Positions 1-64,000 of a DNA stretch of 64,000 bases are shown here, piece by piece. Below the pieces are notes generated by a model, which had not been told where the DNA came from, searched no databases, and saw nothing but the letters and a program-made list of their open reading frames with translations. The stretch is taken from contig CAVPLM010000014.1 in NCBI GenBank assembly GCA_963706025.1, positions 1-64,000 on the forward strand. The letters run 5' to 3'. The stretch's first letter is position 1. The number at the start of each line of letters is the position of its first letter. Origin of the DNA: an uncultured Actinomycetes bacterium. Lineage in GTDB: Bacteria; Actinomycetota; Thermoleophilia; RBG-16-64-13. The translations under genes and the position numbers were made by a program.

Positions 1-971
1 TCATCCCGGGGTACGGGCTCCAGCTATTCACCAGCCCTGACGCCGCCGCGCAGGCTCTGAAGGCCGGCGATGTCGATGTCATCTTCCCCATCCCGTCGTC
101 GTTGGCGGAGAGTCTTAAGGCCGACCCCAAACTGGAGGTGCAGGGTACCAGCAAGATGCCCCTGATGTTCGGCCTCAACAACTCACCCAACTACAAGATA
201 CATCCCGAATTGACCGACGTGAGGCTGCGCGAGGCGATCGACATCGCCATCGATCGTGATCAGATAGTCAGCGACGTGTACCAGGGCTATGCTGTTCCTG
301 GCGGCTCGCTGATCTACCCGGAGTATACGCCCAAACACATGTCGGCCCCGCTCGCGCCGGTCACTCGGGATGTCGCTCGAGCCAACCAGATCCTCGACGA
401 GGCGGGCTACGCGAAGGGCTCCGATGGCATCCGGGTTGCCAATGGCCAGCCCATGGAGTACACGGTGGTTCTGTGGTCCGCGCGTTCAGGTGACCATCAG
501 CGGCTCTTCGGCGTCCTGAAGCAGAACCTGGCCGAGATCGGCATCTCCCTTGTCTCGGAGATGACCGATGACGCCTGGGGTGCGTTCATAGGCTACACTC
601 CCGGCGAGTTCCATTCGACCAAGGACGCCTGGCTTCTCTCATTCGTAGAGAACCCGGACCCGGACAGTGGCCTTGTGATGTTCACGAGCACGATGGCCGA
701 GTATGGCATAAGCCCGACGGGGACGGCCAATCCGGAGTATGACGAGCTCTACAAGCTCACCAAGAATCCCGACCCCACCGCGCGCATAGCTACGGTTGAC
801 GCTGCGGCCGCTTGGATACAGGACAACCACGCGGAGATCGCGCTGGTCTACTGGGACGTGCTCACCGCGTGGAACAAGCAGTGGCAGAACATCCCGGATA
901 TCGGGTGTCTGTTCACCACCATCTCGTACATTAGTAAGGATGCCTTCGTTCGAGTCGCTGTTCAAGAGTAG
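1..971 (+). CDS. Peptide/nickel ABC transporter substrate-binding protein (SBP family 5), 5' partial
   Basis: Frame is open from base 3 (IPGYGLQLFTSPDAAAQALKAGDVD...). SBP_bac_5 motifs LTDVRLREAIDIAIDRD and ARANQILDEAGY. Leads a permease/ATPase operon. Confidence 0.9.
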   Translation, partial: IPGYGLQLFTSPDAAAQALKAGDVDVIFPIPSSLAESLKADPKLEVQGTSKMPLMFGLNNSPNYKIHPELTDVRLREAIDIAIDRDQIVSDVYQGYAVPGGSLIYPEYTPKHMSAPLAPVTRDVARANQILDEAGYAKGSDGIRVANGQPMEYTVVLWSARSGDHQRLFGVLKQNLAEIGISLVSEMTDDAWGAFIGYTPGEFHSTKDAWLLSFVENPDPDSGLVMFTSTMAEYGISPTGTANPEYDELYKLTKNPDPTARIATVDAAAAWIQDNHAEIALVYWDVLTAWNKQWQNIPDIGCLFTTISYISKDAFVRVAVQE

Positions 972-996
972 TTGAGAACGAGAACGCGCTCTCGAA

Positions 997-1039
997 TCAG
1001 CAGGAGGCGCGCCCGGTCCTAGGGCGCGCCTCCTGCTGA
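997..1039. terminator. Perfect 18-bp stem-loop after the SBP gene (mRNA stabiliser or partial terminator)
   Basis: tcagcaggaggcgcgccc-ggtccta-gggcgcgcctcctgctga, with no clear U-tract. Hairpins commonly sit after the SBP gene in ABC operons. Confidence 0.65.
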
Positions 1040-1255
1040 ACGCCCTTGACATCGCCGAGAAGCGCTGCCGAACGCGATGACACAGGACCGTCCGGGGGTG
1101 AAGAAAGGCCTGTTTGCCCGCCGGCCAGAGCACTAGTACAGTTAGGACCACCGCGAGATCATTCGCGACGGCAGGGCCGGAGGAGAGACCATGAGGGGCC
1201 ACCGTACTGACTGCGGCCTGGTAGTCTGCAGGCTGCATCGCGACCCGGTCACAGA

Positions 1256-2221
1256 GTGAGTAGACGCCAGAGATTCATCTTGCGTCGCGGCGGTAGCGCG
1301 TTGGTGATCGCCTTTCTAGCGATCAGCTTCAGCTTCGTGCTCTTCCGCGCGCTACCCGGCGACGCGGTGACGAACATCAGCCGGGTGCCGAACATGCCCC
1401 CGGAGGCACGCGAGGCGATACGTGCCGAGTTCGGCCTCGACAAGCCATTGTCGACCCAGTACGTGCTCTACCTGAAGGAGCTGGTGCAGGGCAACCTCGG
1501 CCTAAGCTTCCAGACGCGGCAGCCGGTGCTCGGGGAGGTCCTGGAAAGGGTGCGCAACACCATCCCCATGGTCGGCGTAGGCGCCGTGGTGGCGATCCTC
1601 GTCGGTACCCTGATCGGTGTCAGCGCCGCCTATCGCCAGGGCACGGTGCGCGACCGTGCCATCACCGGCACCGCCATGGTTCTCTACGCGCTGCCGGTGC
1701 AGTGGCTCGCGATTCTCCTGTTGGTCGCGTTCGCCGGGGTGCTGCCGACCAGCGGGATGAGCGATCCCTACCTGGTCGACCCCAGTTTCTGGACGGTGCT
1801 GCTCGACCGTCTCAGGCACATGGTGCTGCCTTCAGCCGTCGTGACGCTGGTGATATTCGGCTCCTTCGCCCTGGTGGTACGCTCCTCGCAGCTGGAGGCT
1901 CTGGGCGAGGATCACGTGCTGACGGCGCGCGCCAAAGGCTACGGCAACCGGCGCGTCATCTGGCGCGAGTCCTTCCGCTCGGCGTTGCTGCCGCTTGTCA
2001 CCCTCTCCACCCTGACCCTCGGCTGGGTGATCGCCGGCGGTATCCTGGTCGAGACGGTCTTCAGCTGGCCCGGCGTAGGGCTCGCCACCGTGCAGGCGGT
2101 CGGCGGCCGCGACTATCCGATGCTGCAGGGCATCTTCCTGTTCATCACCCTCTCGGTTGTCGCTTTCAACTTCCTCGGCGATGTCCTGCACGCGGTGCTC
2201 GATCCGCGGGTGGTCGAATGA
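1256..2221 (+). CDS. Peptide ABC transporter permease (DppB/OppB type)
   Basis: LPGD...FGLDKPL..QY N-terminus, EAA loop TARAKG, VETVFSWPGVG, RDYPMLQG. Confidence 0.93.
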   Translation: MSRRQRFILRRGGSALVIAFLAISFSFVLFRALPGDAVTNISRVPNMPPEAREAIRAEFGLDKPLSTQYVLYLKELVQGNLGLSFQTRQPVLGEVLERVRNTIPMVGVGAVVAILVGTLIGVSAAYRQGTVRDRAITGTAMVLYALPVQWLAILLLVAFAGVLPTSGMSDPYLVDPSFWTVLLDRLRHMVLPSAVVTLVIFGSFALVVRSSQLEALGEDHVLTARAKGYGNRRVIWRESFRSALLPLVTLSTLTLGWVIAGGILVETVFSWPGVGLATVQAVGGRDYPMLQGIFLFITLSVVAFNFLGDVLHAVLDPRVVE

Positions 2222-3105
2222 GGCTTCTTCGCCGGTTGGCGCACCGCCCGACGATCATCGCCGGGATCGTCATCGTACTCGCCTTCACGCTGGTCGCCAT
2301 CTTCGCGCCGCTGCTCGAGCCCTATCCGACCGACAGGCCCAGTGGGGAGCCCTTCGAGCCGCCCTCGTCGGCTCATTGGCTCGGCACCGACGATGTCGGT
2401 GTCGACATGCTCTCTCTGACCATCGCCGGCACCCAGAACTCGATGCTGGTCGGTTTTGCCGCCGCCTTCGTGGCGATCTTGGTCGGGGGTACCGTGGGCA
2501 TCATCGCAGGCTACCGCGGCGGCTGGAGCGAGACCGGCGTGGTGGGCGTGACCGACTTCTTCCTGGTCATCCCCGGCCTGCCACTGATGATCGTCCTGGC
2601 GGCCATCTTCGGACAGTCGATTTACCACATCGTAGTCGTCATTGGCCTGCTGTCCTGGATGAGTGTCAGCTACGTGGTGCGCGCGCAGGTACATACCCTC
2701 AAGGTGCGCGGCTTCGTGGCCCGGTCGCGTTCTCTGGGAGCCAGCGATAGCTACATCATCCGCCGCCACATCCTGCCCCACGTTGCGCCGCTGCTGGTGG
2801 CTCAGACGGTGCTGGCCGTTGCGATCGCCGTGTTCTTCGAGGCGGCCTTGGCGTTCGTCGGTCTCGGTGACCTGGAGCGGATCTCGTGGGGCACCATCCT
2901 TCAGCAAGCGTTCCAACATACTGCTGTCTCGGCCGGTGCGTGGTGGGCGATTGTGCCGCCCGGAGTCTGCATCGCGCTCGTAGTGCTTGGCTGCTTCCTG
3001 GTCGGCCAGGGAGTGGAAGAAGCGATGAACCCGCGTCTTGGGCACGCCCATGTCGCGCCGCGCTCGTTCGCTCGGCGCTCCACCTGGGTGGAGGAGGAGC
3101 GGTGA
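2218..3105 (+). CDS. Peptide ABC transporter permease (DppC/OppC type)
   Basis: ATG overlaps the upstream stop (ATGA). Motifs PPS..HWLGTD..G.D, RSLGAS..YIIRRHILP and SWG.IL. The ORF-track start at 1702 is too long. Confidence 0.92.
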   Translation: MRLLRRLAHRPTIIAGIVIVLAFTLVAIFAPLLEPYPTDRPSGEPFEPPSSAHWLGTDDVGVDMLSLTIAGTQNSMLVGFAAAFVAILVGGTVGIIAGYRGGWSETGVVGVTDFFLVIPGLPLMIVLAAIFGQSIYHIVVVIGLLSWMSVSYVVRAQVHTLKVRGFVARSRSLGASDSYIIRRHILPHVAPLLVAQTVLAVAIAVFFEAALAFVGLGDLERISWGTILQQAFQHTAVSAGAWWAIVPPGVCIALVVLGCFLVGQGVEEAMNPRLGHAHVAPRSFARRSTWVEEER

Positions 3106-4058
3106 GCATCCTCGAGCTTTCCGACCTGCACGTCTGGTTCGATGCCCCCGACGGGCGCTCGGCTCACGCCGTGCGTGGCGTCGATCTCTCGGTCCGTGAA
3201 GGGGAGCGGGTCGGGGTGCTCGGCGAGTCGGGCTGTGGCAAGACGACGCTGATTCTGGCCGCGATGGGTCTGCTGCCCTCCTTCGCGACCGTGGGAGGGC
3301 GGGTGTGCCTCGACGGTATCGATGTGCTTGCCGACGGCGAAAAGAGTGCCCGCACGGTGCGCTGGACGCATGCTGCCATGGTCTTCCAGGGCGCCATGAG
3401 CGCGCTGAACCCGGTCCACCGGGTGGGCAAGCAGATCGCCGACCCAATGGTCTTCCACAAGCAGCGCTCGCGGTCCGAGGCACGGGCGCGCACCCTGGAG
3501 TTGCTGGAGCTGGTCGGCCTGCCCGCGAGCGTCGCGCGCCGCTACCCGCACGAACTCTCGGGCGGGATGCGCCAGCGTGCCGTAATCGCCATGGCTGTCG
3601 CGTGCGACCCCAAGGTGCTGTTCGCCGACGAGCCGACGACCGCCCTCGATGTGGTCGTGCAGGCACAGATCGGCGATCTGCTGTGCGAGCTCGCCGAGCG
3701 CCTCGGCTTGGCGCTGGTGCTGGTCACCCACGACATCGGCATGATCGCCGAGAACAGCGAGCGCGCCGTCGTCATGTATGCCGGAGTGGTGGTCGAGGAC
3801 GGCCCCACCTACGACGTACTGACGGCTCCCCGTCACCCCTACACGCAGCTGCTCCTGGAGGCTACCCCGGTGGTCAACCGCGACCGCCCGTTGGTCTCCA
3901 TCCCGGGTGCCCCGCCACGCCTCGATGAGCCGATCAGCGGCTGCGCCTTCGCGCCCCGCTGTCCGTACTCTTCTAGGACCTGCGGCACACGTCCACCGCT
4001 GGAGGGCGCCGGCCATGTCGTCGCCTGCCATGCTGCCGCCCAGGGGAGGCTGGCATGA
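3102..4058 (+). CDS. Peptide ABC transporter ATP-binding protein (DppD/OppD type)
   Basis: GTG after GGAGGAG, overlapping the upstream stop. Walker A GESGCGKT, YPHELSGGMRQR, ADEPTTALD, C-terminal HPYT...C.FAPRC. Confidence 0.93.
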   Translation: MSILELSDLHVWFDAPDGRSAHAVRGVDLSVREGERVGVLGESGCGKTTLILAAMGLLPSFATVGGRVCLDGIDVLADGEKSARTVRWTHAAMVFQGAMSALNPVHRVGKQIADPMVFHKQRSRSEARARTLELLELVGLPASVARRYPHELSGGMRQRAVIAMAVACDPKVLFADEPTTALDVVVQAQIGDLLCELAERLGLALVLVTHDIGMIAENSERAVVMYAGVVVEDGPTYDVLTAPRHPYTQLLLEATPVVNRDRPLVSIPGAPPRLDEPISGCAFAPRCPYSSRTCGTRPPLEGAGHVVACHAAAQGRLA

Positions 4059-5122
4059 ACGGCGCCGCCATGGGCACTGCCTCCATAGGCACCGCCCCCG
4101 TGAGCGCTACCCCTGCCGCCGAGCATCTGCTCGAGGTGCGCGACCTTTCCGTGCATTTTGTCCTCAGGCGCTCCTTCTCCGATCGCCTGAAACGGCGCTC
4201 TGGGCGGATCGCCCGCGCTGTCGACGGCGTCAGCCTCAGCGTCGATGCCGGCGAGCTGCTCGCCCTGGTCGGCGAGTCGGGCTCCGGCAAGACGACCCTT
4301 GCTCTGGCAGCGCTGCGTCTGCTCGACCCTACCGCCGGTACCGTGCTGCTCCAGGGCAGCGACGTCACCCGTCTGCCACGCGGCGCGCTGCGCTCCTTGC
4401 GCCGCCGCGCACAACTCATCCACCAGGACCCGTACGCCGCGCTGGACCCGCGCTTGCGGAGCCGGGAGATCGTGGCGGAAGGCTTGCGCATTCATGGCTT
4501 AACGGCCTCGAAGGAGGACGAACGTGCGCAGGTCTATGCCTCCTTGACCAAGGTCGGCCTCACCCCGCCCGAGAGCTTCGCCGAGCGCTACCCACACCAG
4601 CTCTCCGGCGGTCAGCGCCAGCGGGTGGCGATCGCCGGCAGCCTGGTGCTTTCGCCATCCTTGCTGGTGGCCGACGAGCCGGTCTCCATGCTCGACGTCT
4701 CGGTGCGCGCCGGCGTCCTCGAGTTGCTGGACAAGCTACGCCGCGAGGAGGGACTCGGTATCCTGATGATCACCCACGACCTGGCGACGGCAGCGCACGT
4801 CGCCGACCGCGTAGCGGTGATGTATCACGGTATGCTCGTCGAGTTGGGCCCGGCGCGCAGCGTCATCGATGCTCCTCAGCACCCCTACACGCAGGCCCTG
4901 ATCGCTGCGGTGCCGCGCGTCCACCGCGAAGAGGCGCGCAAACGCACCCTCCCGGGCGAGCCGCCCGATGCCTCGCAGGTGCCGCCGGGCTGCCGCTTCC
5001 ACCCGCGCTGCCCGATCGCAATGGAGCGCTGCCGGGAGGAGGTGCCGCAGCTTCTTCCGGGAATCACCTCCGGCGAGCAGATCTTGGTCGCCTGTCATCT
5101 GCGAAGCGCATCGAAAGCGTAG
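4055..5122 (+). CDS. Peptide ABC transporter ATP-binding protein (DppF/OppF type)
   Basis: GESGSGKT, YPHQLSGGQRQR, ADEPVSMLD, CRFHPRCP. Confidence 0.93.
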   Translation: MNGAAMGTASIGTAPVSATPAAEHLLEVRDLSVHFVLRRSFSDRLKRRSGRIARAVDGVSLSVDAGELLALVGESGSGKTTLALAALRLLDPTAGTVLLQGSDVTRLPRGALRSLRRRAQLIHQDPYAALDPRLRSREIVAEGLRIHGLTASKEDERAQVYASLTKVGLTPPESFAERYPHQLSGGQRQRVAIAGSLVLSPSLLVADEPVSMLDVSVRAGVLELLDKLRREEGLGILMITHDLATAAHVADRVAVMYHGMLVELGPARSVIDAPQHPYTQALIAAVPRVHREEARKRTLPGEPPDASQVPPGCRFHPRCPIAMERCREEVPQLLPGITSGEQILVACHLRSASKA

Positions 5123-5158
5123 CGCTCCTGGGAGCTCCTGCAACCGTTACTCTCCGAA

Positions 5159-5179
5159 AATCACCCATCTCGGGTGATT
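5159..5179. promoter_or_regulatory. Palindromic operator AATCACCC-N5-GGGTGATT, candidate site for the MalT-like regulator
   Basis: Perfect 8-bp inverted repeat just upstream of the C45-aminotransferase-AOR operon. Assignment to the regulator is inference. Confidence 0.55.
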
Positions 5180-5355
5180 GGAATAAGCCGCTGAACAGTG
5201 TTGTATGAAAGGAGAGATCATGCTGAGCCGTTGCCGCGCGATGCCAGCAGCGCGAGGCTTCGCGGTCAACGGCCCGCCCAGCGGAGTCAAGCGGGCGGCG
5301 CCCTCAGACAAGGAGGCGGTTGTCAAAGCGGCCTTGGGGATGGAGAACGATCATC

Positions 5356-6510
5356 ATGGGTGAAACGAGCAGCAAGCGAGAGTACGTGTGCGTCGAAGGC
5401 TCTCCGGTCAACAGGGGATTGATCTATGGGGAGACCCTGCGGACCGAGATCCGAGAGCTGATCGAGCTTTGGAAACAGAACCTCGAGCGAAACACCGGGA
5501 TGCCGGCGGAGGACTTTATCACGAAGTTCCTCGATCACACCGGATACCTACCTGCGATCCAACGGTTCACCCCCGGGTTGCTGGAAGAAGTCAGGGGGAT
5601 CGCGAAGGGCTCCGGCAATAGTCTCGACACGATCTTCGCCTTCCAACTGCTGGACGAACTGATCCTGAACGCAGGCGACGTGGCCGGCCACTGCAGCAGC
5701 ATCGGTGTGGATAGGACAGAGACAAAGCCCGCCTTACTCGGTCAGAACTGGGATATTGAGGGTTTTGTACACGGGTTCCAGACTGTGCTGCATGTCAAAG
5801 AAGAAGGCTCGGACATCGAGTCTCTCGTGTTCACTTACGCCGGCATGATCGCTGCCTTCGGTGTCAACAATAGGGGCATCGGTGTCTGTCTCAACAGCCT
5901 GCCGATACTGCGCTATGCGCAGACCGGGCTGCCGGTGGCATACGTTATCCGCGGCATTCTGGCAAATCCAACGATCGACGGCGCGTTGGACTTCGTGAGA
6001 ACGATCGACCATGCCTCGCCCCAGAACTATTTGATCGGGGACTCCGAGAGGATAGTTGACCTAGAGTGCTCCTCGGGAAAAGTCGTCCAGTTCTCCGTCG
6101 CGGGCAATCCGGGTGTGGTCTTCCATACGAATCATCCCCTGGTGAACGACGACTACAGTTCCAAGTACACCGCACTTCTCAGAGACCGCGAACGAGGCGA
6201 GAGGACGGATGAGTCCTATCACGCTGCCGTGGGATTCATGGAACAGAATTCCGGCACACGCTTCTTGACCCTCGAGAAAGAGCTGGGCGCTCTTCCGGCC
6301 GAAGAGATCACGGTCGACAGGATCAAGTCCATCCTGGCTTCGCACGACTCGTCCGACCATCCGATCTGCATGGATCTGGGGGACGAGACCAAGCTCACTT
6401 CCATAGTGTCGACGGTGATCGAACTGTCTGGCGATCCCCAGTTCCACGTGGCGTTTGGACCGCCCGATGTCACACCGTACATGACATACACATTCTCGGA
6501 TACTCGGTAG
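5356..6510 (+). CDS. C45 family autoproteolytic Ntn-hydrolase/acyltransferase (AAT/Tan-like amidase)
   Basis: EEVRGIAKGS, processing site GH/CSSIG with Cys nucleophile, LGQNWD, GVNN.GI, HTNH. Confidence 0.85.
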   Translation: MGETSSKREYVCVEGSPVNRGLIYGETLRTEIRELIELWKQNLERNTGMPAEDFITKFLDHTGYLPAIQRFTPGLLEEVRGIAKGSGNSLDTIFAFQLLDELILNAGDVAGHCSSIGVDRTETKPALLGQNWDIEGFVHGFQTVLHVKEEGSDIESLVFTYAGMIAAFGVNNRGIGVCLNSLPILRYAQTGLPVAYVIRGILANPTIDGALDFVRTIDHASPQNYLIGDSERIVDLECSSGKVVQFSVAGNPGVVFHTNHPLVNDDYSSKYTALLRDRERGERTDESYHAAVGFMEQNSGTRFLTLEKELGALPAEEITVDRIKSILASHDSSDHPICMDLGDETKLTSIVSTVIELSGDPQFHVAFGPPDVTPYMTYTFSDTR

Positions 6511-6540
6511 ACGAGCGAAGGTCAGAAAAGGGCGGCCGTC

Positions 6541-7881
6541 ATGCTTCTTGAGGACTACATCGATCAGTACACGTCGAGAACGAAGAAGTCTGAAGCGATC
6601 TGGAACGAAGCCAAGATGGTGCTACCCGGCGGCGTTGCAGGAAATGCGGGGTTTCTAGCACCCCGCCCTATCTATTTGAGAAGGGCGAAGGGCGGGAAGC
6701 TCTACGACGTCGATGGAAATGAATACATAGATCTGATGCTGAGCGGGTTCGCGAACATTCTCGGGCACAGCCCCGATGCGGTCGTCGCTGCTGTGAAGAG
6801 ACAGCTCGAGCTTGGGACCTCCTACATTCTGTTCAATGAAACGGGACTCAAGCTCGCGAAGATGATTCAGAAGCATCAGCCGCACGTCGAGATGATCCGC
6901 TTTGCCAACACAGGTTCAGAGGCGACGATGTTCGCCCTGCGAGTGGCAAGATCCTTCACGAAGAAAGACAAGATAGCCAAACCTGAAGGCGGCTACAACG
7001 GCCAGCACGACTACGCGCTCGTAAGCGGCAGCACCGGTATTGCAGGCTCGGCCAGCAGGCCGGAGGGATGTTCGGGAAGCGCGGGGATCCCGCGCTATAT
7101 CCCGGAGCAAACCGTCGTATTTCCCTGGAACGATACTGAGGCCACCGTCTCTATCATCGAAGAGAATGCCGGTGAACTGGCCGCCGTGATACTGGAACCC
7201 CTTCCCGGTTTTGGTATGGGGACCATAAGCCCTGGGAAGGGCTACTTGGAGGCGATCCGGGAGGTAACTGCCAAGCACGGCATCCTATTGATCTTCGACG
7301 AGGTCGCGACCGGCTTCAGGGTTGGTGGCATGGTCGGATCGGCGCGCTATTTCGGTGTGACGCCGGACCTGTCCTGTTACGGCAAAGTCATTGGTGGTGG
7401 ATTCCCCGTAGGAGCCTTCGGCGGTAGGAAAGACATCATGGAAACGACCCTCGGTCCGAACGCCAAGCCCGAGGACAGGGTATTCCAATCCGGGACCTTC
7501 ACCGGCAATCCGATCACCATGGCCGCAGGTCTTGCTTGTCTGGAAGAGCTCGAGGCCAGCGATTATGCGCATATCGATAGACTGGCCGAGAGGATCAAGA
7601 ATGGCCTCACGACCATTGCGGCGGAGAAGGGCTATCCGATACAGGTTACCGGTGAGGGGTCCATCTTCTACCCTCACTTCAATGACAGCCCGGTCAGAAC
7701 CATGCGGGACAAACTGAAGGACAACACCACCAGGAATAGGTTGTTCTCCATGGGTCTGATAGCGCACGGTATCTACGCGCCTCCCAATCACGCACTTGCG
7801 ACCTGTTTTGCCCATACAGACGCGGACGTCGACTACATCTTGGAAGTCAGCGAGGAAGTCATGGGAGCCATGCAGGAGTAG
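6541..7881 (+). CDS. Class III PLP aminotransferase, glutamate-1-semialdehyde aminomutase-like (probably not true HemL)
   Basis: LPGGV, YDVDGNEYID, FANTGSEA, LIFDEVATGFR, PLP lysine in GKVIGGG, SGTFTGNP. Has YNGQHD where HemL has YHGH. Confidence 0.85.
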   Translation: MLLEDYIDQYTSRTKKSEAIWNEAKMVLPGGVAGNAGFLAPRPIYLRRAKGGKLYDVDGNEYIDLMLSGFANILGHSPDAVVAAVKRQLELGTSYILFNETGLKLAKMIQKHQPHVEMIRFANTGSEATMFALRVARSFTKKDKIAKPEGGYNGQHDYALVSGSTGIAGSASRPEGCSGSAGIPRYIPEQTVVFPWNDTEATVSIIEENAGELAAVILEPLPGFGMGTISPGKGYLEAIREVTAKHGILLIFDEVATGFRVGGMVGSARYFGVTPDLSCYGKVIGGGFPVGAFGGRKDIMETTLGPNAKPEDRVFQSGTFTGNPITMAAGLACLEELEASDYAHIDRLAERIKNGLTTIAAEKGYPIQVTGEGSIFYPHFNDSPVRTMRDKLKDNTTRNRLFSMGLIAHGIYAPPNHALATCFAHTDADVDYILEVSEEVMGAMQE

Positions 7882-7886
7882 ATGTG

Positions 7887-9755
7887 ATGCTCGGCTACAT
7901 GAACAGACTGCTACACGTGGACCTGTCTCGCATGTCTTTTGAAACCTGTGAGCTGGACCAGGACGATGCCCGGGACTACATCGGAGGCAGCGGGCTCGCG
8001 GCAAAGATCCTGTACGACGAGACGGATGGTGGCACTGATCCGCTTGGACCTGAGAACGTGATCATCTTCATGACCGGTCCGTATACCGGTACCCGAGCAT
8101 TGTCATCATCGAGGCATGTAGTGGTCGCCAAGTCGCCGCTGACCGGTCTTTTCGGGGAGGCGAACTCCGGGGGATCCTGGGCAGAAGAACTCAAGAAGAG
8201 CGGCTTTGATGGCATAACCGTTGAGGGTATGGCTTCCAAGCCCGTGTATCTCTGGATCCACAACGGCGAGGTAGAGCTCAGACCGGCGGAGCATATCTGG
8301 GGCAAGGACACCTTCACCACGGATGCCATCGTGAAATCCGAGACCAGCAGACAAGCGGTAGTGGCATGCATCGGGCCGGCCGGAGAGAAGCTGATACCGT
8401 TCTCAGTGATACTGAACGACGGTGTCCATGCCCGAACAGCCTCCAGGTGCGGCCTGGGTGCGGTCATGGGTTCCAAGTACTTGAAAGCCGTGGCCGTTGC
8501 CGGTGATCTCGATTTTCCGATATACGACCCCGAGAGTCTGAAGCGATCGATCAGGGGCGTTGCGAAGGAGGTAATGACCAGGTCGGTCGGTCTGAGACTG
8601 TTCGGAACAGCTGGGGGTCTGGTCGGATCCGAGGCCCGGGGAGGACTTCCCCTGAAGAACTGGGGATACTCGGGAAGGTGGGAAGAAGGCGCCGCCAAGA
8701 TCACAGGAGCGACCATACTCGAGGCCTACAAGACCGACGACTACCGCTGCAGACGGTGCATGATAAGGTGCGGCAAGAACGTGAGGCTGCCAGAAGGCGC
8801 AGGTGTGGGGGAGGAGCAGGCTGTTCCTGAATACGAATCGCTGGCACTCCTAGGAAGCAATTGCCTCATTGATGATCCAGTGGCTCTGATCAGAGCAAAC
8901 GACCTGTGCAATCGCTACGGCCTGGACACCATGACTACCGGTGGTGTCATTGCCTTTGGCATGGAGGCCTTCGAAAGGGGCTTGATATCTCCGCAGGATA
9001 CGGACGGTATCGACCTCTGCTGGGGGAATGCGGAGGCCCTGATCCAGACGATCCACAAGATCGGTCAGCAGTCGGGGATCGGCAGGCTTCTCGGCCTCGG
9101 CACCCGCGGCGCTGCCGCAGAACTGGGGCAGAACGCGGAGGAGTTCGCCATACACGTGAAAGGGCTGGAATTCCCGGCGCACGACCCAAGGGCGTACAAC
9201 GCCGGGGGAGTGAATCTGGCTACATCAAACATCGGAGCCAGCCACCAGTGTGGGTTCTCCCATGCTTTCGAGAGAGATCTCTCGGCGCCCGAGATCGGTA
9301 TCCCCAGCCCTACCGATCCATTTGAGATCGAAGGGAAAGGGGTCCTCGCTGCCAAGTCGCAGAACTACATGGGCATGATCGACTCTCTGATCACCTGCAA
9401 ATTCGTCATGTACGGGGGGATAGGGATCTCCACAATGATCGAGTGGTATCGGCAGATCACAGGCAGGGCCATGGACGTAGACGAATTCATGAAGGCCGGG
9501 GAGAGAATCTTCAACACGAAGCGAATCTACAATGTCGATTGTGGGGTAAGCCGCAAGGACGACACTCTGCCTCAACGCATCCTGACGCTGCCGAAAAGCG
9601 GTGACGGGCATAGCCCCAATCTGCCGCATCTGGGAAGGATGCTGCATGAGTACTACCAATACAGGGGCTGGTCGGAAGACGGCATTCCCACTCGGGAGAA
9701 ACTGGATGACCTGGGAATCTCAGGGAAGGAATGCAGGCAGGGATCATTCCGATAG
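7887..9755 (+). CDS. aor: Tungsten-dependent aldehyde:ferredoxin oxidoreductase family protein
   Basis: YIGGSGL, KSPLTG, IGPAGEK, R.GLGAVMGSK.LKA, CxxCxxxC Fe-S motif, EYES, CNRYGLDT, HDPR, DDTLP.R, EYY..RGW..DG.PT. Confidence 0.92.
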   Translation: MLGYMNRLLHVDLSRMSFETCELDQDDARDYIGGSGLAAKILYDETDGGTDPLGPENVIIFMTGPYTGTRALSSSRHVVVAKSPLTGLFGEANSGGSWAEELKKSGFDGITVEGMASKPVYLWIHNGEVELRPAEHIWGKDTFTTDAIVKSETSRQAVVACIGPAGEKLIPFSVILNDGVHARTASRCGLGAVMGSKYLKAVAVAGDLDFPIYDPESLKRSIRGVAKEVMTRSVGLRLFGTAGGLVGSEARGGLPLKNWGYSGRWEEGAAKITGATILEAYKTDDYRCRRCMIRCGKNVRLPEGAGVGEEQAVPEYESLALLGSNCLIDDPVALIRANDLCNRYGLDTMTTGGVIAFGMEAFERGLISPQDTDGIDLCWGNAEALIQTIHKIGQQSGIGRLLGLGTRGAAAELGQNAEEFAIHVKGLEFPAHDPRAYNAGGVNLATSNIGASHQCGFSHAFERDLSAPEIGIPSPTDPFEIEGKGVLAAKSQNYMGMIDSLITCKFVMYGGIGISTMIEWYRQITGRAMDVDEFMKAGERIFNTKRIYNVDCGVSRKDDTLPQRILTLPKSGDGHSPNLPHLGRMLHEYYQYRGWSEDGIPTREKLDDLGISGKECRQGSFR

Positions 9756-9759
9756 TGAC

Positions 9760-10951
9760 ATGAATGGAAGACCAGACACGCGGAAGCCCGTATGTGCAGT
9801 CGCAAAGCATAAGAACGCAAAGAAAGCTGTTTGGGATGCTCTGAGTCGGATCGAGATACCTGATCTGACCGGCATGCGGGTTCTTCTAAAGCCAAACATC
9901 GGCCGCAAGGTGCACAAGCACACGGGGATCAATACAAACCCGGAAGTCACCGAGGCGGTCTTCGAGTTTCTCAGCGCCCGCTTCGATGCCGGCTACTACA
10001 TCGGCGATTCACCCGTCACGGGTGTCAAGAGCAAGGAGGCCTTCGCGGCCAGCGGGCACGGTGGCTTCTTAGAGCGACAGGATATCGAGTACCTCGATCT
10101 GGATAGCCGGAGGCCTACGAGAGTGCCCATAGCGGATGGGCGCATCCTTGAGGAGATCAAAGTCACCGGGTTCATTCATGACTTCGACTACGTCATTTCC
10201 ATACCCGTTCTCAAGATGCATATGCATACCGGTGCCTCTCTCGGATACAAGAACATGAAGGGGCTTCTCTACAGGCGGGAGAAGATCAGGTTTCACCAGC
10301 TCCACGCGCCCGAAGCGAAGCAGACGTACGGATGCAGGGAGCTGGACCTGGCGATAGCAGACATGGCCAGGGTCTTGGAGCCTGATCTGGTGGTTTGCGA
10401 CGCAACCTATGCAATGGAAGGTATGGGACCGTCGGCAGGGGATCGAAGACAACTCGATACCGTTATTGCCTCAACCGACTGTCTGGCGGCGGATATCGTA
10501 GCCTTGGCCGTCGTGAAACTGGATATCGATCACGTGCCCCATCTGCGTTTGATCGCCGAGCAAACCGAGGGAGTGACATCGGTTGAGGATATACGCACCA
10601 TTCCCGACGATATTGAACCGTTCAAGACCGATTTCGCGGTGCCGCCCACGGAGATAGTCATACAGAATCTGATGGTGAATCTGCTCGATGAGGGATCATG
10701 CTCAGCCTGCCAGTCTTCGGTGTACCTGTTCCTCAAGAACAATGAGGGCTTTGATAAGCGAGTATCAGGGAGAACATGGCCACTTCAATATCGCCATCGG
10801 TAGCGACATAGAAGAAGTGCCGGTGGATACATTCGTGATCGGCAACTGTGCCGCCTGCCACAAGGAAAGGGGGACGTTCCTGATGGGATGCCCACCCGAC
10901 CAGACGAGCATCATGGAAATGGTTAGGAAGAAGCTGTCGGACAAGGCATAG
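9760..10951 (+). CDS. DUF362 domain iron-sulfur protein; frameshift near 10750 in this assembly
   Basis: VLLKPN, T.PEV, IS.PVLK.H, KNMKG, EGMGP, CSAC. The Cys-rich C-terminus (IGNC...GCPP) continues in the shifted frame to the stop at 10951. Confidence 0.8.
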
Positions 10952-10968
10952 GGTTCACCGCAGACCGT

Positions 10969-13674
10969 TCACACGTAGTTGAGTTCTCTGGCTCTCAGAA
11001 TGGCCTGCTCCCGGGTGGTGACTCCGAGCTTGGTGTAGATGTTCTTGATGTGCGTCTTGACTGTATTCAGGGATATGAACGAGTGCCCGGCTATCTCCTT
11101 GTTGGTAAGTCCGATGAAGATCAGCCTGAGTATCTCGATCTCCCGCTGTGACAAGGCTTCCGAATCGCCGACAATCACGGGCCGGCCGCCGGACTCGGCA
11201 TTCAGCTTCAGTCGGCACGCTTTGAGCAGCTCCGACGCATGTATTCTGACGACACCCTTGGGGCTTTTGCAGAGGGAGACAAGCAGATCAACAAGATACT
11301 CGGCGTTCTCTACGAAGGGACGGACGTAGCCTTCAGGGCCGGCGAACTCGATGCACGACGCCAGTACGTCCAATGCTTCCTCTTCGCGGCCGAGGGCGTA
11401 TAGGCACGCTGCGGTAAGAACATCGACGGTGACCAGCGAAGTCTGCCGGTGCCTGCTCGAGACTCGGGGGCGGAGGGCGAATAGGAGATCCGCAGCCTCC
11501 TGATACCGGCCCGATGCCATTTCGAACTGAGCCATCAGCAGGCATTCTTTCTCGAAGTTTCGAGAAAAGGGCTCTGTGACGCGCAGCCTGCGCTGTGCCG
11601 CCCACCTGGCAACCGTGTCAAGCTCAGACTGCACGACGGCCAACTGGACCGCTGCCAGCTCGGTGGAAGCGATACGGACCGAGGATCTGGTCTGTCTCGC
11701 GATCTGAAGGGCCTCGGTCATTATTCCCTTGGCAAGGTCGTGATGCCCAAAACTCTCGTTGATGAAAGCCTGCAGCTTGAGACCCAAGAGCAGGTAGCCG
11801 ATATCGGACACGGGTCTGGCATATTCAGTGCAACGTGAGGCATGTTCCAGAGCCCTGTCCAACTGGTTCTTGCCGTAGTAGACCTGGGCAAAGGTGATAT
11901 TGAACATAGCCATGGCGGACCTCAGGGGCGGGTCTTCTCTCCGGGCATATTCCAGGGCATCCGTCAGCAGTTCTTCGGCAGCTCTCAGGTGACCGAACAG
12001 CAGCTCGAGGCGGGCCTGCCTGTTCAACAAATGAACCTTCACGTAGTTGCCTCTGCCGGGGTCCAGGCGGCCGACTACATCCAGCCCGGATTGCACCACA
12101 TCCATCGCCGGCTGAAGGTCCCCCTGTTCGATGTGTGCCGTAGACAGGACTGATTGCACAAGCCAACGGGCCATCACATTCCGAGTGGAGATCGTCCGCA
12201 GCGCCCGCTCAGCTGCTGCGATCACCTCGGCGGGCTCCCTGTAGTAGATGCAGTTGAGCTTCAGCGCCAGAAGCAGGTCCTCAGCATGCTTCCGCTTCTC
12301 GCTCGAGTACGAATCCGTCATGGCGTCAAAGGAGTCTTCCAGTTCCGCGATCGTAGCAGTTATGTCGCTGAGCTCCTCCTGGAGGAACACCACCAGGGCA
12401 TGGTAGAGGAGCAGGAGGAAGCGCCGCTCCAGAGTCTCTTCCGGGAGACTCTCCAGCCATCTACGGGCGATCGTCCACTCATAGCTGTAGATCAGCGTCA
12501 TGAACTTGCTCTCCACCAACCCGGCTGCGAACTCGAGGTCGTTGGAGCTGAAGGCGTGGTGGAAGGCTTCCTCCAGGTATCCGTGGTCGGCATACCAGGC
12601 ACTGGCCCTCTTGTGGAGGTCAGGAATGGACGGGGACCCGGTGCTCTGCAGTCGGCGTTGGAGCATCTGGGCAAACAGCGGATGGTATCGATACCACTGC
12701 GACTTGCTATCCAGTGGAATGACGAAGAGGTTCTTGCGCTCCAGCTCGTCGAGCATATCGCGGGTGTAGTCACCTTCGGTCATGTGAAGACAGAGATCTG
12801 CGCTTAGCTGTCTCAAAACGGCCGTCTTCAGAAGGAAATCCTGAACCTGGCGGGACTGGTTGGTGAATACTTCCTCAAACAAATAGTCGAGCATGTACTT
12901 GTTCTGGAAGACGTCGTTGGCCGTCAGTCCTTTGGGAATGTTGCCCTTCAGCAAGGACAGACCGACGACTTGGAGCCCTACGGGCCATCCTTCGGTCAAC
13001 GAGTGTAGCTCCTGTATTTCTGCCAGTGGCAGGTCTAATTGCATCGTATTGTGAAAGAAGTATGCGGAGTCATCCAAACTGAATTGTAGATCCGGCATCT
13101 TGAGTTCCGTTACTCCCTGTCCCGCTCGGAGGCGCGACAGTTGGAACGGTGGATCCTGCCGAGTGATGATAGTCAGGTGAAGTTGAGGTGGACAGCGGCG
13201 CAGCAAACTTTGTATGTCGTGATGAATCGAGGAAGACTCTATAGCATGGAAATCGTCAAGAACTAAATAGAAACGTTCATTGAGGTAAGAGAAGCGGTTT
13301 ATGATGTTGGCGATAATTGTCTGCCCGACCACAGTGTGTCCCTGAAGGAGGGGGTCGAATGCTGCTTTCAGGGAGCGGTGCAGGTCCTGCAGTGCAGTAA
13401 GAAGGTAGCGGTAGAAGACGCTGGGCTCGCTGTCGCTCTCATCGAGGGAGTACCAGGCTACGGGCATCTCTTGCTGAGCGATCCACTGGCAGACAAGGGT
13501 CGTTTTGCCGAAACCTGCCGGCGCGGAAACAAGCGTCAGCTTGCCGAGCGCTCCTTGGTTGAGCCTCTCGATGAGGTGAGAGCTCGGTACGAGTCGCGGT
13601 TGGAGCGGGGGGACCGAGAGTTTTGTTCTCAGCAGAACGATATTGGCCTGCTCAGCGACAGATATGGAGGCCAT
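10969..13674 (-). CDS. MalT-like (LAL) ATP-dependent transcriptional regulator with C-terminal LuxR HTH
   Basis: TKL.VPP, Walker A APAGFGKTT, LVLDDFH, TEGWP, WYRYHPLF, LSQREIEIL...LTNKEIA...ISLNTVKTH. Start chosen at the ATG after a GGAGGGAG SD. Confidence 0.92.
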   Translation of the reverse strand: MASISVAEQANIVLLRTKLSVPPLQPRLVPSSHLIERLNQGALGKLTLVSAPAGFGKTTLVCQWIAQQEMPVAWYSLDESDSEPSVFYRYLLTALQDLHRSLKAAFDPLLQGHTVVGQTIIANIINRFSYLNERFYLVLDDFHAIESSSIHHDIQSLLRRCPPQLHLTIITRQDPPFQLSRLRAGQGVTELKMPDLQFSLDDSAYFFHNTMQLDLPLAEIQELHSLTEGWPVGLQVVGLSLLKGNIPKGLTANDVFQNKYMLDYLFEEVFTNQSRQVQDFLLKTAVLRQLSADLCLHMTEGDYTRDMLDELERKNLFVIPLDSKSQWYRYHPLFAQMLQRRLQSTGSPSIPDLHKRASAWYADHGYLEEAFHHAFSSNDLEFAAGLVESKFMTLIYSYEWTIARRWLESLPEETLERRFLLLLYHALVVFLQEELSDITATIAELEDSFDAMTDSYSSEKRKHAEDLLLALKLNCIYYREPAEVIAAAERALRTISTRNVMARWLVQSVLSTAHIEQGDLQPAMDVVQSGLDVVGRLDPGRGNYVKVHLLNRQARLELLFGHLRAAEELLTDALEYARREDPPLRSAMAMFNITFAQVYYGKNQLDRALEHASRCTEYARPVSDIGYLLLGLKLQAFINESFGHHDLAKGIMTEALQIARQTRSSVRIASTELAAVQLAVVQSELDTVARWAAQRRLRVTEPFSRNFEKECLLMAQFEMASGRYQEAADLLFALRPRVSSRHRQTSLVTVDVLTAACLYALGREEEALDVLASCIEFAGPEGYVRPFVENAEYLVDLLVSLCKSPKGVVRIHASELLKACRLKLNAESGGRPVIVGDSEALSQREIEILRLIFIGLTNKEIAGHSFISLNTVKTHIKNIYTKLGVTTREQAILRARELNYV

Positions 13675-13815
13675 TGGACCCGCACTCCCTCCGTTCTCGC
13701 ATGCACGTCTGCCACTAGTCAGCAGGCGAACGCCAAAGGCGGCCATGCTCGAGCAGCCTCGGCCCGCCCGCGTAATGATGCGCCCGGCCGCCGCTTGGGG
13801 TCAAGAGGCTAGGCC

Positions 13816-14973
13816 TCAGCGCGGTATCACGCGGCCGTCGACCTCCTCCATGTCGAACCACCACTTGCGGCTGGGGTCCTCCTTGCCGTAGCCGAGCACG
13901 TCGTCGAGCCAGATGAGGCCGCGGCGGGCGAGCTGCGACCGGGCGGCGAGCGTGGTGGCCACCGCGTGGTACCAGGTGTCGGCCTTGTTCCAGGGACATA
14001 CCTTTATGCATCGCCCGCAGCTCGAGCCGTGTGCGTTGGTGACCCGGAAGCGCGTGCACGACTCTATGTCGTTCCTCCAGATCTGGTAGCCGTTGTACAT
14101 GGTCTGCGGTCCCTCGGGGATAGAGCCCGACGGGCACTCCCGGGCACACTTCTTGCAGGCGGCGCAGAACTGCTGCAGGCCGAAATCGATGGGTCTGTCG
14201 GGTGCGAGCGGCAGGTCGGTCGTCACCACTGCTGCCTTGAACCGGGGGCCCATGAAGGGGTGCAGTACGATCCCGCCAATGCGGCAGATCTCGCCCAGGC
14301 CTGCCAGGAGGAGGATCGGGGGGACGACCACCTTGTAGTCCGAGGCGTGATGGGCCCGCGCGGAATAGCCGAGGCGGCGGATGTAGTCGGCCAACATGCA
14401 GGCGGTGAATGCCGAGCCTGTATAGGCCCGGAAGCTCTGAGAGTTGCTGACCCAGTCCCGTCCACTCCCGGCCGCGAAGGACGGGTAGTTCTGGTCGATC
14501 AGGATGGCTATAGCATGGGTGTGTCCCAGGTCGACGGCCTTGCCGTTCTTGTCGAAGGAGTAGACGGCGTAGGGCGGCAGCTCGCAGATGCCCACGTCAT
14601 CGGCGCGCATGAAGAGCGCCGTCTGCTTGACGTGCCTGGAGAGGACGAGCGGGTCGTCGGGCAGCGGCGCTCGCGGCGCAGCGACCGGACCATCCACCAC
14701 CTCGGCCAGATGCAGCTGCATGGCGAGCATCGCCCCCGACAGCGGGTATTTCTCCACAAAACGCTGTCGCTCGCGTTGGGCCACTGGACCGTAGTCCCCG
14801 CGCAACGCCCGGTTGAAGCCATGCTCCCGCTCGTCGAAGCAGGCGACTTCGTGGGTAATCTTTGTGGTGGGGCGGCTCACCCGGCGAAGCCGGTGCGCGG
14901 CGTAGCGCTGGTTGAGGCGGTCGCGACGGAGCCCGCCCGGCACGGCGATGCTCGCGGGGTCGGTGGTCATCAC
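13816..14973 (-). CDS. rdhA: Cobalamin/2x[4Fe-4S] reductive dehalogenase, cytoplasmic catabolic (NpRdhA-like) type
   Basis: ADDVGIC, IRRLGYSARAH, AGLGEICRIG, HPFMGPRFK...TTDLPL, CX2CX2CX3CP and CX12CX2CX3CP, C-terminal KWWFDME. No Tat signal and no adjacent rdhB. AGGAGG SD. Confidence 0.82.
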   Translation of the reverse strand: MMTTDPASIAVPGGLRRDRLNQRYAAHRLRRVSRPTTKITHEVACFDEREHGFNRALRGDYGPVAQRERQRFVEKYPLSGAMLAMQLHLAEVVDGPVAAPRAPLPDDPLVLSRHVKQTALFMRADDVGICELPPYAVYSFDKNGKAVDLGHTHAIAILIDQNYPSFAAGSGRDWVSNSQSFRAYTGSAFTACMLADYIRRLGYSARAHHASDYKVVVPPILLLAGLGEICRIGGIVLHPFMGPRFKAAVVTTDLPLAPDRPIDFGLQQFCAACKKCARECPSGSIPEGPQTMYNGYQIWRNDIESCTRFRVTNAHGSSCGRCIKVCPWNKADTWYHAVATTLAARSQLARRGLIWLDDVLGYGKEDPSRKWWFDMEEVDGRVIPR

Positions 14974-15204
14974 GTGGGGGATCCTCCTGACCTGCGTTCA
15001 AACGCGGAGAGGTGGTTTGACAGACCCAGTCTATCCACTCTGGAGGTGCCCCCGCAAGACGACCAAGAGGGGGTTCCGAAAGAACCTGCCGCACTCACTT
15101 GACCGCATGGAGGCTCTGGGACGAGAATGACGGGACACGAGCGCAACTGTGACGCGAGGCCAGCTGGGTGGAAGCCGGCCCCGCAGTTTCGTGCAAGGAG
15201 CGGC

Positions 15205-15612
15205 ATGCGCCAGCCGTATCTGGAAGTGCATAGGGTCATCGAGGCTCCGGCCGGCGTGGTCTGGGACCTGCTGACCGACACCTCCCGCTGGGCGGAGTGG
15301 GGTCCTTCCATCCGGGCGGTCGACTGTCCCGACCGGTTCATCCGCAAGGGTACCCGCGGTCGCGTGGAGACTTTGCCCGGAGCGTGGGTCCCCTTTGTGA
15401 TCACGGAGTTTCGACCCGGGTACTTCTGGTCCTGGAAGGTCTTCGGCCTTTCGGCCACAGGGCATCGGGTCGACCCTCTACCGCCCGGTCGGTGCTCTCT
15501 CGTGTTTGCCGTCCCTCCAGTGGCGGCCCCCTATCTCACCGTGTGCCGGATCGCTATGGTCCGCATCGAGCGCCTGGCTCTCGGGGAACGATCTGCGGCT
15601 CGCGCTGAATAG
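15205..15612 (+). CDS. SRPBCC (START-like) family protein
   Basis: IEAPAGVVWDLLTDTSRWAEWGPSI signature; AAGGAG SD before ATG 15205. Confidence 0.8.
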   Translation: MRQPYLEVHRVIEAPAGVVWDLLTDTSRWAEWGPSIRAVDCPDRFIRKGTRGRVETLPGAWVPFVITEFRPGYFWSWKVFGLSATGHRVDPLPPGRCSLVFAVPPVAAPYLTVCRIAMVRIERLALGERSAARAE

Positions 15613-15630
15613 CAGGCGACGCTTGCGATC

Positions 15631-17007
15631 ATGACCGACTATCGCAGCCTCAGCATGTGGCACGACACGGCCGGCGAGGCCTTCACCCCTCGGCCCGGCC
15701 TGCCCGGGTCCACGGCCGTGGACGTCGCCATCGTAGGCGCGGGCTACACAGGGCTCTGGACCGCCTACTACCTGAAGCGCCTCGACCCCACGTTACGGGT
15801 GGTGGTGCTGGAGAAAGAGGTGGCCGGTTTCGGCGCCTCCGGCCGCAACGGCGGCTGGTGCTCGCAGTACTTCGCCTCCCCTCGCGAGCGCCTGGCCCAG
15901 AAGGCCGGCCGGGAGCCGGTGGTGGCCCTGCTGCGCGCCATGTGCGAGACGGTCGCAGAAGTGGGGCGGGTGGTCGCCGCGGAGGGCATCGCCTGCGACT
16001 TTCATCAGGGCGGAAACCTCGTCTTCGCCACCAACCAGGCGCAACTCAGGTCCCTGCGCGAGGAGTTGGTCTACGAAGACTCCTGGGGTTTCGGCAGGCC
16101 CGACTACCGCTGGCTCTCCGCCAAAGAGGCACGGGCGCGGATCGCCGTGGAGGGGGCCCTGGGAGCGCTCCACAGCCCCCATTGCGCTCGGGTGCATCCG
16201 GCCAAACTGGTGCGGGGCCTTGCCCGGGTGGTGGAGAGCCTGGGCGTTCCCATCTACGAGAGGACCCCGGTGCTGGAGTTGGCGCCACGGGCGGCGCGCA
16301 CGGCGAGCGGAGAGGTCAGAGCCGAGGTACTGGTCGGGGCCACCGAGAGCTACACGGTCGCCTTCCCTGGAGCCGAGCGTGATCTCGTGCCGGTCTACTC
16401 GCTCATGATCGCCACCGAGCCGCTGCCCGACGCGGTCTGGGAGGAGATCGGTTGGAGCGGCGAGGAATGCTGGATGGACGGGCGCCACCTCATCATCTAC
16501 GTGTGCCGCACCGCCGATGGGCGCATCGCCATCGGGGGCCGGGGGGCGCCCTACCATCTCGGCTCCCGTATCGACCCCGCCTTCGAGCGGGATCCCGCGG
16601 TCTTCGAGCATCTGAAGAGGACGCTCGCGGCGCTTCTGCCCGCCACGGCACCCGCTGCCGTCACCCATCGCTGGGGTGGGCCGCTCGCCCTGCCCCGCGA
16701 CTGGCACTCCTCGGTGGGGTACGATCGCGCCCGCGGCTGGGCCTGGGCGGGCGGCTACGTGGGCGACGGCGTCTCGACGGCCAATCTGGCCGGGCGCACG
16801 CTGGCCGACCTCATCCTGGGGAGGGACACGGAGCTCACGCGCCTGCCCTGGGTCGACCATCGCTCCCCCAAGTGGGAGGTCGAGCCTCTGCGGTGGCTGG
16901 GGGTCAACCTGGCGACGAAGGCCATGGCCAGCGCCGACCGGGTCGAGGAGCGGAGCGGCCGGTCCTCCAGACGAGCGGCCATGGTCCAGCGGCTCATCGG
17001 TCGGTAG
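15631..17007 (+). CDS. FAD-dependent oxidoreductase (DAO/PuuB-like amine oxidase)
   Basis: DVAIVGAGYTGLWTAY, GASGRNGG, MIATEPL, GYVGDGV, WEVEPLRW. Confidence 0.88.
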   Translation: MTDYRSLSMWHDTAGEAFTPRPGLPGSTAVDVAIVGAGYTGLWTAYYLKRLDPTLRVVVLEKEVAGFGASGRNGGWCSQYFASPRERLAQKAGREPVVALLRAMCETVAEVGRVVAAEGIACDFHQGGNLVFATNQAQLRSLREELVYEDSWGFGRPDYRWLSAKEARARIAVEGALGALHSPHCARVHPAKLVRGLARVVESLGVPIYERTPVLELAPRAARTASGEVRAEVLVGATESYTVAFPGAERDLVPVYSLMIATEPLPDAVWEEIGWSGEECWMDGRHLIIYVCRTADGRIAIGGRGAPYHLGSRIDPAFERDPAVFEHLKRTLAALLPATAPAAVTHRWGGPLALPRDWHSSVGYDRARGWAWAGGYVGDGVSTANLAGRTLADLILGRDTELTRLPWVDHRSPKWEVEPLRWLGVNLATKAMASADRVEERSGRSSRRAAMVQRLIGR

Positions 17008-17047
17008 GAGTCGGGCCATGGCTGGCGCCGGCGCCGGGAGCGGAAGC

Positions 17048-17110
17048 CCCGCCTACTGCCGCACCGGCCCCGGCTACCGCCGCATCGGCCGCGGCTACCG
17101 CCGCGGAGCC
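17048..17110. repeat. Three degenerate 21-bp tandem copies of the E1-beta 3' end
   Basis: cccgcctactgccgcaccggc / cccggctaccgccgcatcggc / cgcggctaccgccgcggagcc. The minus-strand TAG recurs at 17053, 17074 and 17095. Confidence 0.6.
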
Positions 17111-18063
17111 GACCCCATCACACCCCTGACGGCCTCCACGATGTCGGCTTTGTCGGGTACGGCGAATCGCTCCATCGGCGGACTGAAGGGGATGGGTATG
17201 TCCAGCCCGCAGACCCTGGCCGGGGCGGCTTTCAGCCTGCTGAAAGCCGCCCCGTCGGCGGTCACTCGCGCCAGGATCTCGGCGGCCGCGCCGCAGGTCT
17301 GACAGGCTTCGTCCACCACGACCAGCCGGCCGGTCTTCTTCACCGATTCGAGTATGGTCTCCGTGTCCATGGGCACGAGCGTCCTGGGATCGATCACCTC
17401 CAGGGATATGCCCTCGGCGGCCATTTCTTCAGCGGCCTCCAGGGCCTCGTGGACCATCTTCGACAGCGCGACCACGGTGACGTCCGTCCCGTGCCGCTTG
17501 ATGCTGGCCTGGCCGAAAGGTATGAAGTACTCGTGCTCCGGCACCTCGCCCTTCACCCCGCCCAGCAGAATATGCTCGAAAGAGACCACCGGGTTGTTGT
17601 CCCGGAGCGCGGTCTTGAAGAGACCTTTCGCGTCGTACGGTGTTGCCGGCAGGATGATCTTGAGTCCCGGCGAGTTCATATACATGGGGTAGGGGGTGAC
17701 GGAGTGCTCCGCGGCTGCGGAGATCCCGGCGCCCACCGTCATGCGGTACAGAATCGGGAACTTGGCCTGGCCGCCGAACATATACGTGATCTTGGCCGCA
17801 TGGTTCATCATCTGGTCCATGGCCACGAAGCCGAACGTCGCCATACGGATGTTGGTCACGGTCCTGAATCCCGATCCGGCCAGACCTATGGATGCCCCCA
17901 CGAAGCTGTTCTCCGCGATCGGAGTGACCCGTATCCTGTCCGCACCGAACTCCTGCTGTAGCTCAGCCTCCAGATCGGTCGACAGGTGGACCGTCCGAGG
18001 ATCCCTACGGAATTCCTCCTGAATGGCCTCTGTAGCGGCCTGCTCGAAGGTGATCTCTCTCAT
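17095..18063 (-). CDS. 2-oxoacid/acetoin dehydrogenase E1 beta subunit
   Basis: MREIT, TPIAENSFVG, P.TPYDAKGL, EVIDPRTLVP, SVKKTGRLVVVDEA. Confidence 0.9.
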   Translation of the reverse strand: MREITFEQAATEAIQEEFRRDPRTVHLSTDLEAELQQEFGADRIRVTPIAENSFVGASIGLAGSGFRTVTNIRMATFGFVAMDQMMNHAAKITYMFGGQAKFPILYRMTVGAGISAAAEHSVTPYPMYMNSPGLKIILPATPYDAKGLFKTALRDNNPVVSFEHILLGGVKGEVPEHEYFIPFGQASIKRHGTDVTVVALSKMVHEALEAAEEMAAEGISLEVIDPRTLVPMDTETILESVKKTGRLVVVDEACQTCGAAAEILARVTADGAAFSRLKAAPARVCGLDIPIPFSPPMERFAVPDKADIVEAVRGVMGSAPRR

Positions 18064-19025
18064 GTCGAGTACACGTCCTCCAGAGCGTCCTGCGGTTCCG
18101 GGAAGGGACTCTCGATCGCATACTCGTAGGCTTCTTCGACCCGGCTCAGTATCTGCTCGTTGATGCGTTCGATGTCCGAGCGGGTCAACACGCCCTCCCC
18201 CCGCAATCTGGCTTCAAACCTCGCTATCGGGCACTTTTCCGCCCAGGCCTCGATCTCCTCCCTGGGCCGCAGATCCTCAAGGTCGTCAGAAAGGAAGTGC
18301 TTATGCCAGCGATATGTCTCGCATTCCAGGAAGTAGGGACCCTCTCCTCTCCTGAGCATGCCCACGGCTTCTTCGGCCGCCCGATAGACGGCTTCGACAT
18401 CGTTGCCGTGTATCGCCCGGCTTGGGATGTGATAGGCCTCCGGCATCCGGATGATCTCCCGTGCCGCCAGAGAATAGGCGCTCGGAGTATTCACGCCGTA
18501 GTGGTTGTTCTCGCAGACGAAGAGCAGAGGAAGTTTCCATACGGCCGCCAGGTTGAGCGCTTCATGGAATTCACCTTCCTGACAGGCGCCATCGCCGAAG
18601 AACACGGCGGCTATGTTGCCTTCCCCTTCGAGCTGCGCGGCCGTGGCTGCTCCGCTGGCGATCGGCAGCCCGGCTCCGACGATCCCATCCGCGCCCAGCA
18701 TGCCGATACTGAAATCGGCGATGTGCATGGAACCGCCCTTGCCCTTGCAGTAACCGGTCTTCCTGCCGTAGATCTCGGCCATCATCCTCTTCATGTCCGC
18801 GCCTTTGGCGATGCAGTGACCATGTCCGCGGTGATGGCTGACGATGCGGTCTTTCTTGCTCAGGTGGGCGCAGACCCCGGTGGCGATGGCCTCCTGGCCG
18901 ATGTAGGAGTGGACGAAGCCGAACAGTCTTCCGCCATAGAACTCCGCCGCCACCCGCTCCTCGAAGCGCCGGATGGTGAGCATCGTGGTGTAGAGATCGA
19001 TCAGCGTCTGCCTATCCAGGGCCAC
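18060..19025 (-). CDS. TPP-dependent 2-oxoacid/acetoin dehydrogenase E1 alpha subunit
   Basis: IRRFEE, H.YIGQEA, HRGHGH, GKGGSMH, TPP motif GDGA...ENN. GTG start after GGAGG. Confidence 0.9.
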   Translation of the reverse strand: MALDRQTLIDLYTTMLTIRRFEERVAAEFYGGRLFGFVHSYIGQEAIATGVCAHLSKKDRIVSHHRGHGHCIAKGADMKRMMAEIYGRKTGYCKGKGGSMHIADFSIGMLGADGIVGAGLPIASGAATAAQLEGEGNIAAVFFGDGACQEGEFHEALNLAAVWKLPLLFVCENNHYGVNTPSAYSLAAREIIRMPEAYHIPSRAIHGNDVEAVYRAAEEAVGMLRRGEGPYFLECETYRWHKHFLSDDLEDLRPREEIEAWAEKCPIARFEARLRGEGVLTRSDIERINEQILSRVEEAYEYAIESPFPEPQDALEDVYST

Positions 19026-19081
19026 GGGGACCTCCCGGCTCTTTCGCCAGTGCGTTGCACCGGCAACAGTACACCATGGGG

Positions 19082-19903
19082 CTAGAGCATCACCGGCACC
19101 CCGCGTCCGGCAAGATACTCCTTGACCTGTCGCACCGTGAAGGTGCGGAAGTGAAAGACCGAGGCGGCGAGCAGGGCCGAGGCCTTGCCTTCCGCCACCC
19201 CCTCGTAGAAGTGCTCGAGCGTGCCGGCGCCTCCGGAGGCGATCACCGGGACGCGGACGGCCTCGGCGATGGCCCGGGTGAAGGGGAGGTCGTAGCCGGC
19301 CAAAGTGCCGTCGCCGTCCATGCTGGTGGGTAGGAGCTCGCCTGCCCCTAGAGCCTCGCAGCGCCGGGCCCACTCGACTGCGTCCAGGCCCACCGGTGTC
19401 TGTCCGCCGCTCACCACCACCTCGAAGCCGGAGGGCATCTCCGGGTTTCGCCTGCCGTCGATAGCCACGATGATCCGGTCGGCCCCGTAGGCCTCAGCCG
19501 CTTCGTTCACCAGCTCGGGGCGGGCGACCGCCGCCGAGTTGACCGACACGGCCGCCACTCCGACCGCGAAGAGCGCCTCCATGTCCGCCAGAGTGGAGAT
19601 GCCTCCCCCCATCACCAGCGGGATGTCGATCACCGAGGCCACCTGCTTCGCCCATTCCAGGCGGGTCTTCCGGTTCTCGACGGTCGCGGCGATGTCCAGC
19701 ATGGCCAGCTGGTCCGCTCCCTCCTGCTGGTAGTAGAGGGCGTTCTCCACCGGGTCGCCGGCATCGCGCAGCGAGACGAAGTGGACACCCTTCACCACCC
19801 GGCCGTCCTTCATGTCCAGACAGGGGATTATGCGCACGGGGGCGTCATGCCCGAAGGCCAGCCCGGAGGCCTCCGCCGTGTCTTCCCTCGCTCGATCGTG
19901 CAC
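19082..19903 (-). CDS. hisF: Imidazole glycerol phosphate synthase cyclase subunit
   Basis: [55 protein letters not shown]. Start approximate. Confidence 0.9.
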
Positions 19904-20074
19904 GATGCTTTCTCCCTTCGCTACCAGTGGGTCGAGGTCTATGGACGGTAGTGCTCGTTCCAAGTAGGGAGTATCGCATGACAACGCCTACGAACGCATG
20001 CGGGCCGACCCCTGACGCGACCGCCTTTCTTCCTGGAGAAGGACGCTCGTGCAGCGTCACCAGGGCAGTCTCAG

Positions 20075-22025
20075 CTAGTCGAGGAGTCTCGCCGCCAGGT
20101 GCCCCTCGTGGATCGCGTCGAGGATCTTGCGCGGGCTGACACAATCGCCGGCTTCGAAGACCTCGAGTCCGGGCAGAGCGGTGCTCAGACTGTCGAGAAG
20201 ATCTCTATTCGGCCTGAACCCGGCGGCCAGCACCACGCTGTCGACCATGATCCGCATCCTCTCTCCGGAGCGGTCGACCACTTCGATCCCCTCGTCGTCG
20301 ACGCCTTCCAGGCGCTTCCCGGTGTGGATCGAAACGGGCAGGTCCTTGAAGCGCTCCTCGTAGACCAGCTTCTCGTCGAAGGTGATGCCGTTCATGAAGG
20401 TATCGAGCATCTCGATGAAGACGACCTCTTTGCCCTGCTCGGCCAGGAACAGCCCCACCTCGGTGCCCACGATCCCGCCGCCGATGACGGCGACCTTCTC
20501 GCCCAGCTTCGCCTCGCCGTGGAGTACGGCGGAGGCGCTGCTCACCTTCTCGTGGGTGATGCCCTGGACGTCGGCGAGGGCCAGGGGCGTCGCGCCGGCG
20601 GCGACGATCACCGCGTCGTAGGCACCGCCGCCAAGGTCGGCAGCGGTGGCTTCCTTCTTGACCACGGTGATCCCGAGTTTCTCTATCTGGGTTTTCAAGT
20701 AGTCGATCAGAGGCCTCAGGTCGGGAGCCTTGAAATCCGGGATCGCGGCCTCGAGCAGAGCGCCCCCCAGCTCCCGCTTCTCGTACAGGGTGACCTCGTG
20801 ACCTTTCAGCGCGCACACCCGCGCCGCCTCCATGCCTGCCGGCCCCCCGCCGATCACGGCGACCTTCTTGGGGTGCTCGCTCTTGACGATTTTGAACTCG
20901 TCCTCCCGGCAGAGCGCGACGTTGACCGAGCACGAGACCGTCTTCGCCACGTGGTCTCCCCGCGCAAGGCAGCCGTCGTTGCAGCGGATGCAGGGCCGGA
21001 TGTCCTCGGGCCTACCCTCCTTCGCCTTGCGCGGCCACTCGCGGGTCGGCCCACAGTGGCCGGCCGAGACCGATGAAATCCCCCTTGCCTTGGGCGAGGA
21101 TGCTCTCCGCCAGTTCGGGAAGGTTGATCGATCCCGAGGCGATGACGGGTATGTTGACCACCTTCTTGACCGCCTCCGCCGCCCAGACGTTGTGGGCCAG
21201 GGACATCCCCATGGGGCTCACTTCGTGGATGGTCTGGTGGTGGTTGCCGCCGGACATGTGGATCGCCGCCACCGCCCGGGCCTCCAGTCGTTTGGACAGT
21301 TCGATCGTCTCCTCGATCGTGTGTCCATCGGGCTCGTAATCGGTGCCGCTCAGTCGCGCGCAGACCGGGTAGTCGGGACCGACCTGAGCTTTGATCTCCT
21401 TGACGACCTCGAGCAGGAACCGCATCCGGTTCTCGAGCGGGCCCCCGTACCAGTCGGTGCGCTTGTTCGTCCGCGGCGAGAAGAAGTTGGAGATGAGATA
21501 GCCATGGCAGGCGTGTATCTCCACCATGTCGAAGCCGGCTATCTGGGCCCGCTTGGCGGCTTGTCCGAAGGCCTTGATGATCTCCCGGATCTCCTCCACT
21601 GTGAGCGGCTGGGGAACGGGGCAGCCCGCGGCCAATATCTCCTCCCAGGGGACCGCGGACGCGGCCTTGGGCTGCTGGAGCGTGAATCTCTGTCGCCCGG
21701 CATGCGATATCTGGATCGCTGCTTTCGCCCCGTTCGCTTTGATCGTGTCGGCGAGGAGGGACAGGCCGGGGATGTGGTCCATGCCGGCGATGCCGAGCTG
21801 ACACGGCGAAGCTCTGCTGGCGTCGTAGTCGACCCAGGCGTACTCGACGATCACCATGGCGGCCCCACCCAAGGCCAGTTCCTTGTAGTGGCGCAGGAGC
21901 CTTTCCGTGATCGAGCCGTCCGGGTTGGCAAGCCCCGTGTGTTGGGGGGCCTTGATCACCCGGTTCTTGAGTCTCACGTTACCGATCCACCCCGGCTCGA
22001 ACAGCTTCGTGAAACTGGTCTGCAT
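20075..22025 (-). CDS. NADH:flavin oxidoreductase (OYE-like multidomain enoate/2,4-dienoyl-CoA reductase family); frameshift near 21040
   Basis: LKNRVIKAP, QISHAGR, EIHACHGYL, NKRTDWYGG..ENR. After the shift: CIRCNDGC..C.VN Fe-S motif and two Rossmann motifs (GGGPAG, GGGIVG). Confidence 0.85.
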
Positions 22026-22071
22026 AGTCCTTGCCTTTCGTTCGTATCGATCCGGACCCGGCGCCCTGTCC

Positions 22072-22743
22072 CTAACCGGGCTTCACCCAGCGGGCTGCCG
22101 CAAAGGCCCCCGTATCCAGACCTTGTGATCGTCCCAGTCTTTCGATCTCCACGGCTTTCCCGGGCGGATCGTTCTTCTGGAAATGGACCACCGACTTGGC
22201 CGTTCCGCCTGCAGGACCCAGGGCCAGCAGCTCGTCCGGAGATCTGAAGAACGCGCCCTCCAGGATATGTCTCTGTCCCTGCTCGGTCTTGGCTCTGCGG
22301 CGGGCGGCCCAGGGACTGAGGGCGTTGAGCGTGCCGACCACGACCAGGCCGCCCGGCTTGGTGACGCGAAAAAGCTCGTCTACCGCCTTTCTCGCGTCTT
22401 CGATGAACTCGAGGGCCGTCACAGAGACGGCTTTGTCGAAATGGTCGTCCTCGAAGGGGAGGGCCAGCATGTCCCCCTGTACGGCAACAAACGGATAGCC
22501 GGAAGCTTTCGCGACCGCTAGAGCCAGCATCGGCTCGGAGATGTCCAGCCCGACGACGTGCGCTCCCGCGGCCAGATAGTCGAGGGTGAACACGCCCGTC
22601 CCGCATCCGGCGTCGAGGATCCTCTCGCCTTCCCCGGGGCTCAGCATCTCGAGGATGAGACGGCACTCGGTGTCCTTGACCAGTCTCCCGATGGGTGTGG
22701 CGAACCACGCCTCGTAGCGTTCCGGCCAGTCGTCGAAGAGCAT
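22072..22743 (-). CDS. Class I SAM-dependent methyltransferase
   Basis: FDDWPERYEAWF.TP.G, ILDAGCGTG, LPFEDDHFD, RVTKPGG. Confidence 0.87.
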   Translation of the reverse strand: MLFDDWPERYEAWFATPIGRLVKDTECRLILEMLSPGEGERILDAGCGTGVFTLDYLAAGAHVVGLDISEPMLALAVAKASGYPFVAVQGDMLALPFEDDHFDKAVSVTALEFIEDARKAVDELFRVTKPGGLVVVGTLNALSPWAARRRAKTEQGQRHILEGAFFRSPDELLALGPAGGTAKSVVHFQKNDPPGKAVEIERLGRSQGLDTGAFAAARWVKPG

Positions 22744-22744
22744 C

Positions 22745-23533
22745 CTAGTCGCCGGTGGGGGGGAGGGCCCGCTGCAAGAACCCGGCGAGCAGCTCCCACA
22801 CCTGCTCGCCATGCGGCCCCTCGAGCAGATCGGTGCCGTGTTCGTCGCCAGGGATCAGCTCGAGCTCGGCTTCGACGGTGGCGAGCTGCTGCAGTTCTCT
22901 TGCGCCATCCGCGCCTGCGTCATCCTCGGCGGCGATGAAGAGCAGGGGAATCTTGAGCTGCGGAACCGCCTCCGCCGCGGAGAGGCCCTTGAACTCCACC
23001 GGAGCGGACAGCGTGGCCACACCGGCTATCGGGACCGGGGCCGGCGTCTGCGAGGCGGCGATCAGGCCGGCCGTGCCGCCCATCGATGCCCCGATCAGGG
23101 CGACCTCGGTCGCACCGGCGGCACCGATCTCGCGGATCGCCGCGGCCATGTCCCGGTCGAGGTACTCGATCTGTTTGGTCCCTTGGGAATCTCCGTAGCC
23201 ACGGAAGTCGAAGGTGAGGACCAGGTAGCCCTCCTCGGCAAGTCGCTCCGCCGTGGGGTACCAGCTTGTCTGATCGGCAGGGTACATGTGGGCGAGGACC
23301 ACGCCCGAGGTACCCGAGCCGAACAGATTGCCGCTCAGGGTGACGCCGTCGTCGGTCGTGAAGCTGACGCTCTCGGACGCGCCGACCGCCAGGCTGGTCG
23401 AGGCTGAACCCGAGCTGGTCGAGGCCGGGCCGTCGCCGGCGCAGGCCGCTATCGCAACAGCAGACCCGACGGCGAGCACGCAGAGAAAGCCAAGGAGAAA
23501 TCGGGAGAGGCATTTTGTCATCAGTCGCTGCAT
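22745..23533 (-). CDS. Secreted/lipoprotein alpha/beta hydrolase
   Basis: Hydrophobic signal ending IAAC, Ser-rich linker, FDFRGYG, nucleophile GASMG, Asp in AAEDD, His in EHGT. Confidence 0.8.
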   Translation of the reverse strand: MQRLMTKCLSRFLLGFLCVLAVGSAVAIAACAGDGPASTSSGSASTSLAVGASESVSFTTDDGVTLSGNLFGSGTSGVVLAHMYPADQTSWYPTAERLAEEGYLVLTFDFRGYGDSQGTKQIEYLDRDMAAAIREIGAAGATEVALIGASMGGTAGLIAASQTPAPVPIAGVATLSAPVEFKGLSAAEAVPQLKIPLLFIAAEDDAGADGARELQQLATVEAELELIPGDEHGTDLLEGPHGEQVWELLAGFLQRALPPTGD

Positions 23534-23758
23534 GGGGATCCTCCGCATCCTATCGAATGGTACCGCGAAACAATGCGCAGGCGTGAACCACAACGATCGC
23601 GGGCCTGAGCGGGGACGCGCCCCTGGGAGGGGCCGGGCCGCTCTTGAAGGGCCCCAACATGACTGATAGGGTTCCCTGGGTGTGTGGCGCGGGGGCGACG
23701 CGGAGAGCAGGCTTGGGCGGCGTTATCCTCGTTGCGCCGGTGGAGGAAAGGGGGCAAG

Positions 23759-24535
23759 TTGACCAAGTTGTCGGGTAAGGTCGCGGTGATCACCGGTGCC
23801 GCTTCCGGTATCGGACTGGCGGCTACCAAGCTCTTCGTCCAAGAGGGGGCGTGCGTACTGGCCATCGACTTGGACGCCGGCGCTCTTCAAGAAACGATCG
23901 CGGGTCTGGGCCCCAGTGTCACGCCGTTCGTCGCCGATGTCACCGACGAAGCCCAGATGCGTCAGGCCATGGCAGAAGCCGCGGCGACGTACGGGGGTAT
24001 CGACATCGTCCTGCCCAACGCCGGCGTCTTCGGCCCGCAGGCACCGATCGAGGACTATCCGATCGACACGTTCGAGCGGGTCATGCACGTGAACGTCACC
24101 GGCGTGCTTGTCACTATCAAGCACGCCGTTCCCTTCCTCGCGAAGCGCGGCGGCGGGAGCATCATCATCACTTCGTCGGTCGGCGCGATAATCGGTAACA
24201 AGGGGGCTTCTGCCTACATCGCCAGCAAGCACGCCCTCACCGGGATCATGAAGGTGGCCGCCCGTGAGCTGGCCTCGGAGAACATCCGGGTGAACACAGT
24301 GAATCCGGGCTTGGTCGACACTCCCATGATGAGGGTGGTGGAAGCCAGCGTCTGCCCGGAAGATCCTTTGCGCGGCCGGGCAATGCTGCAGTCCGCCACG
24401 TTCTTCAAGCGCTTCGTGCAGCCGGAGGAAGTCGCGGAACTCATGCTCTTTTTGGCCTCAGACGCCGCGGTCAACTGCACCGGCGGCATCTACATGATCG
24501 ACGGGGGCATGCAGTACGGGGGAGGCCACGAGTAG
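23759..24535 (+). CDS. Short-chain dehydrogenase/reductase (SDR)
   Basis: TGAASGIG, PNAG, YIASK, VNTVNPG. TTG start after GGAGG. Confidence 0.88.
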   Translation: MTKLSGKVAVITGAASGIGLAATKLFVQEGACVLAIDLDAGALQETIAGLGPSVTPFVADVTDEAQMRQAMAEAAATYGGIDIVLPNAGVFGPQAPIEDYPIDTFERVMHVNVTGVLVTIKHAVPFLAKRGGGSIIITSSVGAIIGNKGASAYIASKHALTGIMKVAARELASENIRVNTVNPGLVDTPMMRVVEASVCPEDPLRGRAMLQSATFFKRFVQPEEVAELMLFLASDAAVNCTGGIYMIDGGMQYGGGHE

Positions 24536-24591
24536 GACGACCAGGGGAGTAGTACCGCGAGGCTCGTTCGAATGGGTATCCCGTCTTTCGC

Positions 24592-25023
24592 TCAACCGGT
24601 CTCGACTTCACCGGGCCAAAGGACCGTGATGTCGGAGGGCAGCCGGGTTCTCTGCTCGCTGTCGAGAGTTACCAGGATCGCATCGAAGCGGCGCGCCGTC
24701 GCAGCGTAGACTGCGTCGGCGCCCCGCAGCCCGGCCGCTATTGCCAACTCCGCGGCTTCTCCCGCCAGTCTCTGGTCGAGCTCCACAAACAAGGTGGAGG
24801 TGGGCATGAAGGCCATGTCGGCGGCCTGCCGCGCCGCATCCGGATCGCCTGTCAAGCGGTTGACCGCTCCGGCGATCTCTGGCTTCACCAGAGTGGGAAG
24901 GATCACGAGCCGCGGGTTCTTGCTGAGATCCTCGATCAGCCGGAGGCTCTCCTCACCCCTCGCCTCCAAGGGACTGAGCGCGCTGACGAACACGCTGGCA
25001 TCTATGGTCAGGGCTCGGGCCAC
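24592..25023 (-). CDS. vapC: Type II toxin, PIN-domain VapC
   Basis: IDASV, E.AGA, LRGADAVY.A, LVTLD acidic PIN residues; lies just downstream of the antitoxin. Confidence 0.85.
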   Translation of the reverse strand: MARALTIDASVFVSALSPLEARGEESLRLIEDLSKNPRLVILPTLVKPEIAGAVNRLTGDPDAARQAADMAFMPTSTLFVELDQRLAGEAAELAIAAGLRGADAVYAATARRFDAILVTLDSEQRTRLPSDITVLWPGEVETG

Positions 25024-25029
25024 GAAGCC

Positions 25030-25290
25030 TCAACGCCGGAGTGCGCGCAGCAGTTCTTCCGCTGAGAACGGTTGCGTCACTTTGGTCCCTATCCTCTCGC
25101 GGAGTCTCAAGAACTCCTCCCATGATTGCTCTCTGGTCTTGGGCTCGACCTCTTCCGCAGGGGTGAAGGGGATGATGACTGCGACCGGCTCTCCTCGATT
25201 CGTGACCACGTACCGCGCGCGGTTGTCCTCGACGTCTCGCAGGACTTCAGAGGCGTGTGTTTTCAAATGGCGCAGACCGATACGAGGCAT
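25030..25290 (-). CDS. Type II antitoxin, Phd/YefM family
   Basis: IGLRHLKTHASEVLRDV...VVTNRGEPVAVIIP signature. Minus-strand TATAAT at 25331-25336. Confidence 0.85.
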   Translation of the reverse strand: MPRIGLRHLKTHASEVLRDVEDNRARYVVTNRGEPVAVIIPFTPAEEVEPKTREQSWEEFLRLRERIGTKVTQPFSAEELLRALRR

Positions 25291-25444
25291 GATCGCCCTC
25301 TCAGAGAGAAGTAGTGCGTTCTGTGACCTCATTATACCTCCCGAACAGCATCGTGCCTGCCCAAGCGCCTACCCGCAACATACCGTTGGCAGCCGAGGTG
25401 AGCGGTCCAACCTTCGATGTAGCTTGGACGCGGAGTGGATGACG

Positions 25445-26437
25445 TCACTCAGGATGCAGAACCAGCTTGCCCATCACCTCGCCGGCCTCGATCATCTCGT
25501 GGGCCCGTCTGGCCTCGGACAGAGGTAGCACCCGGTAGATCGGGGGTCTCAGCTTGCCGTCGGCCATGAGTCCCAGCACCTGCTCCTTCACCTTGCGGAA
25601 GCCGGCGGGGTCGGTGTCGTGAACGTGGATGGAGAAGTAGCGGATCCCGTAGCAGTACTCGCAGCGGCTCTGAAGGATGTGGATGATGTCCTTGTCTTCG
25701 GGATAGCCGCCCAGGAAGTTGTAGAGAATGATCTGCCCGTAGGTGGCCAGCATGTCGAATTGGCGACAGAACTGCGGCCCCGCCACCTGGTCGTAGACGT
25801 AGTCCACGCCCCGGCCGGCGCTCAGTCTCTTGACCGCCGCTACGTCGCCTTCTTCCTTGTAGTTGAAGACGGCCTCCACGCCCAGGCCCCGCAGGTAGTC
25901 GCACTTCGCGTCGGTGCTGGCGCTGGCTATGACGTTCATCTTCTTGAGCTGGGCCAGTTGGATGACGGCGGTGCCCACGCCGCCGGCCGCACCCCCGATG
26001 TAGAGGGTCTGGCCCTCCTTGGCCTCGACGATCTGGTTCAGCAGCCCCCAGGCCACGAAGTAGTTGTAGGCGGCTGCGGCGGCGTCGAAATCGGTCCCCT
26101 CCGGGATGAGCACCACGTCGTCGGCGGTGACCGCCATGTACTCGGTGTAGGTGCCGTAGCAGGCCATGTGCAGCACGTGGACCGGCTGGCCGATGGTGAA
26201 CCCGGTGACGCCGGGGCCGAGGGCCTCGATGCGGCCGGCCATCTCGTAGCCCAGGGTGACGGGGAAGGGACAGGTGAGCCACTGGCAACGACCCGTGCGG
26301 ACGCGCCAGTCGGCCTTGCAGACACCTGCGGATACCATCTTCACCAGCACCTGGCCCTCGCCGGGCGTCGGCACGGGCAGGTCGACGTATTTCAGTACTT
26401 CCGGCCCACCGAACTGTTCGAACACGACTGCTTTCAC
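25445..26437 (-). CDS. MDR family NADPH:quinone oxidoreductase-like protein
   Basis: KAVVFEQFGGPEVL, LGYEMAG, GAAGGVG, GRGVD, AHEMIE....GKLVL. Real start is the GTG after GGAGAGGAG. Confidence 0.85.
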   Translation of the reverse strand: MKAVVFEQFGGPEVLKYVDLPVPTPGEGQVLVKMVSAGVCKADWRVRTGRCQWLTCPFPVTLGYEMAGRIEALGPGVTGFTIGQPVHVLHMACYGTYTEYMAVTADDVVLIPEGTDFDAAAAAYNYFVAWGLLNQIVEAKEGQTLYIGGAAGGVGTAVIQLAQLKKMNVIASASTDAKCDYLRGLGVEAVFNYKEEGDVAAVKRLSAGRGVDYVYDQVAGPQFCRQFDMLATYGQIILYNFLGGYPEDKDIIHILQSRCEYCYGIRYFSIHVHDTDPAGFRKVKEQVLGLMADGKLRPPIYRVLPLSEARRAHEMIEAGEVMGKLVLHPE

Positions 26438-26647
26438 GGATATGTTCTCCTCTCCTGGGCGACCGCCTTCAGATATTCCCGCGCGGAGCGCGATCCTGCA
26501 AGGAGTTGGGGCGGCCGTGCGGTCGTCCGGTTTGCGCGCGACGCCGCGACCGGGGCCCGGGAGATCGCGATGGTGTTGACGCCTCGAGGCATCTTCACTA
26601 AGGTGAGGTGCGCCTGAAGACCCTGAACCAGATATCGAGGTGGGAGC

Positions 26648-27538
26648 ATGAAGATCGGTTTTATCGGCATCGGGCAGATGGGGATCCACATGTCCAGGAA
26701 GATCCGGGAGGCCGGATATGAGCTGGTCGTCCACGACGTCAGCAAGGATGCCGCCATGCCTGCCGTGCAGGAGGGGGCGGAATGGGCCGACACGCCCGCT
26801 GCCGTGGCCGCGGCCTGCCGGGTGGTGATCACCTGTCTGCCCACACCCCAGAGCGTCCAGGACGTTGTCCTGGGGGAGAGTGGTCTCCGCTTCGGCTGGA
26901 AAGCAGGCGACATCTACATAGACATGAGCACGAACGCCCCGTTGACCGTCAGACTCATCGCCGAGGCCGCCGCGCCCCTGGGGGTGAAGGTCCTCGACGC
27001 TCCGGTGAGTGGGGGCACCAAGGGAGCTGAGCAGGGCACGCTCACGATCATGGTCGGGGGCGATCCGGCTGTTCTGGAAGAAGCTCGCCCCGTTCTGGAA
27101 CCGATGGCCAACAAGATCTTCCATCTGGGTAATGTGGGCTGCGGCAACGTGGCCAAGCTCGTCAACAACATGATCGGGCTGGCCTGCAACTCCATCTGCG
27201 CCGAGGGCTTCGTGCTGGGGGTCAAGGCCGGCATCGACCCGCAGGCGCTCTACGATCTCCTGACCATCAGCACCGCCAACAACTGGAGCCTGCAACAGTA
27301 TCCGCGGACCGTGTTCAAAGGCGACTTCGCCCCGGGATTCAAGATCTCCCTGGCCCACAAAGACATCAATCTGGCTCTCGGTCTGGGTCAGGAATACGGG
27401 GTCCCGCTGCCGGTGGCGGAAGCGGTAAAAGAAGATCTGGCCGGGGCCATGAAGGACGGCCGGCGCGACCAAGGGGTCGATTCGGTCATACTAAGCCTTG
27501 AAGAAACAGCCGGGGTCCAGGTGCGCGTCTCGGACTAG
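26648..27538 (+). CDS. Beta-hydroxyacid dehydrogenase (3-hydroxyisobutyrate/tartronate semialdehyde reductase family)
   Basis: KIGFIGIGQMG, DMST, LDAPVSGG, KLVNN, GF.I.LAHKD. Confidence 0.9.
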   Translation: MKIGFIGIGQMGIHMSRKIREAGYELVVHDVSKDAAMPAVQEGAEWADTPAAVAAACRVVITCLPTPQSVQDVVLGESGLRFGWKAGDIYIDMSTNAPLTVRLIAEAAAPLGVKVLDAPVSGGTKGAEQGTLTIMVGGDPAVLEEARPVLEPMANKIFHLGNVGCGNVAKLVNNMIGLACNSICAEGFVLGVKAGIDPQALYDLLTISTANNWSLQQYPRTVFKGDFAPGFKISLAHKDINLALGLGQEYGVPLPVAEAVKEDLAGAMKDGRRDQGVDSVILSLEETAGVQVRVSD

Positions 27539-27574
27539 CGCTCGCGGCTCCGCAATCGACCAAGGGGGGACACG

Positions 27575-27940
27575 ATGATAGTGGTCGAAGGCAGCACCGT
27601 TCACACGGTCACGATGGATCCGAAGGACGACGAGATCGTCAAGAATGCGCCCGTCAGCGGACGGCGATTGCTGAGCATGGCCGATGCGGGCGGCTGGGCG
27701 GCCTCGCTGACCACGTTCGGCATCGGGGGCAGGCTCAACTGGCACACGCACGATTCGGAGCAGATCCTCTTCGTCACCGAAGGCAGGGGGATCGTGGCCA
27801 CCAAGGACGAAGAACACGTGATCACTGCCGGCTGCATCGTCTACATCCCCGCCGGTGAGAACCACTGGCACGGCGCCACTCCCGAGTCGTCCATGACCCA
27901 CCTCAACATCCAGAAAGCCGGCATCCACCTGGCGGAATAA
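27575..27940 (+). CDS. Cupin domain protein
   Basis: WHTHDSEQIL...G.G and IPAGENHWHGA metal-binding motifs. Confidence 0.85.
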   Translation: MIVVEGSTVHTVTMDPKDDEIVKNAPVSGRRLLSMADAGGWAASLTTFGIGGRLNWHTHDSEQILFVTEGRGIVATKDEEHVITAGCIVYIPAGENHWHGATPESSMTHLNIQKAGIHLAE

Positions 27941-27984
27941 GCCGAAGGAGCCGACCCACATAGCACACAGAGGAGCGGAGCGAC

Positions 27985-28233
27985 ATGAAAGCTGCCGTCT
28001 GCTACGAGTTCGGGAAGCCGTTGGTAATCGAGGAGCTCTCCCTGAGGCCGCCTCGGGGCGACGAGGTGAAGGTTAAGGTGGCCGCCACGGCCATTTGCCA
28101 CAGCGACATCCACGACATCAATGGGGACTTCGGCGAGCTCGTCGCCGGCCGGTATCCATTGGACCGCATCAACGACGCGCTGGAGTCCTCAGCGGCAGGC
28201 GAGGCTCTCCGCAACGTGATCGTGTTCGACTAG
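27985..28233 (+). pseudogene. Zn-dependent alcohol dehydrogenase with a large in-frame internal deletion (N- and C-termini fused, 82 aa)
   Basis: MKAAVCYEFGKPL..EV.VK..ATAICHSD (ADH N-terminus) joins directly to RYPLDRINDAL...GEALRNVIVF (ADH C-terminus). GHE motif and Rossmann domain are absent. Confidence 0.75.
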
Positions 28234-28251
28234 GACGTGAGAGGAGCTGGA

Positions 28252-28905
28252 ATGTCCGCATACGAAGGACCGGAGTGCGCTCTTTGCAGAGTCATCGCCT
28301 GCGATGCTGCTCCGGGCACAGAGTCGCCGCCACGTTTCTGCCCCACCTTGAACGAGCCGGAGTTGCTCGCCGAGGTGGAGGGGACCTATCTGGCCGACGA
28401 AACACTCCGGCGGATCGCCCTGGAGTCGGCACGCACCGAGGCGGCGGGATACTGTGTCGCCACCCGGGTGGAGGAGACCATGGATTTCGCGCGGCGCATG
28501 GGTTGGCGCCGCCTCGGCATCGCCCACTGCGTGGGGCTGATGCGGGAAGCCAAGGTGGCCCGGGACATCTTCGAGGCGCACGGGTTCGAGGTCTTCACGG
28601 TCTGCTGCAAGACCGGCTCCATCGACAAGGAGAGCGTGGGCGTCAAGGACGAGGAGAAGCTTCGGCCCGGTCAGTACGAGGTGATGTGCAATCCCGTGGG
28701 ACAGGCTGCTCTCCTGGCCCGAGCGGGGACCGAGTTCAACGTGGTCATGGGTCTGTGCGTGGGCCACGATAGCCTGTTCCTGATGCACTCCAAGGCTCCC
28801 GCCACGGTCCTGGTGGTCAAGGACAGGGTACTGGGGCACAACCCGGTGGCCGCGCTCTACACGAACCACTCCTACTACCGGCGGCTGAGCAACCCAAAAC
28901 CTTAG
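28252..28905 (+). CDS. DUF1847 family Cys-rich putative metal-binding protein
   Basis: TRVEE..FA..MG..LGIA.C.GL, CCKTG, CNPVGQA, GLCVGHD, VKDRV.GHNP.AALY. Confidence 0.85.
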   Translation: MSAYEGPECALCRVIACDAAPGTESPPRFCPTLNEPELLAEVEGTYLADETLRRIALESARTEAAGYCVATRVEETMDFARRMGWRRLGIAHCVGLMREAKVARDIFEAHGFEVFTVCCKTGSIDKESVGVKDEEKLRPGQYEVMCNPVGQAALLARAGTEFNVVMGLCVGHDSLFLMHSKAPATVLVVKDRVLGHNPVAALYTNHSYYRRLSNPKP

Positions 28906-28958
28906 GCTTAGGCTAAGGTTTAGTTCTATCGTCCGGGCTACGTGCGAAAGGAACCACA

Positions 28959-29725
28959 ATGGGGATCATGAACGGAAAGACCTGCATCGTGACCGGCGGT
29001 GCCGGCAGCATCGGCCTCGCCAGCGCCGCCCTACTGCTGAGCGAAGGCGCGCGGGTGATGCTGGTCGGTCGCAATCGCGAGAATCTGGCTCGGGCGGCCG
29101 AGTCCCTGAATGCGGGCGACGACGTCTTGGGCACCGTCACGGCCGATGTGTCCGATTGCCTCGGACGTACAGACGCTACATCGACGAGACCGTCGCCCGA
29201 TGGGGCAAGATCGACGTGTTGTTCAGCCACGCCGGCATCTCCGGGGTGATCAAGCCGGTGACGGAATACCCGGAAGAGGTCTTCGACGCCGTCATGGCCA
29301 TCAACGTCCGGGGATCGTTCCTGGCCTGCAAGTACGGGTTACCGCAGATGAACGACGGCGGCAGCATCATCATCACCTCGAGCATCATGGGGACGCGTGC
29401 CGATCCCGGTGTCTGCGCGTACGCGACCTCCAAGCACGCACTGATCGGGTTGGCGCGCGTGGTGGCCAAGGAAGCGGCAGGTCGCAACATCCGCGTCAAC
29501 GTCTTTGCGCCGGGACCCACCGACAACAGCTTCCAGTCCACGATCGAGGAACGGCTCACCGAGATAGTCGGCGAGGACGGGACCGAGTTCCTGAACCGGA
29601 TCATCCCGTTGGGCCGCCACGGACAGGCCGAGGAGGTCGCGCGTATGGTCCTGTTCCTCGCGTCGGACCAGAGCAGCTTCTCGACCGGCAGCGTGTTCAT
29701 GGCCGACGGGGGGATGAACATCTAG
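28959..29725 (+). CDS. Short-chain dehydrogenase/reductase (SDR); frameshift near 29155-29170
   Basis: TGGAGSIG in the first frame; HAGISG, YATSK, FLASD..SF.TG...ADGG in the second frame. Confidence 0.82.
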
Positions 29726-29792
29726 GGCTGGGCTGCCGCGGCCGGAGCGGGGCGAGTCGCGCCCCGCCGGGCGCCCCGGTGGCGCGCGGGCG

Positions 29793-30513
29793 CTACTCGG
29801 CTCCGTTCTCTCGTCCTCCCGCCGCCTGCCGGTCGGCGAGCACGACGGCCCGGCTCTGGTCGACGCGCCCCGCTGGGATCGACGGATCGGCGTCTAGCAG
29901 GCGCGCGAGCGCGTCGGCCTTCTCACCACCTGTCACCAGCCAGAGGATGCGTCGCGAACGATCGATGACGGGGTAGGTCAACGTCATCCGGCGCCACCCC
30001 TGATAGACAGCGGTCACGGCGACGTCCACATCGGCCAAGTCGAGGACCGGGTCTCCGGGTAGCAGCGAGGCCGTGTGCCCATCGACCCCGAGGCCCAGAT
30101 GAACCAGGTCGAGCACAGGCGGGGAGCCGGCGATCTCCCGCGAGCTCCCGGGCATAGCGGGTCGCGGCCGCCGCGAGATCCGCCTCCTCCACGGGCATGG
30201 GGTAGATGCGCTCGGAAAGCGACCCGGAACGCGTCGCCACCGAATGCCAGTCAAGGCTCTCGCGCAGGTGGGTGAGGTTGCGGTCCGGGTGCCCCGCGGG
30301 GGCCACCCGTTCGTCCACCTGCACCAGGTACGTGTCCTCCCAGGGCAACGGCTCCTTGGCCAGGTAGCGCAGCATGAGCCAGGGGGTACGGCCGCCGCTG
30401 ACGGCCAGGACGAAGCGGCCGCGCGCAGCCACGGCCGCTCGGGCTTCGGCCGCGATGAACTGAGCGGCCCTCTGGGCGACCCGATCGGCGTCGGCGAGGA
30501 CCTCCATCTTCAT
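29793..30513 (-). CDS. pgl: 6-phosphogluconolactonase; frameshift near 30135
   Basis: LAVSGGRTP, DERV.P..H.DRN in one frame; LGLG.DGHTASL, RMTLT, LVTG..KA in the other. Downstream of zwf. Confidence 0.87.
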
Positions 30514-30591
30514 GCGATGTCTCTCCGCTTCCGGCCGTCGCGCCTCGCCCTTCACGCGATGTCTCTCCACTTGTTGCCGTCGCGCTTCACC
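30508..30591. repeat. 42-bp tandem duplication of the zwf-stop/pgl-start junction
   Basis: cttcatgcgatgtctctccgcttccggccgtcgcgcctcgcc versus cttcacgcgatgtctctccacttgttgccgtcgcgcttcacc, 35/42 identical by hand alignment. Confidence 0.8.
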
Positions 30592-32093
30592 AGTTGTCTG
30601 GCCTCCTCCGGCCCCCAGGTGCCCGGCGTGTATATCGGGATGGACGACGGAGCCGCGGAACTCCAGGCCTCTTGGATCGGTGCGATCACCCCCCAGCCCG
30701 CCTCGATCATGTCGGCTCTCTGGAACAAGGTGGCATCACCGCACATAGCGTCGTAGATCAACCGCTCGTAGCCGCTGGCCGCCACTTCCCTGAAGTAGTC
30801 GGAATACCGGAAGACCATGTCCACGTTGCTCAGTTTCATCAGACCCCCCGGTACCCTGGCCTGGAAGGTGAGCGAGATCCCCTCATCGGGCTGGATATTG
30901 ATCACCAAGCCATCGGGATTCAGGTGCTCCACTCCGCTCTTGCGAAACAGCCGGAAGGGAGGGCGCTTGAACTGTATGGCGATCTCGGTGACGTGCTCGG
31001 GCATCCGCTTCCCCGTCCTCAGGTAGAACGGCACACCGGCCCAGCGCCAACTCTCGATCATCAGCCTGAGTGCGGCGAAGGTCTCTGTCCCGGAATCGGG
31101 GGAGACCCCGGGTTCGGCCCGGTAGGCCGGGACTCTTTTTCCCGCCACCATCCCTTCCCCGTACTGGCCCCGCACCGCGCTCGCTCCGATCGCCTTGGGA
31201 TTGACCGGCTCGACGGCGAGAAGCACCCTCGTTTGCTGGCTCCGGACCTCATCGGCATCGAAAGAGACCGGGCATTCCATGGCCGTCAAGGTGAGCAGCT
31301 GGAAGAGATGGTTGGGGACCATGTCCCGAAGTGCGCCCGCCGTCTCGTAGTAGCCCGCTCTCTGCTCCACTCCTACAGTCTCCACCGCTGTGATCTGGAC
31401 ATTGTCCACGTAGACGCTGTTCCAGATCGGCTCGAAGATGGCGTTCGCGAAGCGAAAGGCCAGGATGTTCTGGACCGTCGCCTTGCCGAGGTAGTGGTCG
31501 ATACGGTAGATCTGGTGCTCCTTCAGGGAATACCTGAGCTCCACGTTGAGGCTCCGGGCGGAATCGAGGTCCCGGCCGAATGGTTTCTCGAAGACCACCC
31601 GCCGACCCTGTCCCGATAGCTCTTGCACCAGACCCGCTGCGCCCAGTTGCCGGGTGATCTCTCCGTAGAGGTTCGGGGACACCGCAAGGTAGAAGACGAC
31701 GTTCAGAGGCTCACGGTGATCCTGGCTCAGCCTGAGGATCGCCGCCTTCAGATCCTGGTAGCTGGCCGGATCGCCGCCATCCCCCGGCAGATAGTGAAGA
31801 CGCTGGGCAAAACGCTGCCACGTGTCCGCTTCGACCGGGAAGCCGAATCCTTCCAGGTCGCTCCTCAGTTCCCGGCGAAAGTCCTCGTCCGATTTCTCGC
31901 TCCGGGCCATGCCCAGCACGAAGAACTCTTCGGGAAGGACCTCGTATTTGAACAGGTTATAGAGAGAGGGGATGAGTTTTCTCTTGGTGAGATCGCCCGA
32001 CGCCCCGAAGATCACGACGGCGCACGGCGGAGCAACCTCCACGTCCATCTGGATCTCTACGGCCTTCGATCCTGGCTCTTCACATTTCGTCAT
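30552..32093 (-). CDS. zwf: Glucose-6-phosphate 1-dehydrogenase
   Basis: [44 protein letters not shown]. Confidence 0.96.
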
Positions 32094-32114
32094 CTGCTCC
32101 GCCTCCCAGGGGTT

Positions 32115-33135
32115 CTATGGCGCCGGCTTCTCGAGGTGGCCTCCGAATGCGAACCGCATGGCGGAGAGCACCCTGCGGGCGAAATCATCCTCGCCCTGGG
32201 AACTGAACCTCTCAAAGAGGGCGGTACTGAGGACTGGGGCCGGCACCCCCTCTTCGACGGCCGCCAGGATGGTCCAGCGCCCCTCACCGGAATCCGATAC
32301 CCTTCCGGCGAACCTCGACAGGTCGGGATTCTCGAAAAGCTCGGTCGCACAGAGGTCGAGGAGCCAGGAGGCGATGACGCTCCCCCGCCGCCACAGCTCC
32401 GAGATGTCGGCTAGATCGAAGTCATACTGGTAGCGCTCCGGTTCCCGCAGAGGAGTCGTCTCAGCATCCACCTCCCGGCCCTCCTTGCCCACACCGGCGT
32501 GCTGCAGGATATTGAGTCCCTCCGCGTAGGCGGCCATGAGCCCGTACTCGATCCCGTTGTGGATCATCTTGACGAAATGACCGGCGCCCACCGGCCCACA
32601 GTGCAGGTAGCCTTCCTCGGCCGTTCCCCCTGCTTGCTCGCGGCCCGGGGTCCGGGGGATCGATCCCCGTCCCGGCGCGAGGGTCTTGAAGATCGGGTCC
32701 AGATGCTCGACCGCCTCCTTCGGCCCCCCGATCATCAGGCAATACCCGCGCTCGAGACCCCAGACGCCCCCGCTCGTCCCGCAGTCGACGTAACCGACAC
32801 CGGCGGTGGAGAGTTCCCCGGCGCGCCGGATGTCGTCGATGTAGTAGGAATTGCCGCCGTCGATGACGATGTCGCCCTCTTCCAGGTGACCGGCGACCTC
32901 CACCAGCGTTTGGTCGACGACGGCTGCCGGCACCATCAGCCAGACCACCCGGGGCGGCTCTGAGCTTGCCGACAAGCTCGGCGATCGAGGAGGCCGCGAC
33001 TGCCCCGGTCTCCTTCGCGAAGTTCTCCCTTGTCCTTGCCGTGGCGGAGTAGACGACGACCTCATGACCGGCGCGCATCAAACGGCGCACCATGTTGCCG
33101 CCCATCCTTCCCAGACCGATCATTCCAAGCTGCAT
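32115..33135 (-). CDS. gnd: Decarboxylating 6-phosphogluconate dehydrogenase (short form); frameshift near 32960
   Basis: [12 protein letters not shown]; after the shift [47 protein letters not shown]. Confidence 0.92.
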
Positions 33136-33254
33136 CTCAGTTCTCCATTCGGCCGAGGTGGAAGATGACGTCGAGCATAACGCATGGATCGGGCTCTAGA
33201 CTTGCATGTTCCGCTGAGTCCGCGGGAAGAAACATGAACAGGGCTGCGAGCAAG

Positions 33255-33344
33255 AACTGGTTTCAGAACGAAGCTCCGCCGCAAGGGACGCGCTGTGCCG
33301 CTCAGCGTGCTCTAGGCGGCCGCGGCTGCATTTTGAAACCAGTT
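33255..33344. mobile_element. MITE-like/REP-like element with 20-bp imperfect terminal inverted repeats
   Basis: aactggtttcagaacgaagc (33255-33274) matches the reverse complement of gctgcattttgaaaccagtt (33325-33344) at 17/20. AT-rich ends in a GC-rich intergenic region. Confidence 0.45.
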
Positions 33345-33419
33345 GTAAGACCGATGGGTCCGCGGGCGTCGGCCCGCTGCCGGCTGCCGAGTGCAAGGAA
33401 GAGCGAGGAAAGGATACTC

Positions 33420-34352
33420 ATGGAGACCAGACGGATGGGCGGTACTGGACCCTACGTATCTCTGGTCGGGTTGGGGTGCAACAACTTCGGAATGAAGCTC
33501 GACGAGCGTCAGACTGCGGACGTGGTCCACGCCGCTCTCGAGGCCGGGATCAGCCATTTCGACACCGCGGAGAGCTACGGCGGGGGTCGATCCGAGGTGT
33601 TCCTCGGCAGAGCGCTCGGAGAAAGACGCGGCGACGTCATCGTCGCCACCAAGTTCGCGCCGCGTCCAAGCGAGGAACCGTACCGGCCCGGGGCACTGCG
33701 GCGGCGCATCCTCGAGGGGTGCGAGATCAGTTTGGAGCGGCTCGGCACCGACCATATCGACATCTACTACCAACACCGGCCCGACCCGGAGGCTCCGGTC
33801 CTCGAGGCCCTGGAAGCGCTGAGCGACCTGGTCGCCGCCGGGAAGGTTGTCCACGGCGCCTGCTCCAACTTCAGCGCCAAGCAGATCGACGAGGCCGAGC
33901 GAGTCGCCACCGAGCGCGGCACGGCCAAGTTCGTGGCCGGCCAGATCCACTGGAACCTCCTCGCCCGCGAGGCGGAGGAAGAGATCGTGCCGGCCCTCCG
34001 CCGGCAGGGGATGGGGATCGTGCCGTATTTTCCGCTGGAGTCGGGTCTGCTCACGGGCAAATACGGACCAGGGCTGGAATACCCCGAGGGCTCGCGCCTC
34101 GCTGCCATGCCGCGCTTCGCCACCCGCGCGACCGCTGAGACCTTCGCCTACCTGGAGCAGCTGACCGCGTTTGCGGAAGCGCGGGGGCACTCCCTGCTCG
34201 AACTGGCCTTCGGTTGGCTGGCCGCCCAAGACGGCGTGGCCTCGATCATCGCCGGGGCGACGACCCCCGAGCAGGTGACCGCGAATGTCGGGGCCGGAGG
34301 GGCCTGGCGGCTCTCGGCCGAAGACATCCGGGACCTCCCGCTGATGGTTTAG
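33420..34352 (+). CDS. Aldo/keto reductase
   Basis: VGLGCNNFG, FDTAESYG, VATKF, SLERLGTDHID.YYQH, SNF, PYFPL.SGLLTGKY. Confidence 0.92.
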   Translation: METRRMGGTGPYVSLVGLGCNNFGMKLDERQTADVVHAALEAGISHFDTAESYGGGRSEVFLGRALGERRGDVIVATKFAPRPSEEPYRPGALRRRILEGCEISLERLGTDHIDIYYQHRPDPEAPVLEALEALSDLVAAGKVVHGACSNFSAKQIDEAERVATERGTAKFVAGQIHWNLLAREAEEEIVPALRRQGMGIVPYFPLESGLLTGKYGPGLEYPEGSRLAAMPRFATRATAETFAYLEQLTAFAEARGHSLLELAFGWLAAQDGVASIIAGATTPEQVTANVGAGGAWRLSAEDIRDLPLMV

Positions 34353-34439
34353 GCGGCGCGCCGCGTGCGCGCGCCCGTCACAGCACGCGCCCGCGACTAG
34401 TTCTACAATGGGCGCAGACATCGAGCGAAGGAGGCAGCC

Positions 34440-35747
34440 ATGGCGGCCGGGGTCGAGCAGCTGAGCGCTCAGACGGTGGTGGTCGGCAGCGGGCCGGGTG
34501 GAGCCACGGTGGCGCGTGAACTGGCTCGCCGGGGCCGGGAGGTCCTGGTGCTGGAGAAGGGGGCCTACCACAGCCGATAGGCAGCTACGTCACTCTCTTT
34601 CGCATGATGGACCGGTACGGCATGCTGGCCTCGGTCGAGGGGACGGCGATGGTCCGCCTCCTCACCGTCGGCGGCAGCTCGATCGCCTTCTTGGGCACGG
34701 CCTTTGACCCGCCGGCCTGGCTGAAGGACCGGTACGGCATCGATCTGGCCCCCTACGTCGAGGAGACGAAGACGGAGCTCAAGGTCGCGCCCCTGCCGGA
34801 GCACCTCATCGGCGAAGGGGCCAAACGCATCCGCCGGGCGGCGCGGGCCGAAGGTCTGGACTGGCGCCCGCTTGCCCAAGTTCATCGATGCCGAGAAGTG
34901 CGAGCTCACGTGCCCGAAGTGCTTTGCCGGGTGCGCCGAGCGGGCGAAGTGGACCGCGCGCGACTACATCGAGGAGGCTGTCGGAAACGGGGCCCGCCTG
35001 AAGACCCGCATGTGGGTCGACGAGGTTCTTTCGGACGGGGGCCGGGCGACGGGTGTCCGGGGCATCGGACCGGCCGGCAAGTTCACGGTCGAAGCCGAGA
35101 ACGTGGTGCTCGCCGCCGGAGGGTTGGGCACGCCGGTCATCATGCAGGCCTCCGGCTTTCCCACCGCCGGTCAAGGCCTCATCATCGACCCTCTTATCAT
35201 CACCTCCGGCACCTATCCAGGGCCCGGCTCCTCGCACGACATCCCCATGAGCTGCGGTACCACCGACCTGCAGGACGAGGGCCTCATCATGACCGATGTG
35301 ATCGACCCCTGGGCGCTCTACCTCTTCGGACTGCTCATGGCGGGTCCAAAGCAGGTGCCCGCTTTCAGGCACTACCCTCACACCCTCGGGATCATGACCA
35401 AGGTCAGGGACGGACTCGCCGGCTCGATCGGACCCGACGGCGTGGTCTCCAAGCCCATCGGGGAGGAGGAGCACGCAAAGCTCGCCCGCGGCTCGGAGAT
35501 CGCCACCCGCATCCTCACACGCGCCGGCTGCGACCCCGACTCCATCGTGGACGCTCCCTTGAGGGGCTCACACCCGGGTGGGACCGTGCGAATCGGCGAG
35601 TTGGTCGACAGCGACCTGCGCGCCGAGATCGCCGGACTCTACGTGTGCGACGCGAGCGTCCTACCCGAGCCGATGGGCCTGCCTCCGGTACTGATGCTCA
35701 TCGGCCTGGGCAAGCGGTTGGTGGCGGAGCAACTGGCAAGGGAATGA
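34440..35747 (+). CDS. GMC family FAD oxidoreductase; frameshifts near 34572 and 34870
   Basis: [26 protein letters not shown]...LEKG, then TVGGSS, then Cys motif [36 protein letters not shown]...PP. Confidence 0.8.
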
Positions 35748-35883
35748 GAGGATACGCAGGCCATCATAGTGCGTGAATGCGGAGGGCCGGAGGTCCTGGT
35801 GCTGGAGACACCCCCTAGCCCGGAGCCCTGCCCGCCCAAGTCTGGGGCGCGCCGCGAAGCCGGCGCGCCCCACTGACCTGCTG

Positions 35884-37053
35884 CTACATGCCGGCGGGCC
35901 GCTCCTCGAGCGTCACCGAGACCACCTGGCTGGTGCCGTTGCGGTCGATGGTCACCTGCACGGTGTCCCCGGGCTGCTTGTCCCGTATCGCCACCATGAG
36001 GTTGCTCGACTCGGTCATGTCTTGGTCGTCGATCTTGACGATGATGTCGCCCTGCTGGAGGCCCGCTTTGTCCGCTGGGCCTCCGGCCGTCACATCCGCC
36101 ACCAGGACCCCGGACGAGCGGGAGAGACCGAACTGCTGCTGAAGATCGGGGGTGACGGTCTGGGTGCCCACCCCGAGGTAGGCGTGGGTGGCCGAGCCGG
36201 TCTGGATGATCTGGTCGGCTACCTGGGTAGCTGTGGCCGCAGGTATGGCGAACCCGATGTTGACCGCCCCGGTCTCACCCGGGGGGAGATAGGCCACGTT
36301 GATGCCGATCACGTCTCCGCTCGCGTTGCCGAGCGCGCCGCCGGAGTTGCCCGGGCTGATGGGAGCGTCGGTTTGGACGAGGTTGGTGAGGGCCAGGCCT
36401 TCAGTACCGGTGACTCCGTCTATGCTCCGGGCCACGCCCGAAACGATCCCCAGGGTCACCGAATTCTCGTATCCCATAGGACTGCCGATGGCGATGGCGT
36501 ATTCACCCACCTCTGGCAGGTCGGTATTGAACGTGGCGGCGGGAAGACCATTGCCCGCGTCGACCGTGATTACGGCTAGGTCGGTCAGGGGGTCCCGTCC
36601 CACCACGGTGGCCGGCAGCCTCTCACCGGTGGCGAGGGTGACCTCGATGTTCTGCACGACATTGCCGGTATCATCCGTTACCACATGGTTGTTAGTGAGG
36701 ATCATGCCGTCTTTGGTGTAGATGACGCCGGAGCCTTCCCCTGCATACTGCTGTCCCCGGCTGGTCCCGCTCATGGCGATGTTGACCACGCTCGGCCCCA
36801 GCTTGGTCGCCACTTCTTGGGCGGGACTGGCAAGACCGTCTCCGTTGTCTCCGCTGACGATGTTCGTATTGCTGTTCGCCGTCGTTGCCTGGGAGGCCGT
36901 GAGATTCGCGCCGCTGGCGGTATCGACCCCCAGGCCGACGAAAGCAAAGGTGGTCCCCAGCACTATCGCCAGGGCCGTTACCATCCCAATGAGTGCCCAC
37001 CTCAACCGTTTTCGCCCCCGCAGGCGGCTCGTTTCCGCCCCGATCGGTTCCAT
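35884..37053 (-). CDS. htrA: HtrA/DegP-like trypsin serine protease with PDZ domain and N-terminal TM helix
   Basis: GSGVI, TNNHVV, TDLAV, QTDAPISPGNSGGAL, PDZ GPADKAGL..GDII. AAGGAGG SD. Confidence 0.92.
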   Translation of the reverse strand: MEPIGAETSRLRGRKRLRWALIGMVTALAIVLGTTFAFVGLGVDTASGANLTASQATTANSNTNIVSGDNGDGLASPAQEVATKLGPSVVNIAMSGTSRGQQYAGEGSGVIYTKDGMILTNNHVVTDDTGNVVQNIEVTLATGERLPATVVGRDPLTDLAVITVDAGNGLPAATFNTDLPEVGEYAIAIGSPMGYENSVTLGIVSGVARSIDGVTGTEGLALTNLVQTDAPISPGNSGGALGNASGDVIGINVAYLPPGETGAVNIGFAIPAATATQVADQIIQTGSATHAYLGVGTQTVTPDLQQQFGLSRSSGVLVADVTAGGPADKAGLQQGDIIVKIDDQDMTESSNLMVAIRDKQPGDTVQVTIDRNGTSQVVSVTLEERPAGM

Positions 37054-37196
37054 GCTGATATTCCTCCTTTAGAGGATTCCCTCTCGTCCTTTTCCTGCCT
37101 GAGGGCCGGCAAGACAGATCCTGTTCGTCCCGGGCACCTCACCGGTCGACCGTTGGGGCGCGGTCGCGACTAGGCACGCCCGACGAAGTCCGGGGG

Positions 37197-37229
37197 ATCA
37201 TACCGGGTGAGGTATAAGAGACTCATAAG
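37197..37229 (-). promoter_or_regulatory. Candidate htrA promoter: TATGAT -10 plus CTTAT-N6-CTTAT direct repeat (OmpR-type box)
   Basis: atcata at 37197-37202; ataag at 37214 and 37225 (11-bp period) across the -35 region. Confidence 0.4.
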
Positions 37230-37389
37230 GCGAATGGAGACGGCAGCCCGGCCGCAGGTATCGCGAACACGGTCGCCTGTTCGACGTCGGCCGCCGAGGT
37301 CGGGGAAGCGGTTGTGCTGCCGACAATCCGCATCCGCTATGCTGGTCCTTGGGCTCAGTCATGTGAAGATCGAAGCAGGAGGGCGGTTG

Positions 37390-38054
37390 ATGGACGTCAG
37401 CAAGGCTCTGGAGAAGCGGCGCACCGTTCGCGCCTTCCTGGCGGAACCGGTGCCGCGGGAGACAGTCGCAGCCATCCTCGAGGCTGCGCTCCGCACTCCT
37501 TCCTGGGCCAACACGCAGCCCTGGCAGATCTACGTCGCGGGCGGGGACGTGCTCGAGCGGATGCGCAAGGCTTTCGTAGAACGCACCCACCAGGGGGTGC
37601 GCGGTCAACCTGACCTCCCGGTGCCCGAGGAGTGGCCCGTCGCCTGCCGGGAGCGCACCAGGGCCCTGACCGCCGGTCGCGCCGAGATGCTGGGGGTCGC
37701 TCCGGACGATGCGCAGTTTCGCCAGGACTTCCTCGAGAGCAATCGGCGGTTCTTCGACGCGCCCAACGTGGTCTACCTGTGCATGGACCGGTGCTTGACC
37801 TCCTGGTCAATACTGGATCTCGGGATGATGGCGCAGAGCATCATGCTGGCCGCCCAGGACTTGGGGGTGGATTCTGCTATCGCCGTCAACCTGGTCTGCT
37901 ATCCGGACGTGCTGCGAGCCGAGCTCGGCATCCCCGAGGAGCTGCTGATCGTCATCGGGATCGCCCTGGGGTATGCCGACACAGGTGTCTCTCGGATCGC
38001 TTCCGCAGTTCTCGACGGTCGCTGGGCGACGTGGTCACGTTCGTCGACATGTGA
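37390..38054 (+). CDS. Nitroreductase; frameshift near 37985-37995
   Basis: RRTVRAF, TPSWANTQPW, FFDAP, DLGMMAQSIML, IALGY. The C-terminus DRFRSSRR.L.DVV lies in the alternate frame. Confidence 0.85.
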
Positions 38055-38266
38055 AGGGCCTGCTGCCGCCATGCAGATACTGCAGCTGTGCAGGGGCTGC
38101 GGAGATCGGCGCTGGTGCGAGAGAAGGATTCGCGGTCTCCGGCGAGAAATGGAGAGCGCCAGGAAAACCAAAGACCTCCCCCCCTCCGCCCCCCACCCCT
38201 GGGGGCGGAGCGCTTTCTTGAGGACAGACCCTCACCAGCGTGACCCCGTACAGGTAAGATAGGGAC

Positions 38267-38755
38267 ATGTCCAAGATCACCCTCGATATGCCGGCGCCCG
38301 ACTTCGAACTCGCCGACTTCCACGGACGCGGGTTCCGACTCTCCGAACTGCGTGGCCGCAAGAACGTCCTGCTGGTCTTCAACCGCGGGTTCACCTGACC
38401 GTTCTGCCGTGCGCACATGGCGCAGTTGCGCCAGGAGCATGAGGAGTTCGAGAAGAGACAGACGGCCATCGTCGTGGTGGGACCGGAGGACGCTCCGGCG
38501 TTCGGTCGCTATTGGGTCGACAACCAGCTTCCTTTCGTCGGTCTGCCCGATCCCGAGCACCGGGTGCTCAAGCTCTTTGGACAGGAGGTCAAGCTCTTCA
38601 AGCTGGGGCGCATGCCCGCTCAGGTGCTGATCGACAAGTCCGGTGTGGCCCGGTTCGTACACTACGGGCACGACATGAGCGATATACCGAAGAACGCCGA
38701 GATCTTCGAGTCGATCGATACTCTCGACGATGGGCAGGAGGCTTCGGGGATCTGA
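38267..38755 (+). CDS. Selenocysteine-containing AhpC/TSA (peroxiredoxin-like) protein, UxxC motif
   Basis: MSKITLDMPAPDFEL.D..G..FRLSELRGRKNVLLVFNRGFT-TGA(38396-38398)-PFCRAHMAQLR continues in frame into the tracked ORF at 38417. TGA occupies the redox Cys position. Confidence 0.88.
38409..38440 (+). promoter_or_regulatory. Candidate bacterial SECIS element
   Basis: Upper stem TGGCGC/GCGCCA with an AGTT loop 25 nt after the UGA, plus a lower stem GTGCGC/GAGCAT. G near the loop start fits the bSECIS model. Confidence 0.65.
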
Positions 38756-38823
38756 GACAAGAGAGGCGCCTCCGGGGATGGGCCCCAGGGGAGACGCCTC
38801 CGGGGAGGGGTCCTGGGGGAAGC
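38741..38823. repeat. Three degenerate ~28-bp tandem units starting in the 3' end of the Prx-like gene
   Basis: gcttcggggatct... / gcctccggggatggg... / gcctccggggagggg... Confidence 0.45.
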
Positions 38824-38872
38824 TAACGCACTGCGGTCGCCGAAGCGACCGGCAGCGGTCGCACGGACAGAG

Positions 38873-38989
38873 TCAGAATCGGCGCCTGACGAGCCGGCGG
38901 GAAGCGTTACGAGAACTGAGTCTCCTCAGCCACGTTTCGCAGCCGAACGCCAGCACAACAAGCACGGTCAGGACGATCACATTCCCCAT
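38873..38989 (-). CDS. Small putative membrane protein, 38 aa (MGNVIVLTVLVVLAFGCETWLRRLSSRNASRRLVRRRF)
   Basis: Perfect AGGAGGT SD, hydrophobic N-terminus, Arg-rich tail, own candidate promoter. Too short for the ORF track. Confidence 0.55.
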   Translation of the reverse strand: MGNVIVLTVLVVLAFGCETWLRRLSSRNASRRLVRRRF

Positions 38990-39010
38990 CACTGACCTCC
39001 TCTAGCGCAC

Positions 39011-39039
39011 AATGTACTCTCACAGCGGCCGAAAGGCAA
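39011..39039 (-). promoter_or_regulatory. Sigma70-type promoter TTGCCT-N17-TACATT for the small ORF
   Basis: aggcaa at 39034-39039 and aatgta at 39011-39016, 17-bp spacer, directly upstream of the SD. Confidence 0.55.
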
Positions 39040-39103
39040 GTCCTTTGCAGCGAGAGTGTTGTATGGTGGAGGGCAACCTAATCATCCCCACAACAGGAGG
39101 ACA

Positions 39104-39403
39104 ATGGCTGCCTACATCGTCGTCAATGTGCACATCACAGATGAATCCGGCTATGCGGCGTACTGGCCGCTCGTCCCTCCCACACTGGAGGCCTACGGGG
39201 GTCGTTTTCTGGCTCGGGGAGGCCGTGCCCAGCGGCTCGAGGGCTCCGGGACTCCGGGGCGGATGATCGTCCTCGAGTTTCCCAGCTACGAGCAGGCCCT
39301 GGCGTGGTATGAATCGGAGGAGTACGCTCCGGCCAAGCGGCGACGACTGGCCTCCGCCGATGCGGAAATGATCATCGTCGAGGGCGTCGAGAGCTCGGCC
39401 TGA
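39104..39403 (+). CDS. DUF1330 domain protein
   Basis: AYIVV, YGGRFLARGG...LEG, VLEFPSYEQALAWYES.EY. AGGAGG SD. Confidence 0.88.
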   Translation: MAAYIVVNVHITDESGYAAYWPLVPPTLEAYGGRFLARGGRAQRLEGSGTPGRMIVLEFPSYEQALAWYESEEYAPAKRRRLASADAEMIIVEGVESSA

Positions 39404-39407
39404 GGGC

Positions 39408-40316
39408 CTACTTCCTCACGGGAGCCTGCGGCGGAGCCGCGGCCGGCTTCGGCGCTACCGGCACCACACCCGCCAACTCGCCGATCACGTTGATCAGCTC
39501 GGTATTGGCTGGGACCACCACCTTGGCGTTCTGGGAGAGAGCTCGCTCGACCGCCTCGAGCTTTCGCAGTATCTGGGCGTTACCGACGAAGAATTCTTCG
39601 GCCGCTTCGTTGACAAGTTGGATCGCCTGCGCCTCACCCTCGGCGGCCAAGATCCGCGCCTGCTTGATGCCTTCGGCCTTCTTGATCTCGGCCCGGCGCT
39701 GACCGTCGGCCTGCGTCTCGGTGGCGGTGGCGAAGTCGATGGCGGCCACCTTCTCGTTCTCGGCCTTGACCACCTTGTTCATGGTCTCCTGTACGTCTTC
39801 GGGGGGATCTATCTCCTTGAGCTCCGTGCGCAGGATCTCTATCCCCCAACTGGCGGTCTCCTGCAGGAGGGTACTGCGCAGTTCCTCGTTGATCCTGCCC
39901 CGCTCGCTGTTGGCGGACTTGAGCGTGAGCGTACCGATGATGTTACGGAGCGTGGTGCGGGCCAGGTTGACGATCTGGTTCTCGTAGTTGGTGACGTTGT
40001 ACTGCGAGGATTTGACGTTCTCCTCGTCGGCCTTGACCTTGAGATACACCTGGGCGTCCACGCGGGCGTTGAGGTTGTCGTTCGTGATGATCATCTGAGG
40101 CTGGGCTTCGACCAGCATCTCGCGGATGTCCACCCGGAACATGCGCTCAATGATCGGGATGATGAAGTGGAAGCCCGGAGCAGCGTAACGGTTGTACTTG
40201 CCGAGACGCTCCACCAGCCCTCGGTGCGTCGGCCGGACGATCCGGATCCCGAAGACCAGCAGTATGAGGAGCACCACCACTGCCACCGCTATCACCGTTA
40301 TGAGCCAGCCGGACAT
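39408..40316 (-). CDS. SPFH/band 7 domain membrane protein (QmcA-like)
   Basis: N-terminal TM, VERLGKY....PG.HFIIP, ITNDN, TTLRNIIG, WGI, AEG.KQA.IL.AEGEA. Confidence 0.9.
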   Translation of the reverse strand: MSGWLITVIAVAVVVLLILLVFGIRIVRPTHRGLVERLGKYNRYAAPGFHFIIPIIERMFRVDIREMLVEAQPQMIITNDNLNARVDAQVYLKVKADEENVKSSQYNVTNYENQIVNLARTTLRNIIGTLTLKSANSERGRINEELRSTLLQETASWGIEILRTELKEIDPPEDVQETMNKVVKAENEKVAAIDFATATETQADGQRRAEIKKAEGIKQARILAAEGEAQAIQLVNEAAEEFFVGNAQILRKLEAVERALSQNAKVVVPANTELINVIGELAGVVPVAPKPAAAPPQAPVRK

Positions 40317-40544
40317 GAGATCACCCGCCTTTCAGTGTATGAGGTGCCGCCCGGCATGGAGGCCAGCCGGCATCGAGGCCGGCGGGCGTGGGGGCGCCCG
40401 ACAGCTCCCATCCTAGGGGTTCAGCCGGCGGCCGTCAAAGGCCGCGGGGCGTCCGGGGCGCGGCGGGCAGTCGGCGCGGCTGCAGCGAGGTCGCGCGCGC
40501 GGACTCCCAGGCGCCGTCCGGAGCGACGTTGATATAGTGCCCGC

Positions 40545-42053
40545 ATGAACTTGGATAGCAGCGCCGCTGCGGACGGCGGCCCAGCAGCCCCCAGAGAGGA
40601 CGGACTGACCGAGCTGCAGCGGCGGCGGTGGTACGCGCTCATCGTGGTCTCGATCGGGGCTTTCATGACCCCGTTCGATGCCAGCATCGTGGCGGTGGCC
40701 CTGCCGGCCATGGGGGCCGATCTCCAGCTCAGCTATTCGCAGGGCCTGTGGGCGCAGGCCGCCTATCTTCTTGTCACAAGCGTGCTTCTCATCCCCGCCG
40801 GTCGGTTGGCCGATTCGCGGGGGCTGGTGCGCTTCTACCTTCTGGGGACGGCCATCTTCGGGCTGGGGTCGGTCGTGGCCGCCTTTTCGCCGAGCGGCAC
40901 CATCATGATCCTCGCGCGTTGCATCCAGGGAGTGGGGGGCGCCTTCATGTTCGCTACCTCGGTAGCTATCGTGACGGCTGCGTTTCCGGTGCGCGAGCGG
41001 GGCAAGGCTCTGGGGCTGAATACGATGGCCACCTATCTGGGGCTGACCTTGGGGCCCGTCCTCGGCGGGCTGATCGTGACCTACGCCGATTGGCGCTGGA
41101 TCTTCTTCATCAACGTGCCCATCGCAGCGGCGACCCTGGTGGCGGGTTGGAGCCTCATCGGGATCGAGCGGCGCGATCGCCTGGCCGGCGACATCTCCGG
41201 GCCTTCCCGTCGTATCGACTTTGCCGGCGCCCTCCTCCTGGGTGGAGCACTGGTGGCCCTCTTCGTACCTTTGACCTTCTCGCCCTTGTGGGGATGGTCC
41301 AGTGCCAGGACCATCGGCCCGCTGGCCGTTGCCGTGCTCCTGTTCGCGGCATTTGTGTTAGTGGAGGATCGCGTCCGCGAGCCCATGCTCGACCTGGATC
41401 TTCTCCGCAAGAATCGTGTCTTTCGAGGGGCGAATACTGCGGCGCTCATCAACTACATGGCCGTCTTCGGCGTTAGCACCCTTACAGCGGTGTTCCTGCA
41501 GATCGTCCAAGGTCTCTCTGCCAAGCAGGCCGGTCTGGTATTGCTCGCGCAGCCGGTGCTGATGGCCGTTCTCTCGCCGTTCACGGGGCGCCTCTCCGAC
41601 CGAGTGGGCTCCCGTGTTCTGGCCACTTTTGGGATGGTCCTGGTAGCGGGAGGCATGCTGCAGCTCTCGTTCGTCTCCACCTCCACAGGACCGGTGCTTC
41701 TTGCGTTGGGCACTATGGGGTTAGGGATGGCCTTCTTCAGCGCGCCCAACATCTCGGCGATCATGGGCTCTGTCGATCGCTCCCAGTTGAGCCTGGCTTC
41801 CGGCTTCCTCAGTACCATGCGTTTCACGGGACAGGGGATTTCCATGGCGGTTCTTGGGGCGATCGCCGCCTGGAAACTGGGCGCTGAGGGTGCAAGGATC
41901 ATCTTCCTGGGCGATACGGGGAGCGCCGCCAGTGCCGCGGCCTTCGCCGATGGCTATCAGCTGGCCATGCTGGTAGGGGCGGTGCTGGCGGCGGTGGGGG
42001 CGGCCATCTCCTGGACGGCGCGACCCGAGAGACGCCGCGGGCCCTCCGGGTAG
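40545..42053 (+). CDS. MFS transporter (DHA2/EmrB-QacA type)
   Basis: D.SIVAVALP, GRLADSRG, ERGKALG, GP.LGG, WRWIFFINVP; many TM segments. TATAGT 6 nt before ATG suggests a leaderless mRNA. Confidence 0.9.
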   Translation: MNLDSSAAADGGPAAPREDGLTELQRRRWYALIVVSIGAFMTPFDASIVAVALPAMGADLQLSYSQGLWAQAAYLLVTSVLLIPAGRLADSRGLVRFYLLGTAIFGLGSVVAAFSPSGTIMILARCIQGVGGAFMFATSVAIVTAAFPVRERGKALGLNTMATYLGLTLGPVLGGLIVTYADWRWIFFINVPIAAATLVAGWSLIGIERRDRLAGDISGPSRRIDFAGALLLGGALVALFVPLTFSPLWGWSSARTIGPLAVAVLLFAAFVLVEDRVREPMLDLDLLRKNRVFRGANTAALINYMAVFGVSTLTAVFLQIVQGLSAKQAGLVLLAQPVLMAVLSPFTGRLSDRVGSRVLATFGMVLVAGGMLQLSFVSTSTGPVLLALGTMGLGMAFFSAPNISAIMGSVDRSQLSLASGFLSTMRFTGQGISMAVLGAIAAWKLGAEGARIIFLGDTGSAASAAAFADGYQLAMLVGAVLAAVGAAISWTARPERRRGPSG

Positions 42054-42093
42054 GGGAGGGCCCGCGGCGACCTGCTGGGGGGGAGGGGCTAGG

Positions 42094-43783
42094 CTAAGCC
42101 TTCCGCGGGATCACCGGGAGCGCCACGTGGGAGGGGTGCTTTCCATCGCGGTAGAACTTGTGCAGGGTCGTCCTGCTCTTGCAGACGTGCCACATCACGT
42201 CGTAGGTCTCGATATCGGTGGGTATGTCGATGCTGGAGATCTCCAGCTTGATCTGCTTCCCTGCCCGGAACAGGTGGGACATCGGCCGGAGCTGGACCGT
42301 GTACTCGTTGATCTCGCCGGGTTTGACCGGGATCGCCCTCGGTGTGGTCGTGGGCGATCTCCCAGGGCGTCGTCTTGCTCTCGTCCAGGGTCCGGTGTGA
42401 AGCCTTCAGCCAGCCGGAAGCCAGAGGGTAGATCGCATTGGACCCTTCCTCGCGGATGTCCACCCGGAAGTTGGTGTCGTCGGTGTCGATGGAGGCGTGA
42501 AAGGTGACCCGGGGCGGGCCCGTAACCTGCAGGTCCTCGGGAAGCGGCCGGCTGACGTAGGTGACCCGCTCCCTCTTCTCGGTCACGTAAAGCGGTCCCT
42601 GCACGAACGCGTCCGGCTCGTCGTTGTAGTAGTCCGGTTCGGGAAGCAGTTGCCCGAGACTGTTCAGGTACAGCTTCGTCCACACTGTGCTCTCGAGCGG
42701 CCACTCGTTCGCCGTGGCCCATTTCTCGGCCACGGTGGTGTGGTAGCGGATGGGGGCTTCGTCCATGATGCCGGTGTCGATGCCCTTGAGCCAGTAGTCG
42801 TACCAGCGCAGGATCTCGTCGTGGTGCGCCCTCCACGGACGGGTGCCCATGTCGGTGTAGAGAAGCATCTTCTTCGGGACGTCGATGCAGTTGAAGACGT
42901 TGATCTGCGGCTGCGAGAAGAAGCTGAACAGGGGTCCGCCCACGTACGTCGGCACCTTGATCCTATCGAGCCGCTCGGAGACCGAGCGTTCCCGATAGTA
43001 GGGGCCATCGAGCTTGTTCAGCATGAAATCGAACAGGACCGGGTTCTTGTCCGGGTACTTCAAGAGGTGGTGGAGATAGGGATACTGCCGTAGGTCGGGA
43101 TCGGCCAGCGCTTCCTCCACGATCTTGGCCAACTCCTCCTTGGGCGTGTTCTTGATCATCGCCGAGACGGTGTTCTTGATGGCATATCCGCAGCGCGCCG
43201 GATAGGTCCCGGTGTAGAGGCCGTACAGGAAGATGTTGAGGACGCCGCCCTCGTACTGGCCGTGGTTGTAGAGGTCGTCCCCGAAGATCTCCCAGGGGGC
43301 GATGCACTTCAGATGGGGCGGCTGCTCGGCCGCGATGTGGAGCTGCATGGAGGCGAAGTAGCAGATGCCGGCCCCGCCGACGTTCCCGTCACACCAGGGT
43401 TGCGCCGCCAACCACTCCACGATATCGGCGCCGTCTTCGCCCTCGTGATGGGAGAAGAGGCCCTCGTATTCGCCCTCCGAGTAGCCGGTGCCCCGCAGGT
43501 CGGCGATAGCGTACACGTAGCCGCGGGCGGTGTAGTAGCACGGGTCGCCCGACTCGAGGGAGGCCTCGAATATCGACTTGCCGAAGGGCTGGGGAGGGGA
43601 GTCGCACGTCTGCGCGTCTTTGCCGTAGGGGGAGATGGCGAGCAAAGCCGGGAACTTGCCCGGCGCGTCGGGACGGTAGACGTCCACCGCCAGCCGGACC
43701 CCATCACGGGCCGTGACGTACACGTCCTTTTCGGCGATCATTCCGTAGACCGGCTGTGAGCCGGCCTTTTCTGGACTGGCCAT
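42094..43783 (-). CDS. CocE/NonD (peptidase S15-like) hydrolase with Cys at the nucleophile elbow; frameshift near 42340
   Basis: RDGVRLAVDVYRP, SPYGK, DLRGTG.SEG, EWLAAQPWCDGNVG..GICY, RWYDYWLKG, GWLKASHR. The C-terminus lies in the alternate frame, ending at 42094. Confidence 0.85.
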
Positions 43784-43826
43784 GCGTCCTCCTCAAGGTT
43801 CGAATTAGGTGAACCCCGCCGTTTTC

Positions 43827-43882
43827 TTGAGTGAGCGCTTGCTCAACAAGAAATCCTATCCTAGAATGGGGTGGCTTGTCAA
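43827..43882. promoter_or_regulatory. Overlapping divergent promoters with a TetR-type operator
   Basis: Near-palindrome TTGAGTGAGCGCTTGCTCAA (43827-43846). Plus strand TTGCTC-N17-TAGAAT; minus strand TTGACA-N18-TAGGAT. Confidence 0.65.
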
Positions 43883-43915
43883 CGGATCGTGGCGGGTGAA
43901 GCGAAGGGAGCGAGC

Positions 43916-44559
43916 TTGTCATCCACAGTCAGGCGCCCGCGCCGATTGCCGGCCGCGGAGAGACGCAAGCAGATCGTGCAGGCCGTCATCGAGGTCGTCG
44001 CGGAGCACGGCGTCCCGGGGGCGACCGTATCCCGGATCGCCACGGCGGCCAACGTGTCCGAAGGCACGCTCTACGTGTATTTCGAGAGCAGAGACGAGAT
44101 GCTCATGGCGGCGCTCGACTCCATCTTCGTCGAGATGTCCGGCCTGATAGATTCCTCCGAAGAGACGGATGCCCTCGAGCGTCTGCGGGACATCGGCCGG
44201 CGTCACTCCGAGCTGATGAAGACGGAGCGCGGGGGCTTCGCTCTTCCCTGGGTGGAGTTCATCGCCGCCGGACCCCAAGTGGGGCTCCGGGAGGCGGTCG
44301 CCCAGACGCAGACAAGGGCCTTCGGAAAGATGCTGGCGATCGTGGAGCAGGGCCAGGCCAGGGGACGATCCGGCGCGAGCTGGACGCCAGGCGTCTCACC
44401 TGGGAGTGGTACACGGTGGTGTGGGCCGAGAACATGAGCTGTCTCATGGGACTTACCGAGTTCATCGATGATCGTCACTCCGCCTATCTGTTGGATCTGA
44501 TCCTCGAGAACGCGGCGGTCCCGGGGGCCGCCGCGACTCCGGCAAGGTCGCCCGGGTAG
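43916..44559 (+). CDS. TetR/AcrR family transcriptional regulator; frameshift near 44360
   Basis: RLPAAERRKQIV.A, HG....TVSRIA.AANVSEGTLYVYF.S. The C-terminus GTIRRELD...LENAA continues in the shifted frame. Confidence 0.85.
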
Positions 44560-44609
44560 TCACTCCCAGGCGGGCGTCCTCGGCGACGACAAGGAGACTG
44601 GAGTAGACC

Positions 44610-45845
44610 ATGGCTTTCGGCAAATACGCGGTCGATTACGAGGAACGAGTCGACTACCCCCGGCTCCGCCGGGAACGGGTGGCGAAGGTCAGGGTCCAGA
44701 TGGAGGCGGACGGCATCGGGGCCATCATCACCTGGGACCCGGACAACATCCGCTACGTCTCCTCCTATTACGTGACCACGCCCATGCGGGCCTCCGAGAT
44801 GCAGGCGGTGTTCATCGCCCGCAACGGTGAGCCGCACCTGATCGGCGGCGGCACTCCCACCGAGACGGCCCGGCGTATGCCCTGGCTGGCCGGCGTCCAG
44901 CCCTCCTACGGCATGCCCCGGCTCTCGGCGCGCGACTCGAGCGATCCCCTGCTCGAGGCCTGGGTCGACGGCGTGGCCAAGCTCATGGCCGACTACGGGG
45001 TGGAGAAGGAGCCCCTGGCCGTGGACGGATCCACCCTCCAGGGACTCTTTTTCGAAGCTTTCTCTCGAAAAGGGATCGTTACCGTCCACGGAAGACCGGT
45101 GATGGACTACGCCCGCATGATCAAGACCGTCGATGAGATCGAGCTCATCAAGATCGCCTGCGCCAATGCCGAACGCGCCCATGCCGCCATCGCCGACGCC
45201 ATCCGCCCGGGGATCCGCGAGTGCGATCTGGTGGGCATCGGCATCAAGGAGCTCTATGCCGAGGGCGCCGACCACACCGAGGACCTGGTCTGCATGAGCG
45301 GCGAGAACACCAACCCCTACGGTTGGACCTTCACCGACCGTATGATCCGCCCAGGCGACCTGGTCTACGTGGACGTGGATGGCGCCTCCTACCAGGGTTA
45401 CAAGACCTGCATCTATCGCACCTTCTGCTGTGGCAAGGCGAGCGAGGAGCAGAAGGAGCTCTTCGCCGAGGCCAAGGAGATGCTCCTTGCCGGGATGAGC
45501 GTCGTCAAAGACGGCGCCACCGATCACGACGTCTTGGCCCAGTGGCCCGACTCGCCCGCCTACTGGGGCTACGAGACCTGGGGGGATGTCAACCCCTACG
45601 CCTGCGGTCACGGCATCGGCCTGACCCTGCACGACCGGCCGATGATCTTCTACACGCATCGGGCGCTGGGCATCCCCCCGCACACCCTCAAGGCGGGGAT
45701 GGTGATGGCATTCGAGACGTACACGGGCAAGAAGGGCGGCCGACAAGGGGTGCGCATCGAGGACATGGTGCTGGTGACCGAGACCGGCTACGAGCTGCTC
45801 TCCCTGTTCCCGCAAGAGCTGATCGAGTGCTGGTTGCCATATTGA
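44610..45845 (+). CDS. M24 (pita-bread fold) Xaa-Pro peptidase-like hydrolase
   Basis: DNIRY, ARMIKT.DEI, IRPG, GY.TC.YRT, GHGIGL..HD.P, AFET, GVRIEDMV.VT. Confidence 0.88.
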   Translation: MAFGKYAVDYEERVDYPRLRRERVAKVRVQMEADGIGAIITWDPDNIRYVSSYYVTTPMRASEMQAVFIARNGEPHLIGGGTPTETARRMPWLAGVQPSYGMPRLSARDSSDPLLEAWVDGVAKLMADYGVEKEPLAVDGSTLQGLFFEAFSRKGIVTVHGRPVMDYARMIKTVDEIELIKIACANAERAHAAIADAIRPGIRECDLVGIGIKELYAEGADHTEDLVCMSGENTNPYGWTFTDRMIRPGDLVYVDVDGASYQGYKTCIYRTFCCGKASEEQKELFAEAKEMLLAGMSVVKDGATDHDVLAQWPDSPAYWGYETWGDVNPYACGHGIGLTLHDRPMIFYTHRALGIPPHTLKAGMVMAFETYTGKKGGRQGVRIEDMVLVTETGYELLSLFPQELIECWLPY

Positions 45846-45859
45846 GCGCCGACGCGCCC

Positions 45860-46981
45860 ATGGAGGGCAAGGCCGCGGGCGCCAGGGGCGCAGCGGCTGT
45901 GGCCGCCGCGACCGTCGGCGGGGACCTCGCCCCTGGGACTGCGGCGGGGCCACCCATCAGCGAGACCACCGCGAGCGTCGCAGCTGCCGCGGGGTCCGGC
46001 GCAGCCGGCGGGGCGACCGTCCCGAAGCCGGGCGCGCCGAACTACCGATGGGCTGTCGTCGCTCTGTTCTTCCTAGCCCTCATCTGGGGCTACGCCTGGG
46101 TGGTCATGAAGATCGCCCTCGACTACGCGGAGCCCTTCACTTTCGCGGCCATGCGTACCTTCTTCGGCGCCGTCGCGCTCTTCATGGTGATGCCGCTGTT
46201 GCGTCGCCCCGTGCGGCCAAAGGCAATCCGGCTGACGGCCTTACTGGGCGTCATGCAGACGACCGGGTTCGTCGGGCTGCTCACCCTGGCGCTCGTGAAC
46301 GGGGGCGCCGGCAAGACCTCCATCCTCACCTACACCATGCCTTTCTGGCTGCTACTCATGGCCTGGGTCTTCCTGGCGGAGAGGCTCAGGGGATTCCAGT
46401 GGGTCGCGGTCGGCTTGGCCCTCTGCGGGATGATCCTGCTCTTGACGCCCTGGCGCTTCGAAGGAGGGTGGAGCGGGGTCATGGCGGTCGGAGGCGCGCT
46501 GTTCTGGGCGGGAAGCGCCATCGTGGCCAAGATCCTGCGGAAGCGCCACGAGGTCGACCTATTCTCCATGACCGCGTGGCAGATGCTCCTGGGCTCGCTG
46601 CTCTTGATCGTGTTTGCCGCCATCGCCTGGTCCGGCCCGCCGGTATGGACGGGCACCTTCATCGCCGCTCTGGTCTACGTTGTGATCCTCGGGAACACGG
46701 TGGCCTGGCTCCTCTGGCTCTACATCCTTCATGCGCTGCCGGCAGGAACCGCGGGCCTGGGCACTCTCCTGACCCCGGTGATCGGGATCGTCGCTGCCTG
46801 GATCCAATTGGGCGAACGGCCGACCTTGAGCGAAGGATTGGGGATGATCGCCATCGTGAGCGCCCTCCTCCTCACCGTGCTGTGGGAGATCATGAGCGCG
46901 CGGAAGCGGAGAGCGGCCACCTACCAAGGACTCGACCCCGGTGAGACCCCAAGCGGGAGCCCGAGTGGGGGTTCGACGTGA
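45860..46981 (+). CDS. EamA/DMT family transporter with low-complexity N-terminus
   Basis: IWG..W...K, P.TFAAMR, two EamA repeats, GERP. Start uncertain. Confidence 0.87.
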   Translation: MEGKAAGARGAAAVAAATVGGDLAPGTAAGPPISETTASVAAAAGSGAAGGATVPKPGAPNYRWAVVALFFLALIWGYAWVVMKIALDYAEPFTFAAMRTFFGAVALFMVMPLLRRPVRPKAIRLTALLGVMQTTGFVGLLTLALVNGGAGKTSILTYTMPFWLLLMAWVFLAERLRGFQWVAVGLALCGMILLLTPWRFEGGWSGVMAVGGALFWAGSAIVAKILRKRHEVDLFSMTAWQMLLGSLLLIVFAAIAWSGPPVWTGTFIAALVYVVILGNTVAWLLWLYILHALPAGTAGLGTLLTPVIGIVAAWIQLGERPTLSEGLGMIAIVSALLLTVLWEIMSARKRRAATYQGLDPGETPSGSPSGGST

Positions 46982-47856
46982 GGTATCTCGGCCAAGTGAT
47001 CCGGCCCCCCAGCGAAGCTGACAGCCTCATCCTGCAGGTCATGTATGGGTGCTCGCACGGGGAGTGCGCCTTCTGTGGGTCCTATCTGGGCAAGCCGTTC
47101 CGGGTTCGACCCTTCGCCGAGGTCAAGGACGACCTGCGGCAGCTGCCGGCCGGCGTCAAGAACACGATCGAAAGGGCGTTCCTCTGCGACGGGGACGCGC
47201 TCGCCATACCCAGCCGCAGGATGATGGAAGTGCTCGATCTTCTTGGTGTCGAATTGCCACATCTTTCGCGGGTCAGCGCCTATGCCAACGCCCATTCGCT
47301 CCTGCGCATCCCGGAGGACGAACTGCGCGAGATCCGCGCCCATGGATTGGAGCTGCTCTATGTGGGGCTCGAATCCGGCGACGAGGCCACCCTGGCCCAG
47401 ATCGGAAAGGGAGTGACGGTCGCCCAACAGGTCGAAGCCTTCCGCAAGGCCAAGAGAGCCGGTTTCCGGCTGTCGGTCACCGCCATCCTGGGGCTGGCCG
47501 GCGTGGAGCGGTCCTTTGTCCACGCCCGGGGCACGGGCGAGGCTCTCTCGGCCATCGACCCCGACTATATCGGGATCCTGACGCTCATGCTGGAGCCAGG
47601 GACGCGGTTCTACGACTCCGTGCAACGGGGCGATTTCGTCGTGCCGGGACCACTGCAGTTACTCCTGGAGCTGCGCGAGATGATCGACGCGTGCGTCGTG
47701 ACCCATGCGGTCTTCCGCACGAACCACGCCTCCAACTACCTTGCCCTGCGGGGGACCCTCCCCGAGGACAAAGCCAGCCTACTTAGGCTGCTCGACGACG
47801 TCCTCGCCGCCCCGGAGAGGGCCCGGCTCAAACCGGAGCACCTCAGAGAGCTGTGA
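46978..47856 (+). CDS. Radical SAM protein (RPPSEA-type family)
   Basis: IRPPSEA.SLILQ...GCSHGECAFC, FL.DGDAL, Y.GLESG, FRTNHASNYL.L.G.LP.DK. GTG overlaps the upstream stop. Confidence 0.87.
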   Translation: MRYLGQVIRPPSEADSLILQVMYGCSHGECAFCGSYLGKPFRVRPFAEVKDDLRQLPAGVKNTIERAFLCDGDALAIPSRRMMEVLDLLGVELPHLSRVSAYANAHSLLRIPEDELREIRAHGLELLYVGLESGDEATLAQIGKGVTVAQQVEAFRKAKRAGFRLSVTAILGLAGVERSFVHARGTGEALSAIDPDYIGILTLMLEPGTRFYDSVQRGDFVVPGPLQLLLELREMIDACVVTHAVFRTNHASNYLALRGTLPEDKASLLRLLDDVLAAPERARLKPEHLREL

Positions 47857-47884
47857 GGCGCGCCGCCTTTCGGCGGCGCGCCTC
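47855..47884. terminator. GC-rich hairpin between convergent genes
   Basis: gaggcgcgccgcc-tttc-ggcggcgcgcctc, 13-bp perfect stem. Confidence 0.7.
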
Positions 47885-47918
47885 CACTCGGTGAGTCCAA
47901 CCAGTGGACAATACCGTC

Positions 47919-48920
47919 TCACTCGCCCGGCGCAGGCCCCTCGGGTGAGATCTCCGGCAAGCCCTCGAGTCCCTGCCCGAGTCCCTGGATCGAGCCGCTC
48001 GGCAACTTCTCGAGCCCATCGGCTATCTTCTGGAGTTCATCGACCGGGAGGTTGGAGAGCATCTCTACGCGGGTTCCGGCGACGTCCCAGGTCAGCTTGT
48101 TGGCATTCTCGTAGGCGACCGGATCGGGTGTCTGCTGCTGGCCCGGCCCCGGGGGTGTTTGCACCTCGCCGACCAGACCGGTGTTCAGCACAGCGGGCTG
48201 GCCCTTGACCGTGGCCGGTGTGCCGTCCGGGAGAGCCTGGCCGGGGGCGACCTCCGCCGTTGTGATGTAGAGGAAGCTGTCACCCTTGTGGAAGAGGGAC
48301 TCAGCTCGTGGCACGGCGCCCGGCTCTGCCGAAACAGCAGCGCCTTGATAGACGGTGTCGGGGCCGATGGCCTCAGGCACGTAGTCCAGCCGGAACCCCA
48401 AGATGAAGGTTCCTTCGGGCAGGGGCTGCGGTGTGTCAAACTGCGCCGACCCCGTCGAGGCCGTCACGCCGAATATGCCGCCAAAGAACTCGCCGGCCGA
48501 TGCCCGGGCGGAGGGAACGGACGCTACGATGATCGCCGCGATGACGATGGCGCCTGCGATACCGGAGGCGATTCTCCATCGGGTTTTCATTCTTATGACT
48601 CCTTTGTGCTGGGAAGCTGTGGTCGGGCCTCGCTTCGGCACGGAACGCTTGGGCCATGCCGAGAGCCGGGAAGACGGGGTGCGCGCTTGCTCCGTCAACC
48701 TAGCCTGCAGGCGGGTGAAGGCCTGCGGCGAGGGGGCTGCCTGGGCAGCCTGGGTCCTCAGGGACTCGTTCAGCCGGCTCCGGGTGGAGCGCAGGGCGGA
48801 CAGGTCCCTTTCGCACAAGGCGCATCCGGCCAGATGAGCCTCGATCATGGTCTGCTCCGAGGGGATGACCTCGCGGTCCAGGTAGGCGACAAAAAGTCGG
48901 TGCACTTCGCGGCAGTTCAT
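47919..48920 (-). CDS. Zinc-finger (zf-HC2) anti-sigma factor with TM helix and extracytoplasmic domain
   Basis: MNCREV...AYLD.E....IEAHLAGCALC (HxxxCxxC), single TM, overlaps the sigma factor stop. Confidence 0.85.
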   Translation of the reverse strand: MNCREVHRLFVAYLDREVIPSEQTMIEAHLAGCALCERDLSALRSTRSRLNESLRTQAAQAAPSPQAFTRLQARLTEQARTPSSRLSAWPKRSVPKRGPTTASQHKGVIRMKTRWRIASGIAGAIVIAAIIVASVPSARASAGEFFGGIFGVTASTGSAQFDTPQPLPEGTFILGFRLDYVPEAIGPDTVYQGAAVSAEPGAVPRAESLFHKGDSFLYITTAEVAPGQALPDGTPATVKGQPAVLNTGLVGEVQTPPGPGQQQTPDPVAYENANKLTWDVAGTRVEMLSNLPVDELQKIADGLEKLPSGSIQGLGQGLEGLPEISPEGPAPGE

Positions 48921-49504
48921 CTCTGGACCTCCGTGACGGAGCGGGCGTGATATGGATAGTCGGCTTTCAGCTCCCCATGCAAGGTGCGCAGGGCTAGGTT
49001 CAAGCGAGACTTGACGGTTCCGAGAGGAAGATCCAGGATCTCGGCGATCTCAGCGTAAGACAGGTCAGAGTAGTGACGCAGGACTACCACCACGCGTAAC
49101 TTCACGCTCAGGCGGTCGAGCGCCCGCCGCACACAATCGTCGTCGGCATACCGGTCGGGCATGACATCGCGACCACCGGCCCGGGCCTCGGCGGCTTCAT
49201 CCAGGCTATCGACCTTCGGGCGCCGGCGGCGCCAATTCAGGCAACGGTTGACGGTGATCCGGTGGAGCCAGGTGGTGAAGGCGCCCCGGTTGGGGTCGTA
49301 GGTCTCCAGCGAGCGGTGGACTTGGAGAAAGACATCCTGCAGGATGTCCTCGGCGTCGGCGTTGTTGCCGAGTGTGAGGTATGCCGCTCTGTAGACGAGG
49401 TTCTTGTATTCTTCAAAGAGTCGGGCGAAGGCCTCTTCGTCTCCGGCCTGGCAGCGACGTATGAGGACGAGATCCACCCCGGCTCCTTCTCGAGTACCTT
49501 CCAT
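48917..49504 (-). CDS. ECF RNA polymerase sigma factor
   Basis: GDEEAF, DAEDILQDVF, FTTWLHRITVN, LSYAEIAEIL..PLGTVKSRL. Start placed at ATG 49504 because the bases upstream look like a promoter. Confidence 0.9.
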   Translation of the reverse strand: MEGTREGAGVDLVLIRRCQAGDEEAFARLFEEYKNLVYRAAYLTLGNNADAEDILQDVFLQVHRSLETYDPNRGAFTTWLHRITVNRCLNWRRRRPKVDSLDEAAEARAGGRDVMPDRYADDDCVRRALDRLSVKLRVVVVLRHYSDLSYAEIAEILDLPLGTVKSRLNLALRTLHGELKADYPYHARSVTEVQR

Positions 49505-49511
49505 CGCCAAC

Positions 49512-49539
49512 AGTACACTGGGGGAGCGGGAAAAGTTCA
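49512..49539 (-). promoter_or_regulatory. Candidate autoregulated ECF promoter GAACTT-N16-GTACT
   Basis: Minus strand TGAACTT-ttcccgctcccccagt-GTACT, 7 nt upstream of ATG. ECF -35 elements typically contain AAC. Confidence 0.5.
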
Positions 49540-49646
49540 CTCGAGCGCCGGATCCCGGCGTGGGCGGGTACGAATCCCTAGGCGGCCGAAGTCCGCCCCG
49601 CCATCGTCGCCGCTTCTTGGTCCTTAGGATTCCAAGGCCCAGGCGC

Positions 49647-50507
49647 TCATCGACGGCGACCGTACGAGCCGCGTCCGTGCTCCAACTTGAGCAACCGTCT
49701 GAACGTGCTCGGTCTCATCACCTCGTGCCCGTTGGCCTCGATCAGACCTCGGACCCTGTGGAGCAGGTCGGCGTTCGTGGCCAACTTGGTGCGCTTGACA
49801 TCGAACCACACGTTGTCCTCCAGGCCTACCCGGACGCCCCCTCCCACGGCTATTGCCAGGGAGTTCATCATCAACTGCGTATCACCGACCCCCGCGAGAC
49901 TCCAGTAGGACTCGGGGGGCAGATCGCGGATCATCACACCCACGTGGAGGAGATCGGCCTGGGCACAGGCGATGTTCCCTAGGATCAGGTTGAAGTAGTG
50001 CGGTGGCTGCAGCACTCCCCGGCTGGTCAGATACTTGGCATAGTTGATCATGCCGGCATCGAACGCCTCCAGCTCGGGTAGTATGCCCTTACCCGCCATC
50101 TCCTCAGCGAGTCTGCGGATCATGTCGGGCGAATTGACGCTCGCCTGTTTGTTGAAGTTGACCGAGCTGAGGGTCAGACTCCCCATGTCGGGTTTCTGCT
50201 CCCCCTCGAGCTGGAGACAGTCTGCCCGCTGGCTGAAGCGGCTGTACCGGCGCCCACTCGTGGAGACCCCGATCACCAGGTCTCTGGCGTATGCCCGGAT
50301 GCCTTCGATGATCCTGCCGTAGATCTCCGATTCGTACGTGGGGTCCCCGCTGACCTCGTCTCTGGCGTGGAGATGGACCGTGGTGATGCCGATCTCTGTC
50401 GCGCGGAGCACGTCCTCGACGATCTCGCTCACCGAAAGCGGAGCATGGGGGCTCAGCTTCTTCGTCGGTATCATCCCGGTGGGGGTGAAGTTCACGATGA
50501 TGTCCAC
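49647..50507 (-). CDS. Beta-keto acid cleavage enzyme (BKACE/Kce family, DUF849)
   Basis: PTG..P.K....P....EI, VHLHARD, STSGR, PDM.SL, PELE.FD, VRVGLEDN, TN..L. Confidence 0.88.
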   Translation of the reverse strand: MDIIVNFTPTGMIPTKKLSPHAPLSVSEIVEDVLRATEIGITTVHLHARDEVSGDPTYESEIYGRIIEGIRAYARDLVIGVSTSGRRYSRFSQRADCLQLEGEQKPDMGSLTLSSVNFNKQASVNSPDMIRRLAEEMAGKGILPELEAFDAGMINYAKYLTSRGVLQPPHYFNLILGNIACAQADLLHVGVMIRDLPPESYWSLAGVGDTQLMMNSLAIAVGGGVRVGLEDNVWFDVKRTKLATNADLLHRVRGLIEANGHEVMRPSTFRRLLKLEHGRGSYGRRR

Positions 50508-50655
50508 AGCGCCGCCTTTTCGTCTATCGACCGGTGTGAAGCCTACGACCGGCCCCACTCTAGCACTATCGCTCCCTCACGGGCGCCGCAGCTTTCGCCG
50601 TGCACTCCTCCCGCCGGCGCTCCGCGAGACGGATCGGACGCCAACGCCTGCCCCA

Positions 50656-52887
50656 CTACGGCGAGGACCCGCCGGCCTCAAGTTGCTTGATGGCCTTCGT
50701 GATCTCGTCCTTCCCGGGAGCCAACGCATCCACCGACTTCAGGACTGCGAGGGCTTCGGCCGTCCGGCCCAGCTGCTGATAGAGACTCGCCAGAGCGATC
50801 GCAGCCTCGCTGCCGGTCGGATCGATCTCCAGACAGTACTGGAGCGTCTTTCTGGCTTGTTCCGTCCTGCCGGTGGCAACCAAGGCGTGGGCGAGTTGCA
50901 CGCGGATGGCCGTGCCGAGGGGCATCACCTCTATCCCTCGCTCCGCCACCTCGATGGCGCTCTGGTAATAACCTTTGTCGAGGGTTGCGCCACCGAAGTT
51001 GTGGAGGGTGGCCAGGTACACATAGTTCTCGTATTCGCTCGGGATGAACGCGATCGCGTCTTTGAAGGCGGACTCTGCGTTCTCAAAGCTTCTCCTGATC
51101 GCCTCTGTGTACTGGGTCGTGTCCTCACCCTTTCCCCGCGCCTGGTCCCCGGCCAGTCTAGAGGCCCGTATCTCATCTGAATAGGCGAGGCCGACCGCGC
51201 TCTTGTAGTCCGGGTTGAGCGGGTTGAGTCTGACCGCCCGGAGCGCTTCCGCGGTCCGGGCGGTCGGGGAGGGCGCGATCTGGGACTGCAAGTAGGCGTT
51301 GTCTGCTGCGAGGTAGACCCCCTGATAGCCGATGCCCGCCGCCGAGAGCGCGATAACAGCGACCGCGGCCACGGTGCCCCATCTGCGGGCCTTCACCTCG
51401 ACAGACCGGGCGGTCGGCACAAGGACGAGCGCCAGCGCCATCCACAGGAGGAAGGTGGCGCCGGTGACCGAGAGGCCGAACAAGAGATGGACAAGATAGC
51501 CGGCCGAGGCGGCCCAGAACGCACCCAGGATGATGCGCGCAGGATCGCTCGAACGCCGGAAAACGGTCCCGAAGGACCTCACCCCTGCCCAGACGAAGAT
51601 GCCGTAGAACAGGAGCACGCCGGGGATGCCGATGCCGCTGGCCAGCTGCAGCGGGTAGTCGTGCGCGTTGTCAACGCGCGACGAGCCGCCCATGATTTGC
51701 ACGTACTCGGCCGTCTTGTGCTTGGTGAAGGCCAGACGAAAGGTGTCGGCACCCCAGCCGAGGATCGGCCGCTCCTTGATGGCCGCGATCGCCGCCCGCC
51801 ATATTTCCACGCGGGTCTGTCCGCTGCCACTGCCGAAGTCAAAGATCGACCCCAGACGCTTGCCGAAGTTCATAACTTCGCTCGGGTTCGATAAGCTACG
51901 CGCGATGATGCCGATACCGAGTGCGACGAAGGCCCCGGCCGGCGCCCAGTCGATGCGACGCATGGTGACGCGCTGTCGCCAAGCTATGAGGCCAAGGAGC
52001 GCGAGACTGAAGAGCCCGCCGATCCAGGCTCCACGTGTGAACGAACCAATCAGTGCCAGCCCGTTAACGCCGAAGCCGACCCAATAGATGATGCGCCAGA
52101 CGAGTCTCTGTTCCAGCAGCGCGAGCCCCAGCGCGACCGTGACCGAGAAGATCAGGAAACCACCGAGGAAATCGGGGTTGCCGTAGGTGGAGAAGGCGCG
52201 GTCGACTTCGAAAGGAAGCACCCCCCAGTGTACGAAATCACGGCCGGCGAACTGCAGAAGACCATAGCCGGCCACGATCACGCTGGCCCCGAAGAGAGAC
52301 TGGGCGAGACGGCGAACGCGTGAAGCGTGGTCTGCGAACTGAAGGACGAGGAAGTACATGATGCCATAGGTGACAAAGGAGAGCAGTCCCTCGTAGCGCC
52401 ACGGCTTGCCCAGCAACGCCGTGGGCCAGTGGACCGACGTAGCGGTGGTGACAGCTACCCAGGCGATGAACGCGAGGATCAGCCAGTCCACCGGATGGTG
52501 CCTTATGCGCCCGCCCCTGCGCAGAGAATCCCAGGCCCAGGCGGCCAGCGCAATGAGCCCCAGCACCCGTTCGAAAGATACCTTGGCGATCTCGAACAAG
52601 TCATGGGTGAAGGGGTCCTTGAAGCCGAGGAACGTGAGGTTGCTCATCGCGATGGGCACGAGGAACACCATGGCAAGCAGCGCCCACCAGGAGATCCTGC
52701 GGCCGAGGCTCATCGGTTGCACGGCGGCCGCTTCGACGGACGCGGCCGGCTGCGTCGCGGACCTGGGTGTCTGCTTGACAGGAGGCCGCTTGCCGGCCGC
52801 CTGGGAGTGGGTAGTTTGGCTACGCGCGGCCCGACTCGGGGCCGGCTGACTACGTGGTGCTCGCTGCTTCTTCTTGGCCTTCGCCAA
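50656..52887 (-). CDS. O-antigen ligase (Wzy_C) family membrane protein with C-terminal TPR repeats
   Basis: Many TMs, STYGNP.FLGG, FTRGAW, R.EIW..A..AI.ERPILGWG.DTF, AHDYPLQ, TPR-like helical C-terminus. Confidence 0.85.
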   Translation of the reverse strand: MAKAKKKQRAPRSQPAPSRAARSQTTHSQAAGKRPPVKQTPRSATQPAASVEAAAVQPMSLGRRISWWALLAMVFLVPIAMSNLTFLGFKDPFTHDLFEIAKVSFERVLGLIALAAWAWDSLRRGGRIRHHPVDWLILAFIAWVAVTTATSVHWPTALLGKPWRYEGLLSFVTYGIMYFLVLQFADHASRVRRLAQSLFGASVIVAGYGLLQFAGRDFVHWGVLPFEVDRAFSTYGNPDFLGGFLIFSVTVALGLALLEQRLVWRIIYWVGFGVNGLALIGSFTRGAWIGGLFSLALLGLIAWRQRVTMRRIDWAPAGAFVALGIGIIARSLSNPSEVMNFGKRLGSIFDFGSGSGQTRVEIWRAAIAAIKERPILGWGADTFRLAFTKHKTAEYVQIMGGSSRVDNAHDYPLQLASGIGIPGVLLFYGIFVWAGVRSFGTVFRRSSDPARIILGAFWAASAGYLVHLLFGLSVTGATFLLWMALALVLVPTARSVEVKARRWGTVAAVAVIALSAAGIGYQGVYLAADNAYLQSQIAPSPTARTAEALRAVRLNPLNPDYKSAVGLAYSDEIRASRLAGDQARGKGEDTTQYTEAIRRSFENAESAFKDAIAFIPSEYENYVYLATLHNFGGATLDKGYYQSAIEVAERGIEVMPLGTAIRVQLAHALVATGRTEQARKTLQYCLEIDPTGSEAAIALASLYQQLGRTAEALAVLKSVDALAPGKDEITKAIKQLEAGGSSP

Positions 52888-52899
52888 TCACTCGCTCCT

Positions 52900-54333
52900 T
52901 CATCTGGCTCCGCGCCCGGTGAGCACCACACGCAGCGTCTCGGCCACGATCTGGGCGTCCATGGCCAGGGTCTGATGATACATGTATATGAGGTCGTATT
53001 TGAGCTTGCGCTCGGGTGTGGTCGCATAGCCGCCGCTTACCTGGGCCAGCCCGGTGACTCCCGGCCTGACGTTGAAGCGCTCGCGGTAGCCGGGTGTCTC
53101 GGCAAGGTGTCGCTCCACGAAGTACGGTCGCTCAGGTCTTGGGCCGACGAAGCTCATCTCGCCTTTGATGATGTTGGCGAGCTGGGGGATCTCGTCGAGG
53201 CGGAACTTGCGTAGAAAGCCGCCGACCCTGGTGATGCGCGGGTCGTTCTCCTGCGCGAGCACGGGGCCGCTCATCTCTTCCGCGTCCTTGACCATGGTGC
53301 GTAGCTTGTGAATACGGAAAGGCTTCATAGCCCGACCGACGCGCTCCTGGGAGTAGAACACAGGGAAGCCATCTCCGATAGCGATGGCGACGGCGGCGAC
53401 GAGCAATCCGGGGCTGGTCAGAACGAGGGCGATGGCGGCGACCAGCACGTCGATCGCGCGCTTGGCGGCCGAGTAGTAGCGGGGCACGGTTGTATGCGTG
53501 ATCTCCATCAGCGGCACGTCCCCGACGATGGCGTCCACTGTGCCGATGAAGATCTCGTAGAGCTCGGGGACGACGTCCACGCGCACCTTGGTGCCGTCGG
53601 CCAGAACAAGGGACTCCACGAGCTCGCGTAGAGCGATGGGACTGACGATGATGACGCGGTTGGCCTGGTGCTCTCCGACTACCCGGGCCACGTCGTGGGC
53701 AGCGCCGAGGACCGGGAATCCGCCGACGGAGCTGGGGGCGTCGCGGCTGGGGGTGTCGCGGCTGGGGGTGTCGCGGCCCGGGGCGTCGCGGCCTGGCGTA
53801 TCGCGGCCTGGGACGGTGTTCGCGTCCAGCAGTCCGGTCACGGTCCAGCCCCAGCGGCCGCGCGCCGCCACTTTCTGAGCGAGATCGACCGACGCAGGGT
53901 CGGTGCCGACGATGATCACCCGCTGTTCCGGCCAGCTCACGCGCGCCAGGTGGAGGAAGGCGAGGCGCCAACCCATGAGCAGCACGAGGTCGAGAACCCA
54001 GGCGAGCAGGATCGTCGAGCGCGCGAACGAGGCCGTGAGGGTGCTGCCGAAGAAGGCGATCGCCGCGGTGAGCAGAGTGCCGACCGTCACTGCGGCCACG
54101 ACGCCCCGGGCGACCGCCCAGGCGGTGTCGGCTCGCTCCGGATTGTACAGGCCGTAAGTCCAGGCACCGGCGATGTAGAGCAACGTGAGTAGCGGCGCCA
54201 GTATGAGATAGGCGTCGAAGTTGAAGGCCGGCAACTGGCCTCCGAAACGGACAAGGAAGGCGAGTACGAAGCCTACGTTGACGAGCGCGGCATCGATGAC
54301 GATGGATAGAGCGATGAAGCGGTTGCGCGACAC
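52900..54333 (-). CDS. Initiating polyprenyl-phosphate sugar-1-phosphate transferase (WcaJ/WbaP-like)
   Basis: N-terminal TMs, KR.ID, FYSQERVG, F.IHKLRTM, DPRITRVG.FLRK.RLDEIPQL.N, MS.VGPRPE, PG.TGLAQV. Confidence 0.92.
   Translation of the reverse strand: MSRNRFIALSIVIDAALVNVGFVLAFLVRFGGQLPAFNFDAYLILAPLLTLLYIAGAWTYGLYNPERADTAWAVARGVVAAVTVGTLLTAAIAFFGSTLTASFARSTILLAWVLDLVLLMGWRLAFLHLARVSWPEQRVIIVGTDPASVDLAQKVAARGRWGWTVTGLLDANTVPGRDTPGRDAPGRDTPSRDTPSRDAPSSVGGFPVLGAAHDVARVVGEHQANRVIIVSPIALRELVESLVLADGTKVRVDVVPELYEIFIGTVDAIVGDVPLMEITHTTVPRYYSAAKRAIDVLVAAIALVLTSPGLLVAAVAIAIGDGFPVFYSQERVGRAMKPFRIHKLRTMVKDAEEMSGPVLAQENDPRITRVGGFLRKFRLDEIPQLANIIKGEMSFVGPRPERPYFVERHLAETPGYRERFNVRPGVTGLAQVSGGYATTPERKLKYDLIYMYHQTLAMDAQIVAETLRVVLTGRGAR
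53731..53811. repeat. In-frame 15-bp tandem repeat (about 5 copies) encoding P(G/S)RD(T/A)
   Basis: gctgggggcgtcgcg / gctgggggtgtcgcg x2 / gcccggggcgtcgcg / gcctggcgtatcgcg. Confidence 0.85.
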
Positions 54334-55530
54334 CTACACCCCTCCTCGCCTATGGGCGTGCCGCGCGATGGCTTCCGTATACACGTCAAGCGTGCTTGCG
54401 ACCATTCGCGGGACGGTGAACTCGCGGAGGGCGCGCGCCTGGGCCTGCCGGCCCAGGCGCGCGCGCAGGTCGTCGTCGTTCAACAGGCGATTGAGTGCAG
54501 CCGCGAGTGCCAGCGAGTCACCGGGGGGCACGGTGAGCCCGGTGACACCGTCGGGGTTCGCGTAGGGAACGCCGGTAGGAAGGTCGGTCGACACGACCGG
54601 GGTGCCTGCGGCGTGGGCCTCGATCTGCACGAGGCCGAAGGCCTCGCTGCGGGCGACGCTCGGTAGACACAGCACGTCTGCGGCGCGGTACCAGGCGGAA
54701 AGCTCGTCGTCATCCTGAGGGGGGAGAAAGGTCACACGTCGGGCGACACCGCTCGCCGAGGCGAAGCTACGCAGCTGGGCCTCGAGCGGGCCGCGGCCGA
54801 TCACGACCAGATCGGCGTCGACCCGGAGCATGGCCCGCAAGAGGATGTCGACGCCCTTGTAGTAGACGAGTCGACCGACGAAAAGGACCATCTTGCGCCC
54901 AGCGTGGGCGGCGCGCAGCTCCGCTGCGCGCCCCAGAACGGCGGGGGTGGCCGCGAGGCACCGTGCCGGCAGGCCGAAGGGCACGACGCGGCATTTCTCC
55001 GCGCGCGGCGCCAGGAACTCCGAGCCCCTCACCATGTTGGGCGAGGATGTCACGATGAGGTCGACTCTATCAAGAAACCGCTCCAAAAAGGGCCGATAAG
55101 CGGCGAGCAAGCCCTTTTGGCGAACGATGTCGCTGTGATACAAGACGACGCTAGGCACCGCGAGACGCGCCAGAAGGAACGAGAGTTCGCCCCAGGGGTA
55201 GGGAGAATGGAGGTTGACGACGTCGGTCGGCTCCGGGCCGCCTGGGCCCTGGCGGCGCAGCTCGTCGCGCAGGGCCCGAGGCATGCCGGCTGCCACCGGC
55301 GCCGACGACAGGGCCAGCTGCCTGGGGAGGCGCACCACTTCGACGCCGCCGATCCTTTCCTCCACGCGCTCCCGGCTTTCGTTGCTCACCAGGGCGCGCA
55401 CCTGTGCACCAGCGTGCTCGACAAGACCCTCCGACAGGATGCGCACCACGTTCTCCACGCCACCCAGGTGCGGCGGCGAGTAGTACTTGTTCACCATCGT
55501 GACGCGTAGCGGACGATCGAGCGCCTTCAT
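54334..55530 (-). CDS. GT4 glycosyltransferase
   Basis: KYY.P..GGVE, YHSDIV, FVGRLVYYKG, PS..RSEAFGLVQIEA.A.GTPVV. Confidence 0.92.
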   Translation of the reverse strand: MKALDRPLRVTMVNKYYSPPHLGGVENVVRILSEGLVEHAGAQVRALVSNESRERVEERIGGVEVVRLPRQLALSSAPVAAGMPRALRDELRRQGPGGPEPTDVVNLHSPYPWGELSFLLARLAVPSVVLYHSDIVRQKGLLAAYRPFLERFLDRVDLIVTSSPNMVRGSEFLAPRAEKCRVVPFGLPARCLAATPAVLGRAAELRAAHAGRKMVLFVGRLVYYKGVDILLRAMLRVDADLVVIGRGPLEAQLRSFASASGVARRVTFLPPQDDDELSAWYRAADVLCLPSVARSEAFGLVQIEAHAAGTPVVSTDLPTGVPYANPDGVTGLTVPPGDSLALAAALNRLLNDDDLRARLGRQAQARALREFTVPRMVASTLDVYTEAIARHAHRRGGV

Positions 55531-56684
55531 TCGGCGCGGCCTTTCCGCGCGCTGCGCGCCGGCCGGCTCCCCTGCGCCCGGCGCAACGCGAAGGCCCGCA
55601 GCACTTCGCGGTACACGGCTACTGTGGCGGCTGCGGTGTGCTCCCAGGAGAACCGTGCCGCGCGTTCGCGGCCTGCTAGCGAGAGGCTCTGACGGAGAGC
55701 TGGATCGTCGAGTAGCCGGGCAAGCGCATCCGTGAGCGCGCCTGCTTCTCCTGCCGGGAACAGGAGCGCGGCGTCGCCTACCACCTCCGGCAACGATGCG
55801 GCGGCGGCGCAGACTACTGGAGCGCCGAGCGCCATGGCCTCGAGCGGTGGCAGGCCGAAGCCTTCGTACTGCGACGGGAAGACAAATGCCGCGGCGCCGG
55901 CGTAGAGCGCCCGCAGTTCGGTGTCGTCCACGCGGCCGGTGAACGCCACACGGGGGCGCGTCTCGGCCGCCACGCCTGCCGGCCCCGCGTCGAGGTAACC
56001 GGACGGTTCGGCGCCGACCAACAGCAGGCGAAGATCGGGAATCGAAGGGGCCAGCTGCGAGAACGCCAGCAGCAAAGTCGGCAGGTCCTTGTGTAGCTTG
56101 GTGTTTCCCATCGAGAGTAGGTACGGTTGCGAAGCCAGATGGGCCAGTGCTCCAGTGAGCGGCCCGATCGGGCCGTCGGAGAAGTCATCCACGGCTTCGG
56201 CAATCACCTCGAGTTTGTTCCGTGCCGCCGGGAAGAGTCTCTCTACGTCGGCCGCCGTGGCGCGCGAAGGCACGACTACGCGGTCGGCTAGGCGCACAGC
56301 GCGCGCGTTCCAGCGGCGGTACACGGCTCGTTTCGCCGCCGAGGGCATGACGCCGGGAACGAGAAGCGGCGCGAGATCGTGCAGCGTCACGACGAGAGGC
56401 ACGTGTATCGAAGCGGGTGTCGGAAAGTGCGGACAGTGGACGAGGTCCGGCTTCGCCTCGCGCGCGAGGCGCGCCAGCTCCAAGGCCCCGCGCACGCCGA
56501 AGGGGTGGGCCGTCGCGGCCACAACCTCTGCGCCCGGGCCGGGCGCCACGGGCGGATGCACCTCCGCGGCGCAGACCTGCACAACCTCCACGTCGTCGCG
56601 GGCTGCCAGGGCACGCGCGAGCCCGGTCGTGTATCGGCCGACTCCGGACCAGCCCACCATGCGACAGTCAAGGAGAACGCGCAT
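55527..56684 (-). CDS. GT4 glycosyltransferase (mannosyltransferase-like)
   Basis: MRVLLD, SGVGRY, TLHDL, FPS.YEGFGLPPLEAMA.G. Start overlaps the upstream stop. Confidence 0.9.
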   Translation of the reverse strand: MRVLLDCRMVGWSGVGRYTTGLARALAARDDVEVVQVCAAEVHPPVAPGPGAEVVAATAHPFGVRGALELARLAREAKPDLVHCPHFPTPASIHVPLVVTLHDLAPLLVPGVMPSAAKRAVYRRWNARAVRLADRVVVPSRATAADVERLFPAARNKLEVIAEAVDDFSDGPIGPLTGALAHLASQPYLLSMGNTKLHKDLPTLLLAFSQLAPSIPDLRLLLVGAEPSGYLDAGPAGVAAETRPRVAFTGRVDDTELRALYAGAAAFVFPSQYEGFGLPPLEAMALGAPVVCAAAASLPEVVGDAALLFPAGEAGALTDALARLLDDPALRQSLSLAGRERAARFSWEHTAAATVAVYREVLRAFALRRAQGSRPARSARKGRAE

Positions 56685-57847
56685 CAGTGGGCGCGGCGCG
56701 CGCGAGCTGCGAGAGCCTGGTCGAAAGCGGCCATCATCCCCTCGGCGGTGCTCCGCCATGTGAACCGAGAGATACGCGCGCTCCCTGCAGCCGCGAGGCG
56801 CGCGCGCTCGCCGGCATCGGTCGCCACCAGCTCGATCGCCTGCGCTAACGCTCCGACGCTGGCCAGGTCGACGAGCAGCGCGGCGTCGCCGGCCACCTCG
56901 GGCAGTGACGAATTGTCGGCAGTGATCACCGGGCAACCGCACGCCATGGCCTCGAGCACCGGCAAGCCGAAACCCTCGTAGACGCTGGGGAAGACGAGTG
57001 CAAGGGCGCCGGCGTACAGCGCCACGAGATCCTCCGTGCAGAGATCGTCGAGGACCCGCAGGCGCTCCTGCAGACCCAGCGCTTCGGCTCGTGCCTGGAA
57101 ACCGGCGATAGAGGCGGTCTTGCGCGGCCGACCGATGCCGACCACGGTGAGCTTCGGGCGCGTGCCCTCAGGCAGCCGCGAAACCGCCTCGAGCGCCGCC
57201 GAGAAGTTCTTGCGTGGATTGAAGACATCCAGAGAGAGCAGATACGGACTCTGGACGCCAAGCCGCTCCAGCACTAAGGCGATCTGCTCGGCCGGTAGAG
57301 GCCGGAAGACCGCCGGATCCACGCCCCAGGGAACCACGCGCACGCTGCCTGGGGCCGCGCGGCCGAAGCGCAGAGCGTCCCGAGCGGTGGCGGCGGACGG
57401 GGTGACGACGACATCGGCATCAGCGATGACCTTACCGATCAGCAAGCGGTTGGCGGCAAGATTCAGCCACGGCTGCTGTGCAGGATAGTAGCGGTCCCAG
57501 AAGTCGTGGACAGTCGCGACCTTGCCGATGCCGTGAGCCCGGAACGGAAGCAGATGGCGTGGGCCCCAGAACAAGTCGACCCGATCCTCGAGCAGCAGCC
57601 GGTTCACGCCGGTCTGCATCCAGACGATGCTGCTACCGGTCAAGGGGCCCGACCCCACTCTCGTCGGCCACGGCAAGTCGAGCGGTTGCCCTGAAAACGG
57701 GATGACGGGAGGCGAGGCCGAATAGAGCATGAACCGGTGCGGCGTCTCCATCCCAGCCAGCGCTCGCATCGTCCGATACTGCGACGTGCCGATGCCCCCG
57801 CAGGCGGGATCGGACAGAGCGGTGGCGTCGATGCCGATGGTGGCCAT
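56684..57847 (-). CDS. GT4 glycosyltransferase (mannosyltransferase-like)
   Basis: IGIDA, TVHD, PRKN, FPSVYEGFGLPVLEAMACG. TAGAAT 6 nt before ATG suggests a leaderless mRNA. Confidence 0.9.
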   Translation of the reverse strand: MATIGIDATALSDPACGGIGTSQYRTMRALAGMETPHRFMLYSASPPVIPFSGQPLDLPWPTRVGSGPLTGSSIVWMQTGVNRLLLEDRVDLFWGPRHLLPFRAHGIGKVATVHDFWDRYYPAQQPWLNLAANRLLIGKVIADADVVVTPSAATARDALRFGRAAPGSVRVVPWGVDPAVFRPLPAEQIALVLERLGVQSPYLLSLDVFNPRKNFSAALEAVSRLPEGTRPKLTVVGIGRPRKTASIAGFQARAEALGLQERLRVLDDLCTEDLVALYAGALALVFPSVYEGFGLPVLEAMACGCPVITADNSSLPEVAGDAALLVDLASVGALAQAIELVATDAGERARLAAAGSARISRFTWRSTAEGMMAAFDQALAARARRAH

Positions 57848-57998
57848 GAGGCGATTCTACCCCACACCGGAGCCCACGCAGCCGCTTCGCCACCCGACTG
57901 TCCCGCCGGTACGGCCGAGGTCAGAGACGCGTGCACGGTGGAAACCTCGGTGGCCCGCGCCCCTCTGTCCCGTCAGCCCCGAGGCATGCCGGTCCCCA

Positions 57999-58901
57999 TC
58001 AGTCGCTGAGTGGCATCCTCGACCTGCGAGACGCTACCTGCCGCCAGAGCACCGCCCACCGCCGGTCCTGGCTCCCAGAAAAGGCCAACTCGCCATGCCG
58101 GGTCAGAGCGAGGCGGGCTCCTCGGAACCGGCAATAGACGTGGTGGGCGGCCGCGAGAGGCCGTGCCGCAGGAGACACAGCGGCGCCATACGCGGCGGCC
58201 AGCCTCTGGACGTCGCTCCGTTCCACATGAAGAAGCCTCTGGGTCTTGCGTTCGGGCTGGACCCTATCGACCGCGATCACGCGGTCGAACCGTGCCGGCT
58301 TCCGCCGCTGAGCCAGCCTGAGCCATAACTCGTAGTCCATGGCAAACTCGAAGCCCTCGTCCACGAGATGATCGCCAAGCGCTCGTCGCCGGCAGAAGAC
58401 CGTCGGCTGAAGGATGAAGTCATAGAGTTGCAGCAGCCGGATGTGGAACGACGGCGCCCAGAAGTAGTGGAGAATGCGCCCGTTCGCATTCGCGCAGGCG
58501 GCGTGGCCGTAGAGCGCGTCGGCCTCGGGATTGCGGTCGAAGAAACGCACTACGTCCTCCACGACGCGACAATCGAAGTAGGCATCGTCGGAGTTCACCC
58601 ATCCGATGATCTCGCCGGTGCTCAGGGCGAAAGCCTTGTTCAGAGCGTGGGATTGGCCGCGGTCAGGCTCGCTCTTCCAGCGCACCTTCGGGCCGGTGGT
58701 CTCCAGCAGAGCGCAACTACCATCTTTCGAGCCTCCGTCCATCACGACGTGCTCGATCCGGGGATAGGTCTGGCATGCGACGGAACGCAGGTTGTCCGCG
58801 AGCCACCTCGCCTGGTTGAACGAGGGGGTGAGCACGGAGACAAGCGGTTGGTATGGAAGGCCGGCCTGTATGGTTGCGTCCTCCACTGCACGCTGCGGCA
58901 T
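57999..58901 (-). CDS. GT2 glycosyltransferase (WcaE-like)
   Basis: PLVSVLTPSFNQ, DGGS.DG, SEPD.GQSHALNK, GWVNSDD, MDYELWLR. Confidence 0.9.
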   Translation of the reverse strand: MPQRAVEDATIQAGLPYQPLVSVLTPSFNQARWLADNLRSVACQTYPRIEHVVMDGGSKDGSCALLETTGPKVRWKSEPDRGQSHALNKAFALSTGEIIGWVNSDDAYFDCRVVEDVVRFFDRNPEADALYGHAACANANGRILHYFWAPSFHIRLLQLYDFILQPTVFCRRRALGDHLVDEGFEFAMDYELWLRLAQRRKPARFDRVIAVDRVQPERKTQRLLHVERSDVQRLAAAYGAAVSPAARPLAAAHHVYCRFRGARLALTRHGELAFSGSQDRRWAVLWRQVASRRSRMPLSD

Positions 58902-59041
58902 GCGCCACGCGACTCTGGTGATGCCTCACACGAAGCTTTCGTGCGCTCTCGTTCATCGGAGCCTACCATGTTTCACGCTGCACGCGGGCCGATAGGATGG
59001 GATATCGTTACGTCCGTCCGACAACCGCCCACCGGGGGAAT

Positions 59042-60028
59042 ATGAAGAGCGCGATCCTGTTTCTGGTCTTCAATCGTCCGGATACAACTCAGCAGGTATT
59101 AGAAGCCATCCGCGGAGCCAGGCCACCCCGTCTCTACGTCGCGGCGGACGGTCCCCGTCCCGATCGGGAGGGAGAAGCCGAACGCTGCGCCGAGGTGAGG
59201 CGCATCGCCACGGGCGTCGATTGGCCCTGTGAGGTCAAGGTCCTCTTCCAAGACATGAACCTCGGCTGTAGGCTGGGTCCTGTGCGTGGGATCGATTGGT
59301 TCTTCGAGCATGAAGAGGAAGGCATCATTCTGGAGGACGATATCTTGCCCCTATCCACCTTCTTCCCGTACTGTGACGAACTACTCGAACGTTTCCGGGG
59401 AGAGGGACGGGTCGGTCTAGTCAGTGGAAGCAACCCCATCTCCAATCGCTTCGTGCCGCCGGACAGCTACTTCTTCTCGCGCGCCATTCGTATCTGGGGT
59501 TGGGCCAGCTGGCGCCGGGCGTGGCAACACTACGACGTCGACATGCAGGCGTGGCCCGCATGGCGGGACCAGGGTGGGCTGAGGTCGATCTCGGACGGCA
59601 GCAGGTGGTTCGAATCCCACTGGCGCGACTTGTTCGAGCTCAGCTACCGCGGCGGAGTCGACTGGTGGAGCTACCAGTGGGTGTTTGCGTGCTGGTATCA
59701 CGGAATGGTCTGCATCCTGCCCGCGGATAGCCAAATCCACAACCTTGGCTTCGGATCGGATGCTGCTCATACGGTCATGAGCCCACCGGCCTACATGAGG
59801 GAATCGGTGCCGGAGCCTCTGGCGTTTCCGTTGCGACACCCACCCGACGTCCAACGAAACCCGGCTGTCGACGCGTCGATAGCCAGGATCGTCCACGGGT
59901 CGGCTTTCAGGCGGAGGATCATGCGCCGCCTCATGAAGGTCAAACCATTGGTGAGGAACATCCCGTTTATGGGCGACTTCCTCAAACGAGCTCAGGTCCG
60001 ATTGCAGGCGTCCCTCAGCAGGCGATAG
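59042..60028 (+). CDS. GT-A fold glycosyltransferase, on the opposite strand to the cluster
   Basis: ILFLVFNRPD.T, YVAADGPR, NLGC, GIILEDD, WGWASWRRAW, NLGFG. Confidence 0.82.
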   Translation: MKSAILFLVFNRPDTTQQVLEAIRGARPPRLYVAADGPRPDREGEAERCAEVRRIATGVDWPCEVKVLFQDMNLGCRLGPVRGIDWFFEHEEEGIILEDDILPLSTFFPYCDELLERFRGEGRVGLVSGSNPISNRFVPPDSYFFSRAIRIWGWASWRRAWQHYDVDMQAWPAWRDQGGLRSISDGSRWFESHWRDLFELSYRGGVDWWSYQWVFACWYHGMVCILPADSQIHNLGFGSDAAHTVMSPPAYMRESVPEPLAFPLRHPPDVQRNPAVDASIARIVHGSAFRRRIMRRLMKVKPLVRNIPFMGDFLKRAQVRLQASLSRR

Positions 60029-60939
60029 ACTACGGCATCGGCGGTGATGGGACGTCCCCGTGAGAGGCCCAACCGTCGACTCCACCTCCCCGCAAGGGCA
60101 AGAAGGAGTCCGATCGATTGCCTCTCCCAGACCAGGCGAACGTGGATCTCCGCGGCGCGCAACCAGTCTCCGTGGCCCCAAGCCCTCCGCAAGCGCCCGT
60201 CTGTGAATCGCCACGTGGCGTCCCAGACCCCGGGGGCCGGACAGTTACCTATGCTCTTCAGATTGCTCTGGGCTTCCTCCCCCCGCCATACGGTCTCCTT
60301 GCCCCCCGCAACGTGCCCATAACTGTGTGAGGGATGTAGGACGATGACATCCCGGGTGGCGTCGATGACCGGAACGGAATCCCGCAGGCAGTGAGCGATC
60401 AGGGCGTTGTCGAAAGCCGCCCGGCCTATGACCAGCGGGGGCACGGTCCTCCACAGTCCCCGAGGAAAGACGAAGTAGTCGCAGGCAGTGGGAGGATGGA
60501 AGCCTATGTCATCCCTCGCTACCAGATCCACCAGCCTGGCATCCCACCTGTTCTCCGTCACATCGATCATCACGTCCCCCGGGAGGTCGAGGCGCTGCCC
60601 GACGATCAGATACTGCCGGAAGGGAACCTGCCCCACGATGGACAGCAAGGTCTTTGTCACTACGATGTCGCAATTGATGTAGAGCTGTGTCTCATAACGC
60701 CCATAGCGCTCAGCATGATCTGCGATCGCTGTAAAACTCGGCGCTCCCTCTTCGCTGCAGTCCACGTCCGGAACGTGCGCCACCCCCAGCCGTTCCGCCG
60801 TCTCCTTGGTGCCCGAGGCATCGCCGAAGAGTAGGACTTCGACGTCCGGCGCGAGCGCCAGCCAGCTGCGGATGGCATTTGTCTGGTGCGTCGAGGCCAT
60901 GCCGACGAATGGCTTGGGACTCGCGAAAACGGTGATCAC
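59992..60939 (-). CDS. Putative GT-A glycosyltransferase
   Basis: IT.FA.PKPF, Q.NAIRSW, YINCDI, DYFVF, IGR..FDN. Context in the glycan cluster. Confidence 0.65.
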   Translation of the reverse strand: MITVFASPKPFVGMASTHQTNAIRSWLALAPDVEVLLFGDASGTKETAERLGVAHVPDVDCSEEGAPSFTAIADHAERYGRYETQLYINCDIVVTKTLLSIVGQVPFRQYLIVGQRLDLPGDVMIDVTENRWDARLVDLVARDDIGFHPPTACDYFVFPRGLWRTVPPLVIGRAAFDNALIAHCLRDSVPVIDATRDVIVLHPSHSYGHVAGGKETVWRGEEAQSNLKSIGNCPAPGVWDATWRFTDGRLRRAWGHGDWLRAAEIHVRLVWERQSIGLLLALAGRWSRRLGLSRGRPITADAVVYRLLRDACNRT

Positions 60940-62330
60940 GATCTCGCCGCTCTTGTTCCTCGAGAAGGCGGGGGATAATGCCGGCTAGAAGATATCTCCC
61001 GGTACCAGGCGGTGTAGGCGTCCACCTGCCTGCGTAGATCAAAACGCAGCCGTGCATCTTCCGCAGCGTTTCTGCCCATGGATGTACGCAATGCCTCATC
61101 GCTCAGCAGTCTGACAATGGCATCGGCCATGGCCCCAGCGTCCCCAGGCTGCACCAATACACCGTTGTACGCGTCCTTTATCTGCTCCGGGGTTCCCCCC
61201 ACGGCACTGGCTACCACTGGGATCCCACAGGCTAGAGCCTCGCTGATCGCCAGGCTCATGGTCTCCGCGCGAGCTGCGCTTAGGTAGATGTCGGCCGCCT
61301 GGCAATAGCGGGCCACCACATCAGGATCTTTCTGATAGGGAACGAAACGCAACTCGACCTGTCCGATGTGCTTAACGGGTGATTCTTCGCCGAGAGCTAC
61401 GCAGAGCACGCGCTTTCCCTCCGGGAGGCCGGCGATCCGAGTGACGGCAGACAGGATGGTGCGGTGGTCCTTCCAGCCACCTTTCCGCATGCCGTAGCCC
61501 GAGAACAGCAACATCCTAGCGTCCTGAGGGATGCCCAAGGCCACCCGGGCAGACTGACGATCGCCCGGTCGAAAGACGGAAAGGTCCACTCCGTTGTTGA
61601 TGATCCTTGATTCCACGATCGCGGGCGCCAGTATCGACCGCCGTACCTTAGCCATCAGCCACTCACAGGGAGTGGCCACATACAGGCGGCTTCTTGCGTA
61701 TATGTCCCGCTTGCGCTGCCAATTGAAGGCTGTCGCGTCTCGCCGGACCGCCGGGTAGAGACCGAGATCCGGGCACTCTCCACACCCGGTCTGCCAGCGT
61801 TCACAGGCGAGCGAATGAGCGCAGTGGCCGCTGAGCAGCCAGGCGTCGTGTAGCGTCAGGATGGTAGCCACCTGACTGCTCAGCCACGGTAGGGCTCGTA
61901 GGTCGAAAAAGCCGCCGTGCAAGTTGTGGCAGTGGAGGATCGTTGGGCGCTCCACCGTCAGATCCAGCAGGCCATAGGTGGCCGGATAGTCGAAGTCCTC
62001 GTGTCCTTGCAGTCTCTCCCACGCGCGGGGGGGGTCCGCGATGCCCCGCAACACGCCCTTGGCTACGGCGGCTCCCCCTACTCTCCTGGCCACGGGTTGC
62101 AGCCAACGATTCGTAGCCTGCCGTGCTTTGGTTCGGAGGTCGCCTCCACCGCGGCCTGATATCGGAAGCACATCCGGCTCTCCACTCCGTTTCCTCCCGA
62201 CAACGAGCCACGATTCGAGACCATTGGAACGATAGGAGCAGAAGAGATTCCGAGCGACACTCTCGGCGCCGCCGAGAGCGTCCGCCGTACTGACCTGCAT
62301 GATCCGCAACCGACTGTCGGCATCATTCAT
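60936..62330 (-). CDS. GT4 glycosyltransferase (WcaC-like)
   Basis: D..GGAE, HCHNLHG, TLHDAWL.SGHC...C.RWQ.GCG.CPDL, EALACG.PVVAS.VGG.PE. Confidence 0.88.
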   Translation of the reverse strand: MNDADSRLRIMQVSTADALGGAESVARNLFCSYRSNGLESWLVVGRKRSGEPDVLPISGRGGGDLRTKARQATNRWLQPVARRVGGAAVAKGVLRGIADPPRAWERLQGHEDFDYPATYGLLDLTVERPTILHCHNLHGGFFDLRALPWLSSQVATILTLHDAWLLSGHCAHSLACERWQTGCGECPDLGLYPAVRRDATAFNWQRKRDIYARSRLYVATPCEWLMAKVRRSILAPAIVESRIINNGVDLSVFRPGDRQSARVALGIPQDARMLLFSGYGMRKGGWKDHRTILSAVTRIAGLPEGKRVLCVALGEESPVKHIGQVELRFVPYQKDPDVVARYCQAADIYLSAARAETMSLAISEALACGIPVVASAVGGTPEQIKDAYNGVLVQPGDAGAMADAIVRLLSDEALRTSMGRNAAEDARLRFDLRRQVDAYTAWYREISSSRHYPPPSRGTRAARS

Positions 62331-63375
62331 CGAAGAAGGCCTCCAGTCGACGCGAGAACTCGTCGCCCGTCCAGTTGCGCACGGTGAAGCGCGGGATCCG
62401 GAAACGGTCCGTGCCGCGAAAGACTCTGCCGGGAAAGATGGAGCATGCGCACCGGTAGCCGCTCTCCCTTACCAACCTGACGGTGACCGACGTGAAATCC
62501 GTGCGTTCCCCGAATGGATAGGAGAAGCACTGCACCCGCGCATTCAGAATACGTTCCAGCCTGCGCTTGCTTCCTTCGATCTCCTCCCTCTGGACGGCTG
62601 TGGGCTGCGCAGACAGCAAGAGATGGGTCATTGTGTGGGAGCCGATTTCCACCAGCCCATCCTTCGCCAAGGCCACCACTTCTTCCTCGGCAAGCGCCCG
62701 GTTGTGGGCGCGGCCTATGCCATCCACGTTGGCCCAGCTGCGGAGGGAGTCCAGTACCTGCATCCGCGCCGGGGTATCCAAAGGCCGCAACAGTTCACAC
62801 AAGTCCCGATAGACCGCCTGGCGGGTTGAGCAGGGCTGATCGGACAGCACGTGCCACCGTCGATCGGGTCTGTCCTCCTCGGGTGGGAGATGCCAGGAGA
62901 GCTGCTTCGGTCCGACGGTCAGGTGGAGCCATTCTGGCAGACTGGGCTCTTGCAGGAGGATCCTCTCCAACTCGTCCCACCAGAACTCCTCCAGCGACCC
63001 TATCTGGCCGGCGATCACGAACACCGTCGCCGGGATTCCAGCCGCCCGCAACAGCGGCAGGCCGTGGTGAAGATTGTCGGCGTAGCCGTCGTCGAAGGTG
63101 ACAACCACCGAGCGACCACCTCGCGATCGCCCGTTCTTCGACCACCCGCGTGTATGATCATGCAAGCCACCGAGCCGGACCGGCACGTAGCTCTGCCCCA
63201 GGATCTCCAGATGTTCGGCGAAATTGCGGGGAGAAACGGCGAGTAGCTGAGGGTCTGTGTCCAGATCGGCCACTCGATGGTAGAGGAGAACCACGCTCGA
63301 CCGGAGCGCTCTCATCGCGTAGCGTCTCAGCACCTTCTTCCCGTAGTGCCGCAGCTGAGTTTGGTCTACTCGCAT
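62323..63375 (-). CDS. Polysaccharide deacetylase (CE4/NodB)
   Basis: LLYHRV, TFDDGYADN, EIGSHTMTH, FSYPFG. Confidence 0.9.
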   Translation of the reverse strand: MRVDQTQLRHYGKKVLRRYAMRALRSSVVLLYHRVADLDTDPQLLAVSPRNFAEHLEILGQSYVPVRLGGLHDHTRGWSKNGRSRGGRSVVVTFDDGYADNLHHGLPLLRAAGIPATVFVIAGQIGSLEEFWWDELERILLQEPSLPEWLHLTVGPKQLSWHLPPEEDRPDRRWHVLSDQPCSTRQAVYRDLCELLRPLDTPARMQVLDSLRSWANVDGIGRAHNRALAEEEVVALAKDGLVEIGSHTMTHLLLSAQPTAVQREEIEGSKRRLERILNARVQCFSYPFGERTDFTSVTVRLVRESGYRCACSIFPGRVFRGTDRFRIPRFTVRNWTGDEFSRRLEAFFDE

Positions 63376-63390
63376 CCGACTCGGCCCGTC

Positions 63391-64000
63391 CTAGCGTCGC
63401 TCGGCAACGACGCGTGAAAGATGCTCGATGAGTGCCCTAGAGGCAGTGGTCCAGTTGAGGCGGGAGCGGTATTCCTCCTGCGAAGCCAGGGCAAGCGGAA
63501 CGTATGTCTCGTCGTAGGAGGCCATGCACCGGGCGATGGACTCCGCCGCATCCTCGACGAAGCGATCCTCGCCGAACAGGTAGCCGTTCGTACCATGTGT
63601 GACAACAGACTCGATGCCGCCCGTCCGAACCGACACGGACGGCACCCCGTACGCGCTCGCTTCGCAGAAGACGACCGGGGTGCAATCGGCGCGCGAGGGA
63701 AGGCAGAGAAAGTGGCTCCCCGCCAGCAGACGTGTGATCATAGCTTCCCCGGAGGGGGTCGACTTGTCGACGAAGCCGAGGCAGTCGACGAGCTCCGGAC
63801 CGTGAACCTTCGGAGCTTGACAGCCGACGACTGTCAGCTTCGTGGGGATGCCCGACTCCGTCAGTCTCGAGGCGACCGCTAGGGCCAGATCGCCGCCTTT
63901 GCGGTACCAATCCACTCCGATGAAGAGCAGCCGGCACTCGTCTCGCGGGCGTCGCTGAACCGAGGCAGCGACCTCAGTTCGACTCGGTTCTACCTCTAGA
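63391..64000 (-). CDS. GT4 glycosyltransferase, 5' partial
   Basis: Frame is open to the window edge (LLFIGVDWYRKGGD), LPSRADC.PVVFCEASAYG.P. Confidence 0.85.
   Translation of the reverse strand, partial: LEVEPSRTEVAASVQRRPRDECRLLFIGVDWYRKGGDLALAVASRLTESGIPTKLTVVGCQAPKVHGPELVDCLGFVDKSTPSGEAMITRLLAGSHFLCLPSRADCTPVVFCEASAYGVPSVSVRTGGIESVVTHGTNGYLFGEDRFVEDAAESIARCMASYDETYVPLALASQEEYRSRLNWTTASRALIEHLSRVVAERR

Follow-up and report, generated by a model that had tools for sequence, protein, structure and literature searches.

A conserved low-GC gene block with a C45 Ntn-hydrolase, a class III aminotransferase, an AOR-type oxidoreductase, and a DUF362 protein as a candidate amide-catabolic operon

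Between positions 5356 and 13746, the window (the whole 64,000-nucleotide stretch of DNA that was analysed) encodes a C45 Ntn-hydrolase, a GSAM-like class III aminotransferase, an aldehyde oxidoreductase (AOR), and a DUF362 protein, together with a convergent MalT-like regulator. The first four genes lie on one strand, separated by 30, 2, and 4 nt, and the stop codon of the DUF362 gene is 17 nt from that of the regulator. No ferredoxin gene was found inside the block. A preliminary description had already read four tightly spaced co-directional genes and a convergent LAL regulator from the sequence, and our profile searches matched the same families. The features of the locus are as follows:

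1702-3105, + strand: ORF of permease C of a Dpp/Opp-type ABC importer (Pfam/NCBIfam; the true start is probably later)
2886-4058, + strand: ATPase D of the Dpp/Opp-type ABC importer (Pfam/NCBIfam)
4055-5122, + strand: ATPase F of the Dpp/Opp-type ABC importer (Pfam/NCBIfam)
5159-5179, no strand: perfect palindrome AATCACCC-N5-GGGTGATT (8+8 arms, 21 bp), candidate operator
5356-6510, + strand: C45-family autoproteolytic Ntn amidohydrolase/acyltransferase, 384 aa (NF040521, 181 bits, cut-off 85; PF03417)
6541-7881, + strand: GSAM-like class III PLP aminotransferase, 446 aa (PF00202, 211 bits)
7884-9755, + strand: AOR-type aldehyde:ferredoxin oxidoreductase, tungsto-/molybdopterin and [4Fe-4S], 623 aa (AFOR_N, 254 bits; AFOR_C, 401 bits)
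9760-10951, + strand: DUF362 protein, 396 aa when intact (PF04015, 149 bits; start ATG 9760)
10969-13746, - strand: MalT-like (LAL) regulator, 925 aa (AAA_16 NTPase, TPR_MalT sensor, GerE/LuxR HTH)

The GC content from 5150 to 13746 is 0.571 (57.1%), compared with 0.661 in the left flank and 0.653 in the right flank. Across the 3.66-Mb genome, 8.6-kb sliding windows have a mean GC of 0.640 with an sd of 0.017 (n = 6822), and none of them is as low (0/6822), so the block has the lowest GC of any 8.6-kb stretch in the genome. The preliminary description had called the block more AT-rich than its flanks, with hand counts of 28/60, 27/60, and 48/60 that are exact, and the sliding calculation bears it out. 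Within the block, GC3 ranges from 0.67 to 0.74; the genes flanking it most closely have 0.79-0.89, and the farther ABC permease ORF has 0.68. Both block junctions are present, at 99% identity, in L089, a separate metagenome contig of the same population, and a contig from run X3 (4988-5719) and another from run X1 (11477-14200) each span one of the two GC boundaries; the junctions are therefore not an assembly artefact. The RNA signal amounts to one 230-nt contig in one metatranscriptome, too little to show transcription.

On L090, an unrelated metagenome contig of 26207 bp, all five genes are found again, ordered as in the window, with 66-72% protein identity: 67% for the C45 protein, 72% for the aminotransferase, 70% for the AOR, 71% for the DUF362 protein, and 66% for the regulator, which is co-directional in L090. 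The flanks of the L090 block differ from those of the window. This recurrence supports the gene set as a conserved unit; the preliminary description had named a lack of co-occurrence elsewhere as refuting its reading, and the opposite was observed. It also bears on the possibility that the genes have no common function and came together by chance in a variable genomic island or through chimeric assembly. The source MAG (92% completeness) has an estimated contamination of 7.3%, and the flanking genes have no close orthologues in three same-genus genomes, which indicates that the region is generally variable; however, L090 keeps the order and tight spacing at ~70% identity, plus the upstream palindrome, and L089 and the independent-run contigs reproduce both junctions, and we regard such an explanation as very improbable.

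The full block in another organism was seen directly on one contig, L090; further linkage is suggested by close homologues that share the longest-contig size (bp) and the source label, a matching made through these attributes of the contigs. It points to at least five more contigs. C45, AOR, and DUF362 matches share contigs of 37125, 7338, and 14603 bp besides L090, although the AOR match on the 14603-bp contig, with only 56% identity, may be a different or second copy. C45 and AOR matches share contigs of 13598 and 6276 bp, and AOR and DUF362 matches share contigs of 8913, 27175, and 10940 bp. In the last three no matching C45 was found, with identities down to 60-62%, which would suit a looser association: the AOR and the DUF362 protein would form the true two-protein redox unit, which a feeder of separate evolutionary origin, made up of the C45 protein and the aminotransferase, would have joined in this lineage only. 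The DUF362 subfamily is also common in Asgard archaea (46-49% identity) and reaches 56% in a protein labelled Desulfobacterales, and C45 matches of comparable identity mostly bear other labels (Chloroflexi, KSB1, an archaeon; one Deltaproteobacteria, 50%). On the other hand, a C45 match may be missing merely because of a contig end or a cluster with a different longest contig, the lowest identity among the AOR matches listed is 55%, and none of the four other DUF362 paralogues in the genome adjoins any of its ~18 AOR paralogues; we consider this looser arrangement rather unlikely.

At 80 distant C45 loci (34-48% identity), a relative of the aminotransferase occurs in 3/80, of the AOR in 1/80, and of the DUF362 protein or the regulator in 0/80, with no partner relative adjacent to the C45 gene; among the co-directional neighbours of distant C45 genes, 12/97 are peptidases or amidases. 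Within the phylum, no close AOR relative was found in 400 genomes (best match 44% identity), and none of 40 genomes of relatives has a C45 match (0/40). Together with the lowest GC, these results suggest that the block was horizontally acquired. We judge the gene set to be a conserved, mobile unit. No paper describing the combination of C45, aminotransferase, AOR, and DUF362 was found in the literature searched, in line with the preliminary description, whose author did not recognise it as a described pathway.

The ATG at 5356 of the C45 gene suits its 384-aa homologues better than the TTG at 5320. All 30 aligned homologues share the putative nucleophile, Cys113 (motif GH|CSS). Drosophila Tan is a C45 beta-alanyl-amine hydrolase, and C45 enzymes may also work as acyltransferases. 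Isopenicillin N acyltransferase (2x1d) is the sole PDB sequence relative, with a match of merely 47.7 bits, and the close C45 clade (≥65% identity) contains metagenome sequences only, none of them characterised. In the accessible text of PMC10445470, the bacterial C45 enzyme AzsT cleaves an N-succinyl amide. The window protein shares its family and the conserved Cys at the expected autoproteolytic site with isopenicillin N acyltransferase, Tan, and AzsT, all three of which make or break amide bonds.

The aminotransferase shares the fold-type I class III scaffold and the catalytic Lys with HemL, GntE, ForI, and the beta-phenylalanine aminotransferases. Its best PDB matches are GSAM structures (~300 bits), the NCBIfam models that rank next after GSAM include that of the aldehyde/amine transaminase GntE (306 bits), and its best 50%-cluster representative has only 49% identity. 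It is the best match of the genome to the hemL model TIGR00713 (380.8 bits) and narrowly passes the broad subfamily model PRK00062 (401.8 bits, cut-off 398), so the NCBI pipeline would probably name it GSAM; it could accordingly be the HemL of the host, glutamate-1-semialdehyde aminomutase, with unrelated neighbours. However, the 381 bits lie below the hemL equivalog cut-off of 527, and the L090 orthologue falls below both cut-offs. The window protein has GNA-GF and PNH-- where three aligned GSAM structures have SPVRAF and SQFE, and the three of 145 aligned rows that carry both GSAM motifs form a clade of their own (starred) apart from the window protein. In addition, hemA was not found in the 92% complete genome (best 28.8 bits, cut-off 209.6). 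We therefore reject HemL as scarcely credible; the clustering with true HemL that the preliminary description had named as refuting its reading was not seen.

The best solved relatives of the AOR are 9mqx_D (440 bits) and 1aor (391 bits), AorB 8c0z matches with 309 bits, and C289, C292, C296, and C505 are invariant among 42 homologues. The same genome holds another Aminotran_3-then-AOR pair (L122, 6986-10100). In E. coli, putrescine is degraded by a transaminase and an aldehyde-oxidising enzyme (PatA/PatD), and phenylacetaldehyde is oxidised by the tungsten AOR of Aromatoleum aromaticum and by the AOR of Pyrococcus furiosus. The logic in common with the route proposed below is the conversion of an amine or amino acid into an aldehyde and then a carboxylate, and the window AOR likewise falls in the canonical AOR clade. 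Unlike in these systems, it is encoded right behind a GSAM-like transaminase, with the C45 amidase ahead of both, and the block has no AorA/AorC-type subunits or polyferredoxin, but a DUF362 gene instead.

The DUF362 gene of the window has one extra base at 10750-10752 (TTT), which the preliminary description had missed and which splits it into frames 9760-10803 and 10688-10951. The insertion is missing from L089, L090, and the contigs of all three DNA runs (3/3); if it were real, the window module would have no intact DUF362 protein. The AF2 model (pLDDT 91.5) predicts a LarA-fold body (residues ~16-300) followed by a four-Cys domain at the C terminus (304-396). Residues 16 to ~317 superpose on malate/lactate racemases with a Z of 17-18.4 and an rmsd of 3.0 Å over ~218 residues, and the last ~90 residues appear in the model to resemble the [4Fe-4S] domain of the hydrogenase small subunit/NuoB. 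The Fe-S label has four invariant cysteines as its sole basis, and no Pfam Fe-S domain matched. The preliminary description had proposed an Fe-S electron-transfer partner: a ferredoxin or simple electron carrier is rejected because of the racemase-fold body, and only the C-terminal region looks like a [4Fe-4S] module. According to the accessible text of PMC11770544, the DUF362 and LarA families both belong to Pfam clan CL0471. The H154-x9-K164-x14-H179 of the DUF362 protein parallels the H-x9-K-x15-H of LarA, but PF09861 did not match, the profile-profile comparison was non-significant (E 0.76), the second catalytic His of LarA has no equivalent, and the C-terminal Cys domain is an addition that LarA does not have. 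In the literature searched, no function was found for any DUF362 protein; the block thus sets an uncharacterised family beside a tungsten aldehyde oxidoreductase.

The regulator has the same three-part build as MalT/LAL regulators (NTPase, MalT-type TPR, and GerE HTH) and likewise adjoins genes presumably under its control. It scores 419.7 bits against NF003420 over residues 38-828, below the equivalog cut-off of 537, and hence is termed MalT-like and not MalT. The palindrome lies 37 nt past the ABC ATPase stop and 177 nt ahead of the C45 ATG. It is the single match in the window at ≤3 mismatches (shuffles average 0.14) and is unique at ≤1 mismatch in the 3.66-Mb genome, and both arms are identical in L090 (8353-8373), where the surrounding DNA is unalignable. 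It is a candidate operator, presumably for the LuxR-type HTH of the regulator; its 21 bp differ from the MalT box, which the half-site GGGTGA would only resemble.

The ABC importer genes have a host-like GC of 66-69% and lie outside the low-GC stretch, which blurs the bounds of the transferred unit. In L090, the C45 operon is likewise preceded by an ATPase F remnant, truncated but placed and oriented as in the window and matching residues 249-351 with 74% identity. The importer was probably an ancestral part of the unit and its probable uptake system. Just upstream of the L090 block are an S58 (DmpA/BapA-type) aminopeptidase gene and two APC amino-acid permease genes.

We favour, with a probability of roughly 0.5, a catabolic operon that an anaerobe gained by horizontal transfer and that its substrate would induce. 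As the preliminary description had proposed, it would turn an amide into an amine, an aldehyde, and an acid, the chemistry and flux direction being taken from family chemistry. A small amide or peptide-like compound would be imported by the Dpp/Opp-type ABC system in the window and by APC permeases instead in L090, and the C45 Ntn-hydrolase would cleave its amide bond. The GSAM-like aminotransferase would convert the freed primary (omega/beta) amino group into an aldehyde, which the AOR-type tungsten enzyme would oxidise to a carboxylate, yielding low-potential electrons. The DUF362 protein may be the dedicated partner of the AOR, accepting these electrons at its C-terminal [4Fe-4S]-like domain or spending them at the LarA-like site, and the regulator would detect the substrate and, acting at the conserved palindrome, switch on the operon. 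Beta-alanyl/omega-aminoacyl amides or N-acylated amines would be the most likely substrates.

Because a C45 protein can be an acyltransferase and the AOR reaction is reversible, flux could run either way. LAL regulators control secondary metabolism, and in a biosynthetic direction, under LAL control as in secondary-metabolite clusters, the AOR would use reduced ferredoxin to turn a carboxylic acid into an aldehyde, the aminotransferase would aminate that aldehyde, and the C45 enzyme would N-acylate the amine. By family name, GntE is an example of a GSAM-like relative that aminates aldehydes in biosynthesis, the lone solved C45 relative is an acyltransferase, and the AzsT desuccinylase belongs to a natural-product pathway in the accessible text of PMC10445470. 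However, no CoA ligase, carrier protein, NRPS/PKS, or exporter was found among the ORFs scanned in the window and L090, importers stand beside the block in both organisms (with a peptidase in L090), and acid reduction requires very low-potential electrons for which the block encodes no source; we judge biosynthesis distinctly unlikely relative to the catabolic operon. In favour of the catabolic operon, both loci have a peptide/amide setting, with Dpp/Opp genes in the window and an S58 peptidase, APC permeases, and the ATPase remnant in L090.

Four genes on the same strand lie between 5356 and 10951 of the window, which is the first 64 kb of contig C14 in a metagenome-assembled genome of 3.66 Mb (30 contigs, 92% completeness, 7.3% contamination). 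They are spaced by 30, 2 and 4 nt, all four (4/4) end in the stop codon TAG, and a MalT-like regulator gene converges on them from the opposite strand. The genes of this block and its neighbours are as follows.

Upstream of the block, + strand: Dpp/Opp-type ABC importer, one permease and two ATPase genes (profile matches)
First of the four genes, + strand: C45-family autoproteolytic hydrolase/acyltransferase (NF040521, 181.2 bits vs 85; PF03417, 51.2 vs 23.2)
Second gene, + strand: class III aminotransferase (PF00202, 211 bits vs 30.5)
Third gene, + strand: aldehyde:ferredoxin oxidoreductase, AOR (AFOR_N, 254 bits; AFOR_C, 401 bits)
Fourth gene, + strand: DUF362 protein (PF04015, 148.8 bits vs a cut-off of 24)
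Converging, 17 nt from the DUF362 stop, − strand: MalT-like regulator of 925 aa (AAA_16, PF13191; TPR_MalT, PF17874; GerE, PF00196)
13816–14973, − strand: reductive-dehalogenase-like gene (TIGR02486, 194 bits vs a cut-off of 160; two 4Fe-4S motifs)
Downstream of the block: DAO-family oxidase gene (profile match)

The reductive-dehalogenase-like gene adjoins the regulator gene, and its relatives in the same genus reach only 40–41% identity.

The block is best explained as an inducible operon for catabolism. In the proposed route an amide or peptide-like compound would be imported, the C45 enzyme would cut the amide, the freed primary amino group would be transaminated to an aldehyde and the AOR would oxidise this aldehyde, with the DUF362 protein serving as redox partner of the AOR or catalysing another step. 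Judging from the neighbouring peptidase and transporter genes, candidate substrates would be beta-alanyl or omega-aminoacyl amides, or N-acylated amines. The amine-to-aldehyde-to-acid chemistry is known already, as is the use of AORs for aldehydes in anaerobes. The preliminary description did not recognise the gene set as a described pathway, and our search agrees with it: a C45 amidase, a non-HemL transaminase resembling glutamate-1-semialdehyde aminomutase (GSAM, HemL), an AOR and a DUF362 protein under a MalT-like regulator were not found together in the literature searched, which largely lay outside the subscription journals. The most novel element is the link between DUF362 and AOR, together with the domain make-up of the DUF362 protein. 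The block would represent a conserved, mobile gene set by which an amide or amine compound is broken down anaerobically, with a predicted tungsten AOR instead of the usual NAD-dependent aldehyde dehydrogenase.

The block had been described as more AT-rich than its flanks, from hand counts on three single lines that prove exact on recount, and its GC content is indeed 57.1% (5150–13746), compared with 66.1% in the left flank and 65.3% in the right flank. None of the 6822 windows of 8.6 kb in the genome (mean 64.0%, sd 1.7%) is as low in a sliding-GC scan. The GC3 of the block genes is 0.67–0.74, compared with 0.79–0.89 in the nearest flanking genes and 0.68 in a more distant ABC permease ORF. 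The junctions of the block are genuine, since both are present at 99% identity in L089, a separate metagenome contig from the same population, and since the left and right boundaries are bridged by contigs of the DNA sequencing runs X3 and X1, respectively. A 47-codon ORF at 5221–5364 (+), which has a strong AAAGGAGAG ribosome-binding site and overlaps the C45 start codon, is probably spurious because it is not conserved in the unrelated metagenome contig L090.

The co-occurrence of these genes elsewhere, proposed earlier as a check, is observed in L090, a 26-kb contig with a uniform GC content of 62–73%, where the five genes stand in the same order. The identities to the window are 67% for C45, 72% for the aminotransferase, 70% for AOR, 71% over 387 residues for DUF362 and 66% for the regulator, which in L090 lies on the same strand as the four genes. 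The flanks are unlike those of the window: 35 nt ahead of C45 is an APC permease gene, preceded at greater distance by genes for an S58 (DmpA/BapA-type) peptidase, another APC permease, a GNAT, and a corrinoid protein together with a URO-D-like methyltransferase. Between the S58 and permease genes a Dpp/Opp ATPase survives as a truncated remnant (7905–8279), which is 74% identical to residues 249–351 of ATPase F of the window and oriented alike; the link of the ABC importer to the operon therefore probably dates back to the common ancestor, even though the importer genes of the window have host-like GC. The genes for the corrinoid (B12-binding) protein and the URO-D/MtaA-like methyltransferase (1936–3781), upstream of the GNAT, permease and S58 genes, may form a demethylation system for a related N-methylated substrate.

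A metagenome scan with the C45 sequence returned three loci, namely L089, L090 and L091, the last being a 2.4-kb contig with C45 at 47% identity and without neighbours. As a proxy for linkage, we recorded where close homologues of different genes agree in the length of their longest contig and in source label. The shared contigs are suggestive of linkage, with adjacency in them inferred rather than seen.

Longest contigs shared by close homologues of the block genes (length: genes)
26207 bp (L090): C45, AOR, DUF362
37125 bp: C45, AOR, DUF362
7338 bp: C45, AOR, DUF362
14603 bp: C45, AOR (match only 56% identical), DUF362
13598 bp: C45, AOR
6276 bp: C45, AOR
8913 bp: AOR, DUF362
27175 bp: AOR, DUF362
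10940 bp: AOR, DUF362

Distant C45 genes (34–48% identity) have other surroundings. In the best 80 of 552 such loci from the genome contigs, a relative of the aminotransferase occurs in three and a relative of the AOR in one, relatives of DUF362 and of the regulator in none (0/80), and no relative of a block gene lies directly beside C45. Among 97 same-strand neighbouring ORFs of these loci, a scan that covered 97 of the 147 nearest neighbours, we found no Aminotran_3, AFOR or DUF362 member; 12 of the 97 are peptidases or amidases (M1, M19, M16, two S9, two M20, S58, penicillin amidase, M48, creatininase and beta-lactamase), and one SBP_bac_5 and one OppC also occur. Since module genes are not adjacent at these distant loci, the four-gene combination is, on the sequences compared, specific to a clade with at least 65% identity, so far from metagenomes only.

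The aminotransferase would probably be called HemL by automatic annotation, which the analysis contradicts. It is the best match in the genome to the HemL model TIGR00713, yet it scores 381.1 bits against a cut-off of 527.3, and it passes the broad PRK00062 model by only 4 bits; its orthologue in L090 fails both models (359.3 bits with TIGR00713). Three solved GSAMs (3bs8, 3k28 and 2hoy) share the motifs GGV(N/S)SPVRAF and (P/A)PSQFE, in which the Arg of SPVRAF and the Glu of SQFE hold the substrate. At these sites the aminotransferase aligns with GGVAGNA-GF and PNH--, and both the Arg and the Glu of the GSAM site are therefore lost, whereas the Schiff-base lysine is kept, the Lys of GKVIGGG aligning with the catalytic Lys of GSAM. 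From 150 listed representatives we aligned the 143 with a length of 380–520 aa with the window and L090 proteins (145 rows); 133 rows, including both module proteins, have neither motif and three have both. The preliminary description had left open whether the enzyme clusters with true HemL; in the FastTree tree, the two module proteins pair with 100% support in a starred 22-row clade without motif-bearing rows, and the three motif-bearing rows fall in a separate starred clade of 12 rows. With a score below the equivalog cut-off, the GSAM motifs absent, a position in another clade and no hemA found, we reject the HemL identity. After GSAM, the nearest named models are aldehyde or amine transaminases, such as GntE (306 bits). 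In the 92%-complete genome no hemA was found (best match 28.8 bits vs 209.55) and no HemL lies above the cut-off, which suggests that this genome has no C5 tetrapyrrole pathway.

The third protein has both AFOR_N and AFOR_C, and its nearest solved relatives are AORs rather than FOR, GAPOR or BamB: it is closest to the canonical AORs 9mqx_D (440 bits) and 1aor (391 bits), compared with 293 bits for FOR and 210 bits for BamB. Four cysteines (C289, C292, C296 and C505) are invariant among homologues and presumably ligate a [4Fe-4S] cluster, a role that we assign from 1aor. Tungsten is the putative metal, in a sequence that is compatible with molybdenum as well. The genome encodes about 18 AOR-family proteins and five DUF362 paralogues, an unusual expansion for 3.66 Mb. 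At a second locus of the same genome (L122, G000:C5:1063000–1079000), a class III aminotransferase gene (6986–8299) is directly followed by an AOR-family gene (8223–10100); this is an independent instance of the aminotransferase–AOR pairing in the same organism, and both proteins belong to subfamilies different from those of the window. Downstream of this pair, at a distance of 3 kb, is a gene resembling ADP-forming acyl-CoA synthetases.

Within the C45 family, Tan hydrolyses beta-alanyl-amines. The only solved relative of the window protein is isopenicillin N acyltransferase. Cys113 of the window protein is invariant in 30 homologues and occupies the site where processing is expected; by analogy with the family it is the putative nucleophile exposed by autoproteolysis. 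The C45 enzyme AzsT is reported to remove an N-succinyl group in azaserine biosynthesis (PMC10445470).

In the window the DUF362 reading frame, which starts at 9760, meets a stop at 10803 and continues in another frame to 10951. An alignment with L089 and L090 locates an extra T in the run 10750–10752 (TTT vs TT), and in all three DNA runs covering the site (3/3) the contigs are one base shorter, at 10746 or 10750; in L089 the gene is intact and encodes 396 aa. Because L089, L090 and the contigs of the three runs lack the extra base, the break is an assembly error or a population variant, not a property of the module. At L089 ~8075–8085 (window 10852–10857), the codon is for Leu in the L089, X1 and X2 contigs and for Cys in the window and L090; this variable Cys (GNCAAC vs GNCAAL) is outside the four invariant cysteines of the protein.

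Literature searched under the family name and PF04015 yielded no function for DUF362. One study uses DUF362 as an outgroup of the lactate racemase (LarA) superfamily because both belong to Pfam clan CL0471 (PMC11770544). We built an AlphaFold2 model from 52 homologues (pLDDT 91.5, pTM 0.88). A Foldseek search of the model against the PDB gave LarA-family racemases as all of the top 12 matches (E 6e-7 to 3e-5), and VIA-align superposed 206–230 residues on the LarA family (Z 14.6–18.4, rmsd 2.8–3.6 Å) within model residues 16 to ~317. Residues 304–396 match PSST/NuoB and the N-terminal part of [NiFe]-hydrogenase small subunits over 83–91 residues with a middling Z of 5.8–7.0. In this region C314, C317, C363 and C377 are invariant and follow the pattern CxxC...GNC...GCPP (C377 in GCPP); we take CxxC...GxC...GCPP to be the ligand pattern of the proximal [4Fe-4S] cluster in NuoB and hydrogenase small subunits. 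The DUF362 gene product had been called an Fe-S protein and a possible electron-transfer partner. A probable C-terminal [4Fe-4S] module would uphold the first label in part, and the body has the LarA fold and not that of a ferredoxin; in view of the LarA-fold matches and the hydrogenase/NuoB-like Cys domain, the protein is, on this model, better called a LarA-fold protein that probably bears a [4Fe-4S] module. This sets a large family in a testable context, in which it is a fixed companion of an AOR, folds like LarA and probably carries a [4Fe-4S] domain.

The relation to LarA is fainter in the alignments. A profile scan of the DUF362 protein gave no match to PF09861 (LarA), hhalign of 52 DUF362 against 24 LarA sequences was not significant (Prob 0.06, E 0.76), and hhalign against a single LarA sequence likewise reached no significance. 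In LarA homologues from this genome and from related ones the motif is H-x9-K-x15-H, comprising the catalytic His, the cofactor-tethering Lys and the Ni-binding His; the DUF362 proteins have the invariant motif H154-x9-K164-x14-H179, and the non-significant hhalign alignment sets H154 on LarA H173, K164 on K183 and H179 one column from H199. No counterpart of LarA H105 was seen in the sequence alignment. The genome encodes LarC and two LarA homologues.

A bolder reading, which we consider improbable, is that DUF362 would be a new redox enzyme whose LarA-fold domain, with putative counterparts of the cofactor-tethering Lys, the Ni-binding His and one of the two catalytic His residues of LarA, may hold a hydride cofactor like the nickel-pincer nucleotide (NPN), wired to the hydrogenase/NuoB-like [4Fe-4S] cluster. 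It would take the low-potential electrons of AOR directly, without free ferredoxin, and spend them on hydride transfer, for example to a 2-oxo acid or another by-product of the transamination. If true, the operon would be a self-contained, redox-balanced module for amide fermentation and would supply the first functional context for DUF362, which is widespread in Asgard archaea and Thermodesulfobacteriota, as well as a non-racemase use of the LarA scaffold. An NPN-type or otherwise new redox enzyme would widen LarA chemistry and could help to explain why LarA is missing from many organisms that make the nickel-pincer cofactor. LarC is present in 111 of 151 genomes of the phylum (including the unpublished G041, G057, G085, G117, G123, G152 and G178) and is therefore too common there for a test of co-occurrence with DUF362. 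In the control genomes, LarC occurs in 4/5 DUF362 holders vs 6/14 overall (one-sided hypergeometric p ~0.06, a small sample). LarC and DUF362 occur together without LarA (PF09861) in Synechococcus elongatus and Haloferax volcanii, a pattern compatible with DUF362 using a nickel-pincer cofactor in a sample far too small for a conclusion. DUF362 orthologues were found neither at E 1e-30 in five genomes with distant C45 nor at 1e-70 among 201 genomes of one archaeal phylum, and neither result bears on the adjacency to AOR. An ESM Atlas search returned unnamed DUF362 clusters only.

The protein of the convergent gene has the MalT/LAL architecture, which comprises the PF13191 NTPase, PF17874 (138 bits) and PF00196 (66.5 bits). 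MalT proper is rejected as its identity (419.7 bits vs an equivalog cut-off of 537). A perfect palindrome, AATCACCC-N5-GGGTGATT, lies at 5159–5179 and is unique in the window at up to three mismatches and in the genome at up to one. Both arms recur unchanged at 8353–8373 of L090, just past the ABC ATPase remnant and ahead of the operon, while the two loci differ in the five-base spacer and in all of the DNA around the palindrome. Conserved arms around a free spacer, in loci whose proteins are ~70% identical, are as expected for a protein that binds DNA as a dimer. Foremost among candidates to bind the palindrome is the GerE-type regulator, a pairing that we infer, and the palindrome is a candidate operator; the two together offer a direct handle on the inducer and hence on the substrate. 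A promoter and terminator scan gave counts at chance level. The RNA of the metatranscriptome X20 comprises one 230-nt contig at 10850–11075 and pieces of ~35 nt on conserved motifs, traces that do not count as evidence of transcription.

Horizontal acquisition is the simplest reading of the origin of the block, which combines two marks of an island, atypical composition (the lowest GC of the 6822 windows) and absence from relatives. C45 was found in 0/40 relatives, of which 3 belong to the genus, 21 to the family and 16 to the class, and in a sample of 400 genomes from the phylum the best match to the AOR reaches 44% identity. No integrase or transposase was found among 11 ORFs scanned in the window, and no empty insertion site is definable in the same genus because the relatives of the flanking ABC ATPase and reductive-dehalogenase-like genes there are only 40–50% identical. 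The labelled homologues point to other lineages: AOR matches at 63% identity are labelled Desulfobacteraceae, a DUF362 match at 56% is labelled Desulfobacterales with many Asgard archaeon labels at 46–49%, and a C45 match at 50% is labelled 'Deltaproteobacteria bacterium'. The sequencing runs that contain the stretch are freshwater and sediment metagenomes.
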